Part shown: in pieces, positions 1 through 64,000 of the stretch | Position numbering within the stretch: the stretch's first letter is position 1 | Layout of the letters: every line of letters starts with the position of its first letter | Source of the DNA: a virus | Lineage: Duplodnaviria > Caudoviricetes | Strand: one strand, 5' to 3' | Length of the DNA stretch: 64,000 nt | Virus record (IMG/VR): IMGVR_UViG_2893071988_000005 | Coordinates: 14,497 to 78,496 of that record | The notes under the pieces: generated by a model | Databases searched by the model: none | What the model was told of the DNA's origin: nothing | What the model saw: only the letters and a program-made list of their open reading frames with translations | Program-made: the position numbers and the translations under genes

Positions 1-464
1 CAGAGCATAATTCGCAGGAGATCTATGAGGATCAGCAGTTCCTCAAGGCCTTCACCCAGTTGAAGGAGCTCGAATCGAAGGGTGCCGGCATCCGGGCCGA
101 TCAGGGCGCCGTTTACAATCGCCTGAAGGATATCGGCTGGACGAAGAAGCACTTCGAGTATGCGAAGTGGCTTCAGGACAAGGATATCGGCGAAGTGCTC
201 GCTGACATCGAAATGAAGAAGCGCATCGCGTTGCTCATGGGGCACCCCGTTGGCCGTCAGCTGTCTCTGCTCGATGACGACCCTTACTCCGAGACGGAGA
301 AGGCCTTCGAAGAAGGGTACACCGTTGGAAAGCTGCGGAAGGACAACCGTAATCCCTACGATGTCGGTTCGGACAAGGGGCAGGCCTGGCAGCGCGGGTT
401 CAACGATGGCACGTCCTTCATCAATCAGGAGCTTAAGGACGCCGTCGAGCAGGAAGGCGCCTGA
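1..464 (+). CDS. Phage protein, 5'-truncated; C-terminal ribosome-modulation-factor-like motif
   Basis: Frame open from base 3; motif AFEEGY..G...NPY....AWQRGF. Confidence 0.6.
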   Translation, partial: EHNSQEIYEDQQFLKAFTQLKELESKGAGIRADQGAVYNRLKDIGWTKKHFEYAKWLQDKDIGEVLADIEMKKRIALLMGHPVGRQLSLLDDDPYSETEKAFEEGYTVGKLRKDNRNPYDVGSDKGQAWQRGFNDGTSFINQELKDAVEQEGA

Positions 465-467
465 TCT

Positions 468-850
468 ATGTCTGGGTGGCACTATCGAGACCTGAGGCTC
501 GAAAGAGCCTTTGACCGAGAGCAGCGCGCATCGGTGCTGCGGAAGCAGAACGGTCGCTGCAAGTACTGCCTCGACCGGCTGACCATGAAACAGGCAACGC
601 GGGACCATGTGATCCCGCGCTCCAAGGGCGGTCCAATCTCGACAGCAACATCGTCGTCGCATGCAGCCCGTGCAATCTGACGAAGGGCAGTCTTCCCGTG
701 AAGCAGTTCCTCCGGCTGATCACATCCCCGCGCCCTGGGGAGCCGACGAAGTACCTTCTGATCTGGTGCCAACGCCGGCTGAACCTCGCGCTCGACCGCA
801 TGGAACGCAACGTCATGCGGGCAATATGGGGGGCGAATTGGGAAAGCTGA
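468..850 (+). pseudogene. HNH endonuclease with apparent 1-nt deletion frameshift near 630
   Basis: CKYC...TRDHVIPRSKGG in one frame continues as SNLDSNIVVACSPCNLTKG in the shifted frame, to TGA 848-850. Confidence 0.8.
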
Positions 851-1419
851 GAGAGCGCAACTCCCACATCTGGGAGCGCGGCGACCGGGATTGGTATGTG
901 GAGCCGACCCGGTGCACTGAGCAGCTTTGCCAGCATGAGGATTTCGACGGGCCGGTTCACGATCCGTCGTGCGGTGGCGGCAATATCGTCACCGCCCTCC
1001 TGCGCTGCGGCTATCAGGCCACAGGCTCGGATGTCGTTGACCGGACGGGCGGTGCACCGTGGTTCACCGGCCTGAGCGACTTCCGCACCTGCCGGCGCAA
1101 GCGGGCCAACATTGTCATGAACCCGCCGTTCTTCCGCGGCGAGGGCACCGAGTTCTTCATCCGAAAGGCAATCTCGGTCACGAGCGGGAAGGTCTGCGCG
1201 TTCACCGAGGCACGCTTCCTCTTCGGCGAGGGCCGGGCGACCGGCCTCTACCGCGACCACAAGCCGTCCCGCGTTCACTTCGTGACGCCGCGCCCGTCGT
1301 GCCCTCCCGGCGAGTTCCTTGAAGCCGGTGGCAAGGCCACTGGCGGCAACCCCGATTTCGTTTGGATCGTCTGGGACCGGCACGCGCCTACGGCCGACGG
1401 CCTCAACTGGCTTTCCTGA
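826..1419 (+). CDS. SAM-dependent DNA (amino) methyltransferase
   Basis: Motif I-like DPSCGGG and catalytic NPPF. Confidence 0.8.
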   Translation: MGGELGKLRERNSHIWERGDRDWYVEPTRCTEQLCQHEDFDGPVHDPSCGGGNIVTALLRCGYQATGSDVVDRTGGAPWFTGLSDFRTCRRKRANIVMNPPFFRGEGTEFFIRKAISVTSGKVCAFTEARFLFGEGRATGLYRDHKPSRVHFVTPRPSCPPGEFLEAGGKATGGNPDFVWIVWDRHAPTADGLNWLS

Positions 1420-1430
1420 CTGGAGCATCC

Positions 1431-2006
1431 ATGGACATCCCCGGATCCTACTTCGTCTTCGACCCAGGCCGGACATGCGGTTGGGCATCTTGTTTGCCCG
1501 GTGGCAAGAACCTTCGCCATGGCACTTGGCGCTTCCGGGACCCCAGTGCAGGCGCGACCTTCTTCGAATTCTCGCAGAGCCTGCGGCGCGTCCTCGCCGG
1601 CCTCCCAGACCCGCTTATCGGCATAGAGTTGATGACCATCGTCGGTCATGGCGAAGACAACAAGGTTGACGCGCAGCAGGTCCTTTTCTCTTCCGGGTGG
1701 ACCTCAATTGCACAGACTGTCTGCCATTCGCTGGCGCTGCGCGAGCCTCAGCTGATCGCAATCCAGACGTGGCGTTCCAAGACGCACGGCAAGGTCTACA
1801 CGCCGAAGAACCTGAACCTTGACCAGAACGCCCGGTCGAAATGGTTCAAGGTCGAAGCCAAGAAATACTGCGACCGCAACGGCTGGTCCTACAACACCGA
1901 GGACGAGGCCGAAGCTCTGTGCATGCTCGACTACCTGCGCATCGAGCACGAGCCGACCTACGCCTTCGACAAGGGGCGATCCTATCAGCAGGAGAGCTTC
2001 CTCTGA
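1431..2006 (+). CDS. RuvC-like Holliday junction resolvase
   Basis: N-terminal VFDPGRTCGWA, IGIE, C-terminal EDEAEAL; GGAG RBS. Confidence 0.7.
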   Translation: MDIPGSYFVFDPGRTCGWASCLPGGKNLRHGTWRFRDPSAGATFFEFSQSLRRVLAGLPDPLIGIELMTIVGHGEDNKVDAQQVLFSSGWTSIAQTVCHSLALREPQLIAIQTWRSKTHGKVYTPKNLNLDQNARSKWFKVEAKKYCDRNGWSYNTEDEAEALCMLDYLRIEHEPTYAFDKGRSYQQESFL

Positions 2007-2323
2007 TGGCGCGTTTTGAACCCAGGGAGATTGTCGATCAGGCAACAGGATGGCTCGAACTGCGCCAGATGGATCTCGATGACCCCAACGCCCTGCTTCC
2101 GCGCGGAGCGGTGCTGCTCTGCGAGGCAGGGCACGCTGCAGCGGTAGTCGAAAATTCCATGGTGGCCGGCCAGATGACCAAAGCTTGCGACTTTGCGCCG
2201 TTGCAAGCCGGAATGCGTTTCCGGGATGGGGAGCGGTTCCCTCTTTGCCGATGTGGGGCGCGCCTTGTCCGGCTTGATGACCATGGCTGGAGCCTGAACA
2301 TCCAAGGCAAAGGCTGGACCTGA
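2006..2323 (+). CDS. Hypothetical protein with Cys/His motifs
   Basis: TGATG coupling at both ends; CEAGH and CRCG. Confidence 0.6.
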   Translation: MARFEPREIVDQATGWLELRQMDLDDPNALLPRGAVLLCEAGHAAAVVENSMVAGQMTKACDFAPLQAGMRFRDGERFPLCRCGARLVRLDDHGWSLNIQGKGWT

Positions 2324-3450
2324 TGCGTTTCTCCGATCAGTTTCTTGCCGACCTCCGGGACCGTGTGTCGATTGCCGATGTCGTTGGGACACGGGTGGCG
2401 TGGGACCGGAAGAAGACGAACGTCTCGCGTGGCGATTACTGGGGCTGCTGCCCGTTCCATGGCGAAAGCCGGCCGTCCTTCCACTGCGAGGTTCGGAAGG
2501 GCCGATACCATTGCTTCGGCTGCGGCGCGAGCGGCGATCACTTCCGGTTCCTAACCGAGCTTGACGGCGTGTCGTTTCCACGGGCGGTCGAAATAGTTGC
2601 ATCCCTCGCCGGCGTTTCGCTGCCGGGCGGTCGAGAAGAATCAGCGGCCGAGAAGCGCAAGCGAGAGGCGGCGGAGCAGCGGCGCAAGGTGGACGCGGAC
2701 CGCCGCGCCGCCGATCAGCGCCGGGAGGAAGAAGAGAAGGCTGATAACGCGCGGTGGCTCTGGAAGGCCGCCCAGCCGATCGCCGGCACCCTTGCGGAAA
2801 CCTACCTGAACGGCCGCTCCATTGAGCTTTCCGACCTCCGGGTGCCCGTGTGGCCGCAATCGCTCCGGTTTCACCCCGGGCTCCTGATGCCCACCAACCA
2901 AGACATCCCGCTCGAATTCCATCGGCGGCGCTTCCCGGCTCTGATCGGCGCAGTCCAGGCGCCGGATCGCCGTGTCACCGCCGTCTGGCGCATCTTCCTC
3001 TCGGCCGAGGGGCAGGCCCTGACGAACGCGGACGGAAAAAAGATCAAGCTTGGCTTCGGCCCTGCGTCGGGCGGCGCGGTGCGGCTCGGGCCGGTCACCG
3101 AAACGCTGCGTCTCGCCGAGGGCATTGAGACCGCGACCGCCGTCATGGCGCTCCTCCAATCCGAAGCATCCGTCTGGGCGACCTTGTCGACCTCAGGAAT
3201 GCAGAATTTTCAGATCCCGGCCGGCGTTCGCCGTCTGCAGATCTATGCCGATGGCGACCACCACCGGCTCAACAAGCGCACCGGCGACGTGATGACGCCG
3301 CCGGGCATCCGGGCAGCAGAAACTCTCCAGTCGCGGGCAAGGGCCGTTGGCGTCGAGGTAGGCATCTACCCGTCGCCGGCCCCCGACGATTGGCTTGATG
3401 TGTGGCAGACAGCAAAGAAGAAGCGGGATGACGAACAGCGTTATTGGTAA
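2323..3450 (+). CDS. DNA primase (CHC2 zinc finger + Toprim)
   Basis: CCPFHGESRPSF...YHCFGCGASGD; AEGIET and ADGD Toprim motifs. Confidence 0.92.
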   Translation: MRFSDQFLADLRDRVSIADVVGTRVAWDRKKTNVSRGDYWGCCPFHGESRPSFHCEVRKGRYHCFGCGASGDHFRFLTELDGVSFPRAVEIVASLAGVSLPGGREESAAEKRKREAAEQRRKVDADRRAADQRREEEEKADNARWLWKAAQPIAGTLAETYLNGRSIELSDLRVPVWPQSLRFHPGLLMPTNQDIPLEFHRRRFPALIGAVQAPDRRVTAVWRIFLSAEGQALTNADGKKIKLGFGPASGGAVRLGPVTETLRLAEGIETATAVMALLQSEASVWATLSTSGMQNFQIPAGVRRLQIYADGDHHRLNKRTGDVMTPPGIRAAETLQSRARAVGVEVGIYPSPAPDDWLDVWQTAKKKRDDEQRYW

Positions 3451-4855
3451 TACGCAGGTCGAAAAGATCGTCTTGGGGGCGATCTTGCAGAGCGAGGATT
3501 CGTTCTGGGAATTGGCGGACAGCCTGTCGATGGAGGTATTCTCCACCGACGATCACAAGAAAATCTATGCGGTGGTCAGCGAGCTTGCCACGGTTGGCAA
3601 GGTCATTTCGCCGGCAATCGTAAGCGGGCGCGTCGGGAAGATCTCCGATGGGCAGGATGCAGACGGCTATATCTCCATGCTGCTCCACCTCGCGGCCCGC
3701 GAGGAGATGCTGCAGGCCAAGCTGCCGCAATATCTCGACGAGCTGCTCTCTTTGTCGGCGCGCCGGCGCCTGGAGAGCTTGGCGAACAGTATCCTGAAAT
3801 CGGTTGGTGACCTTCGGCTCGACCCGAACGATTTGATCGAGCGCACTGCGCAGCGCATGGCGGACATCTCCCGGGCCAGCACCATCGAGAAGGAGCATAC
3901 TCTCGCGTCATCGCTCGACGAGGTGTTCGAGCGGGCGAACGTGCAGCTCGAGCAGAATCAGACCAGCCTCGCGCTGCGGCCTTGCCTTGCCGGCCTGACG
4001 GAAATGATCGGGTTCATCCCCACGTCATCGCTCATCCTCTGGGGAGGCGGACCGGGCGGGGGCAAAACGGCAATCGCCGCGCAGCAGGCAATTTTCTCCG
4101 CCGAAATGGATGGTGAGCCCACCACGTTCTTTGAACTGGAAATGGACAACCGGTCGCTCGTCACCCGCGCGCTGTCTGGCCGCACCGGTGTCACGGCACG
4201 CGATGCCATGCTCGGCCTGACCGAGGAGCAGCTGGGCAAGATCCTCGACGTTCGCAAGGAAGTGCGGGAGGTCCCGCTTCGTCTGATCTGCCGCGGCGAA
4301 ATGACCATGGAGCAGCTTGCGATGCGGGCGAGGGCGCACAAGCGCAAGCATGGGCTCCGGCTTCTGCTGGTCGACCACATGAAGCTGCTCGGCCGGGCCA
4401 ATGCTGGCCGGCTGAGCGGGCCGGAGATCGTCTACAAGAACGGCGGCACGCTGAAGGCCCTCGCAAAGGAACTCGACTGCGCGATCATTGCGCTCTGCCA
4501 GTTCACCAAGGACGCGCGCTCGCGCGAGGACAATCCAGAACCGGAGATGGAGGACTTCTACGGCGGTGCGCTGGAAGAGCATGCCGACATGATGCTGGCC
4601 AACTTCAATCGCCATGCCTGGCTAACGAAGAATCCTCCGAAAACGAAGAACAAGCAGGAGGAATACGACGGGAAGCTGATCGTCAATAAAGGGAAAATCG
4701 AAGTCTACAAGTTGAAGGACCGATTGGGCCCGGGGCGAGATCGCCGGATCTTTAATTGGAACGGCCGGCTCACCCGCTTCGAGGACCAGGACGTGGCCCC
4801 CAAGCAAAACAGCCTCTTCACCGACGAACCCACATTCCACGAGGTCTACAACTGA
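3428..4855 (+). CDS. DnaB-like replicative helicase
   Basis: Walker A GGPGGGKT, FELEM, LLLVDH, LKALAKELDCAIIALCQ, EEHAD. Confidence 0.92.
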   Translation: MTNSVIGNTQVEKIVLGAILQSEDSFWELADSLSMEVFSTDDHKKIYAVVSELATVGKVISPAIVSGRVGKISDGQDADGYISMLLHLAAREEMLQAKLPQYLDELLSLSARRRLESLANSILKSVGDLRLDPNDLIERTAQRMADISRASTIEKEHTLASSLDEVFERANVQLEQNQTSLALRPCLAGLTEMIGFIPTSSLILWGGGPGGGKTAIAAQQAIFSAEMDGEPTTFFELEMDNRSLVTRALSGRTGVTARDAMLGLTEEQLGKILDVRKEVREVPLRLICRGEMTMEQLAMRARAHKRKHGLRLLLVDHMKLLGRANAGRLSGPEIVYKNGGTLKALAKELDCAIIALCQFTKDARSREDNPEPEMEDFYGGALEEHADMMLANFNRHAWLTKNPPKTKNKQEEYDGKLIVNKGKIEVYKLKDRLGPGRDRRIFNWNGRLTRFEDQDVAPKQNSLFTDEPTFHEVYN

Positions 4856-5166
4856 TGAACGACTTTGATTACGAGATCGAGCCGAAGGGCAACGGGTTTG
4901 TCGCCAAGATGCGCACCGCTCGCGACGGGGCTATGCGTCCGCTCGTCGGCAAAAAGGGAAAGCCCATCGTCTTCGTCGCCCGGGCCGCGGCCGCCGAAGC
5001 GCTCCTCACGAATCTCTGCGCCTTCGTCAATGGGCATTATGAGCGTGACGGAGAAATAGCCGGACACACGGCGGCGGCCGTCAACGCCGTGTTCCGAATC
5101 GTCAAGCAGAAGGGGCGAACCCGGCAGATCACCGTCGTCACGAACCGGAGGCCTGTCCGTGGCTAA
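4855..5166 (+). CDS. Hypothetical phage protein
   Basis: TGATG coupling to the helicase. Confidence 0.6.
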   Translation: MNDFDYEIEPKGNGFVAKMRTARDGAMRPLVGKKGKPIVFVARAAAAEALLTNLCAFVNGHYERDGEIAGHTAAAVNAVFRIVKQKGRTRQITVVTNRRPVRG

Positions 5167-5461
5167 CTACACCGAGAAGGAACTCTTGATCGCCTGGGTG
5201 CTCTGGCTCGTCGGTCACTCCGAGAGCGCCGTTGGGCAGGTTATCGGGCGGCGGAAGAAACAGGTGGCCGGTCTCGTCAATCGGTCCCCTTACCCCAATC
5301 GCTCCGCAATGAACATCGAAGAGCGCCGGGTCGCCATCGCTGAGCTGATGATGACCCGGTACGGCGACGACGGAAAGCCCATCGATGGCGGATTGCTCGA
5401 CCGGGTGTCGCTGACCCCGCTGCAGCTTCGCAGCCGGCAGGTGAAGAGGAGAGAGACATGA
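5159..5461 (+). CDS. Hypothetical protein, possible HTH
   Basis: Overlapping operon gene with GGAGG RBS; GHSESAVGQVIGRRKKQVAGLV is HTH-like. Confidence 0.55.
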   Translation: MANYTEKELLIAWVLWLVGHSESAVGQVIGRRKKQVAGLVNRSPYPNRSAMNIEERRVAIAELMMTRYGDDGKPIDGGLLDRVSLTPLQLRSRQVKRRET

Positions 5462-6273
5462 GCGCAGGAAAGGCGTTGAAGGAACGGCTTCGGAAGGTTC
5501 AGACCGGGGAGCATTTGACCGGCGGCGCGTTGCCGCTGATCGCATTTTATGGGCGAGAACCTGCGGCCGAGGAAATGCGCAGGCGCTTCTACGACCGGTG
5601 CGAGCGAGTTTTCAACAGCACCGAGATTGACGACATGGAGATCGCAGGAAGCCAGCGGCTCGTGATTGTCAACGGCAAGATGGCCATCGTGAACCCGGAT
5701 GCAGGGCTGGTAGAGAAACTGGTTGCCGCTCGGGAAATGACCACTGATCGAGACAGCAAGGGAATGCTCGGGATCCGCTATCATACGGCGCTCAAGCTGC
5801 GGGAGCTTATCGATGGCGCCCAGGTCAAGACGATGCGCTCGCCCGCGCTCGACAAGGAGGGTGGCGGTGGTGGCTTTGGGCCGGGCGAAATCCGCGGGTA
5901 TCAGCTGGACTGCATGGGGAAGCTTCGGCGGATGCGGGAGCAGCTCGGTGCTTGGGGCGAGGCCAATCTCGCCGATCTTCTGGAGGACGTGGTTTGCCAC
6001 GATGCGTTCCGAGATCCTCGGCCGCGCGAAATCGCCCAGGCTGACCCGATGCCGCACGAGAAGATGCTCACCCTCCTGCACTTGTCGCTCGACGTGGCGG
6101 CAGCATCGCTCGGCTATCTCGACGACAATAGCGTCCAGCATCGCTGGAACCATGAGGAATGGAAGAAGGGACGTGCCGGCGGCGGGCCGATCAGGTCCTA
6201 CCGGGACGAGACGTGGCGTCCTCAACTCGATCAAGAAGATCTTCGGCGCGGTCGATCATCTTCTCAGGATTGA
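5458..6273 (+). CDS. Hypothetical protein (possible late regulator, by position)
   Basis: 271-aa ORF with ATGA overlap, last of the + strand cluster. Confidence 0.6.
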   Translation: MSAGKALKERLRKVQTGEHLTGGALPLIAFYGREPAAEEMRRRFYDRCERVFNSTEIDDMEIAGSQRLVIVNGKMAIVNPDAGLVEKLVAAREMTTDRDSKGMLGIRYHTALKLRELIDGAQVKTMRSPALDKEGGGGGFGPGEIRGYQLDCMGKLRRMREQLGAWGEANLADLLEDVVCHDAFRDPRPREIAQADPMPHEKMLTLLHLSLDVAAASLGYLDDNSVQHRWNHEEWKKGRAGGGPIRSYRDETWRPQLDQEDLRRGRSSSQD

Positions 6274-6724
6274 ACCGCATCAGGTGAATGACGAGGTAGA
6301 CGGAGTGCGGGATGTCCTGCACTCCGTCGATCCACCCCATGACCCGCGACTGCGGGAAGCCGGTCAGCTCGGCAAAGAACGTCGGCGTGACGTTCAGTTC
6401 ATCCAGGGCAAGCGCCAGTTCGGCGCCGGTCATCCGGACATAGCCCTTGTTCTTCCGGGTATCGAGCGTCCGGCTGTCGTAGAGCGAGGCGAACGCCTTG
6501 AGTGCAGCGATCTCCGCCGCCTCGGCAGTCTCGAACTTCTTCACCGCACCGCCGACTTGCACATACTCTGGCACAAGGCCGGGCATTGCGTACTCGGCGA
6601 CGAACTTGTCGCCTTTCGGCACGGCCCGGCAGATGCGGCGGGAGGCTGGCTTCATGTCCGTTGCGGTCTTCATCGTTAGGGTGGGCCGCGGTGGCGCGGC
6701 GAGCGTGACGGACATATTTCCCAT
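6191..6724 (-). CDS. Protein with C-terminal HTH (transcription regulator)
   Basis: MTGAELALALDELNVTPTFFAELTGFPQSRVMGWIDG. Confidence 0.7.
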   Translation of the reverse strand: MGNMSVTLAAPPRPTLTMKTATDMKPASRRICRAVPKGDKFVAEYAMPGLVPEYVQVGGAVKKFETAEAAEIAALKAFASLYDSRTLDTRKNKGYVRMTGAELALALDELNVTPTFFAELTGFPQSRVMGWIDGVQDIPHSVYLVIHLMRFNPEKMIDRAEDLLDRVEDATSRPGRT

Positions 6725-6762
6725 CCTTGATTACTGCACGGTTAAAGTGGTGATCGAAAAGC

Positions 6763-7554
6763 TCAATCGCTGAAATCGAATAGCGGAAGGCCAGCCGTGC
6801 TTCGGATCTTTACCTTCTTCGCTGGCGGAGTGACAGCGGCGTCCGGAACTTCGGGTTTGGCGTCGGGCTGCGCCACCTGTTTCGCCGCCAGACGGCCCGA
6901 CCAGAAGCCAAGGATATGCGCCGGCGTGAACCAGTCCTCGCGAAACTCCATTCGAAGCGTGTCGCCGACGATGACCTGCGCGGGTATGTGGAGGAGAGAG
7001 AACTGGATATAGGCCATGTGGACGGCTCGCGGGTCAACATCGACCGCCACCACATGCAGCTTCCTTTGATAGTTGATGCCCAGGTCTTTGATCGCTTCTG
7101 CGAGGGCGATAATCGTTGCCCCTGCGCCCACAGCAGGCTCGTGCGCGGTGACGTAGCCGTGCGCATTGATGACCTTTTGAAGGTCGTCGAAGCCGCCGAT
7201 GTTGATCTTCGCCATCATGAGGCAAAGCTCGTAAGGCGTGAAGAACTGGCCGCGCGCCTTGTTGTGCAACTCCAATTCGTGGAACGTGGCGCCGAGGATA
7301 TCCTGCGGCGCGGTCTCCAGCGCCATCGTCACTTCCCCGAGGATCTGTGGGAAGATTGCAAGTTCGTCCTTCTGATAGCGGCGGACGATGTCAAGGTAGC
7401 GAGCCTCCCTCGCTTCGCGCTGGCGAACATCGATGGCGTTGCTGATGGCGATCGCCGCGCACGCGCACCAATCCGAGAAGACCGTGTATAGGTCGTGCCG
7501 ATATCGCAGGGATTCGAATAGCTTCGAGATTGTCTTGAGGTGTTGGGTGCTCAT
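6763..7554 (-). CDS. N-6 DNA methylase-family protein
   Basis: GQFFTP and HEPAVGAG SAM-binding motifs; no NPPY/F seen. Confidence 0.75.
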   Translation of the reverse strand: MSTQHLKTISKLFESLRYRHDLYTVFSDWCACAAIAISNAIDVRQREAREARYLDIVRRYQKDELAIFPQILGEVTMALETAPQDILGATFHELELHNKARGQFFTPYELCLMMAKINIGGFDDLQKVINAHGYVTAHEPAVGAGATIIALAEAIKDLGINYQRKLHVVAVDVDPRAVHMAYIQFSLLHIPAQVIVGDTLRMEFREDWFTPAHILGFWSGRLAAKQVAQPDAKPEVPDAAVTPPAKKVKIRSTAGLPLFDFSD

Positions 7555-8627
7555 GGCTGGCTCGCCTTCTGCTGCTTCTGCGCGAGCAATTCGGCATAGC
7601 GTTCGCGGACGCTGTCCGGTGTGAGGTGGCGTGACTGGAAGCCATAGAGTTCGGTGACCTCGCTGCGGGCTCGGGCGAGAATGTCGGCCTCGTTGTTGGT
7701 GAGCATCCGTGTCGGCCAGCCCTTCACGTAGAGCATGCGCCTGGTGATCCGCTTTTCGATCTCGGATCGGCGGCGGGCCTTTTCCTTTGCCATCGCCAAG
7801 CCGTCTCGGCCTTTGCTGGTGAGGAGGTGCGGGGCGACATCGCCGAGCCACCGTGCTCCTTGGAATGCGAAGCCGCTGGCGATCTCCAGCGCAACCATGT
7901 TCCGGTAGAGGTCGTGGCTCTCGGACTGGCCGGTTGCCGCGATAAGGTCGCCGAGCGCTGACATGATGCAGAAGCGGCAAGAGACGCGGCTCATACCGAA
8001 GACCCGGTATGCCGGGTGAGGGTGGAGGCCAGACGCGTCAATGAGGGCGAAAACCTCGTCGACGGTAAGGTCGATGATCGGGCGCCAGTTCATGATCCTG
8101 CCGGTGGCATCGGCATCCGCAACGGACATCCTGGACCGATTGCGGCTTTCCTCCCGGCGCACGCCGGTCACATTCAGGACCTGCTTGCCTCTGAAGCGCC
8201 GCTTGAGTTCGGCGATGATGACGTGGGTCTTCTGCTCGGAGGTGCAGAACCGCATGTCGGGTGTCGACCAGCAGGGTACCAACGTCACGGTGCTCAGTGT
8301 CTCGTAACGGGTCATGCTGGACAACCAGCGGCTTTCCCAACGCTCCATCAGGCCACCGGCTTTTCGGCGGACCACGACGAGGCCGCATTTCAGGTGGCCG
8401 GCAAGCTCTTCGCAGATGCGGAAGCTGTCGTTCCATTCGACTGAACCGAGATCGGCATGGATGAGAATGCGTTCGCCGGCGTGGCCGACGATATCCAGAT
8501 GTTGAAACGTAGCGAGGGCGGCCGCCTGGCTGTCCTTGCCGCCAGACACGCCAATGGCAACGGGCGCGTCTGCATTGACAAGCGCCACGACATCGCCGGT
8601 GAGGGCGACGTTGGTAATGGGGGGCAT
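7551..8627 (-). CDS. PAPS reductase-family (PP-loop) protein
   Basis: SGGKDS, RFCTSEQK, GVRREESRNR, RVSCRFC. Confidence 0.88.
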   Translation of the reverse strand: MPPITNVALTGDVVALVNADAPVAIGVSGGKDSQAAALATFQHLDIVGHAGERILIHADLGSVEWNDSFRICEELAGHLKCGLVVVRRKAGGLMERWESRWLSSMTRYETLSTVTLVPCWSTPDMRFCTSEQKTHVIIAELKRRFRGKQVLNVTGVRREESRNRSRMSVADADATGRIMNWRPIIDLTVDEVFALIDASGLHPHPAYRVFGMSRVSCRFCIMSALGDLIAATGQSESHDLYRNMVALEIASGFAFQGARWLGDVAPHLLTSKGRDGLAMAKEKARRRSEIEKRITRRMLYVKGWPTRMLTNNEADILARARSEVTELYGFQSRHLTPDSVRERYAELLAQKQQKASQP

Positions 8628-8671
8628 GAGGTGGTCTCCTGGGAGCGCATAATTGCGGTGGTGCCGGCCGG

Positions 8672-8908
8672 CTAGACCGGATGTCGGTCGCTGCGGGCCT
8701 GCTCGTAGTGCTCTTTGGTGAAGCCGCCATTGGCGACGAACCAATCCCAAGTGCCTCGCTTTACAAGGCCAAGGGTTTCGAGGCGGCAGACCAACTGCCG
8801 CACCGAGAGGTCGAAAAAGTCCGCCATGTCGATCGCCATGCGACGGGTGAATTTGGTCTGCCCTTCCTTGTGGGCGTGGAAGGCGGCGGCTAGATCCTCG
8901 TCATCCAC
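8672..8908 (-). CDS. Small winged-HTH-like protein
   Basis: GTG start with GGAGG RBS; MADFFDLSVRQLVCRLETLGLV. Confidence 0.55.
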   Translation of the reverse strand: MDDEDLAAAFHAHKEGQTKFTRRMAIDMADFFDLSVRQLVCRLETLGLVKRGTWDWFVANGGFTKEHYEQARSDRHPV

Positions 8909-9101
8909 CGTCGCCTCCCATATCGACAACCTTGAATTCCCATCCCGGGTTCTCGCCAGCGTTGACGGCGATGAAATTCTCGGCCTTCTCCTTCTCTGCC
9001 CAGCGGGAGGCGTAGATCCGGAGCGAGCTAAGCGCACCGTTAGGCGCAATGAACTTCCACTTCTTCTTTCCGACTTCGCGGGCTTTGACAGCATACCTCA
9101 T
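8901..9101 (-). CDS. Small hypothetical protein
   Basis: Overlap-coupled to both neighbours. Confidence 0.55.
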   Translation of the reverse strand: MRYAVKAREVGKKKWKFIAPNGALSSLRIYASRWAEKEKAENFIAVNAGENPGWEFKVVDMGGDGG

Positions 9102-9358
9102 AGGCCGGCGGCTCCTTCGATTGCTTTGGCTCTGCATGCCGCCCAGGCGGCATCGTCGGCGCGGTGGATACGGGCGAGGCGGGCGGGATCACCCGTCCGC
9201 TTCGCAAGGCGGCGGAGCTTGGCCCGGCGCCGCTTGAGGCGGGCAGGCACAAGCTTCCAGTGAATGTGGCAGAGCCACTCGTTGTGGCCGGCGTCGAGCT
9301 TCTGCCGGTCGACGGTGCGCCGGCAGAAGGGAACGCAGCAGGAGAGGCGGTCAGCCAT
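9098..9358 (-). CDS. Small basic Zn-finger-like protein
   Basis: CCVPFC...LCHIHW followed by Arg-rich tail. Confidence 0.6.
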   Translation of the reverse strand: MADRLSCCVPFCRRTVDRQKLDAGHNEWLCHIHWKLVPARLKRRRAKLRRLAKRTGDPARLARIHRADDAAWAACRAKAIEGAAGL

Positions 9359-9530
9359 CGAGCTTTTCGAGCAGGTCGATGATCTTCCGGGCCGTATCAA
9401 CTTCGCGGAACGTGTACTGCCCCAGATGGGTGAGCGCCCATTGGTTTCTCTCCTCGTCCGATTTGAAGTCCGGGAAGGAGACGGCGGCCTCCGCGCATTT
9501 GAGGATGCGAATGATGCCGGCGTCATCCAT
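9351..9530 (-). CDS. Small hypothetical protein
   Basis: GGAGG RBS, fills the operon gap. Confidence 0.5.
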   Translation of the reverse strand: MDDAGIIRILKCAEAAVSFPDFKSDEERNQWALTHLGQYTFREVDTARKIIDLLEKLDG

Positions 9531-10293
9531 GGCCGCCTCCAATCTCACCGTGGCTGTTCTGCAGCCAGGGCCACACGATGAAGACGCCGCGCGATTCATC
9601 ATCTCCGCACGTCCACCCGCATTTTCGGCAGGACTTCGCAGGCGGAGGACCGGCGGCGTTCGAGCAGTCGAACCAGTCGTGCACGCAAGTGGAGATCGCC
9701 TCGAACCGACCATCCTCGAACTCTTCGCGAGGACGGGCCCACAGCGACCCGTCCTCGATGGAGCGATAGATTGCGACCTCGCGCATATCGACCGACGTTA
9801 CCTGGTTGCGATAGGTCACATCCTCCCATCTCTCGGTCTGCATTCTGCCGACGCCGAGCAGCACGTATTCCGTACCGCGTTTCCTGTGACGGTGCGTGGC
9901 GCCGGTCCCTCCTTCCTGACCTGAGAGCGGCAGTGAAGCGTGTCTGGCGATGGAGGCATAGATGTCTTCGATGACCGAGGCGTCCTCAATCGCTCCGTCA
10001 AAGACGTCATCGATGATCTTCCCCAAGAGGTCGCGATCCATGCGGGGCAGCTTGGGGGGCTTGCCGCAGCCCTGCGATTTAATGGGAGAAACACGGTCGA
10101 GCACGGAGCAGCCGGTGAGGCCCTCCAACCAGATGGCAGCCGTATGCCCGGAAATGACATCGGCTTTCGAGCGGGTCTTGGTGATGAAGGCCTCGCCGTC
10201 GTCCTTGCGGACGGCGACTTTGGTGCCGATCGGATATCGGCTGTTAAATATTTCGCACTGGTTGCGCAGTTGCGCGGGGTCCGGTGTTCGCAT
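9523..10293 (-). CDS. Mosaic phage protein with DUF1653-like domain
   Basis: HRHRKRGTEY...VAIYRSIEDGSLWARPREEFEDGRF. Confidence 0.65.
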   Translation of the reverse strand: MRTPDPAQLRNQCEIFNSRYPIGTKVAVRKDDGEAFITKTRSKADVISGHTAAIWLEGLTGCSVLDRVSPIKSQGCGKPPKLPRMDRDLLGKIIDDVFDGAIEDASVIEDIYASIARHASLPLSGQEGGTGATHRHRKRGTEYVLLGVGRMQTERWEDVTYRNQVTSVDMREVAIYRSIEDGSLWARPREEFEDGRFEAISTCVHDWFDCSNAAGPPPAKSCRKCGWTCGDDESRGVFIVWPWLQNSHGEIGGGHG

Positions 10294-10296
10294 TGA

Positions 10297-11163
10297 CTAT
10301 CTCCTGCCTGCGGCGACGACGACCTTGGTGTCTTTCGGCAGTTTCCTGCCGCAGCACGGGCAATTGACCGGGGAGTGAACGAGGCGCACGCGCTCGACCT
10401 GTTCTCCGATCCAGGCGCCAACCTTGGCGAGGAGATCATCCAAGTTGTCCCCCTGGATTTGCGGTACGATCGTGTTGCCGTAGTCGTTGGTCAGCCCCCA
10501 GCGGAGGATTCGGAAACTGAATTCCTGGGGGAAGCCCTGCACCTTCACAGCGGCATCGACGGATAGGGAGCCGATATTGCGGTGATCGCCGACCTTGAAG
10601 TGCGAACGGTTCTTTGTTTCCGCGACGACCGCATCGGCCAGCCGGGTGAACAGTTCCTTCTTCTCCATGAAGCAGGGCAGCGTGTGCCAGACGTTTCGGT
10701 AACGCCGGAGGTAATCGGGAACCGTGATCATGACGCCAGGCGGGAACTTCCGCGGTGCGGCATCGACTTCGTAGACCACGTATTCCATCGGCCGTGGCGG
10801 AACGTCTTCCATCCGGTAGGCCGGCTGGTAGATCACCTCGCGCCGATCCTCGTTCAGCGCGGAGTATTCTGCAATACTCAACGGGCCCTTCACCGTGTCG
10901 GTGAACTCGGGTCGAGGGACGTAATGGGTAATCACCTTTCGCTGTGGGTAGTGCGCGGCAATCGAGGTGATATCGCCCACAACATCAACGAAGTTCTCGT
11001 CTCCTATTGCATCCGGGAAATCGGTGCAGGCCTTGCCGTTGATGTGAGCTGTGTAGCCGTAGCCGGTGAGGCCGGCATTGTGATAGCCACCACCTTGCTT
11101 CTTCTGCACGTAGGAATGCCCGGCGTGGCGGAATACCACGATCCGTGTGTCCTGGGAGCCCAT
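10297..11163 (-). CDS. Hypothetical protein with C-terminal CPCCG zinc ribbon
   Basis: GGAGGAG RBS; 288-aa ORF. Confidence 0.7.
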   Translation of the reverse strand: MGSQDTRIVVFRHAGHSYVQKKQGGGYHNAGLTGYGYTAHINGKACTDFPDAIGDENFVDVVGDITSIAAHYPQRKVITHYVPRPEFTDTVKGPLSIAEYSALNEDRREVIYQPAYRMEDVPPRPMEYVVYEVDAAPRKFPPGVMITVPDYLRRYRNVWHTLPCFMEKKELFTRLADAVVAETKNRSHFKVGDHRNIGSLSVDAAVKVQGFPQEFSFRILRWGLTNDYGNTIVPQIQGDNLDDLLAKVGAWIGEQVERVRLVHSPVNCPCCGRKLPKDTKVVVAAGRR

Positions 11164-11225
11164 GTGCTCCTCCATACTTGTCTGTTGAAGGGGCCGGCGC
11201 CGTGGATGGGCGCCGGCATGGATTG

Positions 11226-11396
11226 TCAGCCCTTTGGCGCGACCCGCTGGGCGGCCCATACGAGGCCGACCAGCATGCAGCCGATGACGACGTCGCCGAT
11301 GAAACCTGCCGCGATCTGCATCAAGACGAGCAGGCCGGCGATGGTCACGAGGATCGTGGCGAGATGCTCGCGGATCTTGTCGACGAGCTTCTTCAC
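11226..11396 (-). CDS. Small two-TM membrane protein
   Basis: GTGA overlap with the upstream gene; two hydrophobic stretches. Confidence 0.6.
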   Translation of the reverse strand: MKKLVDKIREHLATILVTIAGLLVLMQIAAGFIGDVVIGCMLVGLVWAAQRVAPKG

Positions 11397-12280
11397 TTGC
11401 CGAACTCCGCCTTGATACCGGGGGCGGCGCGCGCCACGGCGGTGACGAAGGCCTTCAGCAACGCCTTGTCCTTGAGGCGATCCGTGTTGACGTAGACACC
11501 AGCCGGCCAGCTGATCGTGCTCACGTCCGACCAATAATCGAAGGAGAGCGGATATGCCTCGCCCGGGATCTTGGCGTACTCGTAGAGCGGGTTGCCCTTG
11601 ATATCGACGGCATCGTCGAAGTCGCGGTCGTTGGCTCCGACGAGAGCGATGGTATCGCCGAACGTGGCGTCCGCCTCGTTGACGACGCCGTTCTTCAGGC
11701 CGGCCGGGACCAGCATGCAGGTGGTGTCGCCGTTCGATACGGAGTTGAGCGCGAGGATGTCGCTGTCGTTGGAAACCGGGACGGCTGCATAGTCCTCGTC
11801 CTCGGCCGTGAGGTTCTGCCAGATCACCCAGGCGCCGGAGCCCGGCTCGCCGATGGCGATGCGGTACTTGTCCGGGTCGCCTTCGAGGTCGCCGAGGTCA
11901 TCCACGCCGCTCGCCTTGTTGCACAGCACATGCAGATATTCCCGGTGGAGAGAGCCCACCTGCAGGAGCTTGCGCGCCTTCGCCTGGGACTGGCGGGCGA
12001 GGTAGACCGGGCCGTCCGGCTGGCCGATCATCGCATCACACGCCTTCGGGTCGCTCGCCGGGGTGTCGAGCATGCGCTCCATGCTGTCGATCGTGCCGGC
12101 GCTTTCGACCACCTCGACCTCGGCCGGGCTCCCGGCCATCTTTGCGATCATGGCGCCGGCTGCATAGTAGTTGCCGCTCTGGCTTCCGGTGCAAAGCCGG
12201 ATCGGCTCCGCGCTGGCGTGGCTCGCCGAGACCATGGCGATGCCAGCGGCCGCGACGAGAGTGAGGTATGCGATTTTCAT
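11393..12280 (-). CDS. TAXI-family TRAP solute-binding-like protein
   Basis: Signal peptide; CTGSQSGNYYAAG, ESAGTIDS, LHREYLHVL, IAIGEPGSG. Confidence 0.8.
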   Translation of the reverse strand: MKIAYLTLVAAAGIAMVSASHASAEPIRLCTGSQSGNYYAAGAMIAKMAGSPAEVEVVESAGTIDSMERMLDTPASDPKACDAMIGQPDGPVYLARQSQAKARKLLQVGSLHREYLHVLCNKASGVDDLGDLEGDPDKYRIAIGEPGSGAWVIWQNLTAEDEDYAAVPVSNDSDILALNSVSNGDTTCMLVPAGLKNGVVNEADATFGDTIALVGANDRDFDDAVDIKGNPLYEYAKIPGEAYPLSFDYWSDVSTISWPAGVYVNTDRLKDKALLKAFVTAVARAAPGIKAEFGK

Positions 12281-12385
12281 GTGAGGGTTCCTTTCCCCTT
12301 GGTGCCGCGAGCCGACCACCGGCCCGCGAAAAGAAAAGGGCCGGCGCGAACGCCAGCCCTTTGAGGTCTGAGCCGGAAGGCCCGG

Positions 12386-14155
12386 CTATTGCTTGAAGTG
12401 GTAGACGCCCGCGCGAAGCAGGTTCGGCAGCCATTTCTTTTCCTGCGCCGTGGCAGCGGCGAGATCCACCATCTCGCCCTTCTTGCCATCGGCCAGTTCC
12501 GTGCCTGTCATCTCCAGATAGGCGGCGGCGATCTGCTGCTTCTTCAGGCCCTTGAAGTAGAGCTCTGCGTCGAAGTGCTCCAGCGGATCGAGCTTCATGG
12601 TCGCAAGGAGGCCGGTCTGTATGTCCTCGCGCGCCTCGTCGGCGACATAGCCGTGGGAGCCGGAGAGCCATTCTTCAGTGACATCCACGGTCTGCGATGC
12701 CAGCTCGGCCAGCTTGGCACCGAGTGCGTCAGGCTTCATCTTCGAGAACCGTTTGAAGCGGGTCAGGAACTTGTCGTCGGACGCTTCATCGGTGCGATGG
12801 CCGATCTCCCGGGTGACCGTGATGCGGGAAGGTTTGGCGTTGCCGTAGCCGCCCGGCGCGTTCACCGACATGTCGAGCATGGTGACGACGAAGGCGAGGG
12901 CCGTAGGAGAGTGGGTCTGGACACGCTTTCGGACGGCGTCCGTCACGGCCTTCGCGAGGAGCGACTTCGTCGCCTTCGAGATGGCAAACGGGTCCTCCTC
13001 TTCCTTCGCGCCGCCAGAGCCGGAGACGGAGCCACTGCCCGTCTCCTTGCCGCGCTCGTAGATGCCGTAGGTCACCTCGTACTGCTTGTCATCGATGAAC
13101 ACGCCGGATGTCGCTCGCTGCTCGGAGGTGAATTCTCCCGGCCGCTTTTGCAGGGCCTCGTATTCCGCCTCCAGCTTTTCAAACTCGGCTTCATCAATGG
13201 TCTCGCCCTCGGAGTTCAGGATCTTCTCGAGCTGGCTGGAGCGAGCGGCTTCCGCATCGGTGTACTGGGCCTCCGGCTGGTAGCGCGCATAGTCCCAGTA
13301 GGATTTGCCGCTCTCCGATGCGGTGACGATGAATGCCCAGCCCTCGTTGAGAGCCTCAGTCTTGAGGTCTTCGAGCCGCTGCGCCGCCAGCTTCTCGACA
13401 AGAGCGGTGTCCTCCCAGGTTTCATCGTCGGTGAAGAGGTCTGAGCGGACCGGGCCGCCGGCAGCCTGGTAGGCATCTCGGCCGACGAACTTCGCTATCC
13501 GGCTATCGCCTTTCACCGAGTCCTTGCTGAGCAGATAGCGAACTTGGCGGGCGTTACGGTCGTAGCGGTAGAGGCCGGACCAGACTTCGAGCTGGCGCTC
13601 TTGCTCCGGCTCCAGGGTGAAGGCGGCGAGGGTGGAGAAGTCCATTTCCTCTGCCTCGAACGCGGCGAGTAGATCCGGGTGGACGTTCGCCAGCGCCAGC
13701 CTGCCCCGCACGAACTTCTCGGTCTGGCCGAAGCGCAACGCGATCTCTTCGATCGTTGCGCCGCCGTCGATCAGATCCTTGAACGCCCGAAATTCGTCGA
13801 GCGGCGACATGCCTCTACGGATGATGTTTTCCGCAAGGCTCAACTCTTCGGCCTTATGGTCATCGACATCGCGAATGATGATCGGGACCGGGTAGTCGGC
13901 CGGAACTAAGCCTTCGGATACGAGAGACTGCACCGCAAGGAACCGGCGGCCGCCACCGAAGGTTCGGTAGCGAGCCCCTTCGAGGTCGGCGTCCGATACC
14001 GCCGGCGGGCGGACTGCGATCGGCTGGATGATGCCATTGGCGAGGATCGAGGCCTTCATTGCTTCGATCGAGTCCTTCTCCCGGTTTTTACGGACATTCT
14101 TCTCGTCGATGATGAGCCGGTCGATGGTGGTGGAGAGCTGCTGAAACTCGTGCAT
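12386..14155 (-). CDS. ParB/RepB/Spo0J-family protein (long plasmid type)
   Basis: NVRK, GIIQPIAVR, GGRRFLA, SLAENIIR, followed by HTH. Confidence 0.9.
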   Translation of the reverse strand: MHEFQQLSTTIDRLIIDEKNVRKNREKDSIEAMKASILANGIIQPIAVRPPAVSDADLEGARYRTFGGGRRFLAVQSLVSEGLVPADYPVPIIIRDVDDHKAEELSLAENIIRRGMSPLDEFRAFKDLIDGGATIEEIALRFGQTEKFVRGRLALANVHPDLLAAFEAEEMDFSTLAAFTLEPEQERQLEVWSGLYRYDRNARQVRYLLSKDSVKGDSRIAKFVGRDAYQAAGGPVRSDLFTDDETWEDTALVEKLAAQRLEDLKTEALNEGWAFIVTASESGKSYWDYARYQPEAQYTDAEAARSSQLEKILNSEGETIDEAEFEKLEAEYEALQKRPGEFTSEQRATSGVFIDDKQYEVTYGIYERGKETGSGSVSGSGGAKEEEDPFAISKATKSLLAKAVTDAVRKRVQTHSPTALAFVVTMLDMSVNAPGGYGNAKPSRITVTREIGHRTDEASDDKFLTRFKRFSKMKPDALGAKLAELASQTVDVTEEWLSGSHGYVADEAREDIQTGLLATMKLDPLEHFDAELYFKGLKKQQIAAAYLEMTGTELADGKKGEMVDLAAATAQEKKWLPNLLRAGVYHFKQ

Positions 14156-14165
14156 AGCTCTTTCC

Positions 14166-14549
14166 TTATGCTGCAGCCGCGGCGGTTGCCGTGACTTCGT
14201 TGGAGAGGACGCGCACCAGATCGGACACGACAGCGCGGTGCTTGTCGGGGAGGTTCTCGATCTGGATGGCGAGGCGGATGGCGTAGACGGAGGGGCCGGC
14301 GTCCTCGGTGACGGGCTCCGCGTTCTCCAGCGGCATCAGGTTCGGTGCCGTGGTCTTCAGGGCAGCAGCGATCTGCATCAACCGGCTGCCGCCGACGCGG
14401 TTGGTGCCCTTCTCGTACTTCTGGATCTGCTGGAAGGTGACGCCGACGGCCTCGCCAAGCTTCTCCTGGCTCATGCCGATCGCGACACGGCGCGCACGGA
14501 TCTTCATCCCGATGAGGATGTCATCGGGCTTGGGCTGCTTCTTCATCAT
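14166..14549 (-). CDS. XRE-family HTH regulator
   Basis: GMSQEKLGEAVGVTFQQIQKYEKGTNRV. Confidence 0.92.
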   Translation of the reverse strand: MMKKQPKPDDILIGMKIRARRVAIGMSQEKLGEAVGVTFQQIQKYEKGTNRVGGSRLMQIAAALKTTAPNLMPLENAEPVTEDAGPSVYAIRLAIQIENLPDKHRAVVSDLVRVLSNEVTATAAAAA

Positions 14550-14561
14550 GGGGATATCCTC

Positions 14562-15719
14562 TTAGGCGCGACGGGGCATGAGGAGGAACCGGACATTCGG
14601 TTCCTTCTGGTCGAGGAAGAGGCCCGCGCCATTGGCCGCTTCGTTGATTTCGAGGGAGACCTGGCCGGCGATCCGTTCGAGGATGTCGGCAAGGTAGGTG
14701 GCAGAGAACGCGACCTTGAACGGCTCATTGGCGAGGCAGGGCAGGTCCGTGCTGCCTATGCCAAAACCTTCCGATGCGCAGGTGAGCTCGGCGACCTCGC
14801 GGCCGATATCGATTGCGATCGGCGCCTGCTTGATGTCCGAGACGGAGGCAACGCGGTCGACGGCCTCACGGAGCGCGGCCGTCACGAAGAGCGCCCTGCG
14901 ATCGAGGTTGGCGGGGAAGACGCGCTGGTAGTCCGGGAACGAGCCGTCAACGAGCTTGGATTCGATCTGCTCGTCGCCCAGGCAGAACAGCACGGCATCG
15001 CCGGACACAGCGATGTCGACCACGGGCGGGGCGTCCTTGCGGCTGGCGAGCCGGAGGACTTCCTTGACCGTCGCGGCGGGGATGATTGCGCCAGCTTCGT
15101 GCATGGCTTCGCAGCCCGCCGGCGGATCGACGGCATAGGCCGCCAGCCGGTGCCCGTCGGTGGTGACGAACATCAAGCGCTCCTGGTCGGCGTCGTATTT
15201 CAGGAACACGCCGTTCAGGTAGTAGCGGGTGGCATCGGTGGAGATGGCGAACCGGACGGTGTCCAGTGCTTTCCGCAACTCGCTCGTGTCGAGCGTGAAG
15301 CGGCAGTTCGTCGCCTTCAGTCCGTCGGCGCGGGAGAAGACCGGGAACTGATCGACATCATCGCCCGGCACAAGCTGGAGCTTAGTTCTGCCGAACATGC
15401 AGACGGTGTGGTCGTCGTGCCTGATGAAGTCGAGGGACTGAGCGAACGGGACCTTCGCCAAGGCCGGCTGCAGGCGATGGGCATCGACCATGATCTTGAA
15501 GTCCGGCGAGACACGGCCCGGAACGAAGGTCGAGGTCTGGACATCGAGGTCGGTCCCGGTGACGACGACGCCGCCCTTCACGGCGGTGATCAGCGCCGCG
15601 CCCAGGATCGGGATGGTGGCCTTCCTCGGCACCACCTTCGTGACGTTTTCGATGGCGCGACCGAAGCGGCGATAGTCAAGCGAGGCGCTGGTCGGAACCG
15701 GCAGAGCAAGTGCGCACAT
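14562..15719 (-). CDS. dnaN: DNA polymerase III beta-clamp homolog (phage copy)
   Basis: TIPIL, GTDLD, TRYYLNGV, TTDGHRLA, LVDGSFPDYQRVFP, C-terminal LLMPRR. Confidence 0.9.
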   Translation of the reverse strand: MCALALPVPTSASLDYRRFGRAIENVTKVVPRKATIPILGAALITAVKGGVVVTGTDLDVQTSTFVPGRVSPDFKIMVDAHRLQPALAKVPFAQSLDFIRHDDHTVCMFGRTKLQLVPGDDVDQFPVFSRADGLKATNCRFTLDTSELRKALDTVRFAISTDATRYYLNGVFLKYDADQERLMFVTTDGHRLAAYAVDPPAGCEAMHEAGAIIPAATVKEVLRLASRKDAPPVVDIAVSGDAVLFCLGDEQIESKLVDGSFPDYQRVFPANLDRRALFVTAALREAVDRVASVSDIKQAPIAIDIGREVAELTCASEGFGIGSTDLPCLANEPFKVAFSATYLADILERIAGQVSLEINEAANGAGLFLDQKEPNVRFLLMPRRA

Positions 15720-15748
15720 ATGGTCTCCTTTCTGTGCATGGTTGCGGG

Positions 15749-16033
15749 TTATCGGTGCGCCGCCGCGACGGAAGCGGCGGCGCATTGGGCTTTGACCTCC
15801 GGTGGTGCTCGCGCCCAAACCTCACGGCTCACCTCTTCACTGAGGGGCGTGTCGTCGTAGAGGGTGAGGCAATAGAATTCTCGCAGGTGGATCGCATATG
15901 CCGCGATGCACCAAGCGCGGCCAAAGGACTGGACGGTGAACTCGAGCAATCCGGGTTGCGGGAGCCGCTTAAGAAAGGTCAGGTCACCGTCCCAGAAACT
16001 GCGAGGTGGCGGACGAAACGTCACGGGTGTCAC
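15749..16033 (-). CDS. Small protein, shared C-terminal motif family
   Basis: Ends RAPPEVKAQCAAASV. Confidence 0.6.
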   Translation of the reverse strand: MTPVTFRPPPRSFWDGDLTFLKRLPQPGLLEFTVQSFGRAWCIAAYAIHLREFYCLTLYDDTPLSEEVSREVWARAPPEVKAQCAAASVAAAHR

Positions 16034-16668
16034 AGCGCCACGATAGGGCAGGCCGCCAAGCCTTGCCGCTCAGCAAGCCCGGTGACGAAATCGGTGGGTG
16101 CTTCGCCGGCCTTGAAGGCGCGGAGCGTCTGTGCCGGGTCCAGTTCGAGAGCGCAGTTGAACGCGGCGGCGGAGTAGGCTGTGGCCAGCGTGGTCCAGAA
16201 GCGGCGGGATTGGCGCCAGTGCTCGAAGTTCGCGCGCTCTTGGGACCAGACGATGAAGGCGAGGGCGGGGACGGTCGGGGAGTAGCGCCCGTCGCCGTAG
16301 CGGTTGTTCTCGATGACACGGTCCCACGGGAGGTTTTCGAGGACGGCCGGCGCGAAATCGAAATCGAAGGCGCCGTGATAGTGCTGGTCGCCTTCGAGCT
16401 TCTCCCACACGGCATGGATGATGCGGCCGGCCTGCTGAGCGACCATGCGCATGCCGGATGTTCCTGCAGCGTCGAAGTCGGCGGCGAACTTGGTCTCGCG
16501 GTTTTCGAGGATCCATTCCCACGCGCAGAGGGCGGCCTCGGTCTCCGCCGAGGTGTAGGTCGTGACGCCGTGGACCTGGCGGCCGCCGGCGTCGGGAATG
16601 GGGAGCGAAGGGAAGTGGTGAACGGCCAAAGGGGTGCCGTCCACCGCGATGTTCACGGTGACGTTCAT
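16030..16668 (-). CDS. Hypothetical protein
   Basis: AGGAG RBS; 212 aa. Confidence 0.7.
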   Translation of the reverse strand: MNVTVNIAVDGTPLAVHHFPSLPIPDAGGRQVHGVTTYTSAETEAALCAWEWILENRETKFAADFDAAGTSGMRMVAQQAGRIIHAVWEKLEGDQHYHGAFDFDFAPAVLENLPWDRVIENNRYGDGRYSPTVPALAFIVWSQERANFEHWRQSRRFWTTLATAYSAAAFNCALELDPAQTLRAFKAGEAPTDFVTGLAERQGLAACPIVAL

Positions 16669-16690
16669 CGTGGTCTCCTGTTGTGGTGGG

Positions 16691-17926
16691 TTACGGTTCG
16701 ATGCGGATCACTTCGCCGAACGGGACGCGGGGCGCCCACTGGTCGAAGGCCTGCTTGGTGCCGGTATGCGCCCAAATGACGGGCGCCTCCGGCTTCTCGC
16801 CGAAATCGTAGGTGCAGAGGTCGGTGAGAAAGATGATGGCGGTAGCGTCGGAGTGGTGCCGCTTGATGTAGCGGAAGGCCTCGGTGAAGGCGGTGCCGCC
16901 GCCGCCGGCAGCGCGCAGACGGATGGTGTCTCCGGCCTGGAATGTCTCGACGTTGCAGACCGCGGCGTCGGTGTAGATGACGGTGATCAGTTCCACATTG
17001 CCGTCGTCGAGGATGCCAGATATCTCGCCGCCGCACTCGGCAAGCATGTCGTCATCGACGGAGCCGGAGGTGTCGACGCAGCAGACGATATGCCTGATAC
17101 CTTCGGTCGGCACGATGCTCGGCATGACCAGGCGGTGAGGGAGAAAGCGCCGGCTCGGCCGCGCCCAGCTGTAGTCGCTCATGAACACCTCGTCGGCGAA
17201 GCGGCGAAGCCTTTCCCGCCAGTTCACCTTCGGCTTGGTGATGTCAGCGATGAGCCGCTGCAATCCGGCAGACAGCTTGCCGATGCCGTTGCCTTTTGCC
17301 TTTGCGATAGCCGCCGCCTGCGCCACCTGAGTAGCGATGGTGGTTTCGGCCGAGGCGAGACCCTCCCGGTCATAGGTTGGCGCCGCCGGCATCGTGCCGC
17401 CGCAGCCACCAGGGTCAACGCCGAGGCTCCCTGCGCCTGTGCCACCGCCGCCCGGGCTGGATGCTCCGGTGTCCTCTTCGGAGCGTCCGGACTTGCCGCG
17501 GCTCTGCGACGGCGGCTTGTCGGGGAGGAGCCGGTAGACGTCTTCGGTCGACATGCCTCCATACTGAGGGTCGTAAAGCCCGCCCTTCGGCATCTCGCCG
17601 CAGCTGCTCTCCTTCAGTTCGAAGTTGATGACATAGTCCCCGGCGATGTTCCACTTCTCCGGGTCGCGATTGCCCATGCGGGTGTGGTGGTAGAACACGT
17701 CGTGCAGGATTTCGTGAGCGAGAACAAAGACAAGCTCGCGCTTGCTCAGCTTCTCCACGAACCTGGTGTTGTAGTAGAAGCGCTTGCCGTCAGTCGCCAT
17801 CGTCGGGACGCGCGGATCCTCAACGATCTCCTTTTGAACGATCATCGCCCCGAAGAACGGTTGCTCGAACATGAGTGCGGTCTTCGCGGCCAGCAGCTTG
17901 CTTTCGATGTCCAACTTCGGCGGCAT
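16691..17926 (-). CDS. DUF2201-like metallopeptidase + VWA protein
   Basis: TMATDG, HEILH zincin motif, WNIAGDYVIN, MIDAS DTSGS, GGGGTAF, FLTD. Confidence 0.9.
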   Translation of the reverse strand: MPPKLDIESKLLAAKTALMFEQPFFGAMIVQKEIVEDPRVPTMATDGKRFYYNTRFVEKLSKRELVFVLAHEILHDVFYHHTRMGNRDPEKWNIAGDYVINFELKESSCGEMPKGGLYDPQYGGMSTEDVYRLLPDKPPSQSRGKSGRSEEDTGASSPGGGGTGAGSLGVDPGGCGGTMPAAPTYDREGLASAETTIATQVAQAAAIAKAKGNGIGKLSAGLQRLIADITKPKVNWRERLRRFADEVFMSDYSWARPSRRFLPHRLVMPSIVPTEGIRHIVCCVDTSGSVDDDMLAECGGEISGILDDGNVELITVIYTDAAVCNVETFQAGDTIRLRAAGGGGTAFTEAFRYIKRHHSDATAIIFLTDLCTYDFGEKPEAPVIWAHTGTKQAFDQWAPRVPFGEVIRIEP

Positions 17927-18452
17927 CGGTGGTCTCCTTGTCGCATGATTGCGGTTGACAGGGCGTGGCGCCTTGTTGGGCTATTTCGGCCGCCACCATT
18001 TCCGCCATTTTCTCCCAGGCATCGTTGTCCACCCGCACCTCAAACTTGACTTCGATGGGTGGCAGGATCGCGGGAGGCGGATAGTAGGGCGCGCCGAACG
18101 TCGGCAACCGGACGTATTGAAGCTTGACCAGAGGCGGCGGTTCATTTTGCGCGTTGATCGATTTCGTCACCAACGATGCAATCTCCTCGGAGGAGAGGGC
18201 CGCGACGAGAGGAGAGGTCTCGACCGAAACCACCACATGGTCCGCGAAGACTAGACGTCCTTCACGCCGGTTCACCTTGCTGAGATGCGTAGAGCAGGTT
18301 GCATTGAAGCGCCGGGAGCGGACCCAATACTCCAGACGGTACACACGCCTCGGATACCGTCCGTCTCGGGGGCGAAACACGAAGACAACAAGGTCGCTGT
18401 CGTCTTTGCTGCGTCGGATCCGGTAGAACCGGCGAAGTATCTCCGGGGTCAT
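17820..18452 (-). CDS. Hypothetical protein; original stop probably at 17955-17957 (now CAA)
   Basis: ORF overruns the VWA gene start; internal LSSEEIASLVTKSI resembles the family motif. Confidence 0.55.
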   Translation of the reverse strand: MTPEILRRFYRIRRSKDDSDLVVFVFRPRDGRYPRRVYRLEYWVRSRRFNATCSTHLSKVNRREGRLVFADHVVVSVETSPLVAALSSEEIASLVTKSINAQNEPPPLVKLQYVRLPTFGAPYYPPPAILPPIEVKFEVRVDNDAWEKMAEMVAAEIAQQGATPCQPQSCDKETTDAAEVGHRKQAAGREDRTHVRATVLRGDDRSKGDR

Positions 18453-18847
18453 CTGCCCCTCCTTTGAAGAGAATAGGTGGTCGCCTTCGCGAGGTCGGCG
18501 GGGGAAAGGCAGGATCGGAGCACATCAATCAAGCGGTCGCCGACGAGGGGGAGCTTGGTGCTGCCGCGGAAGAACATGTCCGGGTCGATGGACTTCACCG
18601 GATCGCGTCCCTCCTTCGTGAGCTTTTCGGTGAGGGCCTTCATCCGCTTCCCGGTCGGGAGGCCCAGCGGCACGTTGGCCACGTTCCATTTCCGCTTGTC
18701 GACATCGTAGGAAAGGATCCAGTTGGCCACTTCATGGTTGTCCCGGATGCCAATGAAGTACCACTTCATCGTTGCGCTGCCGTAGGGCTGGATGTTTTCC
18801 TCGGGATTGAAGGGGCCGAGGACCTGGCGAACCATGACCATGGTCAC
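18449..18847 (-). CDS. Small protein, shared C-terminal motif family
   Basis: Ends LRSCLSPADLAKATTYSL. Confidence 0.6.
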   Translation of the reverse strand: MTMVMVRQVLGPFNPEENIQPYGSATMKWYFIGIRDNHEVANWILSYDVDKRKWNVANVPLGLPTGKRMKALTEKLTKEGRDPVKSIDPDMFFRGSTKLPLVGDRLIDVLRSCLSPADLAKATTYSLQRRGR

Positions 18848-19173
18848 CTTCCTTTCTGATACTGGATGGCGGCAGCGATGGCCGCCGCCAGTTGAGCCGG
18901 TGGGATGTGGGCACGGAGCATCTCCTTCAGGGTGTTCTCCTGGTGCTTCGGCTTGGCGCCGGGAAACATGTCGACCTGCGTCAGCCCTTTGTTAGCCGGC
19001 CGCGTGAAGGTGCGCAGAACCTTGAATGCGCGAGTGTCGAAGTAGAAGATCACCCGCCAGCCTGCCTGAGAGCCGTCATCGAGCACGCCGGAAAACTCCC
19101 AGACGTAGCAGTCTCTATGCTGGCGCACCTTGGACGGCCCCCAGAGGGCCGTCACTTTCGAGGCCATCGTCAT
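18844..19173 (-). CDS. Small protein, shared C-terminal motif family
   Basis: Ends LRAHIPPAQLAAAIAAAI. Confidence 0.6.
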   Translation of the reverse strand: MTMASKVTALWGPSKVRQHRDCYVWEFSGVLDDGSQAGWRVIFYFDTRAFKVLRTFTRPANKGLTQVDMFPGAKPKHQENTLKEMLRAHIPPAQLAAAIAAAIQYQKGR

Positions 19174-19180
19174 CGCGCCC

Positions 19181-27634: not shown

Positions 27635-28252
27635 TCACACATAGCCGAGGCTCTCCTGGGTTAGCGTATCCAAGATCGTGACGCCTTCCGAGATCTTGGT
27701 ATCGACGGAGATCGTCTTGAAGTGGTCGAACGCGCGGTTGTGGGCGGCAAGGAACTTGGATGCTTCCTTGCCGATGTTTTCGATGAAGAGTTTGCCCTCC
27801 AGCACTGCGAGGCACATTTCAGCGATAACGTCATCCCGAACGAACTTCGGAATGGCGCGGGAAACCGCCTTGTTGATGAGCTTGAAAACCTCGTCTGGTG
27901 ACAGCGTGATCTTCTTTATCGAACGCTCTTTCGCATATCGCCGCTTGTTCCTGGCGCGCTGTTTTTCGATGGTCTTCCAGTAGTAATCTCGCTGATAGGC
28001 GCGCTCTTTTTCGCGCGCACCTTCAACGAGCTTTGCGGCATCCCTGCGGGCCTTCCAGTAGGGGAGAAGCCTTTCCCGGTTGCGCTCTCGGAACTCCTTT
28101 TGAAGCTGGCGCATACGCTGTTTCTGCGCCTTCGTCCGCGTCGGGTATCTATTGCGAGCGCCCCAGTTCTTGGAATGCCGACGCCGCTCTTCCTTCGCCA
28201 TAGCCGCCCATACTGAGGGCAAGAACCCGTACTTGTTGGGCTCCTCATCCAT
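27635..28252 (-). CDS. Basic protein with sigma-like C-terminal region
   Basis: Arg/Lys-rich helices then RDDVIAEMCLAVLEG...ISVD. Confidence 0.55.
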   Translation of the reverse strand: MDEEPNKYGFLPSVWAAMAKEERRRHSKNWGARNRYPTRTKAQKQRMRQLQKEFRERNRERLLPYWKARRDAAKLVEGAREKERAYQRDYYWKTIEKQRARNKRRYAKERSIKKITLSPDEVFKLINKAVSRAIPKFVRDDVIAEMCLAVLEGKLFIENIGKEASKFLAAHNRAFDHFKTISVDTKISEGVTILDTLTQESLGYV

Positions 28253-28901
28253 GGTCACGCCCTCCATCGAGCGCGGGCGGAGTGATCGGGCACCAGTGGG
28301 TGAACTCGTAGTTGCTCGGTTTGGCTTTGTCGTCGTCGTGCTTGATGAGGCCATCATGATCGGCCAGCCACCAAGGGCCGTTTTGGGACCGGCGAATGAC
28401 GAGATAGCGATGCTCGCCGAGCCACATGTATCTGGCGAGGATCGCCGTACCGTCTTTCGGGGCGGTCTCGATGGGGCGCCAGTCGTCTGCCGTGACGGCG
28501 TAGATTGTCGGGTCCTGCGTCTCCTGCACGATGGTCAGCAGGCTTTCGGTCTTGCCGAGCGCTTGGGCCTTCACAATGACGACGGAGCCCGCGCCGGAGG
28601 GCCTGATGATGGCCCGGATCGAGCGTAGGAGGGGAGATACGCCCTCCTGCAAATCGTCGTCCTCGAACCCAGAAATGAAGGATTCGGCGGCGAGTAGCGC
28701 GGTAAACATCTGAGGGGCTGCAGCCATCTGGCGAGCAAGGGAGGCCAGCGCATCGGTCGGCCATTTCAGCGGCGTGCTGAGTTCGAAAATCGGCATGGGC
28801 GCGGCTGTGCTGATGTAGCCGAACGGCATGGGCTCGCCATCGATGGCGGAGCCGTAAAGCGAATGCGGTTCGAACTGCAAGGGGAGAGGGAACGGGTTCA
28901 T
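28245..28901 (-). CDS. Mosaic phage protein with DUF551-like C-terminus
   Basis: WRPIETAPKDGT...THWCPITPP. Confidence 0.7.
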   Translation of the reverse strand: MNPFPLPLQFEPHSLYGSAIDGEPMPFGYISTAAPMPIFELSTPLKWPTDALASLARQMAAAPQMFTALLAAESFISGFEDDDLQEGVSPLLRSIRAIIRPSGAGSVVIVKAQALGKTESLLTIVQETQDPTIYAVTADDWRPIETAPKDGTAILARYMWLGEHRYLVIRRSQNGPWWLADHDGLIKHDDDKAKPSNYEFTHWCPITPPALDGGRDHG

Positions 28902-29413
28902 CGTGCCTCCGGCTGCTTCTTGATGAACATGGAAAGGGTGGCCGCGACAGGAAGTTCGCGCACGCCTTCGGCGACGGCATCGGCGACTTTCTGGAGTGAG
29001 CGCGGCTGCGTCATCATCGCGACGGTGCCGAGGATGGAAGCCTGCGCGGATGCCGCCGCTTGCTGCAGGCGGGTCAGGTTTTCGAAATCGGCCTTGGCCT
29101 GGCGCTCCAGCGCGCGCAGGGCTTTCCGCCGAACGCTTTTGGCATTGGCCGCGCCGTCTTCGACGATCTCGGCGTCATTGAGCCGGCGAAAGCCCTCGTT
29201 GCGAACGCAGCCGAAAACCATGTCGTGGTCGCGCATGGCGCGGATGGTGGCTGTCCGGAGCGGCGCTCGCAGCTTGCTCAACGGGAGCGAGGTGATGTCT
29301 CTCATGCGGCCGTAGGTGATGATTTCTCCGACCTCGATCTTCTTCAGTTCCTGCAGAAGCAGGCGGGATTCGACGGACATGCGGAATGAGGGTTTGGGCA
29401 TGGGGTTCTCCAT
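28898..29413 (-). CDS. Putative accessory protein of the RAMP/pentamer-array system (winged-helix-like N-terminus, helical C-terminus)
   Basis: Directly downstream of array E; GEIITYGRMRDI...VFGCVRNEGFRRL. Confidence 0.7.
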   Translation of the reverse strand: MENPMPKPSFRMSVESRLLLQELKKIEVGEIITYGRMRDITSLPLSKLRAPLRTATIRAMRDHDMVFGCVRNEGFRRLNDAEIVEDGAANAKSVRRKALRALERQAKADFENLTRLQQAAASAQASILGTVAMMTQPRSLQKVADAVAEGVRELPVAATLSMFIKKQPEAR

Positions 29414-29433
29414 GTAGAGGGGAGGCGGCTGGT

Positions 29434-29501
29434 GTATAGCGAGGCGCGACGTTGTGGGGCGCTGCGACGTGGCGAGCTGTGCAGAGGCGCGACGTGGAGT
29501 G
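29434..29501 (-). repeat. Pentamer array E: 14 units of C(G/A)C + NN
   Basis: Strict 5-nt phase; NN on - strand TC GT GC TG AG GC GT AG CC AA CG CT TA. Confidence 0.9.
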
Positions 29502-29587
29502 GCGGATGTGGTGCATTTTCGGCACCTATAAGCCCTTGTGCTGCCGAGGGTTTACAGGTGCCGACCCTTTCGGGCCGGCTGGCTGAT

Positions 29588-29650
29588 GCGGAGTGTCGCG
29601 GGGCGCAGTGGGGTGACGAGAAGCGTTGTGCTGCGGCGCGGGGTGGTGCG
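29588..29650 (-). repeat. Pentamer array D: 13 units of C(G/A)C + NN
   Basis: NN on - strand AC CC GC AG AA TT GT CC TG CC GA TC. Confidence 0.9.
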
Positions 29651-29732
29651 GGTGATGCCGTTGCCGACACCTCTGTCCCGCTCATTTCAGCAAGATAGAG
29701 GTGCCGGCCTCCGAAGAGACCGGCTGGCTGAT

Positions 29733-29800
29733 GCTTTGTGTTGCGATGCGAGACGTTGCCGCGCGCTGCGCCGCGGTGCGACGAGTGGCGTCGTGACGCG
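29733..29800 (-). repeat. Pentamer array C: 14 units of C(G/A)C + NN
   Basis: Begins 3 nt after the RAMP gene stop; NN on - strand GT GA CA GT AC GG AG GC AA CT AT AA AA. Confidence 0.9.
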
Positions 29801-29803
29801 AGG

Positions 29804-30376
29804 TTAAACCTCAGACCACTCAAACCTCTCGACCGTGAAGCGGCCATTGAAGCCGCCTTTCTCCGGCCGGAAGCGGCCGATGCCGACGAGCCGCCCAGCT
29901 TCGACGAGGGCCTGCTCGAAAACTTTGTTCGGGATCACCTCGTCCAGAATGGAGAAGTGCGCCTTGCCTTCCCAGGAGGGAATGTACGGAAACTTGCGGC
30001 GAACACGCTTGCCGCTGCCGCGCACGCCGTCGGCGTTCGCCCAGATCGTGATGGGCTGGAGCTTGTCCTTGTGGACGCCGATCGGCACGTTGCCGTCGCA
30101 GATCTGCCCGGCGACGAAGAACTTCGTGTAGGTGGACTTGCCGCGCCCGGGGATCGAAATGTTGAGACGCTTCACCGCCTCATCGATGCTCATTTTGAGA
30201 GCCATGGCGGGGATGCAGACGGTGCCTGCGTCGTCATAGGTTGCCTTCTCCTTCCAGAGGCGAAGGTCGTAGTCGGCGGCGGATTCCTTCTCCAACTTGG
30301 GATGATGGTCCGGGTCGATGGCGGCGGACTGGGAATAGGGCGTGGCGGATTTCAGGTGTGCGATGACGATGCGCAT
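29804..30376 (-). CDS. Stand-alone RAMP/Cas7-like RNA-binding protein (Vipr-like)
   Basis: N-terminal beta strand + TP, CIPAMALKMSIDEA (cf. RAMP IPGSSLKG), C-terminal Gly-rich loop GIGRFRPEKGGFNGRF. Confidence 0.8.
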   Translation of the reverse strand: MRIVIAHLKSATPYSQSAAIDPDHHPKLEKESAADYDLRLWKEKATYDDAGTVCIPAMALKMSIDEAVKRLNISIPGRGKSTYTKFFVAGQICDGNVPIGVHKDKLQPITIWANADGVRGSGKRVRRKFPYIPSWEGKAHFSILDEVIPNKVFEQALVEAGRLVGIGRFRPEKGGFNGRFTVERFEWSEV

Positions 30377-30403
30377 TGAGGAGACCTTTCTGATGGGGCT
30401 GAT

Positions 30404-30471
30404 GTGTTGCGAGGCGGGGCGACGAGCCGCAGCGCGTGGCGAAACGACGCGCGGCAGGGCGCGGCGCAGTG
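30404..30471 (-). repeat. Pentamer array B: 14 units of C(G/A)C + NN
   Basis: NN on - strand TG CG CC CG GT TT CA GC GG GT CC CT AA. Confidence 0.9.
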
Positions 30472-30549
30472 GGTGTTGACACCCTGAAAGCGGCCGAGGT
30501 GCCGGCAGATTTCAGGGTGCCAACTCCACAAGGGAGTTGGCGGGCTGAA

Positions 30550-30607
30550 GTGTGGTGTTGCGGCGCGCAGCGACGTGCAGCGGAGTGGAGCGCTACGCGG
30601 CGAAGTG
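30550..30607 (-). repeat. Pentamer array A: 12 units of C(G/A)C + NN
   Basis: NN on - strand TT CG AG TC TC TG GT TG GC AA CA. Confidence 0.9.
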
Positions 30608-30704
30608 GAGCATTCCGGCTCCCTTATCCATCGGCAGCTCGAGAGATAAGGCAACCGGAAGCACGAAAGCGGGCGGGGTGAGGCCCTCATCCCGCCCGTT
30701 CGTG

Positions 30705-30947
30705 CTATCGGGGTTTCAGCGGTAGAACTTCCCGGACTTCCGGATCCAGCGCGGCATGCGCGGCCTCCCATTTGTCGCGGGTTTCGGTGAACCGCTCATA
30801 CGCGGCACGCAATCGGGTGCCGGGTTCGCCTGTCGCGCGCTGGGTGTGGCGGAGTTCGCCGGGCCATTCCATGGGGAAGGCGAGGGCGATCTGCACCAGC
30901 CACGCGCGATCGGCGGCTCTATGGGCCTCATAGATCGAGGCGATCAA
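30705..30947 (-). CDS. Small hypothetical protein
   Basis: GGAG RBS; 80 aa. Confidence 0.55.
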   Translation of the reverse strand: MIASIYEAHRAADRAWLVQIALAFPMEWPGELRHTQRATGEPGTRLRAAYERFTETRDKWEAAHAALDPEVREVLPLKPR

Positions 30948-31137
30948 TACAATGCGTCTCCAAGGCTGGAGGGACAGGGTGCCTCCCCGTGGCGTGGGCG
31001 GGAAGGGAGGCTGGCGAGCCCGCCGATGATATTCAGCCGGCTTTCAGGCCCGGCGCATGCTGCACCTCCGCGTTTGAGGGATCGGTTGCCATTGGCCGCG
31101 CATTGGGCCGGTTGATGGGTGCGCGGCCCCGGAACGG

Positions 31138-31326
31138 TTAAACGAGGGCCGCGGCGGCGAGCGACTGCTCGACCTGGGCGAGGCGGTGCGCCATGGCGGC
31201 GCAGGCACCGACGAACGCGATGCAGAGAACAGCGAGGATCACGAGGCCGAGCTTGCGGGAGGGCGCAGGCGGTCGCTTCACCATCGGCTCAAGCACGATG
31301 GTGCGGGGTCGGGGGAGCGCGGGCAT
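31138..31326 (-). CDS. Small single-TM protein
   Basis: Hydrophobic LGLVILAVLCIAFVGACAAMA. Confidence 0.5.
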   Translation of the reverse strand: MPALPRPRTIVLEPMVKRPPAPSRKLGLVILAVLCIAFVGACAAMAHRLAQVEQSLAAAALV

Positions 31327-31332
31327 GGGCGT

Positions 31333-31647
31333 TTACTCGGCGATGCAGGCCGTGAACGCGCCATAGGCGTTCGCCTTGCGGCTGGTTGAGGTGCAGGCCT
31401 CTTCCGGCATGGCGCGCGCAATCGCGGTCTTCACCTCGGATTTCGTCATGGTGCGACCAGCGAGGAATGCGGCCTCGTCGACCACGGCGAGCGTGAACGT
31501 CTTCGCGGGGGGCGGCAGGTCCTTCGTCTTGGTCGAGACAAGCGCGGCCATGTTGGAGGAGGTGAAACCGATGGTTTCGGCGCAGGCGGGCAGGGCAAGC
31601 GAAGCCCCGAGAATGGCGGTAAGGCCGAGCGCGAGCGGCAGGTGCAT
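31333..31647 (-). CDS. Small secreted protein
   Basis: Signal peptide; AGGAG RBS; preceded by the CGCAATTATGCG motif. Confidence 0.65.
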   Translation of the reverse strand: MHLPLALGLTAILGASLALPACAETIGFTSSNMAALVSTKTKDLPPPAKTFTLAVVDEAAFLAGRTMTKSEVKTAIARAMPEEACTSTSRKANAYGAFTACIAE

Positions 31648-31782
31648 GGGAGGTCTCCTTGGTCGCATAATTGCGGGGGTGGCCGTGCGGCCGTGGAATG
31701 CCGGGCGTGCCGACATTGCAGAGGCGCACGAAAAAGCCGCCCGGAGGCGGCTCTAGGAAGCATCTATTGAGGCAGGCGAGCG

Positions 31783-32019
31783 CTATGTCAGCTTGATCAG
31801 CACCGCGAGCGCGCCGACGCCGGCTATCATGATCGCGCCAAGGCGAACCGTGATGCGCAGCGTGAGCGTGTCCATCGCGGCGGTGAGGTCGGATTTCGTC
31901 ACGAGATCGGCCATGATGTAATCCCTAGCGGCCTCCGCTTGTGCTTCTGCCTGTTTCTGGGTGACGCCGGCATCGCGCAGGCGCTTGGAGTAGCCGAGTG
32001 TATCAAACGCAACTGACAA
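31783..32019 (-). CDS. DUF1640-like small membrane protein
   Basis: FDTLGYSKRLRDAGVTQKQAEA...DLVTKSDL plus C-terminal TM; TTG start with GGAG. Confidence 0.75.
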   Translation of the reverse strand: MSVAFDTLGYSKRLRDAGVTQKQAEAQAEAARDYIMADLVTKSDLTAAMDTLTLRITVRLGAIMIAGVGALAVLIKLT

Positions 32020-32131
32020 TGGAAGTCTCCATAGTTCGAGGTGGAAGAGGGGACGAGAAAGCCGCCCGAAGGCGGCTTGGTGGGCGGGGCACGGATTGAC
32101 GGGCAGGCCCGTGGGGAGACATGGGCCATGG

Positions 32132-32278
32132 CTAGACCGCGCAGCGATCGCGCCGCCACCTGGCAAGGACGGCGCGGGAGAAGAAGGCGAGATAGCCGCC
32201 GGTGACTTTCACGATGGCGACGGCGTGCGGATACCAGCGGGCGACGGTCCGCCGCGATTTCACAGGTGCGAATTGCAT
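32132..32278 (-). CDS. Small hypothetical protein
   Basis: GGAG RBS and upstream motif. Confidence 0.55.
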   Translation of the reverse strand: MQFAPVKSRRTVARWYPHAVAIVKVTGGYLAFFSRAVLARWRRDRCAV

Positions 32279-32332
32279 GATGGTCTCCATAGTTCGCATG
32301 ATTGCGGTGTTTGGGGCGCGGCACAGCCGCAA

Positions 32333-32437
32333 CTAGGGAGGCTCCACGTCGATCTCCGCGAGGCTAACCACGGCGAGCGCGGCGAGGCCTTGCAGGAAGG
32401 CGCGTCGGCGCATGGTCGGCTGAGGAGGAAGGGGCAT
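32333..32437 (-). CDS. 34-aa twin-arginine-signal-like peptide
   Basis: MRRRAFLQGLAALAVV; GGAG RBS and upstream motif. Confidence 0.5.
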   Translation of the reverse strand: MPLPPQPTMRRRAFLQGLAALAVVSLAEIDVEPP

Positions 32438-32576
32438 GAAGGTCTCCATTGGCGCATGATTGCGGTTCGGCGTGACGCCGCGAAAAGGCGTACAGGTGCG
32501 CGACCTTTCGTAGGGACACGATAGAGGGGGGGGGCGGTGCCCGGAGGGGAGGAGCCCCGGGCACCGCATGACGGCT

Positions 32577-33110
32577 TTAGGCGGCGTCGGCGGTCTTTTC
32601 GGCCTTGACCTTCTTCGGCTTGGCCGGAACCAGCTCGACAACCGCGGGCGTCTGCGCAAGACGCAATGCACCTTCGAGCGCCTGCACGACGCGGATGGAC
32701 GCGCCCTTTTCCGTCATTTTCTTCAGGAACGCGGTGATCTCCTTCACCTCGTCCAGTGCCTTTTCACCGCCGGCAGCGGCCTTCGTTTCCTTGATGTAGT
32801 TCGCCGGTGCGATCTCCATCATGTCGGTGAGCTTGGTTTCGCCCTTGCCGTGGTAGTCGAAGACCATCGTCTCAGCGTTGAACTTGACCTTGCCGAAGGC
32901 GACGGCCCATGCCTTGAGACCGGCGCGGTAGTTCGCCGGGGTGACAGCCAGAAGGCTGTTGAGGTGAGACGGGCAGGAATGTTCCTCGACGTGCATCAGG
33001 CACGACACGGCGAGCTGGTGCTCGCGCTGGGTGAAGTTGGCGACCAGCTTGCCCTGACCGACGATAGCTTTGCCGAGAGCCTTGCCCTTGATGATCGAAA
33101 ACGTTGCCAT
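32577..33110 (-). CDS. First early gene, hypothetical phage protein
   Basis: Strong codon bias; GGAG RBS and upstream motif. Confidence 0.8.
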   Translation of the reverse strand: MATFSIIKGKALGKAIVGQGKLVANFTQREHQLAVSCLMHVEEHSCPSHLNSLLAVTPANYRAGLKAWAVAFGKVKFNAETMVFDYHGKGETKLTDMMEIAPANYIKETKAAAGGEKALDEVKEITAFLKKMTEKGASIRVVQALEGALRLAQTPAVVELVPAKPKKVKAEKTADAA

Positions 33111-33149
33111 GGTAGTTTCTCCATCGTTCGCATAATTGCGGTTTGAAGC

Positions 33150-33730
33150 GGATTGCTTCTGAAAGGCCAAAGCCCATTGCCCTTTCAGAAACGATCCTCT
33201 TGTGAGACCGCCAACTTTCGCCGACGGCCTCAGAATTCAACGTGATTTCTTTTTCTCGGTGCCCAAGCCTGTATCGGTTGAGGGGTGCAGCACTGAGCGA
33301 GTCCATCGCTTGCCGGTTATCTTTCCGCCACCTAACGCTTTCGCGTCGTGCATGTCTTTCGCTGTGCCCAAGGGTTTCATTCCCCTTTCCAGTGCATGAT
33401 GAACATCATGCTTCGCGCCCCTTTTGCCCTACGGCTTTCGCCGCTTCGGCCGGAACCTTCACCGATGCAAGTATTTTGTTGCCCGTACCTTGCCGCACGT
33501 CCTTCCCCGCAACACTGGCTTTGTCTTGCCAGCTACCTACGGCTCTCGCCGTATTGGGTCGCCCGATTCGCAAACCGCATTCCCTGTTGATCCGCTGTAA
33601 AGCTCAATCCACCTACCTGACCGCCGAAGCGATAACCTGAGGCAACCAAAACCGTACTTGGCAGGAAACCGTTGTCTTGCTGTCAAATAACCTTCGGGAA
33701 GTCCCGAACCCCGAACCGCTGTGTATCGCC
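33150..33730 (-). ncRNA. Candidate large structured RNA/leader upstream of the early operon
   Basis: No credible ORF; several GAAA/GAGA-capped hairpins on the - strand. Confidence 0.5.
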
Positions 33731-33743
33731 GTTCGATGATTGA

Positions 33744-33771
33744 AAGATACGTTTTGTATCGGAAAATACAA
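33744..33771 (-). promoter_or_regulatory. Early promoter with overlapping palindromic operator
   Basis: TTGTAT-16 nt-TATCTT on the - strand; GATAC-N5-GTATC at 33746-33760. Confidence 0.55.
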
Positions 33772-34239
33772 GCGGGTAATGCGCTGAGACTGCGATTATT
33801 TTGTAAGACGCTGAAAACAAATAGATAAAAATAATTCACATCGTATCGATAGGCATTCCGACGGCCGGACAAAGCTCGGATTTCCAACGCTGGCAAGGCC
33901 GTCACCCAGGGTGATACTCCCCCCGGCCTGCCGGGAAAGCCGTGCATGGGGAAAGGGGGAGGGGTGTTAGAAAAAACGCTGGACGAAACAAAAGTCCGCG
34001 AGTCATACCAATCCCCATAAGCCGGCATTGCGCCCGGCAAGAGCTTCCCCTCTCCCCCCTCATTCGAGCCGCCCGCCTGTTGCGAGGTTGGCCCTGCCGC
34101 CCGCTGATTGTGGCAGGCAGGCAATGCGCCGTCGTCACTCGATGGCCCGCACACTGGCCCTGCGCCGCGCTCATGAGGACGGGGAGAGGGGAAGGCAAGG
34201 AAGCCTCATAGGAGCGTAGCGGGAGGGGGAGAGCGTAGC

Positions 34240-34560
34240 GAGGGGGAAGCAGCCCTCTGCCTCTCCACCTGCCTCAGCCTGCCCGCCATGCCTGCGCTCG
34301 CCTCACACGCTCGCCCCTGCCTGACACGCTCGCCCATGCGCTCGCCCTCACATGCGCGCAGGCCCTCACGCCCGCACACGTAGGCGCGCCCGCCCACCCG
34401 CGCACGCACCCCCCCACGCGCAGGTTCTTCTCTCCCACCCCGGCGCCCGCGGGTCAGCGGCAGCGCACGATTTGAGCGATTTCGGTGTTTTCGATTTCGC
34501 GGTTCCGATTCCGCAATTCCCGACCGATCCGGCTTGGAATGATTTTGCGTGGATCGGGCA
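34240..34560. other. Probable cos/packaging-initiation region
   Basis: Non-coding; C-rich low-complexity run, then GGTTCTT...GCGGGTC and repeated GATTT boxes, upstream of a lambda-type terminase. Confidence 0.45.
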
Positions 34561-34660
34561 AAAAATGCCCGGGTGCTGCAAAGGCGAATACAAATAATTT
34601 TCTACAGAAGCCGCTTCGGCGGCCCGATCTGTAGAACAAAGCTTTCGTTTGGAGGTTTCG

Positions 34661-35353
34661 ATGTACGTCGTGAAGAGCGGACAGAACCTCGTCGTCATCG
34701 GCCGGTTCGCGCAGATGGCCAAGCGGCTCAGCAGCAGCACGGCGAAGCGAGAGCTGTTTCGTGGTGTCGTGGACGCGGGTCGCCGGATGAAAACCGACAC
34801 CCAGAAGGTCGTCACCGAGCAGATGGCGCTCAAGCGCGGGCTCTATCAGAGCTATGTCGTGGCCAACACGCGCGGCGTCGGAAGCCAGGCGCTCCTCGCC
34901 TATGACATCTATTCGTCGAAGGGCGGCATCAAGGTCCAGAACTATAAGGGGCTCAAGTCCCTGAAGGGCGGCGGGCGTGTCGCCAAGAAGCTGAATGGCG
35001 GCCGGGCTGCGTTCGACAAGGGTACTGTCCGGTCAGGCGTCTGGAACAATCCGCGCGTCTTCAAGCGCTCGTTCGAGGTGGACGGCTCCTTCTACATGAT
35101 GCGCACGGCACAGGATGGTGTCCGGGCGCCGCGCATCTTGTGGACCCATGACAACCGGTCCTGGCAGCCGCGAACGGCGCAGGGCCGGTTCGCATCGACC
35201 GGAACGAAGTGGGGCAAGGTTCGCCAGCTGTATGGCCCGGCGCTCGGCAAGGAAATCCCGGATGGGCAGTCGGCGGCAAACTTCATGGCTCGCGCGCCGA
35301 TCGTACTCGAGGCGGCAGTGACGCCGCGTATCGCAAAGCTCCTGAGGTACTGA
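34661..35353 (+). CDS. Minor tail Z-like / tail completion protein
   Basis: Basic protein ending VRQLYGPALGKEI; first late gene. Confidence 0.6.
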   Translation: MYVVKSGQNLVVIGRFAQMAKRLSSSTAKRELFRGVVDAGRRMKTDTQKVVTEQMALKRGLYQSYVVANTRGVGSQALLAYDIYSSKGGIKVQNYKGLKSLKGGGRVAKKLNGGRAAFDKGTVRSGVWNNPRVFKRSFEVDGSFYMMRTAQDGVRAPRILWTHDNRSWQPRTAQGRFASTGTKWGKVRQLYGPALGKEIPDGQSAANFMARAPIVLEAAVTPRIAKLLRY

Positions 35354-35904
35354 TGGCGAAGGCAACGCCCCGCGCGAAACCCGCAAGGCCGACCAAGGCT
35401 GCTCCGAAGATCTCGGTCGCCGATCAGATGGTCAATCAGACCGAGATGGCGAAGATCCTCGACATCAGCACGCGGTTTCTCCGCCAATTGCAGGTTGACG
35501 GGGTGCTCCAGCCTGAGAAGGGGAAGTTCCGGGTAGGCTCGACAGTTCGGGCATATGCAGACTTCCTCAAGCAGGGTTCGGAAAAGCGATCTGGCTCCAG
35601 CAGCATGGACGAGCTTCGCGCCGAGAAGGCGCTCGACATCCGCCTTAACCGAGCGCGGAAGGACCGGGAAATCATCTCGCTCGACGAAGCGCTGAGCGCC
35701 ATCGATGAGGTCACGGGCCTATATGTCTCGTCCCTTTCTGGACTTCCTGCGCAGATAACGGGAGTGCCGAGAGAGCGGCAGAGGTTGGATGAAATCTTCG
35801 ACAGAGAACGGCTCCGCATCAGAGATCGTCTCGCCAAAAAGCGACAAGCTCTTCTTGAGGGCCGAGAAACTTCTGACACCGAGGCCGAGGACGACGCCGA
35901 CTGA
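35353..35904 (+). CDS. Terminase small subunit (Nu1-like)
   Basis: wHTH VNQTEMAKILDISTRFLRQL plus coiled coil; precedes terL. Confidence 0.85.
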   Translation: MAKATPRAKPARPTKAAPKISVADQMVNQTEMAKILDISTRFLRQLQVDGVLQPEKGKFRVGSTVRAYADFLKQGSEKRSGSSSMDELRAEKALDIRLNRARKDREIISLDEALSAIDEVTGLYVSSLSGLPAQITGVPRERQRLDEIFDRERLRIRDRLAKKRQALLEGRETSDTEAEDDAD

Positions 35905-37849
35905 ATGGGCGAAGAACCGACACTACCCGGACTCCGCAGGCCGACCCGGTCAGCGCAATCCGCACATCACCCCCTACATGACGCCTTTCGCCATGGCGGT
36001 CCACGGCCGCACGCACAAGCGCGTCGTGTTCGTGGTATCGGCGCAATCGGGCAAGACCGAGACGTTCCTTGACATCATGGGCGAGCGCCTCGACACCGCG
36101 CCGGTCCCGACAATCTACGTCGGACCTTCAAAGCAGTTTCTGAACGAGCAGTTCGAGCCCCGGCTAGACGATCTCATGCAGAACACGCCGCTGAAGGACC
36201 GGCTTGCTCCGCCGTCGAAGCAGAAGAAAACCCGCAAGTTCATCAACGGCGTCCCGCTCCGCCTGGCGCACGGCGGCTCGTCGACAGCGATGAAGTCGGA
36301 CCCGTTTGGCCTCGCAATCACCGACGAGGTGGACGAGATGATGGGAAACCTGCGCGGTCAAGGAAACCCGGTCGGCCTGATCGACGCGCGCGGCGACACC
36401 TACGCGGATTTCGTCCACGCGATCACGTCGACCCCGAGCAAGGGGGCCGCCGAAGTGGAAAAGGATCCAGAAACAGGCCTCGAGTTCTGGGCCGAATCCG
36501 ACCCAGAGGAGGTGGAGTCCACCATCTGGCGGCTCTGGATGAGCGGTACGCGATACCATTGGGCTTGGCCGTGCCCGCATGACGAATGTGGGGAATATTT
36601 CATTCCCCGCTTCTCCTGCCTTGAGTGGAAGAAGCCGATAGCTGAAAGCGGTCGGGAGCTTCCGTCTACGCCTTCGTTGGCGCAGAAAACGGCGCACCTT
36701 ATTTGTCCGTGCTGTGGCGCCGAGATCTTTGAAACGGATCTCAAGGCCGGCTCGAACATGAACAATAAGGAGTGGATGAACGCGCGCGGCGTGTACGTCG
36801 CTCCCGGTCAGAGGGTTGATAGGGAAGGCGTCGTGCATGGCATGACGCCGGAGAGCTGGACGCTCAGCTATTGGGTATCGGGTTTGTGCTCGCCATTCGT
36901 GTCGTGGGGGGAGCGCGCGGCACGCTACGTCGAAGCCGTCAGATCCGGTGATCCTGGCCAAATCCAGTCGGTTAAGAACCAAGGCTTTGGCGAGCTTTAT
37001 GCCCCCGGTGGCGGAACCGCTCCGGAGTGGGGCGAGGTTTTGGAACGGGCGGATGACAGCTATCAGCACGGTGAAGTGCCCGCGGCAGTCAAGGTCCTTA
37101 CACTCACCTGTGACGTTCAGAAGGACCGCCTCATCTACATCATACGGGGGTGGGGCGCCTTCGGGGAATCCTGGCTGGTGCAGGCTGAAGAATTATTCGG
37201 CCTGACTGAGGAGGCCGAAGTCTGGGATACGCTGGCCACCGTGCTTACGGATACCTATGATGGGCTGCCGATCCGCCTAGCTCTGATCGATTCCGGTTTC
37301 CGTCCTGGCAAGCCCTTTGTCGTTCCGGAGCATCGTGTCTATGCTTTTGCCCGTCGTTTCCCGAACCTCGTCCGCGCGACGAAGGGGGCCTCGACGGTTA
37401 TGAAGAAACCCATCGATGTCAGTAAGATCGACGTGACCCTGAACGGTAAGACGTTCAAACACGGGCTCGATCTCATTCGGCTGGACACCGACTACTTCAA
37501 GTCGTGGGTGCAACAGAAGATCAGATGGGAAGATAGCATGCCGGGGGCTTGGCATCTCCCGGGCAACATCTCGGAAGACTACTGCAAGCAAGTCGTTTCC
37601 GAAACGCGGCTCCGTTCGATGGGCAAGGTGAAGTGGGTAAAGCGCTATCGCGAAAACCACTTTCTCGACTGCGAGGCAATGCAGGCTGCCGCGCAGATGA
37701 TTCTCAATCTCGGCAAGCTGCGTAGCAACGCTCCCACGAGACGCGCGGCCGCCACTGAAAATCAACCTACAAGCAATCCGGACAGGTCAGCACCGACGCC
37801 GCAGGGGCGACCGGGAGGCTTCCTTGGCCGGCGGAGTATATGGTCATGA
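35789..37849 (+). CDS. Terminase large subunit (lambda GpA family)
   Basis: SAQSGKT, AITDEVD, STP, CPH/CPCC, DVQKD, IDSG, NHFLDC. Confidence 0.95.
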   Translation: MKSSTENGSASEIVSPKSDKLFLRAEKLLTPRPRTTPTEWAKNRHYPDSAGRPGQRNPHITPYMTPFAMAVHGRTHKRVVFVVSAQSGKTETFLDIMGERLDTAPVPTIYVGPSKQFLNEQFEPRLDDLMQNTPLKDRLAPPSKQKKTRKFINGVPLRLAHGGSSTAMKSDPFGLAITDEVDEMMGNLRGQGNPVGLIDARGDTYADFVHAITSTPSKGAAEVEKDPETGLEFWAESDPEEVESTIWRLWMSGTRYHWAWPCPHDECGEYFIPRFSCLEWKKPIAESGRELPSTPSLAQKTAHLICPCCGAEIFETDLKAGSNMNNKEWMNARGVYVAPGQRVDREGVVHGMTPESWTLSYWVSGLCSPFVSWGERAARYVEAVRSGDPGQIQSVKNQGFGELYAPGGGTAPEWGEVLERADDSYQHGEVPAAVKVLTLTCDVQKDRLIYIIRGWGAFGESWLVQAEELFGLTEEAEVWDTLATVLTDTYDGLPIRLALIDSGFRPGKPFVVPEHRVYAFARRFPNLVRATKGASTVMKKPIDVSKIDVTLNGKTFKHGLDLIRLDTDYFKSWVQQKIRWEDSMPGAWHLPGNISEDYCKQVVSETRLRSMGKVKWVKRYRENHFLDCEAMQAAAQMILNLGKLRSNAPTRRAAATENQPTSNPDRSAPTPQGRPGGFLGRRSIWS

Positions 37850-38073
37850 GCGGAATTTCTCTCGACGGAATCCCGGAGGAGGAGCGTGCCTCGCTGCTGC
37901 GCGATCTGAAGGAAGCCTATTTCCTCGGCGCTCTGCGAGTGCGTTTTCGTGAAAGAGACGTGACCTACCGGTCGCGCGCCGAGATGCGGCAGATCATCGC
38001 CGATCTCGAAGGTGCTGTAGCCACGGCGCCCCAGCGGAACATCATCCTGACGACGTTCAGCAGGGGGTATTGA
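37846..38073 (+). CDS. gpW-like head-tail joining protein
   Basis: GALRVRFRERDVTYRSRAEM, located between terL and portal. Confidence 0.85.
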   Translation: MSGISLDGIPEEERASLLRDLKEAYFLGALRVRFRERDVTYRSRAEMRQIIADLEGAVATAPQRNIILTTFSRGY

Positions 38074-39614
38074 TGGCGAATGCCCTGGACCGATTCATCG
38101 GGTTCTTAAACCCGAAAAGAGGAGCAGAGCGTGCCGCATATCGCCTCCGGTCGGAGATTCTAAATGGTGCGTACCGCAGCTATGAAGGCGCGTCATCAGG
38201 GCGCCTTGCTCAAGGCTGGCGCGCTCCGCCGGGTGATGCGGACACGCATATTGCACGATCAGGTCAGCAGCTTCGTGATCGTTCGCGGGAGCTTGTCCGC
38301 AATAATCCGCTCGCGGCGAAGATCGTAACAGTCCACGCGAACAACCTCGTAGGGCCAGGGATTATGCCCCGCGCAAAGACGGGGAAACCGGAAACGGACA
38401 AGAAGATCAACGATCTTTTTGACGAATGGTCGGAGCAGTGCCACGTAGACGGTGCAACCAATTTCTACGGTCTCTGCTACATCCTTGCTCGTTCGATGGT
38501 GACCGACGGCGAGCAGTTTGTTCGCCGCCGCCGCCGCCGCATCGAGGACGGCCTCGCCGTTCCTCTACAATTGCAACTTCTTGATTCAGAGTTTTGCGAT
38601 TGGGGGAAGACGACCGTTGTCGGTGCCGCAGAGATCATCGGCGGCATCGAGTATGATGTGATTGGCCGCCGTCGCGGCTACTGGATGTTCCCCAGACACC
38701 CGCACGGTCGGACAGCGAAGGCGGAGGCAGTCGTTAGCTCATTCGTTCCGGCCGACGATATAGCGCACGCCTTCGAACCGCTGGCCAACCAAACGCGTGG
38801 CGTCCCATGGCTTGCGCCGGTCATGACCGAACTGAAGGATCTTCGTGACTACGAGCTTGCGGAGAATATCCGGAAAAAGGTCGAAGCGTGCCATGTCGGG
38901 GTTGTGCGGCCCAAACTCGGCGACATCGATCCGAATGTCGGTTTAACGGAGACGCCCGGCTCCAACTCGGCTCTCCGGGATATCTATGGGAACCCGGTCG
39001 ACCGAATGGAGCCCGGTATGTTCGCCATAGCGTCTGACGGGGCAGACATAACGTTCAACAACCCGGCGATCTCGGCCGGGGTGGAAGCCTACATTCGCAC
39101 CCGCCATCGCAGCATCGCCGCCGGCGCACGGCAACCGTACGAGCTGATGACGGGCGACTTCAGCCAGGCGAACTTCGCATCCGGTCAACTTGGATTGCTG
39201 GATTACCAACGGTTCATCTCCTCGATCCAGTGGCATTACCTTATCCCTCAGGTGATGCATCGGATGTACGGTTGGTTTCTCCAGGCCGGCCGAGAGAACG
39301 GAAAAATCCCGTTGAACCTCAAGGTGGTGGTCGAGTGGCAGCCTCCTGAGTTCGAAAAGATCAACCGTCTCGATGACGCGCGTGCCGACCTCCTAGAGGT
39401 TCGTATGGGCAAGCGATCGATGCCGGAGATCATCGCGAAAACGGGCCGTGATCCGGCGACCGTCGTGGCGGAGAACGACGACTTCTTCCAGATGGTCGAC
39501 AAGACGAAGAGCAAACTCGTGCTCGACGCCGACCCGCGGAAGGTTTCGATCAACGGCCAGGCTCAGGCCGCAAATCAAGTAGACAAAGGAGACGGCGGTG
39601 CCGCAGGCTCTTGA
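38073..39614 (+). CDS. Portal protein (lambda family)
   Basis: YEGA, LRDRSRELVRNN, QTRGVPWLAP, TGDFSQANFAS. Confidence 0.95.
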   Translation: MANALDRFIGFLNPKRGAERAAYRLRSEILNGAYRSYEGASSGRLAQGWRAPPGDADTHIARSGQQLRDRSRELVRNNPLAAKIVTVHANNLVGPGIMPRAKTGKPETDKKINDLFDEWSEQCHVDGATNFYGLCYILARSMVTDGEQFVRRRRRRIEDGLAVPLQLQLLDSEFCDWGKTTVVGAAEIIGGIEYDVIGRRRGYWMFPRHPHGRTAKAEAVVSSFVPADDIAHAFEPLANQTRGVPWLAPVMTELKDLRDYELAENIRKKVEACHVGVVRPKLGDIDPNVGLTETPGSNSALRDIYGNPVDRMEPGMFAIASDGADITFNNPAISAGVEAYIRTRHRSIAAGARQPYELMTGDFSQANFASGQLGLLDYQRFISSIQWHYLIPQVMHRMYGWFLQAGRENGKIPLNLKVVVEWQPPEFEKINRLDDARADLLEVRMGKRSMPEIIAKTGRDPATVVAENDDFFQMVDKTKSKLVLDADPRKVSINGQAQAANQVDKGDGGAAGS

Positions 39615-41808
39615 GAAAACTATCCGTATCCCCAGGAGCTTCGGTGACGTTGAGGTCCGTGGTAGCACGGCGAACGAAACGGACCGCACGGTCGAGGTCG
39701 TGTGGTCAACCGGAGCCGCCGTAAAGCGCCGTTCCTGGGATGAGGGCGAATACATGGAAGAGCTTTCCATGGAGCCCAAAGCCATCCGCATGGCCCGGTT
39801 CAAGTCGGGGATGTCCCTTCTGGACTCTCATGACAACTGGTCGATGGCGGCCCGGCTCGGCACAGTTGTGCCGGGCTCGGTAAAGGTCGAGGGAGGCAAG
39901 GGCACCGCCCTTGTAAAGTTCTCTCGAAGTGAACTTGCCGAAACGATCTTTCGAGATCTGCTGGACGGCCACCCCGTCCAAATTTCGGTTGGATACAAGG
40001 TCCACAAGTACGTGAAAACCGAAGCAGGCGAGAAGTCGCTCCCAACATTCCGCGCGACGGATTGGGAGCCGATGGAGCTTTCGGTTGTCCCGATACCCGC
40101 GGACGCCGGCTCTCACTCGCGATCTGATGCTGCTTCTGAAGAGGAGAGCTACGAGGTGATTGTATCCGGCGATGAAGCAACTTTCGCCGCGCGCGCGGCC
40201 TATACCACGGAGATTCCCATGAACAAGCGTGAAGCCGCGAAGACCCTCAAGGGCAAGGAGCTCGATGCTCTCTCCCTCGGAGCTGGTCTTGCCCGCAACG
40301 CAAACGAGACCGACGACCAGCTCAGCGCCCGGCTCCTCGCGCACTACGATGCCGAGGACAAGCAGCGCGCCGACGCTGAGGCGACGAAGAAGCGAGAGGC
40401 CGATGAAGCCGCGCGCCGTGAGGCCGAGGCAGAGGCTGCAAAGCGCGCCGCCGAGGGTGGCCAGGCCGCAACGTCGACGCCCGCCGGCGGCCTGACGGCC
40501 GAGCAGGTGGCTGAGCAGGTACGCTCGGCGACCACTGCGGAGAAGAAGCGGGCCAAGGAAATCCGCGATCTCGCTCGCTCTGCCGGCTTCAAGGATGACG
40601 ACGATTTCGTTCGCTCGGCGGTCGACGGCGATCAGACGATCGAGGTCTTCCGCTCCGAAATGCTGAACAAGCTTATCGAAAAGGAGCAGAAGTCGCCGAC
40701 TTTCCCGCACTCTGAAACTCGCGGCATGCGGGATAGCCAGGAAACGACCCAGAAGCTCATCGCCAACGCGATGATGCACCGTCACGGCCTCACGGATAAG
40801 CTGGAAGACGGCGCCAGCCAGTATCGCGAGATGAGCTTGGTCGACGTGGCCCGCGATCTCCTCGTTGCACGCGGCGAGAGCGGGCGTGGCTCCAACGTCG
40901 ATATCCTTCGCCGCTCGCTGCATAGCACGTCGGACTTCCCGATCATTCTCGGCGATATCACGCGCCAGACGATGATGCAGGCCTACACGCTCGAGCAGGA
41001 GCAGAACACGTTCCAGCTTATCGCAAGCCGGAACGTCATGCCCGACTTGCGCGAAGTCAAGGTTCTCGAAATGGGTAACGGCCCGGAGCTCGAGGAACTG
41101 ACGGAGAAGGGCGAGTACAAGCGCGGCACGATCCGTGAAAGCGCCGAAGGCTTCACCATGTCGCACTACGGCAAGGTCATCGGCCTCACCGAGCGCATGA
41201 TCATCAACGATCAGCTTGGCGCGTTCGCCAAGGTCATTGCGAATTGGGGTCGCGTCGTCGCTCGCCTCGAAGGCAACATTGTCTGGAGCATCGTTCTCGA
41301 CAACGCTAAGCTGAAGAGCGACAACAAGGCGCTCTTCCACGCGGACCACGGCAACCTTGCCGGCTCGGGTACGGCTCTCGACGAGACGAACCTCATCGCC
41401 GGCCGCACCGCGTTCCGCAAGCAGAAGGACATCGATGGCCAGCAGATCTCGCTCGCCCCGACCTATCTCTTCGTCGGCACGGACCTCGAAGTTCCCGCCC
41501 AAAAGCTCATTCAGGGCGTGACGGTCCCGCATACCGTCGCGGAGGTGGTCCCCCAGGCGATCCGCTCGCTGAAACCGGTTTACGAAAGCCGCATTGACCG
41601 ACTGCCGAACAAACCGTGGTTCCTCTTCGCCACGCCACAGGCAACCCTCGGCCGTGGCCTGCAGTATTCGTACCTCTCCGGCTACGAAACTCCCCGCACC
41701 ATGGAGCGTTGGGGTTTCGACTATGACGGGGTCGAGTACCGCCTCGACCACTACTTCGGCGCGGGTCTGACCGACTTCCGTTTCGCCTACAAGAACCCCG
41801 GCAACTAA
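39598..41808 (+). CDS. Prohead protease-major capsid fusion protein
   Basis: N-terminal LLDSH...ISVGY...ELSVVPIPAD; scaffold-like linker; capsid HSTSDFP...LFHADHGN. Confidence 0.93.
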   Translation: MPQALEKTIRIPRSFGDVEVRGSTANETDRTVEVVWSTGAAVKRRSWDEGEYMEELSMEPKAIRMARFKSGMSLLDSHDNWSMAARLGTVVPGSVKVEGGKGTALVKFSRSELAETIFRDLLDGHPVQISVGYKVHKYVKTEAGEKSLPTFRATDWEPMELSVVPIPADAGSHSRSDAASEEESYEVIVSGDEATFAARAAYTTEIPMNKREAAKTLKGKELDALSLGAGLARNANETDDQLSARLLAHYDAEDKQRADAEATKKREADEAARREAEAEAAKRAAEGGQAATSTPAGGLTAEQVAEQVRSATTAEKKRAKEIRDLARSAGFKDDDDFVRSAVDGDQTIEVFRSEMLNKLIEKEQKSPTFPHSETRGMRDSQETTQKLIANAMMHRHGLTDKLEDGASQYREMSLVDVARDLLVARGESGRGSNVDILRRSLHSTSDFPIILGDITRQTMMQAYTLEQEQNTFQLIASRNVMPDLREVKVLEMGNGPELEELTEKGEYKRGTIRESAEGFTMSHYGKVIGLTERMIINDQLGAFAKVIANWGRVVARLEGNIVWSIVLDNAKLKSDNKALFHADHGNLAGSGTALDETNLIAGRTAFRKQKDIDGQQISLAPTYLFVGTDLEVPAQKLIQGVTVPHTVAEVVPQAIRSLKPVYESRIDRLPNKPWFLFATPQATLGRGLQYSYLSGYETPRTMERWGFDYDGVEYRLDHYFGAGLTDFRFAYKNPGN

Positions 41809-41834
41809 CCGAGGCGTTCGAAGCTGAGACCGCG

Positions 41835-41866
41835 AGCCGGCCCTAGAGGGGTCGGCTTTTTCTTTT
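41835..41866 (+). terminator. Intrinsic terminator after the capsid gene
   Basis: AGCCGGCCC...GGGTCGGCT followed by T-run. Confidence 0.75.
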
Positions 41867-41885
41867 CGCATAACGGGAGATCCCC

Positions 41886-42215
41886 ATGCGCAACTATGTT
41901 CAGCCGGGCAAAACCCTCACCCTGCCGGCCCCGACCGGTGGTGTTGTTTCCGGCAATTTCTACAAGATCGGCGCATTCTTCGGTGTGGCTGCAATCAGCG
42001 CCGCCGAGGGCAAGCCCTTCGATCTTGAAACCGGCGAGGTCTACGACCTGCCGAAAACTTCGGCTGAAGCCTGGGCTATCGGCGACGTCATATATGCCAC
42101 CTCGGGCGGCATCATGACGACCACCTCGTCCGGCAACACGAAGGTTGGCGTGGCGGTCGCAGTCGCTGCTAACCCCTCTGGCATCGGCCGCGTGCGTCTC
42201 AACGACAATTTCTAA
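41886..42215 (+). CDS. DUF2190 capsid decoration/cement protein
   Basis: MRNYVQPG...GVVSG...FGVA...RVRLN. Confidence 0.88.
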   Translation: MRNYVQPGKTLTLPAPTGGVVSGNFYKIGAFFGVAAISAAEGKPFDLETGEVYDLPKTSAEAWAIGDVIYATSGGIMTTTSSGNTKVGVAVAVAANPSGIGRVRLNDNF

Positions 42216-42263
42216 CCGACGGCAGTGAAAGCCGCCGACCAGTTGGCAACAAGGAAAAGCCAG

Positions 42264-42452
42264 ATGAAAGAGTATGTTGTCGCCATCGCCACCGTTATCG
42301 AAGGGCGCCACCGGGAGCCCGGCGAACCCGTCGCACTCGACGAGAAGAAGGCGAAGATCTACGGCGATGCCGACCTCGTTGTAACCCCGGAAGAGTGGGA
42401 GAAGCGCAAGGCCACTCCCGCCAAGGCCGCGCCGACGAAGGCCGAGAAGTAA
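42264..42452 (+). CDS. Small head-region protein
   Basis: AAGGA RBS; position. Confidence 0.6.
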   Translation: MKEYVVAIATVIEGRHREPGEPVALDEKKAKIYGDADLVVTPEEWEKRKATPAKAAPTKAEK

Positions 42453-42455
42453 GCC

Positions 42456-42872
42456 ATGGGCATTTTCAGCCGCCTTGATCGAACAGCGAGCAGGACGGTT
42501 GATCGTGTCAACGCGATCCGGTTCACGCTCGTGCCGCAGGCATCAACGCCAAATGGCCGGCCGGGGCCGGATCCGACCCGCCACGAAGTGACCGGGCGAG
42601 GGGTCTTCGACTATGTCGCAACAGAGCAGGGGCTCCAGCTCGGCGTTCGCAAATCGTACCGAGAAGCCAACGACCTTCGCGCGCTCCAGACCGGCCGCGA
42701 TCCGCAGCTATCCGTCGATCGCCGGTATTTCGGCAGCGAAGAACCGAAGCAGGGCGATATCGTCGTCTTTCCCGACAACCCGGAGCTTCCGAGCTTCGAT
42801 GTGATGTCCGTTCCTCGTGACGGCCTTTCTCGGCTTGTTCTCATGCTGTCTCACGGAGGTGCCCAGGTATGA
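42456..42872 (+). CDS. Head-tail joining/closure protein
   Basis: PKQGD...PRDG pattern; position. Confidence 0.7.
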   Translation: MGIFSRLDRTASRTVDRVNAIRFTLVPQASTPNGRPGPDPTRHEVTGRGVFDYVATEQGLQLGVRKSYREANDLRALQTGRDPQLSVDRRYFGSEEPKQGDIVVFPDNPELPSFDVMSVPRDGLSRLVLMLSHGGAQV

Positions 42873-43642
42873 GCGTTTATCGCGTTGTTGGCCGCCTCGC
42901 CGCTGTCAGCGCCTTGAACAATTTCATGTCGGCGCCATGGCCGACAATCGCTGGTCCCAACTGGTTCGATTCCAAAATCGAACCGGTCGAGGACATGAAG
43001 ACCGACAAGATGTTCCCGTGCGGCGTGGTCTATACCGACTACGATTTCAACCACTGGAACAAGGGGGCTGGCCAGAACAAGCGCCGCCTCACCACGATCA
43101 CGCTCGAACTGCTGATCGTCCAGGCTCGGGAAGTGACGACCGGTGCTCGGCCGGACTACCGCCTCGACTGCCCGGTGACGGACAGTGAAATCGAATCCTC
43201 TCTCGACTTCTTCGAGAGCCAGATATTCCGTGCGCTCGCCGCGAACAACGAGGCTGCCAACGCCTTCAGCTACCTCTATGCGTCCTACGACAATGTCGTC
43301 AGCCGACGCGGCGCATCGGCGGAAGGTGGTCAGCGGCTTGCTGCACGGCAGATTTCGATGGAGATGACCTCGGTGCGAGAAAACACCTCCGGGACCATTC
43401 CTCCGGAAATCGAGGCCTTCCTCGCCAAGCTGGAGGGCACGCCAACCTACACCGACTACGCCGATCGCGTCATCGATATCCGGCAAGCCCTAACCGCCCC
43501 GGCGGGGTGGAGTGAGGTTGAGCGTGAACGGCAGCTACTCGGCTGGAGCACGAAGACGGCAGAGGCTGTTGGTCGAGTGTTCGGCCCTCCGGTGCTGCTG
43601 CCTCCGAACCTGACCTTTCATCCAGTAGGGCCATCGCCATGA
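42869..43642 (+). CDS. Tail terminator-like structural protein
   Basis: Position between head closure and spike genes. Confidence 0.6.
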   Translation: MSVYRVVGRLAAVSALNNFMSAPWPTIAGPNWFDSKIEPVEDMKTDKMFPCGVVYTDYDFNHWNKGAGQNKRRLTTITLELLIVQAREVTTGARPDYRLDCPVTDSEIESSLDFFESQIFRALAANNEAANAFSYLYASYDNVVSRRGASAEGGQRLAARQISMEMTSVRENTSGTIPPEIEAFLAKLEGTPTYTDYADRVIDIRQALTAPAGWSEVERERQLLGWSTKTAEAVGRVFGPPVLLPPNLTFHPVGPSP

Positions 43643-44178
43643 ACTTCGATCAGGCCGTCATGAAGCTCGTCCGGCGCGTTGCGCAGTTGGAACGCATCGT
43701 CGAGCGGCAGACGGTCCGGATCAATAGCATGATCCGCGAAGGCACGGTTCTTGATGTCGACTACACGAAGGGGCTGGCGATCGTCGATGCTCATGGCATC
43801 CCGACGAAACCCACCCCGTGGCTGGAGCCGGCGAACAGCGACTATGCCGAATGGACGCCGATGGCGAAAAATCAGCGCGTCATGCTCTTTTCGCCCGGCG
43901 GCGACCTGGGCCGAGCGTTCATCCTGCCGGGTGGCTACACCGATGAGGCGGCACAGCCGCATCAGACGCAGGGTGAGCGCTTGACGAAATTCGGCGACAC
44001 CACATTCCGGCAATCAGCGTCCGGGTTCTTTCTCGCCGTGGGTGGTTGCTCCTTCAGCTTCACCGGTGCCGGCTTCTATCAGACCGGTGGGCGCCAGGAC
44101 CACGACGGCAAGAATGTCGGCTCCACGCACGGGCACGAGAGTGCACCGCCCGGCATTCCCGGTCCTCCGCTTCCGTAA
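43639..44178 (+). CDS. Baseplate assembly protein V (spike)
   Basis: GTVLDVD...QRVMLFSPGGD...GSTHGH. Confidence 0.88.
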   Translation: MNFDQAVMKLVRRVAQLERIVERQTVRINSMIREGTVLDVDYTKGLAIVDAHGIPTKPTPWLEPANSDYAEWTPMAKNQRVMLFSPGGDLGRAFILPGGYTDEAAQPHQTQGERLTKFGDTTFRQSASGFFLAVGGCSFSFTGAGFYQTGGRQDHDGKNVGSTHGHESAPPGIPGPPLP

Positions 44179-44189
44179 CGAGGTTCAAC

Positions 44190-44540
44190 ATGGCCGCTCT
44201 TTCTCGAAAACTCCGCAGCCTCGAAGGCGGCGGCATCGCCTTCGCCTGTCCGGGGTGCGGCGAGATGCATCAGATCCGGGTGGGAGCCGGACCCGGGCCG
44301 CGGTGGACATTTACCGGGGACGCGGAATTGCCGACGTTCCGGCCGTCAATCCTCGTGATGGGTGTCAACTTCGATCAGGAGCAGGACTGGAGCCAGGAGG
44401 ATGTCAAACGCGGTGTCCTCGAAATAGCGGCCCAGGAGCGGCGCTGCCACTCCTTCGTCACGCTCGGCAACATCGAGTTTCTGCCGGACAGCACGCACGA
44501 TTTGGCGGGGCAAACGGTCCCGCTTCCTGACCTTCAGTAG
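44190..44540 (+). CDS. DUF6527-like protein
   Basis: FACPGCGEMH...WTFTGD...PTFRPSI...CHSFV...DSTHDLAGQTV. Confidence 0.75.
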   Translation: MAALSRKLRSLEGGGIAFACPGCGEMHQIRVGAGPGPRWTFTGDAELPTFRPSILVMGVNFDQEQDWSQEDVKRGVLEIAAQERRCHSFVTLGNIEFLPDSTHDLAGQTVPLPDLQ

Positions 44541-44564
44541 CGCCGAGGCGCAAGGAGACCCCGT

Positions 44565-44792
44565 ATGACGAAGAAGATGTATTACGCCGCGGTCGAAGGC
44601 TTTCTTTTCGACAAGTACCGGAAGATCGGTGAGCCGGTCGGCATGCTCAGTGTCGATGAAGCCAAGTACCCGGCGCAGATGGGGCAGATTTCGGAGACAG
44701 CGCCGGGGCAGCCGACAACGGTAAGCGGTGGCGGCGTCAACATGGAAGCTGGTGGCGGCAAGGGCGGCAAAGCCGGCGGCGGTGAAGCCTGA
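44565..44792 (+). CDS. Small baseplate-region protein
   Basis: AGGAG RBS; position. Confidence 0.6.
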   Translation: MTKKMYYAAVEGFLFDKYRKIGEPVGMLSVDEAKYPAQMGQISETAPGQPTTVSGGGVNMEAGGGKGGKAGGGEA

Positions 44793-45205
44793 TGGCCCGG
44801 GTCGGTTTCGACGCAGAGACCGGCCAACTGCTTCGCGGCTGGCCGCACTGCCTGCAAAGCATCAAGAAAATCTTGAACACGGAACTTGGCTCAATGCCGC
44901 AGCGGCGAGGGGCCGGCTCGAAAATCCCCCAGCGCATCGACGACCCGCAGAACCCGGAATCGGTCATTGCTCTCTATCTCGACACCGCGCAGGCGCTTGA
45001 GCCGCGCACGGTCGAGGGGCGGCAATACGGTGAGCCGGGTTTCGTCCTGCTGCAGGCGAACATCGACGCGGCCACGCCGGGCCATGTGCTCCTGACGCTC
45101 GGCGGCATCTACTTCGAAGATGGCCATCTCGGCGACTACAGCAATCCATCGGAGAAGACCGTGGTTATCGACTTGGTCGATGGCGAGGGCGTGTCCTCCG
45201 AGTAA
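44792..45205 (+). CDS. Baseplate wedge GPW/gp25
   Basis: GFDAETG...HCLQSIKKILNTELGS...GS. Confidence 0.85.
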   Translation: MARVGFDAETGQLLRGWPHCLQSIKKILNTELGSMPQRRGAGSKIPQRIDDPQNPESVIALYLDTAQALEPRTVEGRQYGEPGFVLLQANIDAATPGHVLLTLGGIYFEDGHLGDYSNPSEKTVVIDLVDGEGVSSE

Positions 45206-45219
45206 TCGGGGACCTCCAG

Positions 45220-46161
45220 ATGACCATCTATGTGGGTGAGCTGCCGATGGCGCAGCTGCCGGCGCCGCAGCTTGTCGAAGTCGAATTCGAGAAAGCATTC
45301 GATGCGCGCAAGGAAAAGCTCGTCGAGCTGCTGGTGCTCGCAGGGTACCCGATCACAGTTCAGGACCTTGAGTTCGACCCGTACATCATCCTGCAGCGTG
45401 CGGACAACATCCGCGAAATGCTCTGCCGGGTGGCGATCAACGATGTCTACAAGCAGACGCTGATCGCCTTCGCGGTCAAGGGCGCGCTCGACCACTTCGC
45501 CGCCCAGTTCACGGGCCTCCTTCGCCAGCCGGATGAGAAGGACGAGCGCTTCCGCCGCCGCATCATTGCCGAGATCCAGAATCGCTCTGGCGGCCGCCTT
45601 TCCGGTTACCAGGCGGACTGCATGAACTTCTCGCCGGTGATCGAACATGTCGGGGCTTGGTACGACCGCTCCAACCCCCTCCAGCCGACCGTGCGCCTTG
45701 CGCTGATGGCCGAATGGGTGGGGGCGTGGCAGGAGGTCGATGCTGGCGCGCCGATGACCACGCGGCTGAATTGGGTGGGGAACACGGGTGCCGTCGAGGC
45801 AAACCTCGTGATCGGGACGCAGGAATACATCGACCGCGAGGACGTGAAGCAGGCGACCGATATCGTCCACGTCACGTCGTCGCAGGTTATCGAGACCGTT
45901 CTCGACTTGACGATGTTCCATCTGCGCGGCCCGGACCCGGCGCTCTTGCGGCGTGCTGGTGCCGATGCGGTTGCCAAGATGGCGGCCGATCGCAAGCAAC
46001 CTCACCGCGACCTTCCTCGATCCGCAATCGAAGCTGCCGCCTCGGTCGGCGGGGCAGAGCGTGTCGCGTTGAACACGCCGCCCAACGGCATATCGGCCGG
46101 CTATGGCCAGCTGATCCATGTGTCTTCGATCATCATCAGGAGCGCGCTGACCGATGTTTAG
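45220..46161 (+). CDS. Baseplate J-like protein
   Basis: LPAPQLVE...AVKGALDH...EKDERFRRRI. Confidence 0.88.
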   Translation: MTIYVGELPMAQLPAPQLVEVEFEKAFDARKEKLVELLVLAGYPITVQDLEFDPYIILQRADNIREMLCRVAINDVYKQTLIAFAVKGALDHFAAQFTGLLRQPDEKDERFRRRIIAEIQNRSGGRLSGYQADCMNFSPVIEHVGAWYDRSNPLQPTVRLALMAEWVGAWQEVDAGAPMTTRLNWVGNTGAVEANLVIGTQEYIDREDVKQATDIVHVTSSQVIETVLDLTMFHLRGPDPALLRRAGADAVAKMAADRKQPHRDLPRSAIEAAASVGGAERVALNTPPNGISAGYGQLIHVSSIIIRSALTDV

Positions 46162-47422
46162 AACCATCCACCCGACCGAGCCGGCGGGTGCGATGGAGCG
46201 TCGTCTCGAGCAGGTTAGCGGGGAACGCTGGCCGCTCGATGTCGATGCCATCCGCCGCGCCCAGGATCCTTGGACCTGCCCTGAACGCTTGCTGCCGTGG
46301 CTCGCCCATAGCCGTGGTGTTCGGCTGTGGTTTGATGATTGGCCGGAATTCCGCAAGCGCCAGGCGATTGCCCTGTGGCCGGAGATCCTTCGCAACATCG
46401 GCAAGATGCGCGCTATCCGCCTCTGCCTCCTGCTGGTCGATGCGCCCTTGAAGGGCTACGACTTGCCACCGAAGCGGCCCTATCTTGGCGTATCGCTCAC
46501 CGGCGAGCGCCGGCAGCGCTGGCTTTCGCATCTGCCTCAGCTTCGCCTCTACGAACACCGGTCCCGGTACGAGGGAGAGAGCAGCGCGCGGTATGTGAGC
46601 CGGAACTTCGTTCTCCGGCCGGGTGGTGCGATCTGCGGTCCCGACCCTGCCGCCGTCTACTACGGCGTTCGAGCCTTCCTCTGGAAGGGCGGACAGGAGA
46701 CGGCGCTCAAGGTGCATGAGCTGGAGCGTTCATCGGAGACGAAGTTCTCCGAAAAGACGGTCCGGGTGCATTTGCCACCGCGCAAGCTCACCGCCTTCCG
46801 GACTGGCGGACCCCTCGGATATCTGAGGCCGGACGGCGATGCGAAAGCGCAATTCATGACGGTGACCCTCACCGAGAGCGCCGTCTCGTCCAAAGCTGAC
46901 ATCCGCATTCGCGAATATGCCCTGGGCTATGAACCGGTCGACACTCGATACGAGGAGGTGGCCGAAGCCTACACGCCCGAGCCGTCGGCGCGCTTTCTCG
47001 GCCGTTGCACCCCAGGCGGCGTGATCAGCAGCCGGATGCTGTGCGGACGAGATCCCGCCTACCTTCATCTCTACCAGCGGGTCTACCTCTACGACGAGGC
47101 CGCCACCCAGTACGCGCACCGGCCGAGCGGCACCTTCGCCCTCAACAGTGCCCGGCTGGGGATAAAGCCGTTCACGGGGCACCTGAAGGTGGACATCCGT
47201 GAACCATCCCCCACGCGAAGGTTCCGCGTCGGCGGCACGCTCGGTGCCGTCACGACGCTTCCTCACACCCGCCTGAAGCGGGCGATCGAGGCTGTGAAGG
47301 TCGCGCAAGGCGGCACGGACGCCTTCGTCATCCACACCGACATCTTCACGCCTGTGACCCTTGGCGACCGTCCGCGACTGGACGGCTCCGTGCGGCTCGG
47401 CCAAATGCTCAGGAGATTCTAA
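46154..47422 (+). CDS. Tail protein I (P2 gpI-like) with C-terminal extension
   Basis: DPWTCPERLLPWLAH...WFDDWPE. Confidence 0.85.
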   Translation: MFRTIHPTEPAGAMERRLEQVSGERWPLDVDAIRRAQDPWTCPERLLPWLAHSRGVRLWFDDWPEFRKRQAIALWPEILRNIGKMRAIRLCLLLVDAPLKGYDLPPKRPYLGVSLTGERRQRWLSHLPQLRLYEHRSRYEGESSARYVSRNFVLRPGGAICGPDPAAVYYGVRAFLWKGGQETALKVHELERSSETKFSEKTVRVHLPPRKLTAFRTGGPLGYLRPDGDAKAQFMTVTLTESAVSSKADIRIREYALGYEPVDTRYEEVAEAYTPEPSARFLGRCTPGGVISSRMLCGRDPAYLHLYQRVYLYDEAATQYAHRPSGTFALNSARLGIKPFTGHLKVDIREPSPTRRFRVGGTLGAVTTLPHTRLKRAIEAVKVAQGGTDAFVIHTDIFTPVTLGDRPRLDGSVRLGQMLRRF

Positions 47423-47424
47423 CG

Positions 47425-49668
47425 ATGAGGAAAGTCTCTTTCGGCGACTTCCAGTTCGTCGAGACTATCGACCTCAACAATATGGGCAATTTCGCTCAGG
47501 AGGGCCTCGACGCCCTCGGCGCGATGGCTGTCGGCCGCGGGCGCGGCTGGGAGGGCTTCAACGTCCTGCAGGATACGTCGTCCTCGGTAAACGTCGTCGT
47601 CGGCCGGATCATTCTCGACGGCATCATGTACGGACTGCCTGATCTGGCTCTCACGCCGGTGGATCTTCTGGCGGTATCGCCGACCAGCTCGAAAAAGATC
47701 ATCACCATCGTTGCCACCGGCGCTGAGGTGCCCACCGGCGCCGAGCCGCGCAGCTTCGAGGACGAGACGACCAAGGAGGCAATCTCCAAGTCGCATTTCA
47801 CCGAGAAGCGCCGCAAGATCGGCATCGGCCTGGTCGCGGGTGAAGAGGCGCCGACGCCGATGCGCCCGGCTCTCCTGCCGAGCTACACGGCGATCGCATA
47901 TGTCACGATGCAGGTCGGGGCAGGGGTCGTCGCTATCGAGATGGCCTACGATTTTCAGGTGAAAAGCCTCCAGGCACAGGAAGCCCGTTTGAAGGCCGCT
48001 GAGGGCACTTTGGCGGCCGCAGGTACGCAGCTGGAAACGCTCGGCACCACCATCGCCAACACCCAGCAGAGCATCAGCCGCATGAACGTGCCGCTGATCA
48101 ACCAGATCGCCCGTTTCGTGGCCGAACTTCGCGATATGTTCGGTCGTAGCTCGGACGGCCTGCTCGATGGGTATGAGCGTTTCATGACGCTCACCGGGAC
48201 GGACGAGGCCGCAGTCGGGTACAAGGCTCGTGTTGAGGAGGGGTTGCGGTTCCCATGGGCTGCGACCATCGAGATCACGCCGCAGCTGCTGAACCCCGGC
48301 AATGGCCGCACGATGACGCTGTCGGGCTGGACTCTCCCGCGCTTCACGAAGTCTCTGCGCCTCAACATCTGGCGCCAGGACATTTCGGTCAACGTCGCCG
48401 ACTACAACTACAGCAACGTCTCGGCGACCGTATATCCGGGGGCCAAGACCCGTCGTCGTTCCGGTCCTTCGATGATCGTGAGCGAGAACTCGCAGCTGTG
48501 GCAGGACGGGCGCTACACCTACAACTACCTGACGCAGACCTTCAAGGTTGGCACCGAGAACTGGGTCGTCACCGACGAGTGGGTGCAGGATGGCGTAACC
48601 TATCGCCGCGTCGAGCAGTTCTTCAGCGACAAAATCCCGTACTGGAACGGCTACCGAAGCATGACGGACGCCGTGTCCGGCAACCTGCTTGCACAGACCT
48701 TCCTCAATGCGCAGCCGGGCTGGCTGCTTGAGCTTGGCCTGCGCTTTTCGAAGGTCACGGCCGACGACTTGAAGGTCTACCTCACCGGTCTCACGGGTGG
48801 TCAGCCCAGCTTCGACAAGACCTATAGCCAGGGTCTGATTTCGGATGCTGTTGCGTCGGCGGGCGATGGGACCGATGGGCATGAGAACAAGGCTGTCATG
48901 CAGCCGATCTTCATGCAGACCGGCGAAAAGTACGCGCTGCAGCTGTCCACCGCGGGCGACTATGCGGTCGCGTGCCGGGCGGACAACTATCTCACGCTCG
49001 GTTCACTGCACAACGGCGACGGCCTCGGCTACATCGCCGACCTCGGCAAAGACATGTGCATGCGGCAGTACTTTGCCCAGTTCGACAACAACTATGTTGA
49101 GGTCGAGCTGCAGTCGCTCACCCTGAGCGGCGGCATCACCGATATCGACATCATCTCGGAGGAATACGTTCCGGAAGGGTCGCAGCTGATTTTCCGCTAC
49201 GGGATCGGCGGCGCCTGGCACGAGATCGACAAGACCTCGGGTACCCACCCGCTCGCCGTTCTCCCGCCGACGATTGTCTTCGGGGCGCTGATGGTGGGAA
49301 CGCGTGATGCGATGCCGGGCATCAACCTCGCCAACACGAGGGTCCGGCTCTCTCGCGCCGACGACGATTTCGTCTGGCAGTCCAAGGTCAAGAACTGCGG
49401 CACTCCTGCCGCCACCGTCGAGATGATCGTGGTGCTCCGCAACTGGAAGCCCGCCAAGCACACGCTGACCAGTTCGGTTCTCAGCGGTGCCAACACCGAC
49501 GCGCCTGATGCAACGACGGACACGACCCTTGCCGATGGCCGGGTCGAGCGCCGGATGACCTTCGGGCTCGTGGCGCCCTCAGCGACTTTTGCCATGAAAC
49601 TGGTCGGCGCGACGACCGATGCGGCCGACGGCTTCGTCGTCGAAAGCGTCTACTACAACGCCCTCTAA
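47425..49668 (+). CDS. Large tail fibre/baseplate structural protein
   Basis: 747 aa following gpI; coiled-coil then beta-rich region. Confidence 0.7.
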   Translation: MRKVSFGDFQFVETIDLNNMGNFAQEGLDALGAMAVGRGRGWEGFNVLQDTSSSVNVVVGRIILDGIMYGLPDLALTPVDLLAVSPTSSKKIITIVATGAEVPTGAEPRSFEDETTKEAISKSHFTEKRRKIGIGLVAGEEAPTPMRPALLPSYTAIAYVTMQVGAGVVAIEMAYDFQVKSLQAQEARLKAAEGTLAAAGTQLETLGTTIANTQQSISRMNVPLINQIARFVAELRDMFGRSSDGLLDGYERFMTLTGTDEAAVGYKARVEEGLRFPWAATIEITPQLLNPGNGRTMTLSGWTLPRFTKSLRLNIWRQDISVNVADYNYSNVSATVYPGAKTRRRSGPSMIVSENSQLWQDGRYTYNYLTQTFKVGTENWVVTDEWVQDGVTYRRVEQFFSDKIPYWNGYRSMTDAVSGNLLAQTFLNAQPGWLLELGLRFSKVTADDLKVYLTGLTGGQPSFDKTYSQGLISDAVASAGDGTDGHENKAVMQPIFMQTGEKYALQLSTAGDYAVACRADNYLTLGSLHNGDGLGYIADLGKDMCMRQYFAQFDNNYVEVELQSLTLSGGITDIDIISEEYVPEGSQLIFRYGIGGAWHEIDKTSGTHPLAVLPPTIVFGALMVGTRDAMPGINLANTRVRLSRADDDFVWQSKVKNCGTPAATVEMIVVLRNWKPAKHTLTSSVLSGANTDAPDATTDTTLADGRVERRMTFGLVAPSATFAMKLVGATTDAADGFVVESVYYNAL

Positions 49669-49681
49669 CCGGGAGCCTCCC

Positions 49682-49858
49682 ATGGCCGCCAAGCCGAAAT
49701 ACAAGCCCGCCTCACAGTATGAGGTGGAACTCACTCAGCCGGTGACCGTGGGCAGGCAGCGCCTGCTTCCGCGGCCGGACCTCAAGCACACGATCAAGGG
49801 GTCCGTGCTGGAGACCCTGCCGCCGGAGGCAATCGCCAATGCCCGTGAAACTGACTGA
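49682..49858 (+). CDS. Small tail-region protein
   Basis: GGAG RBS. Confidence 0.55.
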   Translation: MAAKPKYKPASQYEVELTQPVTVGRQRLLPRPDLKHTIKGSVLETLPPEAIANARETD

Positions 49859-50333
49859 ATCGATCAAGCTTAACCGCAATACCTTCGTCGACGTTGCCCT
49901 GTTGACGAAGATTTTGCTGGAGATCCAGGCGCACCTCGACCCACTGGAGATCCTGAAGGATGGCCTTGAGGCGGCAATCAAGCAGTATGCCGCCTTTGTG
50001 AGAGAGAGAACGGACCTGATCCTCGGTCCGAAGATGGACGAGATCGCAGAAAAGCTCCTCGACCTCACGACGATGATCAGCACCGCGCGGGCAGATCTTG
50101 AGGCGGGGGCGGAGCACGCCCTCGACCAGATCCAGCCGCAGATCACCGCCAAGCTGGCAGAGGTGACCACGGCCATATCTGGCCTGAACACGGCCATCAG
50201 CCAGGCAAACGCAGCTCGCGACGGGGCCAACACTGCCGCAGGGGCCGCGAACACGGCGGCCGCTGGAGTCAATACAGCAATCGCCGATCAAATCCGCGGC
50301 GCTGAATATTTTGCAAGATGGATCGCGGGGTAG
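49839..50333 (+). CDS. Coiled-coil tail fibre-associated protein
   Basis: ANTAAGAANTAA heptad-like repeats. Confidence 0.65.
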   Translation: MPVKLTESIKLNRNTFVDVALLTKILLEIQAHLDPLEILKDGLEAAIKQYAAFVRERTDLILGPKMDEIAEKLLDLTTMISTARADLEAGAEHALDQIQPQITAKLAEVTTAISGLNTAISQANAARDGANTAAGAANTAAAGVNTAIADQIRGAEYFARWIAG

Positions 50334-50339
50334 GGCGAG

Positions 50340-50684
50340 ATGGCGAGAACCACACCAAAGACGTTCGGCATCGAGCTGACGACCTCTTCGCAGCGGATCA
50401 TGGCTGACGTCGTGCCCACCGGGAAGGTTCGGCACTTCACCATGATCCAGTGCACAAGCATTGACGCATCGAATGACGCGCTTGCAACGGTTCGCTGGCT
50501 GAACGCTTCGCACTCCAACGCTGTCAACCCGCTGCTCTCGCAGGCGACGGTGACAGCCAAGGACGTCATCCCGGCGATCGTGGGGGCGTTTTCGCTGGAA
50601 GCGGGCGATGATCTGACCGGCTTGGCCTCGGCCAACGGCGACATCCATGTGACCGTCGTCTACTACGATGAGGATGCTGTCTGA
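50340..50684 (+). CDS. Tail fibre adaptor-like protein
   Basis: VPTGK...LEAGDDL pattern; position. Confidence 0.6.
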   Translation: MARTTPKTFGIELTTSSQRIMADVVPTGKVRHFTMIQCTSIDASNDALATVRWLNASHSNAVNPLLSQATVTAKDVIPAIVGAFSLEAGDDLTGLASANGDIHVTVVYYDEDAV

Positions 50685-51511
50685 TGCCTCGTATTCGGCA
50701 TATTGGCGGCCATGGGTCGATATTGACGGCAAAACGAAAAACCATAACTCGGCCCGGCGTTGTGGCGTTTCAGCCGGCAACCTTGCCGATCCAGTTTGAT
50801 ACCGTTCCATCAGTCGGCGCAACTGTCAGGGGTCTGTATGTTCGCCCGGACGGACAGCGCTTCTATGTGCTCACGAACGCCGACGACAAAGTTCAGGAAT
50901 TTCGCATGTCGACGCCTTGGCGGATCGACACTGCAGTCTATGTCGGCGGCGTCGTCCTGCCGTCGCTCGGGACGGGCATGAGCCTCGCCTTCAAGCCCGA
51001 TGGGACATCGCTTTATGTCTCTGACAGCGCAGCAACAGCCTATGTGCGGCAGTACAACCTGTCCACACCATGGGACCTCTCAACGCTTAGCCTTGTGGGC
51101 AGCTTGAATGTGACTGCGCAGGATACCGCACCGGGCGGCATATCGATCAAGCCAGACGGTACAAAGCTTATTCTTGGGACCATAAATTCCGGCGGATACG
51201 TCAACGAGTACACCCTATCTACACCTTGGTTGATATCGTCAGCCGCCTTCGTCAGACGCGTGGGGTTGAGCGGTGTGGGGTACTCTGCTGTTGTCCCGCC
51301 TGCTGGGGATCGGCTGTTCTTTACGACCGGTAGTGAATACTCGATACGAGGCCACAACCTACCAACTCCGTGGACGCTAACGGGTAGTTTGACCGAGGTC
51401 ACAGCTCGCATAACCGTGGGGGCGATGCTTTATCTTTCATATCGGGACGACGGTAAGGCCCTCTACGGCATGAACTCTGCCGGCGTCATCATCCAAGTTG
51501 GAGGTGAGTGA
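50684..51511 (+). CDS. Beta-propeller protein, probable receptor-binding component
   Basis: Four repeats with (K/R)PDG...TPW; atypical codon usage. Confidence 0.65.
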   Translation: MPRIRHIGGHGSILTAKRKTITRPGVVAFQPATLPIQFDTVPSVGATVRGLYVRPDGQRFYVLTNADDKVQEFRMSTPWRIDTAVYVGGVVLPSLGTGMSLAFKPDGTSLYVSDSAATAYVRQYNLSTPWDLSTLSLVGSLNVTAQDTAPGGISIKPDGTKLILGTINSGGYVNEYTLSTPWLISSAAFVRRVGLSGVGYSAVVPPAGDRLFFTTGSEYSIRGHNLPTPWTLTGSLTEVTARITVGAMLYLSYRDDGKALYGMNSAGVIIQVGGE

Positions 51512-52098
51512 TGCTCTACACCCGCAACGGTTCATGGCCGGCCCCTGTGCCGTACGCGATCACACTCGCCAGCGGCTTCATCCGCACCGATCCTGAAAGC
51601 TTCACGGCCGGCGAGATCGCGGACGCTGGCTTTGTGGCCGCGCCCGACGCGCCGGCATATGAACCCGCGACCGAGCATCTTGGATGGGACGGGGCGGCTT
51701 GGACGGTGACGGCCCTGCCGCCTCCGACCGGTGACGATGTCAACGCCGAACGCGATCGCCGTATCGAGGCCGGCGCTACCTTTGTCGTCGCCGGCTATGG
51801 CCCGGTCCCATTGCAGGGCCGTCTCAAGGACCAGATCAACCTGCAATCCCGCCTGATCGCGGCGCAGGGCGCCAAGGCTGCCGGCATCACTGACCCCATC
51901 CTCCTGCTGCGCGATGCGGCCGACGTCAACCACATGCTGACCGCCGATCAGATGATCGAGCTTGTCACCAAGGGGGTCGCCTGGATCGAGGCCGTCATGC
52001 AGGTGAGCTGGAACATGAAAGATGGTGTTGCGCCGTTCGAGGCGGGCATCCCGCCCGACTATGCCGAAAACACCTATTGGCCGCAGCCGGCCACCTAA
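51508..52098 (+). CDS. DUF4376-like tail fibre assembly protein
   Basis: VNAERDRRIEAG...RDAADVNHMLTADQM...W. Confidence 0.75.
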   Translation: MMLYTRNGSWPAPVPYAITLASGFIRTDPESFTAGEIADAGFVAAPDAPAYEPATEHLGWDGAAWTVTALPPPTGDDVNAERDRRIEAGATFVVAGYGPVPLQGRLKDQINLQSRLIAAQGAKAAGITDPILLLRDAADVNHMLTADQMIELVTKGVAWIEAVMQVSWNMKDGVAPFEAGIPPDYAENTYWPQPAT

Positions 52099-52107
52099 CG
52101 AACCCGG

Positions 52108-52188
52108 ACCCGCCCTCTGAGGCGGGTTTTTCTTTGCCCGCTCGCCGGGCGCAACCCGCACGAAGCCCGCCTTCGCGCGGGTTTTTTG
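52108..52188 (+). terminator. Tandem intrinsic terminators
   Basis: ACCCGCC..GGCGGGT+T-run and AACCCGC..GCGGGTT+T-run. Confidence 0.7.
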
Positions 52189-52209
52189 TTGCCTGCAAAG
52201 GAACCTTCC

Positions 52210-53682
52210 ATGGACATCTATCTGCACGGCCTGGAGACCATCGAGAAGACCGACGGCCCGCGTCCGGTGGAAACGATCGATACCGGCATCATCGCCTTGA
52301 TCGGCACGGCGCCGGACGCGAACGAAACCCTCGTTCCGACGGACAAGTCTATCCCGATCCACGGTATCAACGGCCTGCCGGCCGGCCTTGGTGAGACGGG
52401 CACACTGCCCGACGCTCTCGCCGCCATCTTCGACCAGGCTGGGAAGGTCTCGCAGACCGTTCTCCTCGTTCGTGTCGAGGAGGGTGCCAACATCTGGGAA
52501 ACGATGTCGAACATCATCGGCAACGCGACGATGCGCACAGGCCTGCACGCGTTCCGCAATGCGCCCAACGATCACGGGTTAACGCCGAAGCTGATGATCG
52601 CCCCCGGTTTCACATCCCAGCGGCCGACCGATGGTGTGGCGTCGATTGAAGTCGGAGCTGGCGGCGGCGCTGGCTATACCGAGGCGCCGGTGGTTGCGAT
52701 CACGGGCGGCGGTGGCACGGGCGCGACGGCAATCGCCGTCATCAACAGCGAGACCGGCAAAGTTACGGCGATCATCGTGACGAACCCGGGTGTCGGATAC
52801 ACCACCGCACCGACGGTCACGCTGACTGGCGGTGGCGCACCGACGACGCCGGCGACGGCTACCGCAACGGTCGGCACGGTTGCCAACCCGGTGACCATGG
52901 CGATGCTGGCGCTGGCCGACATGTTCCGTGCTGGTGTCATCAAGGACTCGCTGGCAACCACCACCTCGGCGGCTATCAGCGATCGCGGCGACTTCGACAC
53001 TGACCGCCTGCTCATCGTCGAGCCGATGGTGAAGGTCTTCAAGAACGGCACGCCGGTCAGCCAGCCGGCATCGGCACGCGTAGCCGGCCTTCAGGCCCGC
53101 GTCGACTACGAGAAGGGCTTCTGGCACTCGCCGTCCAACAAGGTGCTCAAGGGCGTCATCGGCACGTCGCGTTCCATCGAGCACTCCTTCCGCGACCCTT
53201 CGGCGGAATCCCAGCTGCTCAACCGCAACGCGGTGGCGTGCGTCGTGCGCGCCAAGAGCGGCGGCTTCAAGCTGTGGGGAAGCCGGGTGCCATCGTCTGA
53301 CGGCCTGAAGAAGTTCTGGTCTGTACGGCGCGCGCACGACACGATCATCGATTCCGTCGAGATCGCCTGCGAACCGTTCGTCGACGAACCCTTCGGTCTT
53401 CAGCCTCTCGTTGACATCGCCGAAACGGTCAATGCCGGCCTCCGCCGCTGGACCGGCCTGGGCGCAACGCTCGGCGGCCGCGTCTGGCTCGATCCGGCGC
53501 TGAACACCAAGGAAACCTGGGTCAACGGGCACCTGTACGTGTCCTATGACGGCGAGGGACCGGCTCCGATCGAGCACATCACCTTCGTCTTCAACCGGAA
53601 CACTGGCTACTACGACACCCTGTCCGCCAACGCCGTCCGCGAAATCGCGCGCATGGCCGGCACGACGCTGCTCGTCGCCTGA
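52210..53682 (+). CDS. Contractile tail sheath (P2 FI-like) with Gly/Thr-rich insertion
   Basis: [33 protein letters not shown]. Confidence 0.93.
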
Positions 53683-53714
53683 CCCCTCCCGAAAATCCAT
53701 AGGAGAAACAAGCG

Positions 53715-54224
53715 ATGCGGCATCTGTTGCAGGGCTTCACCATGAACATCGGCGGCTCCGACTACGGTATCGACACCGAAGAAATCGAGCTGCCGTTCCC
53801 GGTCCCCACCACCCAGAACTATCGCGGTGGCGGTATGGATCTTGCCGTCGATCAGCCGATGTCGGCCATCGAGGCGCTGCAGGTCACCGTCAAGATGGCC
53901 GGTCTCAACCCGGAAATCATGAAGCAGATGGCCCAGGCCCCGGGCATCACAACCCGCCTGACCTTCCGCGGCGGTGTCCTGCGCGAAACGGACGGCGGCA
54001 TCGCCCGCCACATGTGCATCGTGCAGGGCTGCATCAACGGTTCCAACCGGGATCGCTGGCAGCGCGGCGAAAAGGCGGGCTTCGAGTTCATCGTCAACGG
54101 CATCAAGTACCTTCGCTACGAGGTCGATGTCGATAAGATCCACGAGCTCCAGGCGTGGCCGCCGATCCGCATCGTGAACGGCGTCAACCAGATTTCCGAA
54201 CTGAACGCGGCTCTCGGCTTCTAA
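53715..54224 (+). CDS. Major tail tube (P2 FII-like)
   Basis: YRGGGMD...RIVNGVNQ...ALG. Confidence 0.9.
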   Translation: MRHLLQGFTMNIGGSDYGIDTEEIELPFPVPTTQNYRGGGMDLAVDQPMSAIEALQVTVKMAGLNPEIMKQMAQAPGITTRLTFRGGVLRETDGGIARHMCIVQGCINGSNRDRWQRGEKAGFEFIVNGIKYLRYEVDVDKIHELQAWPPIRIVNGVNQISELNAALGF

Positions 54225-54241
54225 GGCTGACCGCTTCCTCT

Positions 54242-54268
54242 GCCCCGGCCACGCGCCGGGGCTTTTTT
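54242..54268 (+). terminator. Intrinsic terminator after the tube gene
   Basis: GCCCCGGC-CACGC-GCCGGGGC-TTTTTT. Confidence 0.75.
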
Positions 54269-54284
54269 GTTTCGTGGGGAAAGC

Positions 54285-54776
54285 ATGGACCAGATCGTTA
54301 AGGCGCTGACGCCCGCCGAAATCGCAGTCATTGAGGCGCGTGAGGCGCAGAAGCAGGCCGAAGGCGGAGGCGGTGGAAAAATGAAGCCGCCCCCGCCCAA
54401 ATTCATCGGTGATGAAGAGGACCGCAAGACTACTCTGGTCCTTGAATTCCCCGTCGAGTGGGGTGGGCTGACATTTACGGAGATCACCGTAACGCGCCCG
54501 ACCATCAAGGTCTGGAAGGCGTATACGCGGGCGGTGGCAGAAGCTATCGCAAAGTTCGGCCCTGACGCTGAAGACACTGTGGACCAGCCATTCATCACCG
54601 CTCCAGCGGTCGTGATCAACTCCCTCGACTTTATCGACGGTGCCCGCCTCGAAGGGGTGATCGACGGTTTTTTCGATCGCGCGTCACTGCCGAACGAGGA
54701 GACGGCCGAGACCTCGGAAGTGCCCGAGGATACGTCTTCCACATCCGACAGTGGCGAACCATCGCCTGGGTCGTAA
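54285..54776 (+). CDS. Tail assembly chaperone GpE
   Basis: LEFPVEWGG..EITVTRPT; located between tube and tape measure. Confidence 0.85.
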   Translation: MDQIVKALTPAEIAVIEAREAQKQAEGGGGGKMKPPPPKFIGDEEDRKTTLVLEFPVEWGGLTFTEITVTRPTIKVWKAYTRAVAEAIAKFGPDAEDTVDQPFITAPAVVINSLDFIDGARLEGVIDGFFDRASLPNEETAETSEVPEDTSSTSDSGEPSPGS

Positions 54777-54883
54777 TGCGCGCCTCCTTCGGCGGCATCG
54801 GCTGGAGCGACATCGACGAGATGACGTTCGACGAGCTCGTCCAGAACTGGGTTGAGGCCCATCATTTTCAGGTGAAGAAATGA
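54668..54883 (+). CDS. GpE' extension via programmed -1 frameshift at T TTT TTC
   Basis: -1 frame open from the slippery site to TGA overlapping the tape-measure ATG; encodes GWSDIDEMTFDELVQNWVEA. Confidence 0.8.
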   Translation, partial: FFRSRVTAERGDGRDLGSARGYVFHIRQWRTIAWVVMRASFGGIGWSDIDEMTFDELVQNWVEAHHFQVKK

Positions 54884-57774
54884 CGTCACGCACAGCGAGC
54901 TTGCGGCTGCAGCTCATCGATGCCGTGAGCGGTCCTTCTGCCAAGGTGGCAAGCACGCTCCGCAACCTCGACGGTACGCTCGGCCGTCTCGGCAAGAGCG
55001 GATCGCCGGAGATACGCCGGCTGGTCAAGCAGCTGGAGTACCTGAAATCCAAGTCCGGTGCCCTCGACAACCTCGCCGGCTCGAAGCGAGGCCTCAAAGA
55101 TCTCGCGAACGCCCTGGAGGAAGCGCGAAATCGGGTGAAGGGGCTGGAGAAAGCTCTTGCCAGCTCTGCCAGCCCGACGAAGAAGATGCAGCAGGATCTC
55201 GACCGTGCTCGCACGGCCGTCAAGAATGCTGCTCTCGCGTTCGCCCAGCAGACGCAGGCCGTAACGAGTGCCGAGCGGGCGCTGCGTAGCTATAGCGTCA
55301 ACTCTGGCCGGAATGTTGCCACCGCGCAGCAGAAGATCCGGAGCGAAGTCGCTAAGACCCTTGTCGAGCTTCGGAAGGTCGAGAAGGAGCAGGTCAAGCC
55401 GAAGCCCCGCCCGGGAGGGCGAAACCCTCAGTCCGGCCGCTCGCTGGAACACAACGCCATCGTCGCCGGCACGGGTTACGTCGTTGGAGACCAAGGGCGC
55501 CGCGCCATCGGGCAAGCCTTCTTCAATGCTATCGATTTCAACGAGGTGGCCGCATACCAGTCGGCTCTCGGTGGGTTTAACCCTGACGAGCGCGGCAAGT
55601 TGAACCGCCAGGCTGAGAAGATCGGTGGCGATACCCGCTTCTCGAACGTTGATGTGGTCAAGGCCCAGACGATGATCCTTCAGGGCGGTATCCGCGACGT
55701 GAAGCAGATCATGGATCTGACGGAGAAGATCACCGACTACTCGCTTGCCATGGGGGTGACCCTGGAAGAGGGGGCTGAAACAGTCCGCGGTTCGGCTCTC
55801 TCCAAGCGCATCGATCTCTCGGATGTGAACGCGATCAGCACCTTCGTCGACAACCTCGTCTGGATGGCGAAGAACGGCGGCATGTCCGATGAGGACGTGC
55901 GCCAGTACATGAAATACGGCGGCGGTCCGACGAAGGGCGTGAACCTGCCGGATAACTATGCCGCCGCTATCGGCATGGTGCTTCGCCGTTCCGGTCTCCG
56001 GGGTGACGAAGCCGGTGTCTTCGCCCGCACCATGTCTTCGAAGCTGGTCGCTCCGACCAAGAAGGGGCGGGACTCGCTCGCAGCAATGGGCATTGACTAC
56101 AACGATTATGTCTCCATGCCGGACGCGATGAACGCCGAAGGCGTCGAGATCATGATGAAGAACAACTTCGGCAAACGGATCACGCCGGAGATGCGCGAGG
56201 CAATCGCCCAGTTGATGAACGAGGGCGAGTTCACCGATCCTGAAACTGGCGAGACGCGCTCCGTTGCCTCCGACAGCGGCGAATTCACGACGCAGATGTC
56301 CGACATCTTGAATTCGTTGTTTGCGGGCAAGGGCGGTAAGGTTGCGGCAAAGGATGCCCAGGCCCTTTCGAAAGCGCTGAGCGACTACCATAAGTATTCG
56401 GTCGAGAGCGTTGATGTGGTGGGTCTTTTCAACGCCATCATGTCGAGCAATCCCACGCAGGGGAATCTCAACGCCTACTTCACCGACCGGCAGGGTGGCC
56501 GCGCCAGCCTGATCGCGCAGCAGTGGCCGCTTTTCCAGAAGCTCTTGGAGCTGATGAACAATACCCCGGAAGGAGTGGCCAACGATATCGGGACTAAGGC
56601 TAACGCCGAACTCTACGGTGACTGGACGAAGCTAACCGGTACCGTCGAGACGGTCTTGACCCGTATCGGTCAGGATTTCGAGGACGTGACCCGGCCGATC
56701 ATCAATGCCACCAACTCGATCCTTGACGGCTTCCTCGGGCTGGACAAGGGCTCCCGGCAACTTCTCGCCGCATTCGGAATGGCTGCCGCGGCGTTCGCCG
56801 CCTACGCCGCTGTTCGTAGTGGGGCAGGTCTCCTCGGCGGTCTATTTGGGGGCGGGGGGGCCGGTAGCGGTGCGGCCGCCGGCGCGGCTGGCGCAGCTGG
56901 AGGCGCAGCGGCTGCGGCGAGCAAGGGTGGCGGCTTCTTCAAGAAGCTACTCAGGGGGGCCGGCATTGCCGGTGCAGCCTTGACGACCAACGAACTCCTT
57001 GGCGCTGCCGACCCGAAGGGAAACCTTTGGGGGCTGACCGATGGCATCGACAAGTGGGTGGAGGAGAACTTCGGTTTCAACCCGTCCCGTGTCACGATCG
57101 GCGGCGGAGGAGGTGCGGGAGCGGCTGGAGGTTCCACTGCCAACAAAGCGAAGGTGGCCGGCATCAGTTCGCAGCTCGACCAGATGACCAGCGAGTGGCC
57201 TATGGCTGCGCAGCGGGCATTGAAGTCCTACGGCAACGCTCTCGCCCAGGGCGGCGCGCAGGCGGAGACGGAAGCGCAAGCGATCGGCCAGCGTGTCGAG
57301 CAGGCGCTCACCGTCGAAGGAAAGCCGACCGTGAACACGGCCGACATCCAGCGGGCTCTTTCGCTGGCTCGGCAGTTGGCGGCGGCTCTCCGGGCACCGG
57401 CCGGGGGCGGCTACTCCTCCCCCACGAACACCAACAAGTTCGGCGGGCCGCGCGCCCGGGGCGGGCCGGTTAAGCGTGGGGTGACTTATCTCGTCGGCGA
57501 GCGGGGCCCTGAGCCCTTCACCGCGCCGGCGAGCGGCTACATCACCTCGAACAAGGACTGGCAGGAGGCTTCGTCCTCCGGGCCGACAATCCACGCCCCT
57601 ATCAACATCGACTTGACGCTGCAGGTGAACGGCTCGTCTGCCGCCGACTTGCAAAAGCTTGCGGAGGATGCCGCGGCAACGGTCGTTGGCAGGCTCACCA
57701 GTGTGCTTGAGCGTCAGCTCGGGCGCGGGCCGCAAGTGGCGTTCAGCGGGGCGAAAACCTACGGAGACTCATGA
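54880..57774 (+). CDS. Tape measure protein
   Basis: 964 aa, helical and Ala/Gly-rich; GLRGDEAG core; RARGGPV...VGERGPE tail. Confidence 0.93.
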   Translation: MTSRTASLRLQLIDAVSGPSAKVASTLRNLDGTLGRLGKSGSPEIRRLVKQLEYLKSKSGALDNLAGSKRGLKDLANALEEARNRVKGLEKALASSASPTKKMQQDLDRARTAVKNAALAFAQQTQAVTSAERALRSYSVNSGRNVATAQQKIRSEVAKTLVELRKVEKEQVKPKPRPGGRNPQSGRSLEHNAIVAGTGYVVGDQGRRAIGQAFFNAIDFNEVAAYQSALGGFNPDERGKLNRQAEKIGGDTRFSNVDVVKAQTMILQGGIRDVKQIMDLTEKITDYSLAMGVTLEEGAETVRGSALSKRIDLSDVNAISTFVDNLVWMAKNGGMSDEDVRQYMKYGGGPTKGVNLPDNYAAAIGMVLRRSGLRGDEAGVFARTMSSKLVAPTKKGRDSLAAMGIDYNDYVSMPDAMNAEGVEIMMKNNFGKRITPEMREAIAQLMNEGEFTDPETGETRSVASDSGEFTTQMSDILNSLFAGKGGKVAAKDAQALSKALSDYHKYSVESVDVVGLFNAIMSSNPTQGNLNAYFTDRQGGRASLIAQQWPLFQKLLELMNNTPEGVANDIGTKANAELYGDWTKLTGTVETVLTRIGQDFEDVTRPIINATNSILDGFLGLDKGSRQLLAAFGMAAAAFAAYAAVRSGAGLLGGLFGGGGAGSGAAAGAAGAAGGAAAAASKGGGFFKKLLRGAGIAGAALTTNELLGAADPKGNLWGLTDGIDKWVEENFGFNPSRVTIGGGGGAGAAGGSTANKAKVAGISSQLDQMTSEWPMAAQRALKSYGNALAQGGAQAETEAQAIGQRVEQALTVEGKPTVNTADIQRALSLARQLAAALRAPAGGGYSSPTNTNKFGGPRARGGPVKRGVTYLVGERGPEPFTAPASGYITSNKDWQEASSSGPTIHAPINIDLTLQVNGSSAADLQKLAEDAAATVVGRLTSVLERQLGRGPQVAFSGAKTYGDS

Positions 57775-58256
57775 TGCTCATGGCCTGGGGACCGTTCCGG
57801 TTCACGATCCCGACCTATTCGGTTGAGGAGATCAGGCGCTCCTTGCAGCCTCGGACGAGCCCGGTGCCGGTTATCGGCCGGGCTCCTCCAATCCATAAAC
57901 TTGGTCCTGGGAATGAGCAGATCACCCTCAGCTCGACCTTTCACCCGCATCATCTCAACGGCCGGGGCCTCGCCCAGCTTGCATCGATACGGCAGGCGAT
58001 CAATGCGCAGGCGACCTATCCGCTTGTCCATGTCAACGGCAGAGCAATGAACATCTTCGGCTCGTGGACCGGGGTGCAAATCGATGACAGCCACTCGCTC
58101 CTCGATGTCATGCTGACGCCGGGTACTGTGACGGTCTCGATGTCTTTGATGAGGGAGGACTCATCGCCAGCGCGGGCGATCGCCATCGCGGCGGCCGCCG
58201 ACTTCAGCCTCGGCCTCGGCGTGAACGCCAGCTTCTCAATCAGATTGGGGTTCTAA
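57771..58256 (+). CDS. P2 GpU-like tail protein
   Basis: MLMAWGPFRF...LGPGNEQITL. Confidence 0.85.
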   Translation: MMLMAWGPFRFTIPTYSVEEIRRSLQPRTSPVPVIGRAPPIHKLGPGNEQITLSSTFHPHHLNGRGLAQLASIRQAINAQATYPLVHVNGRAMNIFGSWTGVQIDDSHSLLDVMLTPGTVTVSMSLMREDSSPARAIAIAAAADFSLGLGVNASFSIRLGF

Positions 58257-59263
58257 TGCCCGTCCCGCAGTTTTTCATCAACGCCAACGGCCTAGACGTT
58301 ACCGGCCGTCTCGCCGGCATTCTGTCGCAGATGACGATCACGGACAACGAGGGGCTGACGGCCGACACTCTTGAGCTCGAGCTCAACGACCTATTGGGAA
58401 TGACAGAGGTCCCGGAGACAGGGGCGATCCTCAACCCGATCGGTGGTTATGCCGGCAACCTTCGGGACTATGGTCTATTCGAAGTCGACAACGTGAGCTT
58501 GAACGGGTGGCCACAGAAGATCACCATCTCCGCACAGTCGGTTGCGGCGAAGTCTCTCGCAAAGCAGCGAGAGCCTAAGGCCTACCCAAAGGAGAAATTC
58601 CCGACATACGGCGATATCTTCCGCACCGTCGCGGGCGTGATCGGGGTGCAGTTGTCTGTAGCCAACGTGATCGCAGCGATTGAAAACACGTTCGAGGCTC
58701 AGGCCGATGAGGACGGGCTGGAGTTCGTTGAACGGCTAGGCGACAAACTCAATGCCTCGATCTCGTTCAAGCAGCAGCGGCTTGTCGTCGTCGAGAAGGG
58801 GAAGGGGCTCGCCGCCAGCGGCGAGCCAATGGAAATCACGAACATCACTCGGCCTGGAAACCTCATCAGCTACAGCGTGACGCTGAAGGATGCGCCGAAG
58901 TATCACGAGGTGGAGGCGACCTATTTCGACCGTGCCGCAAACAAGCGTGAGGTCGTCAAAGAGGCCACGGGGTTGGACGGTCCGAAATTTCTCCTCCGAT
59001 ACCCACATCAGGATAAGGCTGAAGCGCAGCGCACCGCAAAATCCAAGGCGACCGATCTCGTCATGGCTCAGGCTGAGGCGACGTTCGAAATCGAAGGCGA
59101 CCCGCATGTGTCGGCCGGTTCATTCGCGGCCGTTTCCGGTGCACGGCAAAAGGTCGATGGGCTGTGGAAGATCAAGTCGGTTGTCCACACCTTCACGAGC
59201 GAGAACTACTTCGGGAACTCGCTGCAATGCGATGTTCCGGCAAGCGGAGGAGCGGATGGATAG
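58256..59263 (+). CDS. Late control D (GpD) baseplate hub
   Basis: ITDNEGLTADTLELELND, QADEDGLEF. Confidence 0.88.
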   Translation: MPVPQFFINANGLDVTGRLAGILSQMTITDNEGLTADTLELELNDLLGMTEVPETGAILNPIGGYAGNLRDYGLFEVDNVSLNGWPQKITISAQSVAAKSLAKQREPKAYPKEKFPTYGDIFRTVAGVIGVQLSVANVIAAIENTFEAQADEDGLEFVERLGDKLNASISFKQQRLVVVEKGKGLAASGEPMEITNITRPGNLISYSVTLKDAPKYHEVEATYFDRAANKREVVKEATGLDGPKFLLRYPHQDKAEAQRTAKSKATDLVMAQAEATFEIEGDPHVSAGSFAAVSGARQKVDGLWKIKSVVHTFTSENYFGNSLQCDVPASGGADG

Positions 59264-59522
59264 CACCTTTGCGGACCGGATAGTCAAGCTCGACGACGGT
59301 ACCGACGCGCTCGTCACAGCCGATGGCGACATGATCGATGCGGTCGCGCATTACTACTACGGCAGCCATGAACGAAACACCGAGCGGATCTACGAGGCGA
59401 ACCCTGGGCTTGCCTCCTGGGGCGAGATCTTACCCGCTGGATTGGTCGTTCTTCTGCCCCCGCGGATCATTGCCCCGGTGATCCGCGCCACTCGGAAGCT
59501 CTGGGAAACCAGCAGGGCCTAG
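59256..59522 (+). CDS. P2 GpX-like (LysM) tail protein
   Basis: GDMIDAVAHYYYG...EANPGLA...LPAG. Confidence 0.88.
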   Translation: MDSTFADRIVKLDDGTDALVTADGDMIDAVAHYYYGSHERNTERIYEANPGLASWGEILPAGLVVLLPPRIIAPVIRATRKLWETSRA

Positions 59523-59547
59523 GGCTCAACCATCCAAGGACATCATC

Positions 59548-59766
59548 ATGCGTCTCGTCACGAACTGGCGGGCGGTGCTCCGCCGCGCGTGGAGCGTCCG
59601 CCTTATGCTGCTCGCCGCCGCCCTGTCCGGGCTGGAGGTGGCCATGCCCCTCGTTGGTCATGTGCTGCCGATCCCCACGGGCGCCTTTGCGGGCCTTTCC
59701 TTCATCATTACGGCCGGCGCCTTTGCTGCCAGGTTCGTCGCACAAAAAGGGCTCTCCGATGAGTAA
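59548..59766 (+). CDS. Holin
   Basis: NWRAVLRRAWSVRL, two TMs, ARFVAQ. Confidence 0.8.
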   Translation: MRLVTNWRAVLRRAWSVRLMLLAAALSGLEVAMPLVGHVLPIPTGAFAGLSFIITAGAFAARFVAQKGLSDE

Positions 59767-60262
59767 ACGTGCAAAGGCCGCTCTGGCTTCCGGCCTCGGC
59801 GTCGTCGGCCTGGTGGCCACCTATCTTGCTGGCCCGTGGGAGGGCAAAGAAAACCTCGCCTACTACGACCGCCTCGGGAAGGTATGGACCGTCTGCTACG
59901 GCGAGACGCTGAACGTGAAGAAGGGCGACCGGTTCTCCGACAAGGAATGCCTGGAGAAGCTCTACCGGCGCCTGGAGAAGGACTACCGCCAGCCGTTGGC
60001 GCGCTGCATCACCAACTTCGACGCCGCGCCACTCTCGCTCCAGGCATCGCTACTCGACGCCGGCTATAATGTCGGCGTGGGCGCCATCTGCAAGTCCACC
60101 GCCGCCAAGCGCACGATGGCGAAGGATTTTCGTGGCGCCTGTGAGGCGGTGACGCGGTTCAACCGTGCGGGCGGGAGGGTGATCGAAGGCCTCAAGCGCC
60201 GGCGCGAGTACGGCGATGCCACGCGCATCGGCGAGCTCGAGCTATGCCTCGCGGGGCTGTAG
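59759..60262 (+). CDS. Endolysin, GH24 lysozyme with SAR-like N-terminus
   Basis: E-8-D-5-T triad in WEG...YYD...WTVCYGET; YNVG; GLKRRR. Confidence 0.92.
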   Translation: MSKRAKAALASGLGVVGLVATYLAGPWEGKENLAYYDRLGKVWTVCYGETLNVKKGDRFSDKECLEKLYRRLEKDYRQPLARCITNFDAAPLSLQASLLDAGYNVGVGAICKSTAAKRTMAKDFRGACEAVTRFNRAGGRVIEGLKRRREYGDATRIGELELCLAGL

Positions 60263-60264
60263 CC

Positions 60265-60705
60265 ATGCCGACGCTCTTCGCATTTGCCCGGCTGCTCGGT
60301 CTGCAGGGCATGGTGATCGCCGCGGTGCTTGTCTTTTACGAGGGCGCACCCGGCCTCAACTACCTGACGCCCCATCTCCGTTTCGTGCCAGCGGCCGGAC
60401 CACTGCTCGACGATCTCGCCCAGGGCCGAGTTGGCCGAGCTGCGCGAACCGCGAAGCTATCCGAGCGGTTGGCTTGGCAGGAGAAGGAGCGGCGTTGGCA
60501 GATCGCCACCCAGGCCAAGGTAGACGCCATCGAGGACGGCTGGAACGAGGAGCGTCGCCGGCAGGCGGCGAACCACATGGACGCAATCGCCGAGCTTGAG
60601 AGGGCCATCGCCGATGAGAAATCAAATCGTTCGGGTGGCGGTCCTGCTTGCGATCCTGCCCTTCCTCGCGGGGTGTCCCGCGCACTCGACAAGATCGGGC
60701 GGTAG
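60265..60705 (+). CDS. i-spanin (Rz-like)
   Basis: N-terminal TM plus coiled coil, after the endolysin. Confidence 0.75.
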   Translation: MPTLFAFARLLGLQGMVIAAVLVFYEGAPGLNYLTPHLRFVPAAGPLLDDLAQGRVGRAARTAKLSERLAWQEKERRWQIATQAKVDAIEDGWNEERRRQAANHMDAIAELERAIADEKSNRSGGGPACDPALPRGVSRALDKIGR

Positions 60706-60892
60706 GATAGCCGTTGGCGGTGCGCTGCTTGCGCGCTGCGAGGGACCCGTCACCCTGCCAGATCGTTCCCTTGAGACGGCGGAGGTCGCACGCCTCTGGA
60801 GCAAGGATCGGCACGCGCTCGGCGATTGCAGTAAACGGCATGCCGCGCTTGCCGATATCACACGAGAAATTCAGGGGCAGGGCAGGGAATGA
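60614..60892 (+). CDS. o-spanin (Rz1-like lipoprotein)
   Basis: Lipobox LAGC; overlaps Rz; LGDCSKRHAAL. Confidence 0.75.
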   Translation: MRNQIVRVAVLLAILPFLAGCPAHSTRSGGRIAVGGALLARCEGPVTLPDRSLETAEVARLWSKDRHALGDCSKRHAALADITREIQGQGRE

Positions 60893-61233
60893 CGCAGGAG
60901 AGCACGGAACGAACTCTCGGAATGCTCGTGGCTGAAGTGCGAAGCCTGCGGGCTGACATAGACCGGCAGGAGAAGAAGTCGGATGACAGTCGAGCCGTCA
61001 TGCACCAACGAGTTGATGCGCTCGTGGATCGTGTTGGTGCGATCGAGGGAGACATTTCCACCGTCAAGCGTGATGTCGTCGACATGAAGCCCGTCACCGA
61101 CGATGTGAAGAAATGGAAGATCATGGGGATGACGGCAATCGCCATCATCGGGATCGGCGGCGCTGCCATGGGGGTTACCTTCGCCGAAGCGATCAAGCGT
61201 GTGCTTACCGTCTTGTTCGGCCGCGCCATCTGA
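60889..61233 (+). CDS. DUF1515-like coiled-coil membrane protein
   Basis: SRAVMHQRVD...MKPVTDDVKKWK plus TM. Confidence 0.7.
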   Translation: MTQESTERTLGMLVAEVRSLRADIDRQEKKSDDSRAVMHQRVDALVDRVGAIEGDISTVKRDVVDMKPVTDDVKKWKIMGMTAIAIIGIGGAAMGVTFAEAIKRVLTVLFGRAI

Positions 61234-61256
61234 AAATCAATAGATCCGTGCAACTT

Positions 61257-61284
61257 GCCCTCCGCTTCGGCGGAGGGCTTTTTT
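61257..61284 (+). terminator. Late operon terminator
   Basis: GCCCTCCGC-TTCG-GCGGAGGGC-TTTTTT. Confidence 0.85.
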
Positions 61285-61464
61285 GCGTTTTAGGGCTTTG
61301 CTCAGCCGAGGAGCGTCGGTGCGGTCGGCTATTACCCTTTCGGCTTTCCTGGCTCCTTGTAGGGAAAGTGAGGCCAGCACCACCACCGAATGGGCTGCGC
61401 CTTGCTCGGGGAGTACCCGAACCCTCCCCAGTCGCTGCATCCGGGATGTTCACAATAGTGCTCG

Positions 61465-61902
61465 TCAGGTGTCGCCGGGTGGGTGTCCGTTCTTTCGTCT
61501 ACGCTCAAGTTCGGTCTCCTCGTTCTGGTCGCGCATGATCCGGATGCCGTTGCGAAGACGCACGCCGCCCGGGTATCGAGTGATGAGATATTCGTACATA
61601 GCACCGGCGGCAATGGCGTTGGCGGAGCCGCCGAGCCGTTCCATCGGTACGTCTTTGCTATCCACTCGGTCGACCATGAACGGGAATGGGTCGAGAACCT
61701 TGGAGTAGTTGTCCGGCAGCTGGGCGACGAAGCCGCGGCCTTCCTCGCAGAAGAACGTGCTTTCCGGCCCATATACCCAAGCCGTCACCGTTCGATTTTC
61801 GAGCTTGCCTTTGGCTTTGTAGCAGACCTGCCATTCCTTCCCATGCTTGATCAGCATCGGCTCGGAGAGCGGTTTTCGTTTGGTCGGCTTGTTCTCGGAC
61901 AT
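61465..61902 (-). CDS. Hypothetical protein
   Basis: GAGGA RBS; 145 aa. Confidence 0.6.
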   Translation of the reverse strand: MSENKPTKRKPLSEPMLIKHGKEWQVCYKAKGKLENRTVTAWVYGPESTFFCEEGRGFVAQLPDNYSKVLDPFPFMVDRVDSKDVPMERLGGSANAIAAGAMYEYLITRYPGGVRLRNGIRIMRDQNEETELERRRKNGHPPGDT

Positions 61903-62108
61903 GCGGTATCCTCGTCTGAACGAACCGCATTTTCGTTCTCTTTGTGTTCATGCCCGCCTTGGGCGCTAAATGATCCTGAGAGAGGGCGAAGTCAATAGGG
62001 GCGGAGGCGCTATTCAACTTACCAATCGAAAGTGAAACGCTCTCGTTTCCGTCAATGCATTTCACTTGATGAGTGACACGCCGCCTTGCAATGTCTGAAA
62101 GTTCTGGA

Positions 62109-62155
62109 AGCCTTCCAAGCTGAATACGCGGGTTCGATTCCCGCTACCCGCTCCA
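62109..62155 (+). tRNA. 3' fragment of tRNA-Gly(TCC), probable attR core duplication
   Basis: Anticodon arm AGCC-TTCCA-AGCT, T-arm GGTTCGATTCCC, acceptor 3' strand + CCA; 5' half absent. Confidence 0.88.
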
Positions 62156-62222
62156 AAAAATCCACCACTTTACAGGTTTGCTCAGGCCATCTCTTTTGGT
62201 TGACCGACAAGGCCGATTCGCT

Positions 62223-62780
62223 CTAGCCGCGTTCCAGATAGATCTGGCAGTTCTGCCGGTTGGCTTTCCCGGTGAGCGTATTGCCGTCGATTTTGACCAC
62301 GTAGTCGTAGGTATCCGGTCGCGCGGTAACGATGGCATAGGTGTTTGGAGTATCCTCCGCCGCCATCGGGCTGATCTGAGCCTCGTCGGTTCCTCTCGCT
62401 GCACCGCTATAGGCCCATTTCCCCTTGCCGACGCGGCCGAACTGTTCGTCGACGGAGAAGGTGATTGTGAACTGCCGCCGCCCGCAGGCGACGTTGCCCA
62501 GCCACGTGCCAATGAGATCGGTTTTGCCGGCCGCTGCTCCCTCTTGCTGTGCCGCGTCGCGCAGGTTCGAAATTTCGGTCTCAAGCTCGCGAATGATGGC
62601 GCGCAACCGGTCGATTTCCTGCTGGTCATCGTCGTGACCCGTCCGCGGACCGCTTGGACCGCTCGCATCGAAATCCTGCGTGGAAGCCGGCATCGGTGCT
62701 ATCCCGACAAGCAGAAGCGCGACGAGGCAGAGAGGCGAGGAGGATGCTCGTTTCAAGGTGGAACACACGCGGATTCGCAC
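62223..62780 (-). CDS. Hypothetical exported protein (outside attR)
   Basis: Hydrophobic N-terminal segment, coiled coil, beta-rich C-terminus. Confidence 0.6.
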   Translation of the reverse strand: MRIRVCSTLKRASSSPLCLVALLLVGIAPMPASTQDFDASGPSGPRTGHDDDQQEIDRLRAIIRELETEISNLRDAAQQEGAAAGKTDLIGTWLGNVACGRRQFTITFSVDEQFGRVGKGKWAYSGAARGTDEAQISPMAAEDTPNTYAIVTARPDTYDYVVKIDGNTLTGKANRQNCQIYLERG

Positions 62781-62834
62781 GGAGATCCTCCAAATTAAAG
62801 TCGTGGCTTTTCTTTTTGCTCAGGTGCCCTGCTT

Positions 62835-63491
62835 CTAGAGAAACCAGTCGGCGCTCACGTCGGTCATGTCGATGCCGCGGAGCGTGATAGTGCCGCCGCC
62901 GGAAAGGTTCAGCACAGCGAAGCCGCTCTTGTCTTCGGTGACGGTGAAGGTTTGCCCGCGCAGATCGATGAGGTCGGTCCCATCCTTGAAGTCGCGGATC
63001 GTGTCGTCGCCCTCCGCCTTGCCGAACACGAAGGTGTCGATACCCGTACCACCGGCAAGGGCATCGTCGCCCTGGCCGCCTCTGAGGGCGTCCTTTCCGC
63101 TTCCACCCGACAATGTATCCGCTCCTCTGTCGCCGAAGAGCTTATCGTCCCCGGCGTCGCCGGAGACGGTGTCGTTGCCTGCGCCGCCCTCGACCTTGTC
63201 CGCGTCTGCACCGCCGGCCAGTTTGTCGTTTCCAGCGTCGCCCTTGATCTTGTCTTCGCCCTTACCGCCCTTGATGCTGTCGTTGCCGGCCTCCCCACGC
63301 AAGGTATCCGCGCCGCCGCCGCCATCGATACTGTCGTTTCCTTTTCGGCCTTTCACGACGTCGTCACCGCCAAGGGCGCGGATAATGTCGTCATTGTCGC
63401 CGCTGTTCAGCTTGTCCGCACGGTCCGTGCCTTGAATATTCCTGCCCTTCGCCCAGGCAAGGTCCATGGCCTCGCTCCACATCATCGCCAT
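62835..63491 (-). CDS. RTX-type Ca-binding repeat protein
   Basis: Many GGxGxD nonapeptides; DTIRDF...DLIDL C-terminus. Confidence 0.88.
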   Translation of the reverse strand: MAMMWSEAMDLAWAKGRNIQGTDRADKLNSGDNDDIIRALGGDDVVKGRKGNDSIDGGGGADTLRGEAGNDSIKGGKGEDKIKGDAGNDKLAGGADADKVEGGAGNDTVSGDAGDDKLFGDRGADTLSGGSGKDALRGGQGDDALAGGTGIDTFVFGKAEGDDTIRDFKDGTDLIDLRGQTFTVTEDKSGFAVLNLSGGGTITLRGIDMTDVSADWFL

Positions 63492-63923
63492 CGTCTCCTC
63501 CCGGTGGTTGAGAATGAGCCGCTGAATCTAGAGCACGCGTCCTGGGAGAACGCAGTCAAGCAAAGGGAGTGGCGGCGGCATCCGTTCGGCGTAGGAGCGG
63601 CGCGGAGATGCTTGGGAAACGGGATTGTTTGGGTGAAATCCCGCTGTAAGAGGCAAGGCATCGCCCAGGTTGGGGCTGAGGAGCAATGCGGGAGCGAAAC
63701 GAACGTGCTTCCCTTCGAGTGATCAACGCATGCAGCTCCCCTAAGGCCCTGCCTTGAAAAAGCGATTCCGCGTCATGATCTAAGGGCTATCCGGCTCACC
63801 CCAGCCCGTTTCCGGCGGATTTTCCCGTGCATTTAGCGCTTGCGCATTCGTTGCGAAAGCCTTAAACGCCTGCCAAACCGGACGGGCCGGTTAGCCCAAC
63901 TTTCGTTCAGTAGGAATAAAAAC

Positions 63924-64000
63924 ATGGCAAAAGGTAAGTTTGAGCGCAACAAGCCTCACGTAAACATCGGCACGATCGGCCACGTTGACCATGGCAAGAC
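63924..64000 (+). CDS. tuf: Elongation factor Tu (5' part)
   Basis: [25 protein letters not shown]; AGGA RBS. Confidence 0.97.

What the first reader, a model, noticed from the sequence alone, without database searches (positions are those of the whole stretch)
28898..30705. Phage RAMP/Cas7-like gene flanked by five 'fixed triplet + variable dinucleotide' arrays: candidate non-CRISPR RNA-guided system
Seen in sequence: five non-coding tracts (30550-30607, 30404-30471, 29733-29800, 29588-29650, 29434-29501) each hold a strict 5-nt phase for 12-14 units. On the - strand, 53 of 67 fixed triplets are CGC (34) or CAC (19), and the other 14 are single-base variants. The intervening dinucleotides differ in every array. 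Two arrays lie upstream and three downstream of a 190-aa gene, all co-oriented, followed by a 171-aa gene. Established knowledge: the 190-aa protein carries RAMP/Cas7-type hallmarks (IPAMALK resembling IPGSSLKG, and a C-terminal Gly-rich loop GIGRFRPEKGGFNGRF), and Cas7 proteins polymerise along guide RNA with a fixed step. Inference: each array is a guide in which one subunit binds each C(G/A)C while the NN pairs spell a gapped target of about 22-26 specified nt, probably in rival phages or host genes. No other cas gene is in the window. From memory this matches the architecture of recently reported VIPR systems, whose fixed triplet was GGY; CRC would then be a distinct variant. I cannot verify that comparison here.
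Basis: partly seen in the sequence, partly recalled or inferred. Interest (0 to 1): 0.97.

Follow-up and report, generated by a model that had tools for sequence, protein, structure and literature searches.

The report
Phage VIPR system with C-R-C repeats
A tailed phage carries a small RNA-guided gene-silencing module of the recently described VIPR kind, whose five guide-RNA tracts use the fixed letters C-R-C where the studied systems use G-G-Y; the kind is already in print, so this is a new member and not a new system.

Summary
Five period-5 tracts (12-14 units each) lie on the - strand around a 190-aa gene, and 53 of 67 fixed triplets are CGC or CAC. They are the only such tracts in the 78.5-kb phage, and simulated sequence gives about 0.01 per 64 kb.

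The 190-aa protein has a Cas7/Csm3-type RAMP fold. A family profile finds one solved protein, SUSP1 Vipr, at E 3.5e-11. Period-5 arrays lie beside the gene in 98 of 100 loci (99 relatives plus the window), always on the gene's strand. Most are C-N-C; a nested minority is canonical G-G-C. Relatives of the 171-aa neighbour accompany vipr in 52 of 99 other loci, and its model has a winged-helix-like N-terminus.

This is therefore a VIPR locus (bioRxiv 10.64898/2026.04.26.720920). Non-canonical triplets, CAC/NN among them, are already reported (10.64898/2026.10.21.760802).

- Only C1 and C3 of the triplet are fixed.
- The SUSP1 residues that read the two guanines are replaced here.
- Every array ends in phase with CAGCC.
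- Three arrays carry a two-hairpin tail; two sit in the leaders of vipr and vap.

No target and no expression data were found.

The parts
30548..30612 (-). vrRNA array A: 12-13 units of C-R-C + NN
   Evidence: Phase and units are printed. 11 of 12 triplets are CRC.
30478..30547 (-). Tail of array A: in-phase CAGCC, then two hairpins; the second begins with GGCACC
   Evidence: Fold of an 81-nt stretch (30472-30552): -37.3 kcal/mol, z -4.6. Shared consensus structure with the tails of C and D.
30397..30471 (-). vrRNA array B: 14 units plus in-phase CAGCC, no hairpin tail. It ends 20 nt before the vipr ATG, so it lies in the vipr leader.
   Evidence: 10 of 14 triplets CRC. Relatives L001 and L020-L022 have an array at the same place.
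29804..30376 (-). vipr: 190-aa single-RRM RAMP protein with a thumb (about residues 114-128) and a G-loop (165-179)
   Evidence: AF2 pLDDT 92.1. Foldseek hits to Cas7/Csm3. Profile hit to SUSP1 Vipr 36pp_D at E 3.5e-11. 1479 clusters of relatives.
29731..29800 (-). vrRNA array C: 14 units, starting 3 nt after the vipr stop codon
   Evidence: 10 of 14 triplets CRC.
29660..29730 (-). Tail of array C: CAGCC plus two hairpins; the first has a UUCG loop
   Evidence: Fold of an 87-nt stretch (29651-29737): -43 kcal/mol, z -5.0. Consensus structure.
29586..29650 (-). vrRNA array D: 13 units
   Evidence: 12 of 13 triplets CRC.
29512..29585 (-). Tail of array D: CAGCC plus two hairpins; the first has a GAAA loop
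   Evidence: Fold of a 91-nt stretch (29502-29592): -37.2 kcal/mol, z -3.4. Consensus structure.
29427..29501 (-). vrRNA array E: 14 units plus in-phase CAGCC, no hairpin tail; it lies in the leader of the next gene
   Evidence: 10 of 14 triplets CRC.
28898..29413 (-). vap-like accessory gene: 171-aa ORF, probable true start 29401 (167 aa). Winged-helix-like N-terminal domain followed by a helical C-terminal part.
   Evidence: Relatives lie beside vipr in 52 of 99 other loci. AF2 pLDDT 91. Only weak fold hits, all winged-helix DNA binders. Weak profile hit to the DNA-binding domain of alkylguanine transferase, E 0.03.

Best explanation
The stretch 28898-30612 (- strand) is a VIPR (Viral Interference Programmable Repeat) module of a tailed phage. 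It holds five vrRNAs, the Vipr RAMP protein (190 aa) and a winged-helix-like accessory protein (Vap-like, about 167 aa).

Inferred from the published SUSP1 and P. fulva work:
- The locus is transcribed on the - strand, and the repeat tracts are released as guide RNAs of roughly 70-140 nt.
- One Vipr protomer binds each 5-nt unit and buries the fixed triplet, here C-R-C instead of G-G-Y.
- The exposed NN dinucleotides of 12-14 units pair with double-stranded DNA in a gapped register. The published rule skips one base per unit.
- The filament sits on the target and blocks transcription of a competing phage, satellite or prophage. The Vap-like DNA binder may assist.

Shown here: the anatomy, the fold, the sequence link to the solved Vipr, the conserved co-occurrence and strand of arrays, vipr and vap across relatives, and the hypervariable NN.

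Not shown here: expression, RNA binding, the skip length in this clade, and the targets.
For: Observation:
- Five arrays on one strand only, far beyond chance.

Protein:
- Confident model (pLDDT 92.1) with a Cas7/Csm3 fold: 8z4j_J at E 4.9e-7, 9ash_F at E 1.2e-6, 146 hits at E<=1e-3.
- A profile of 71 diverse relatives hits one PDB sequence only, 36pp_D 'SUSP1 Vipr protein', at E 3.5e-11 over profile positions 23-183.

Comparative:
- 98 of 100 loci (window included) have period-5 arrays of at least 11 units beside the gene.
- C[AG]C tracts lie on the gene's strand in 74 of 100 loci and GG[CT] tracts in 12 of 100. Their complements lie on that strand in 0 of 100. The RNA strand is therefore the gene strand, as in the canonical relatives of the same family.
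- NN strings differ between close relatives, while the triplets, the array positions and the CAGCC end are kept.
- NN entropy is 1.97 bits.
- Relatives of the 171-aa gene lie beside vipr in 52 of 99 other loci. The other flanking ORFs have relatives in 1, 0 and 0 loci.

Tails:
- Arrays A, C and D are followed by two hairpins with UUCG or GAAA loops on the - strand. They fold better than shuffles (z -4.6, -5.0, -3.4), and 6 of 21 consensus pairs keep pairing through double changes.

Context:
- The record is a virus with terminase, portal, head-protease, sheath and tape-measure genes.

Literature:
- VIPR anatomy and mechanism. Non-canonical triplets beside Vipr-like folds.
Against: - The canonical GGY triplet is not present.
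- In the HMMER alignment, the SUSP1 residues said to read G1 and G2 (D177, R138, W178) are R168, F129 and F169 here. Binding of this RNA is therefore inferred from co-occurrence, not from conserved contacts.
- Arrays B and E lack the hairpin tail.
- The consensus scan found no sigma-70-like promoter and no terminator in 28100-31000.
- No guide has a target under a 0, 1 or 2-nt skip in the phage's own genome or the 99 related loci. Under the 1-nt skip there is none in IMG/VR (exact 11-unit cores of all five guides), in the metagenome contigs (cores of C and D), or in 301 and 151 genomes of the order of Devosia riboflavina (guides C and A).
- The tails also fold better than shuffles on the + strand (z -3.4, -3.2, -2.4).
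Confidence: 0.85

Rival explanations
1. The functional RNAs are made from the + strand, antisense to vipr. That would give G-Y-G + NN units with the hairpins as a 5' handle, which sits closer to the published YNNNG-type consensus.
For: Read on the + strand and rotated, the units are Y-G-N-N-G, which fits the 'YNNNG' class named in the discovery paper's methods. The tail regions also fold better than shuffles on the + strand (z -3.4, -3.2, -2.4).
Against: In 100 loci oriented by the gene, the complement pattern lies on the gene strand in 0 loci. Relatives in the same protein family carry canonical GG[CT] units on the gene strand in 12 loci. The published tail is 3' of the repeats, which here holds only for the - strand. 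UUCG and GAAA loops exist only on the - strand, and the - strand z-scores are better.
Confidence: 0.03
2. The tracts act as DNA or as cis-acting mRNA leaders, not as trans-acting guides. They could be operator or iteron-like binding sites for the winged-helix protein, or leaders through which the RAMP protein controls translation of vipr and vap only.
For: Arrays B and E end 13-25 nt before start codons and have no tail, and the same holds in relatives. The neighbour has a DNA-binding-like fold. No trans target was found in any search.
Against: Binding sites for a single protein should keep their sequence, yet NN is near-random (1.97 bits) and differs between close relatives. Arrays A, C and D are not in front of genes and carry structured tails. 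The protein is homologous to a Vipr shown to use such RNAs as guides.
Confidence: 0.06
3. The locus is an inactive remnant: the arrays and genes are kept by descent, but the system no longer targets anything.
For: No targets were found. No RNA data are on hand.
Against: Both ORFs are intact, and the Vipr keeps all 40 columns that are invariant among 24 relatives. All five arrays are well formed (53 of 67 CRC). The blank target searches were narrow: exact cores or at most 3 mismatches, and the host is unknown.
Confidence: 0.05

Closest known systems
SUSP1 and P. fulva type II VIPR systems (bioRxiv 10.64898/2026.04.26.720920 and 10.64898/2026.04.26.720927)
   Same: - Phage-borne two-gene module: vipr of about 190-200 aa plus a DNA-binding-like vap.
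- One vrRNA upstream of vipr and several downstream.
- 9-16 tandem 5-nt units with three fixed and two hypervariable bases.
- A structured 3' tail.
- Same fold, with sequence homology (E 3.5e-11). R179 of the pyrimidine pocket is kept as R170.
   Different: - The fixed triplet is C-R-C, not G-G-Y; only the third position (a pyrimidine) agrees.
- The residues reading G1 and G2 in SUSP1 (D177, R138, W178) are R168, F129 and F169 here, and the G-loop carries a 4-residue insertion.
- The tail is CAGCC plus two hairpins on three arrays and is absent on two. The published SUSP1 tail contains a pseudoknot.
- Targets and skip length are not established for this clade.
Non-canonical VIPR-like arrays found by entropy periodicity (bioRxiv 10.64898/2026.10.21.760802)
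   Same: Period-5 arrays beside Vipr-like folds whose fixed triplet is not GGY. The text names GAC/NN, CAC/NN, WGT/NN and TGH/NN in 21 of 99 period-5 clusters. CAC is one of the two main triplets here.
   Different: That work is a survey without loci described in the text I could read. I could not see its Fig. S10A list, so I cannot say whether CGC/NN or C-N-C is in it. It does not discuss the tail, the leader position or the pocket residues.
Cas7-family RAMPs of type III and type VII CRISPR-Cas (Csm3, Cmr4, type VII Cas7)
   Same: RRM core, thumb hairpin and glycine-rich loop, with best structural matches at TM 0.52-0.59. One subunit binds per fixed step along a guide RNA (established knowledge of Class 1 effectors).
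   Different: No Pfam, NCBIfam or PADLOC family is hit by vipr, the 171-aa gene or the 218-aa ORF. The step is 5 nt, not 6. The guide is a tandem repeat and not a spacer. Sequence identity to the structural matches is 10-16%.

Membership tests
VIPR system | Vipr protein: small single-RRM RAMP with thumb and glycine-rich loop | tested here: met
   AF2 model pLDDT 92.1, pTM 0.85. Foldseek hits to Cas7/Csm3 at E 5e-7 to 1e-6. The G-loop GIGRFRP...GRF aligns to the SUSP1 G-loop.
VIPR system | Sequence homology to an experimentally characterised Vipr | tested here: met
   The profile of 71 relatives hits only 36pp_D (SUSP1 Vipr) in the PDB, at E 3.5e-11. The narrower 24-sequence profile gave E 0.012.
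VIPR system | Flanking non-coding tracts of 9-16 tandem pentanucleotides, three fixed and two hypervariable | tested here: met
   Five tracts of 12-14 units. Entropy 0.81, 1.50, 0.96, 1.97, 1.97 bits. The same holds in 98 of 100 loci, window included.
VIPR system | Fixed triplet GGY (YNNGG units), the canonical definition | tested here: not met
   The triplets are CGC (34), CAC (19) or one-base variants (14) of 67. The discovery paper allows 'a related consensus' (NNNGG, YNNNG, NNNNG), and a later preprint lists CAC/NN among non-canonical forms. This therefore excludes the canonical subtype, not the family.
VIPR system | Invariable, structured 3' tail after the repeats | tested here: inconclusive
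   All five arrays end with in-phase CAGCC. Three of five then have two hairpins with some compensatory changes. Two of five have no tail. Under a strict parse, CAGCC ends were found in only 7 of 100 sequences (the phage genome plus six of the 99 loci).
VIPR system | Adjacent vap accessory gene with predicted DNA-interacting function | tested here: met
   Relatives of the 171-aa gene lie beside vipr in 52 of 99 other loci. The model has a winged-helix-like N-terminal domain. Its fold and profile matches are weak (best E 0.04 and 0.03).
VIPR system | Mostly viral or proviral location, without CRISPR array or cas operon | tested here: met
   The record is a virus with structural phage genes. The neighbouring ORFs hit no Pfam, PADLOC or NCBIfam family. 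The rest of the window was not screened for cas genes.
VIPR system | vrRNAs are expressed and co-purify with Vipr | not testable with these tools
   No RNA run was listed for this stretch.
VIPR system | NN strings match natural DNA targets under the 1-nt skip rule | tested here: inconclusive
   The best matches in the phage's own genome equal those of shuffled guides (18 of 26-28). There were 0 exact core matches in viral and metagenome contigs, 0 of 301 genomes for guide C, and 1 chance-level hit in 151 genomes for guide A.
CRISPR-Cas class 1 effector (Cas7/Csm3) | Encoded in a cas operon beside a CRISPR repeat-spacer array; 6-nt step on the crRNA | tested here: not met
   The only repeats in the locus are the period-5 tracts. 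The three neighbouring ORFs tested hit no known family. Only the fold is shared.

The most novel reading that the evidence does not exclude
This very large C-N-C clade (1479 clusters at 50% identity) reads its guide scaffold through a rebuilt pocket that fixes only two cytosines. The middle base drifts by lineage: G, A or T. That would make the clade orthogonal to GGY systems and might give it its own target-skip geometry. The tail-less arrays in the vipr and vap leaders would let Vipr loading on its own mRNA tune production of the system.
Probability: 0.2. Interest if true: 0.55.

Novelty: new member of a known kind. Interest (0 to 1): 0.4.

Why it matters
VIPR was described only in 2026, as a minimal RNA-guided DNA-silencing system of phages and a proposed ancestor of CRISPR RAMPs. 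All mechanistic work rests on GGY systems.

This locus is a clean, compact example (about 1.7 kb, five guides) of a populous branch that uses a different scaffold triplet. The residues that read the two guanines in the solved structure are replaced in this branch. If the branch works as inferred, it offers two things:
- a second Vipr-guide pair that might be orthogonal to GGY systems, for multiplexed silencing;
- a natural experiment on how a RAMP changes the RNA bases it reads.

For the scan itself, the result shows that this kind of signal can be recognised from raw sequence. What it found, however, is a member of a published kind.

Tried and rejected
Target search
- All five guides against the phage's own 78.5-kb genome at skips of 0, 1 and 2 gave at best 18 of 26-28 bases. 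Shuffled guides at skip 1 gave maxima averaging 17.3-18.4, highest 20.
- Against the 99 related loci the best was 18-20.
- Exact 11-unit cores under the 1-nt skip gave 0 matches in IMG/VR for guides A, C, B, D and E, and 0 in the metagenome contigs for C and D.
- Guide C with at most 3 mismatches gave 0 of 301 genomes of the order of G001.
- Guide A with at most 3 mismatches gave 1 of 151 genomes. The hit (21 of 24 bases) spans the end of a 124-aa ORF and the spacer after it. I reckon about 0.25 such hits are expected by chance, so I dropped it.
- Guides B, D and E were not searched in genomes.
- All-against-all test: 4367 distinct 8-unit windows from 410 arrays against 1.6 Mb gave exact seeds of 3, 10, 1 and 33 for skips 0 to 3, against 0, 7, 2 and 27 for shuffled windows. 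No seed extended past 8-10 units. The skip rule could therefore not be tested for this clade.

Other blanks
- Expression: no RNA holder was listed.
- Rfam: two chance-level miRNA rows only, E 0.27 and 0.65.
- The promoter and terminator consensus scan found none.
- Pfam, NCBIfam and PADLOC gave nothing for vipr, vap or the 218-aa ORF. PHROGs gave only phrog_4652, of unknown function, for vipr (E 1e-5).
- blastn and tblastn against the phage collection gave no match.
- Residue covariation with the first triplet base: N114, A113, R127 and K44 separate G-type from C-type proteins. There are only 6 distinct G-type proteins and they fall in one tree group, so this is not independent evidence. The careful tree did not finish, and the quick tree is what I cite.

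Rejected ideas
- Coding or translated repeats: a period of 5 is not a multiple of 3, and the tracts are intergenic.
- A CRISPR array: there are no long repeats or spacers.
Full report
**1. Observation**

On the - strand of window 29427-30612 there are five intergenic tracts in strict 5-nt phase. Of these, 34 have the triplet CGC and 19 CAC, and the remaining 14 are single-base variants, exactly as reported.

A scan for at least 7 C[AG]C units in 10 gives 5 tracts on the - strand and none on the + strand. One hundred Markov simulations of the window gave a mean of 0.01 tracts. The whole 78,496-base record, of which the window is bases 14497-78496, has no further tract.

Per-position entropy is 0.81, 1.50, 0.96, 1.97 and 1.97 bits. 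The truly fixed bases are therefore C1 and C3. Position 2 is G (57%) or A (30%), and NN is near random. No two arrays share more than 31% of their NN units in any register.

**2. Anatomy**

Every array ends in phase with CAGCC.
- Arrays A, C and D are followed by about 70 nt that fold into two adjacent hairpins. The first has a UUCG or GAAA loop in C and D, and the second starts with GGCACC.
- On the - strand these fold at z -4.6, -5.0 and -3.4 against shuffles. On the + strand the values are -3.4, -3.2 and -2.4.
- A three-sequence consensus has 21 pairs, 6 of which keep pairing through changes on both sides. Three sequences is a thin basis.
- Arrays B and E have no hairpins. Their CAGCC is followed within 13-25 nt by a purine-rich stretch and the start codons of the 190-aa and 171-aa genes.
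- The 171-aa ORF probably starts at its second ATG (29401), which follows GGAG and matches the N-termini of relatives.
- The consensus scan found no sigma-70-like promoter or terminator in 28100-31000.

**3. The 190-aa protein**

It matches no Pfam, NCBIfam or PADLOC family, and only PHROG 4652, of unknown function.

It has 2034 relatives at E<=0.001 among the 2156 candidates scored. A profile finds 1479 clusters at 50% identity at E<=0.001, of which 443 are at E<=1e-30.

The AlphaFold model is confident (pLDDT 92.1). Foldseek matches it to type VII Cas7, Csm3, Cmr subunits and gRAMP. The best hit is at E 4.9e-7, TM is 0.52-0.59, and 146 hits reach E<=1e-3.

A profile of 71 diverse relatives hits one sequence in the PDB, 36pp_D 'SUSP1 Vipr protein', at E 3.5e-11 over most of its length. 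The narrower 24-sequence profile gave E 0.012.

**4. Relatives**

I fetched 19 loci from genomes and 80 of 300 viral-contig relatives, all oriented by the gene.
- A motif-free period-5 detector finds arrays of at least 11 units beside the gene in 98 of 100 loci, window included. The exceptions are L005, which is cut at the contig end, and L012.
- C[AG]C tracts lie on the gene strand in 74 of 100 loci and GG[CT] tracts in 12 of 100. Their complements lie there in 0 of 100.
- Among 79 distinct proteins with arrays, the first base is C in 69, G in 6 and mixed in 4.
- The middle base follows lineage: G in most, A in L035, L083, L084 and L086, and T in L008 and L099.
- In a quick tree (the careful search did not finish), the G-type rows sit in one 10-row group nested among C-type rows.
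- The closest relatives (L001 from Devosia riboflavina, and L020-L024) keep an array directly before the vipr ATG, one directly after its stop, and the CAGCC end. Their NN are all different.
- The CAGCC end is specific to this sub-clade: 16 arrays in 7 of 100 sequences (the phage genome plus six of the 99 loci) under a strict parse.

**5. The 171-aa neighbour**

tblastn relatives lie beside vipr, on the same strand, in 52 of 99 other loci. The three other flanking ORFs have relatives in 1, 0 and 0 loci.

The model (pLDDT 91) has an N-terminal helix-strand-helix-helix-strand-strand domain followed by long helices. Foldseek finds nothing at E<=0.001. The weak top rows (E 0.04-0.3) are winged-helix DNA binders such as PurR, GntR and OmpR-type domains. 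A profile weakly matches the DNA-binding domain of alkylguanine transferases (E 0.03), and 2 of 22 members touch Pfam PF01035. I read it as a Vap-like DNA-binding accessory protein. The assignment rests on conserved neighbourhood more than on fold statistics.

**6. Context**

The record is a virus. It encodes a GpA-type large terminase, a portal, a fused head-protease protein, a tail sheath, a tape measure, a DnaB-like helicase and a ParB-like protein. The nearest named terminases are in Brucella/Ochrobactrum and Pseudorhizobium at 71-73% identity. The host is therefore probably in Hyphomicrobiales but is not pinned down.

**7. What is known**

Literature searches for 'VIPR', 'RNA-guided' and 'phage', and for 'vrRNA', found four relevant preprints.

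*10.64898/2026.04.26.720920.* I read the outline, all of Results, methods sections 18 and 20, the Discussion, and found passages. Figures and supplements were not visible. The paper defines VIPR as follows:
- a Vipr RAMP plus a vap gene, mostly in phages;
- vrRNAs of 9-16 YNNGG units with a structured 3' tail;
- targeting of dsDNA by the NN bases with one skipped base per unit;
- silencing of competing elements.

It describes seven types with 'GGY/NN motifs, or a related consensus', and its methods name NNNGG, YNNNG and NNNNG.

*10.64898/2026.04.26.720927* (outline, section 5, passages). In SUSP1, G1 is read by H17 and D177, and G2 by R138 and W178. Y3 sits in a pocket formed by E71, M72, R179, C173 and T175.

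*10.64898/2026.10.15.759431* (abstract and outline only). It describes satellite competition and solo vrRNAs.

*10.64898/2026.10.21.760802* (passages and section 33). It reports 99 period-5 clusters, 21 of them with non-canonical triplets, 'e.g. GAC/NN or CAC/NN ... WGT/NN or TGH/NN', beside Vipr-like folds.

I did not see CGC/NN or C-N-C named in the text I read. The figure lists (S17 and S10A) that could hold them were not visible. A CGC unit rotated is C-NN-C-G, which would fit 'YNNNG'.

**8. How this member differs**

In the HMMER alignment, SUSP1 R179 is kept as R170. D177 corresponds to R168, W178 to F169, R138 to F129, E71 to M58 and M72 to A59. The G-loop has a four-residue insertion.

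This matches the RNA. The pyrimidine at position 3 is kept (C), while the two guanines are replaced (C and R). The correspondence rests on an alignment, not on a structure. H17 lies outside the aligned part.

**9. Mechanism**

From steps 3 to 7, the best-supported reading is a working VIPR module with C-R-C scaffolds. It would be transcribed with its genes on the - strand. Vipr protomers would bind one unit each and present 12-14 NN pairs to DNA.

Transcription, processing, binding, the skip length and the targets are all inferred.

**10. Targets**

All searches were blank or at chance level. The searches were narrow: exact cores, or at most 3 mismatches in a sample of one order. The host is unknown. 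This leaves the question open.

**11. Verdict**

The system belongs to a kind published in 2026, and non-canonical triplets are already noted in print. I therefore rate it a new member of a known kind, of moderate interest for the scaffold-triplet change and the replaced pocket residues.

Noticed in passing
L050, L072-L074, L076, L077, L082, L087, L089, L090, L092, L094, L014: Within the same protein family (39-50% identity to the window's Vipr), these loci carry G-G-C or G-R-C units, the canonical type, on the gene strand. In a quick tree they fall in one 10-row group nested among C-type rows. L075 and L097 have a mixed first base.
   Followed up: partly
L035, L083, L084, L086 (C-A-C); L008, L099 (C-T-C): The middle base of the fixed triplet is lineage-specific (A or T instead of G), while C1 and C3 stay. 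The family's common scaffold is therefore C-N-C.
   Followed up: partly
L047 4583-4999; L068 5321-5708; L054 and L056, several tracts: Some relatives have uninterrupted period-5 tracts of 40-83 units, far longer than one guide. They may be the staggered or serial arrays that the discovery paper mentions.
   Followed up: no
L068 array at 4581 versus L006 about 2282 and L058 about 1862: Under the 1-nt skip, one stretch of an L068 array matches 20 of 22 specified bases inside the vipr gene of L006 and L058. It might be a guide aimed at a rival VIPR system, or it might be chance, since shuffled controls gave 7 seeds against 10.
   Followed up: partly
L034 8067-8361: About 4 kb downstream of a C-R-C type vipr there are GGC period-5 runs in shifting phases. 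They lie inside a 159-codon open frame, so it is unclear whether this is a second, canonical array or Gly-rich coding sequence.
   Followed up: partly
window 30655-30705 (- strand): By eye, a GC-rich inverted repeat (GGGCGGG ... CCCGCCC) followed by TTTCGTGCTT lies just after the 80-aa ORF and about 40 nt before array A. It may end the upstream transcription unit. The consensus scan did not call it.
   Followed up: no
window 35789-57774 (+ strand): Late-gene block of a contractile-tailed phage: GpA-type large terminase, portal, fused head-protease, sheath and tape measure. The nearest named terminases are in Brucella/Ochrobactrum and Pseudorhizobium at 71-73% identity.
   Followed up: partly
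window 28898-29413 (-): The 171-aa ORF has two in-frame ATGs 12 nt apart. Relatives and a GGAG upstream favour the second (29401), which gives 167 aa.
   Followed up: partly
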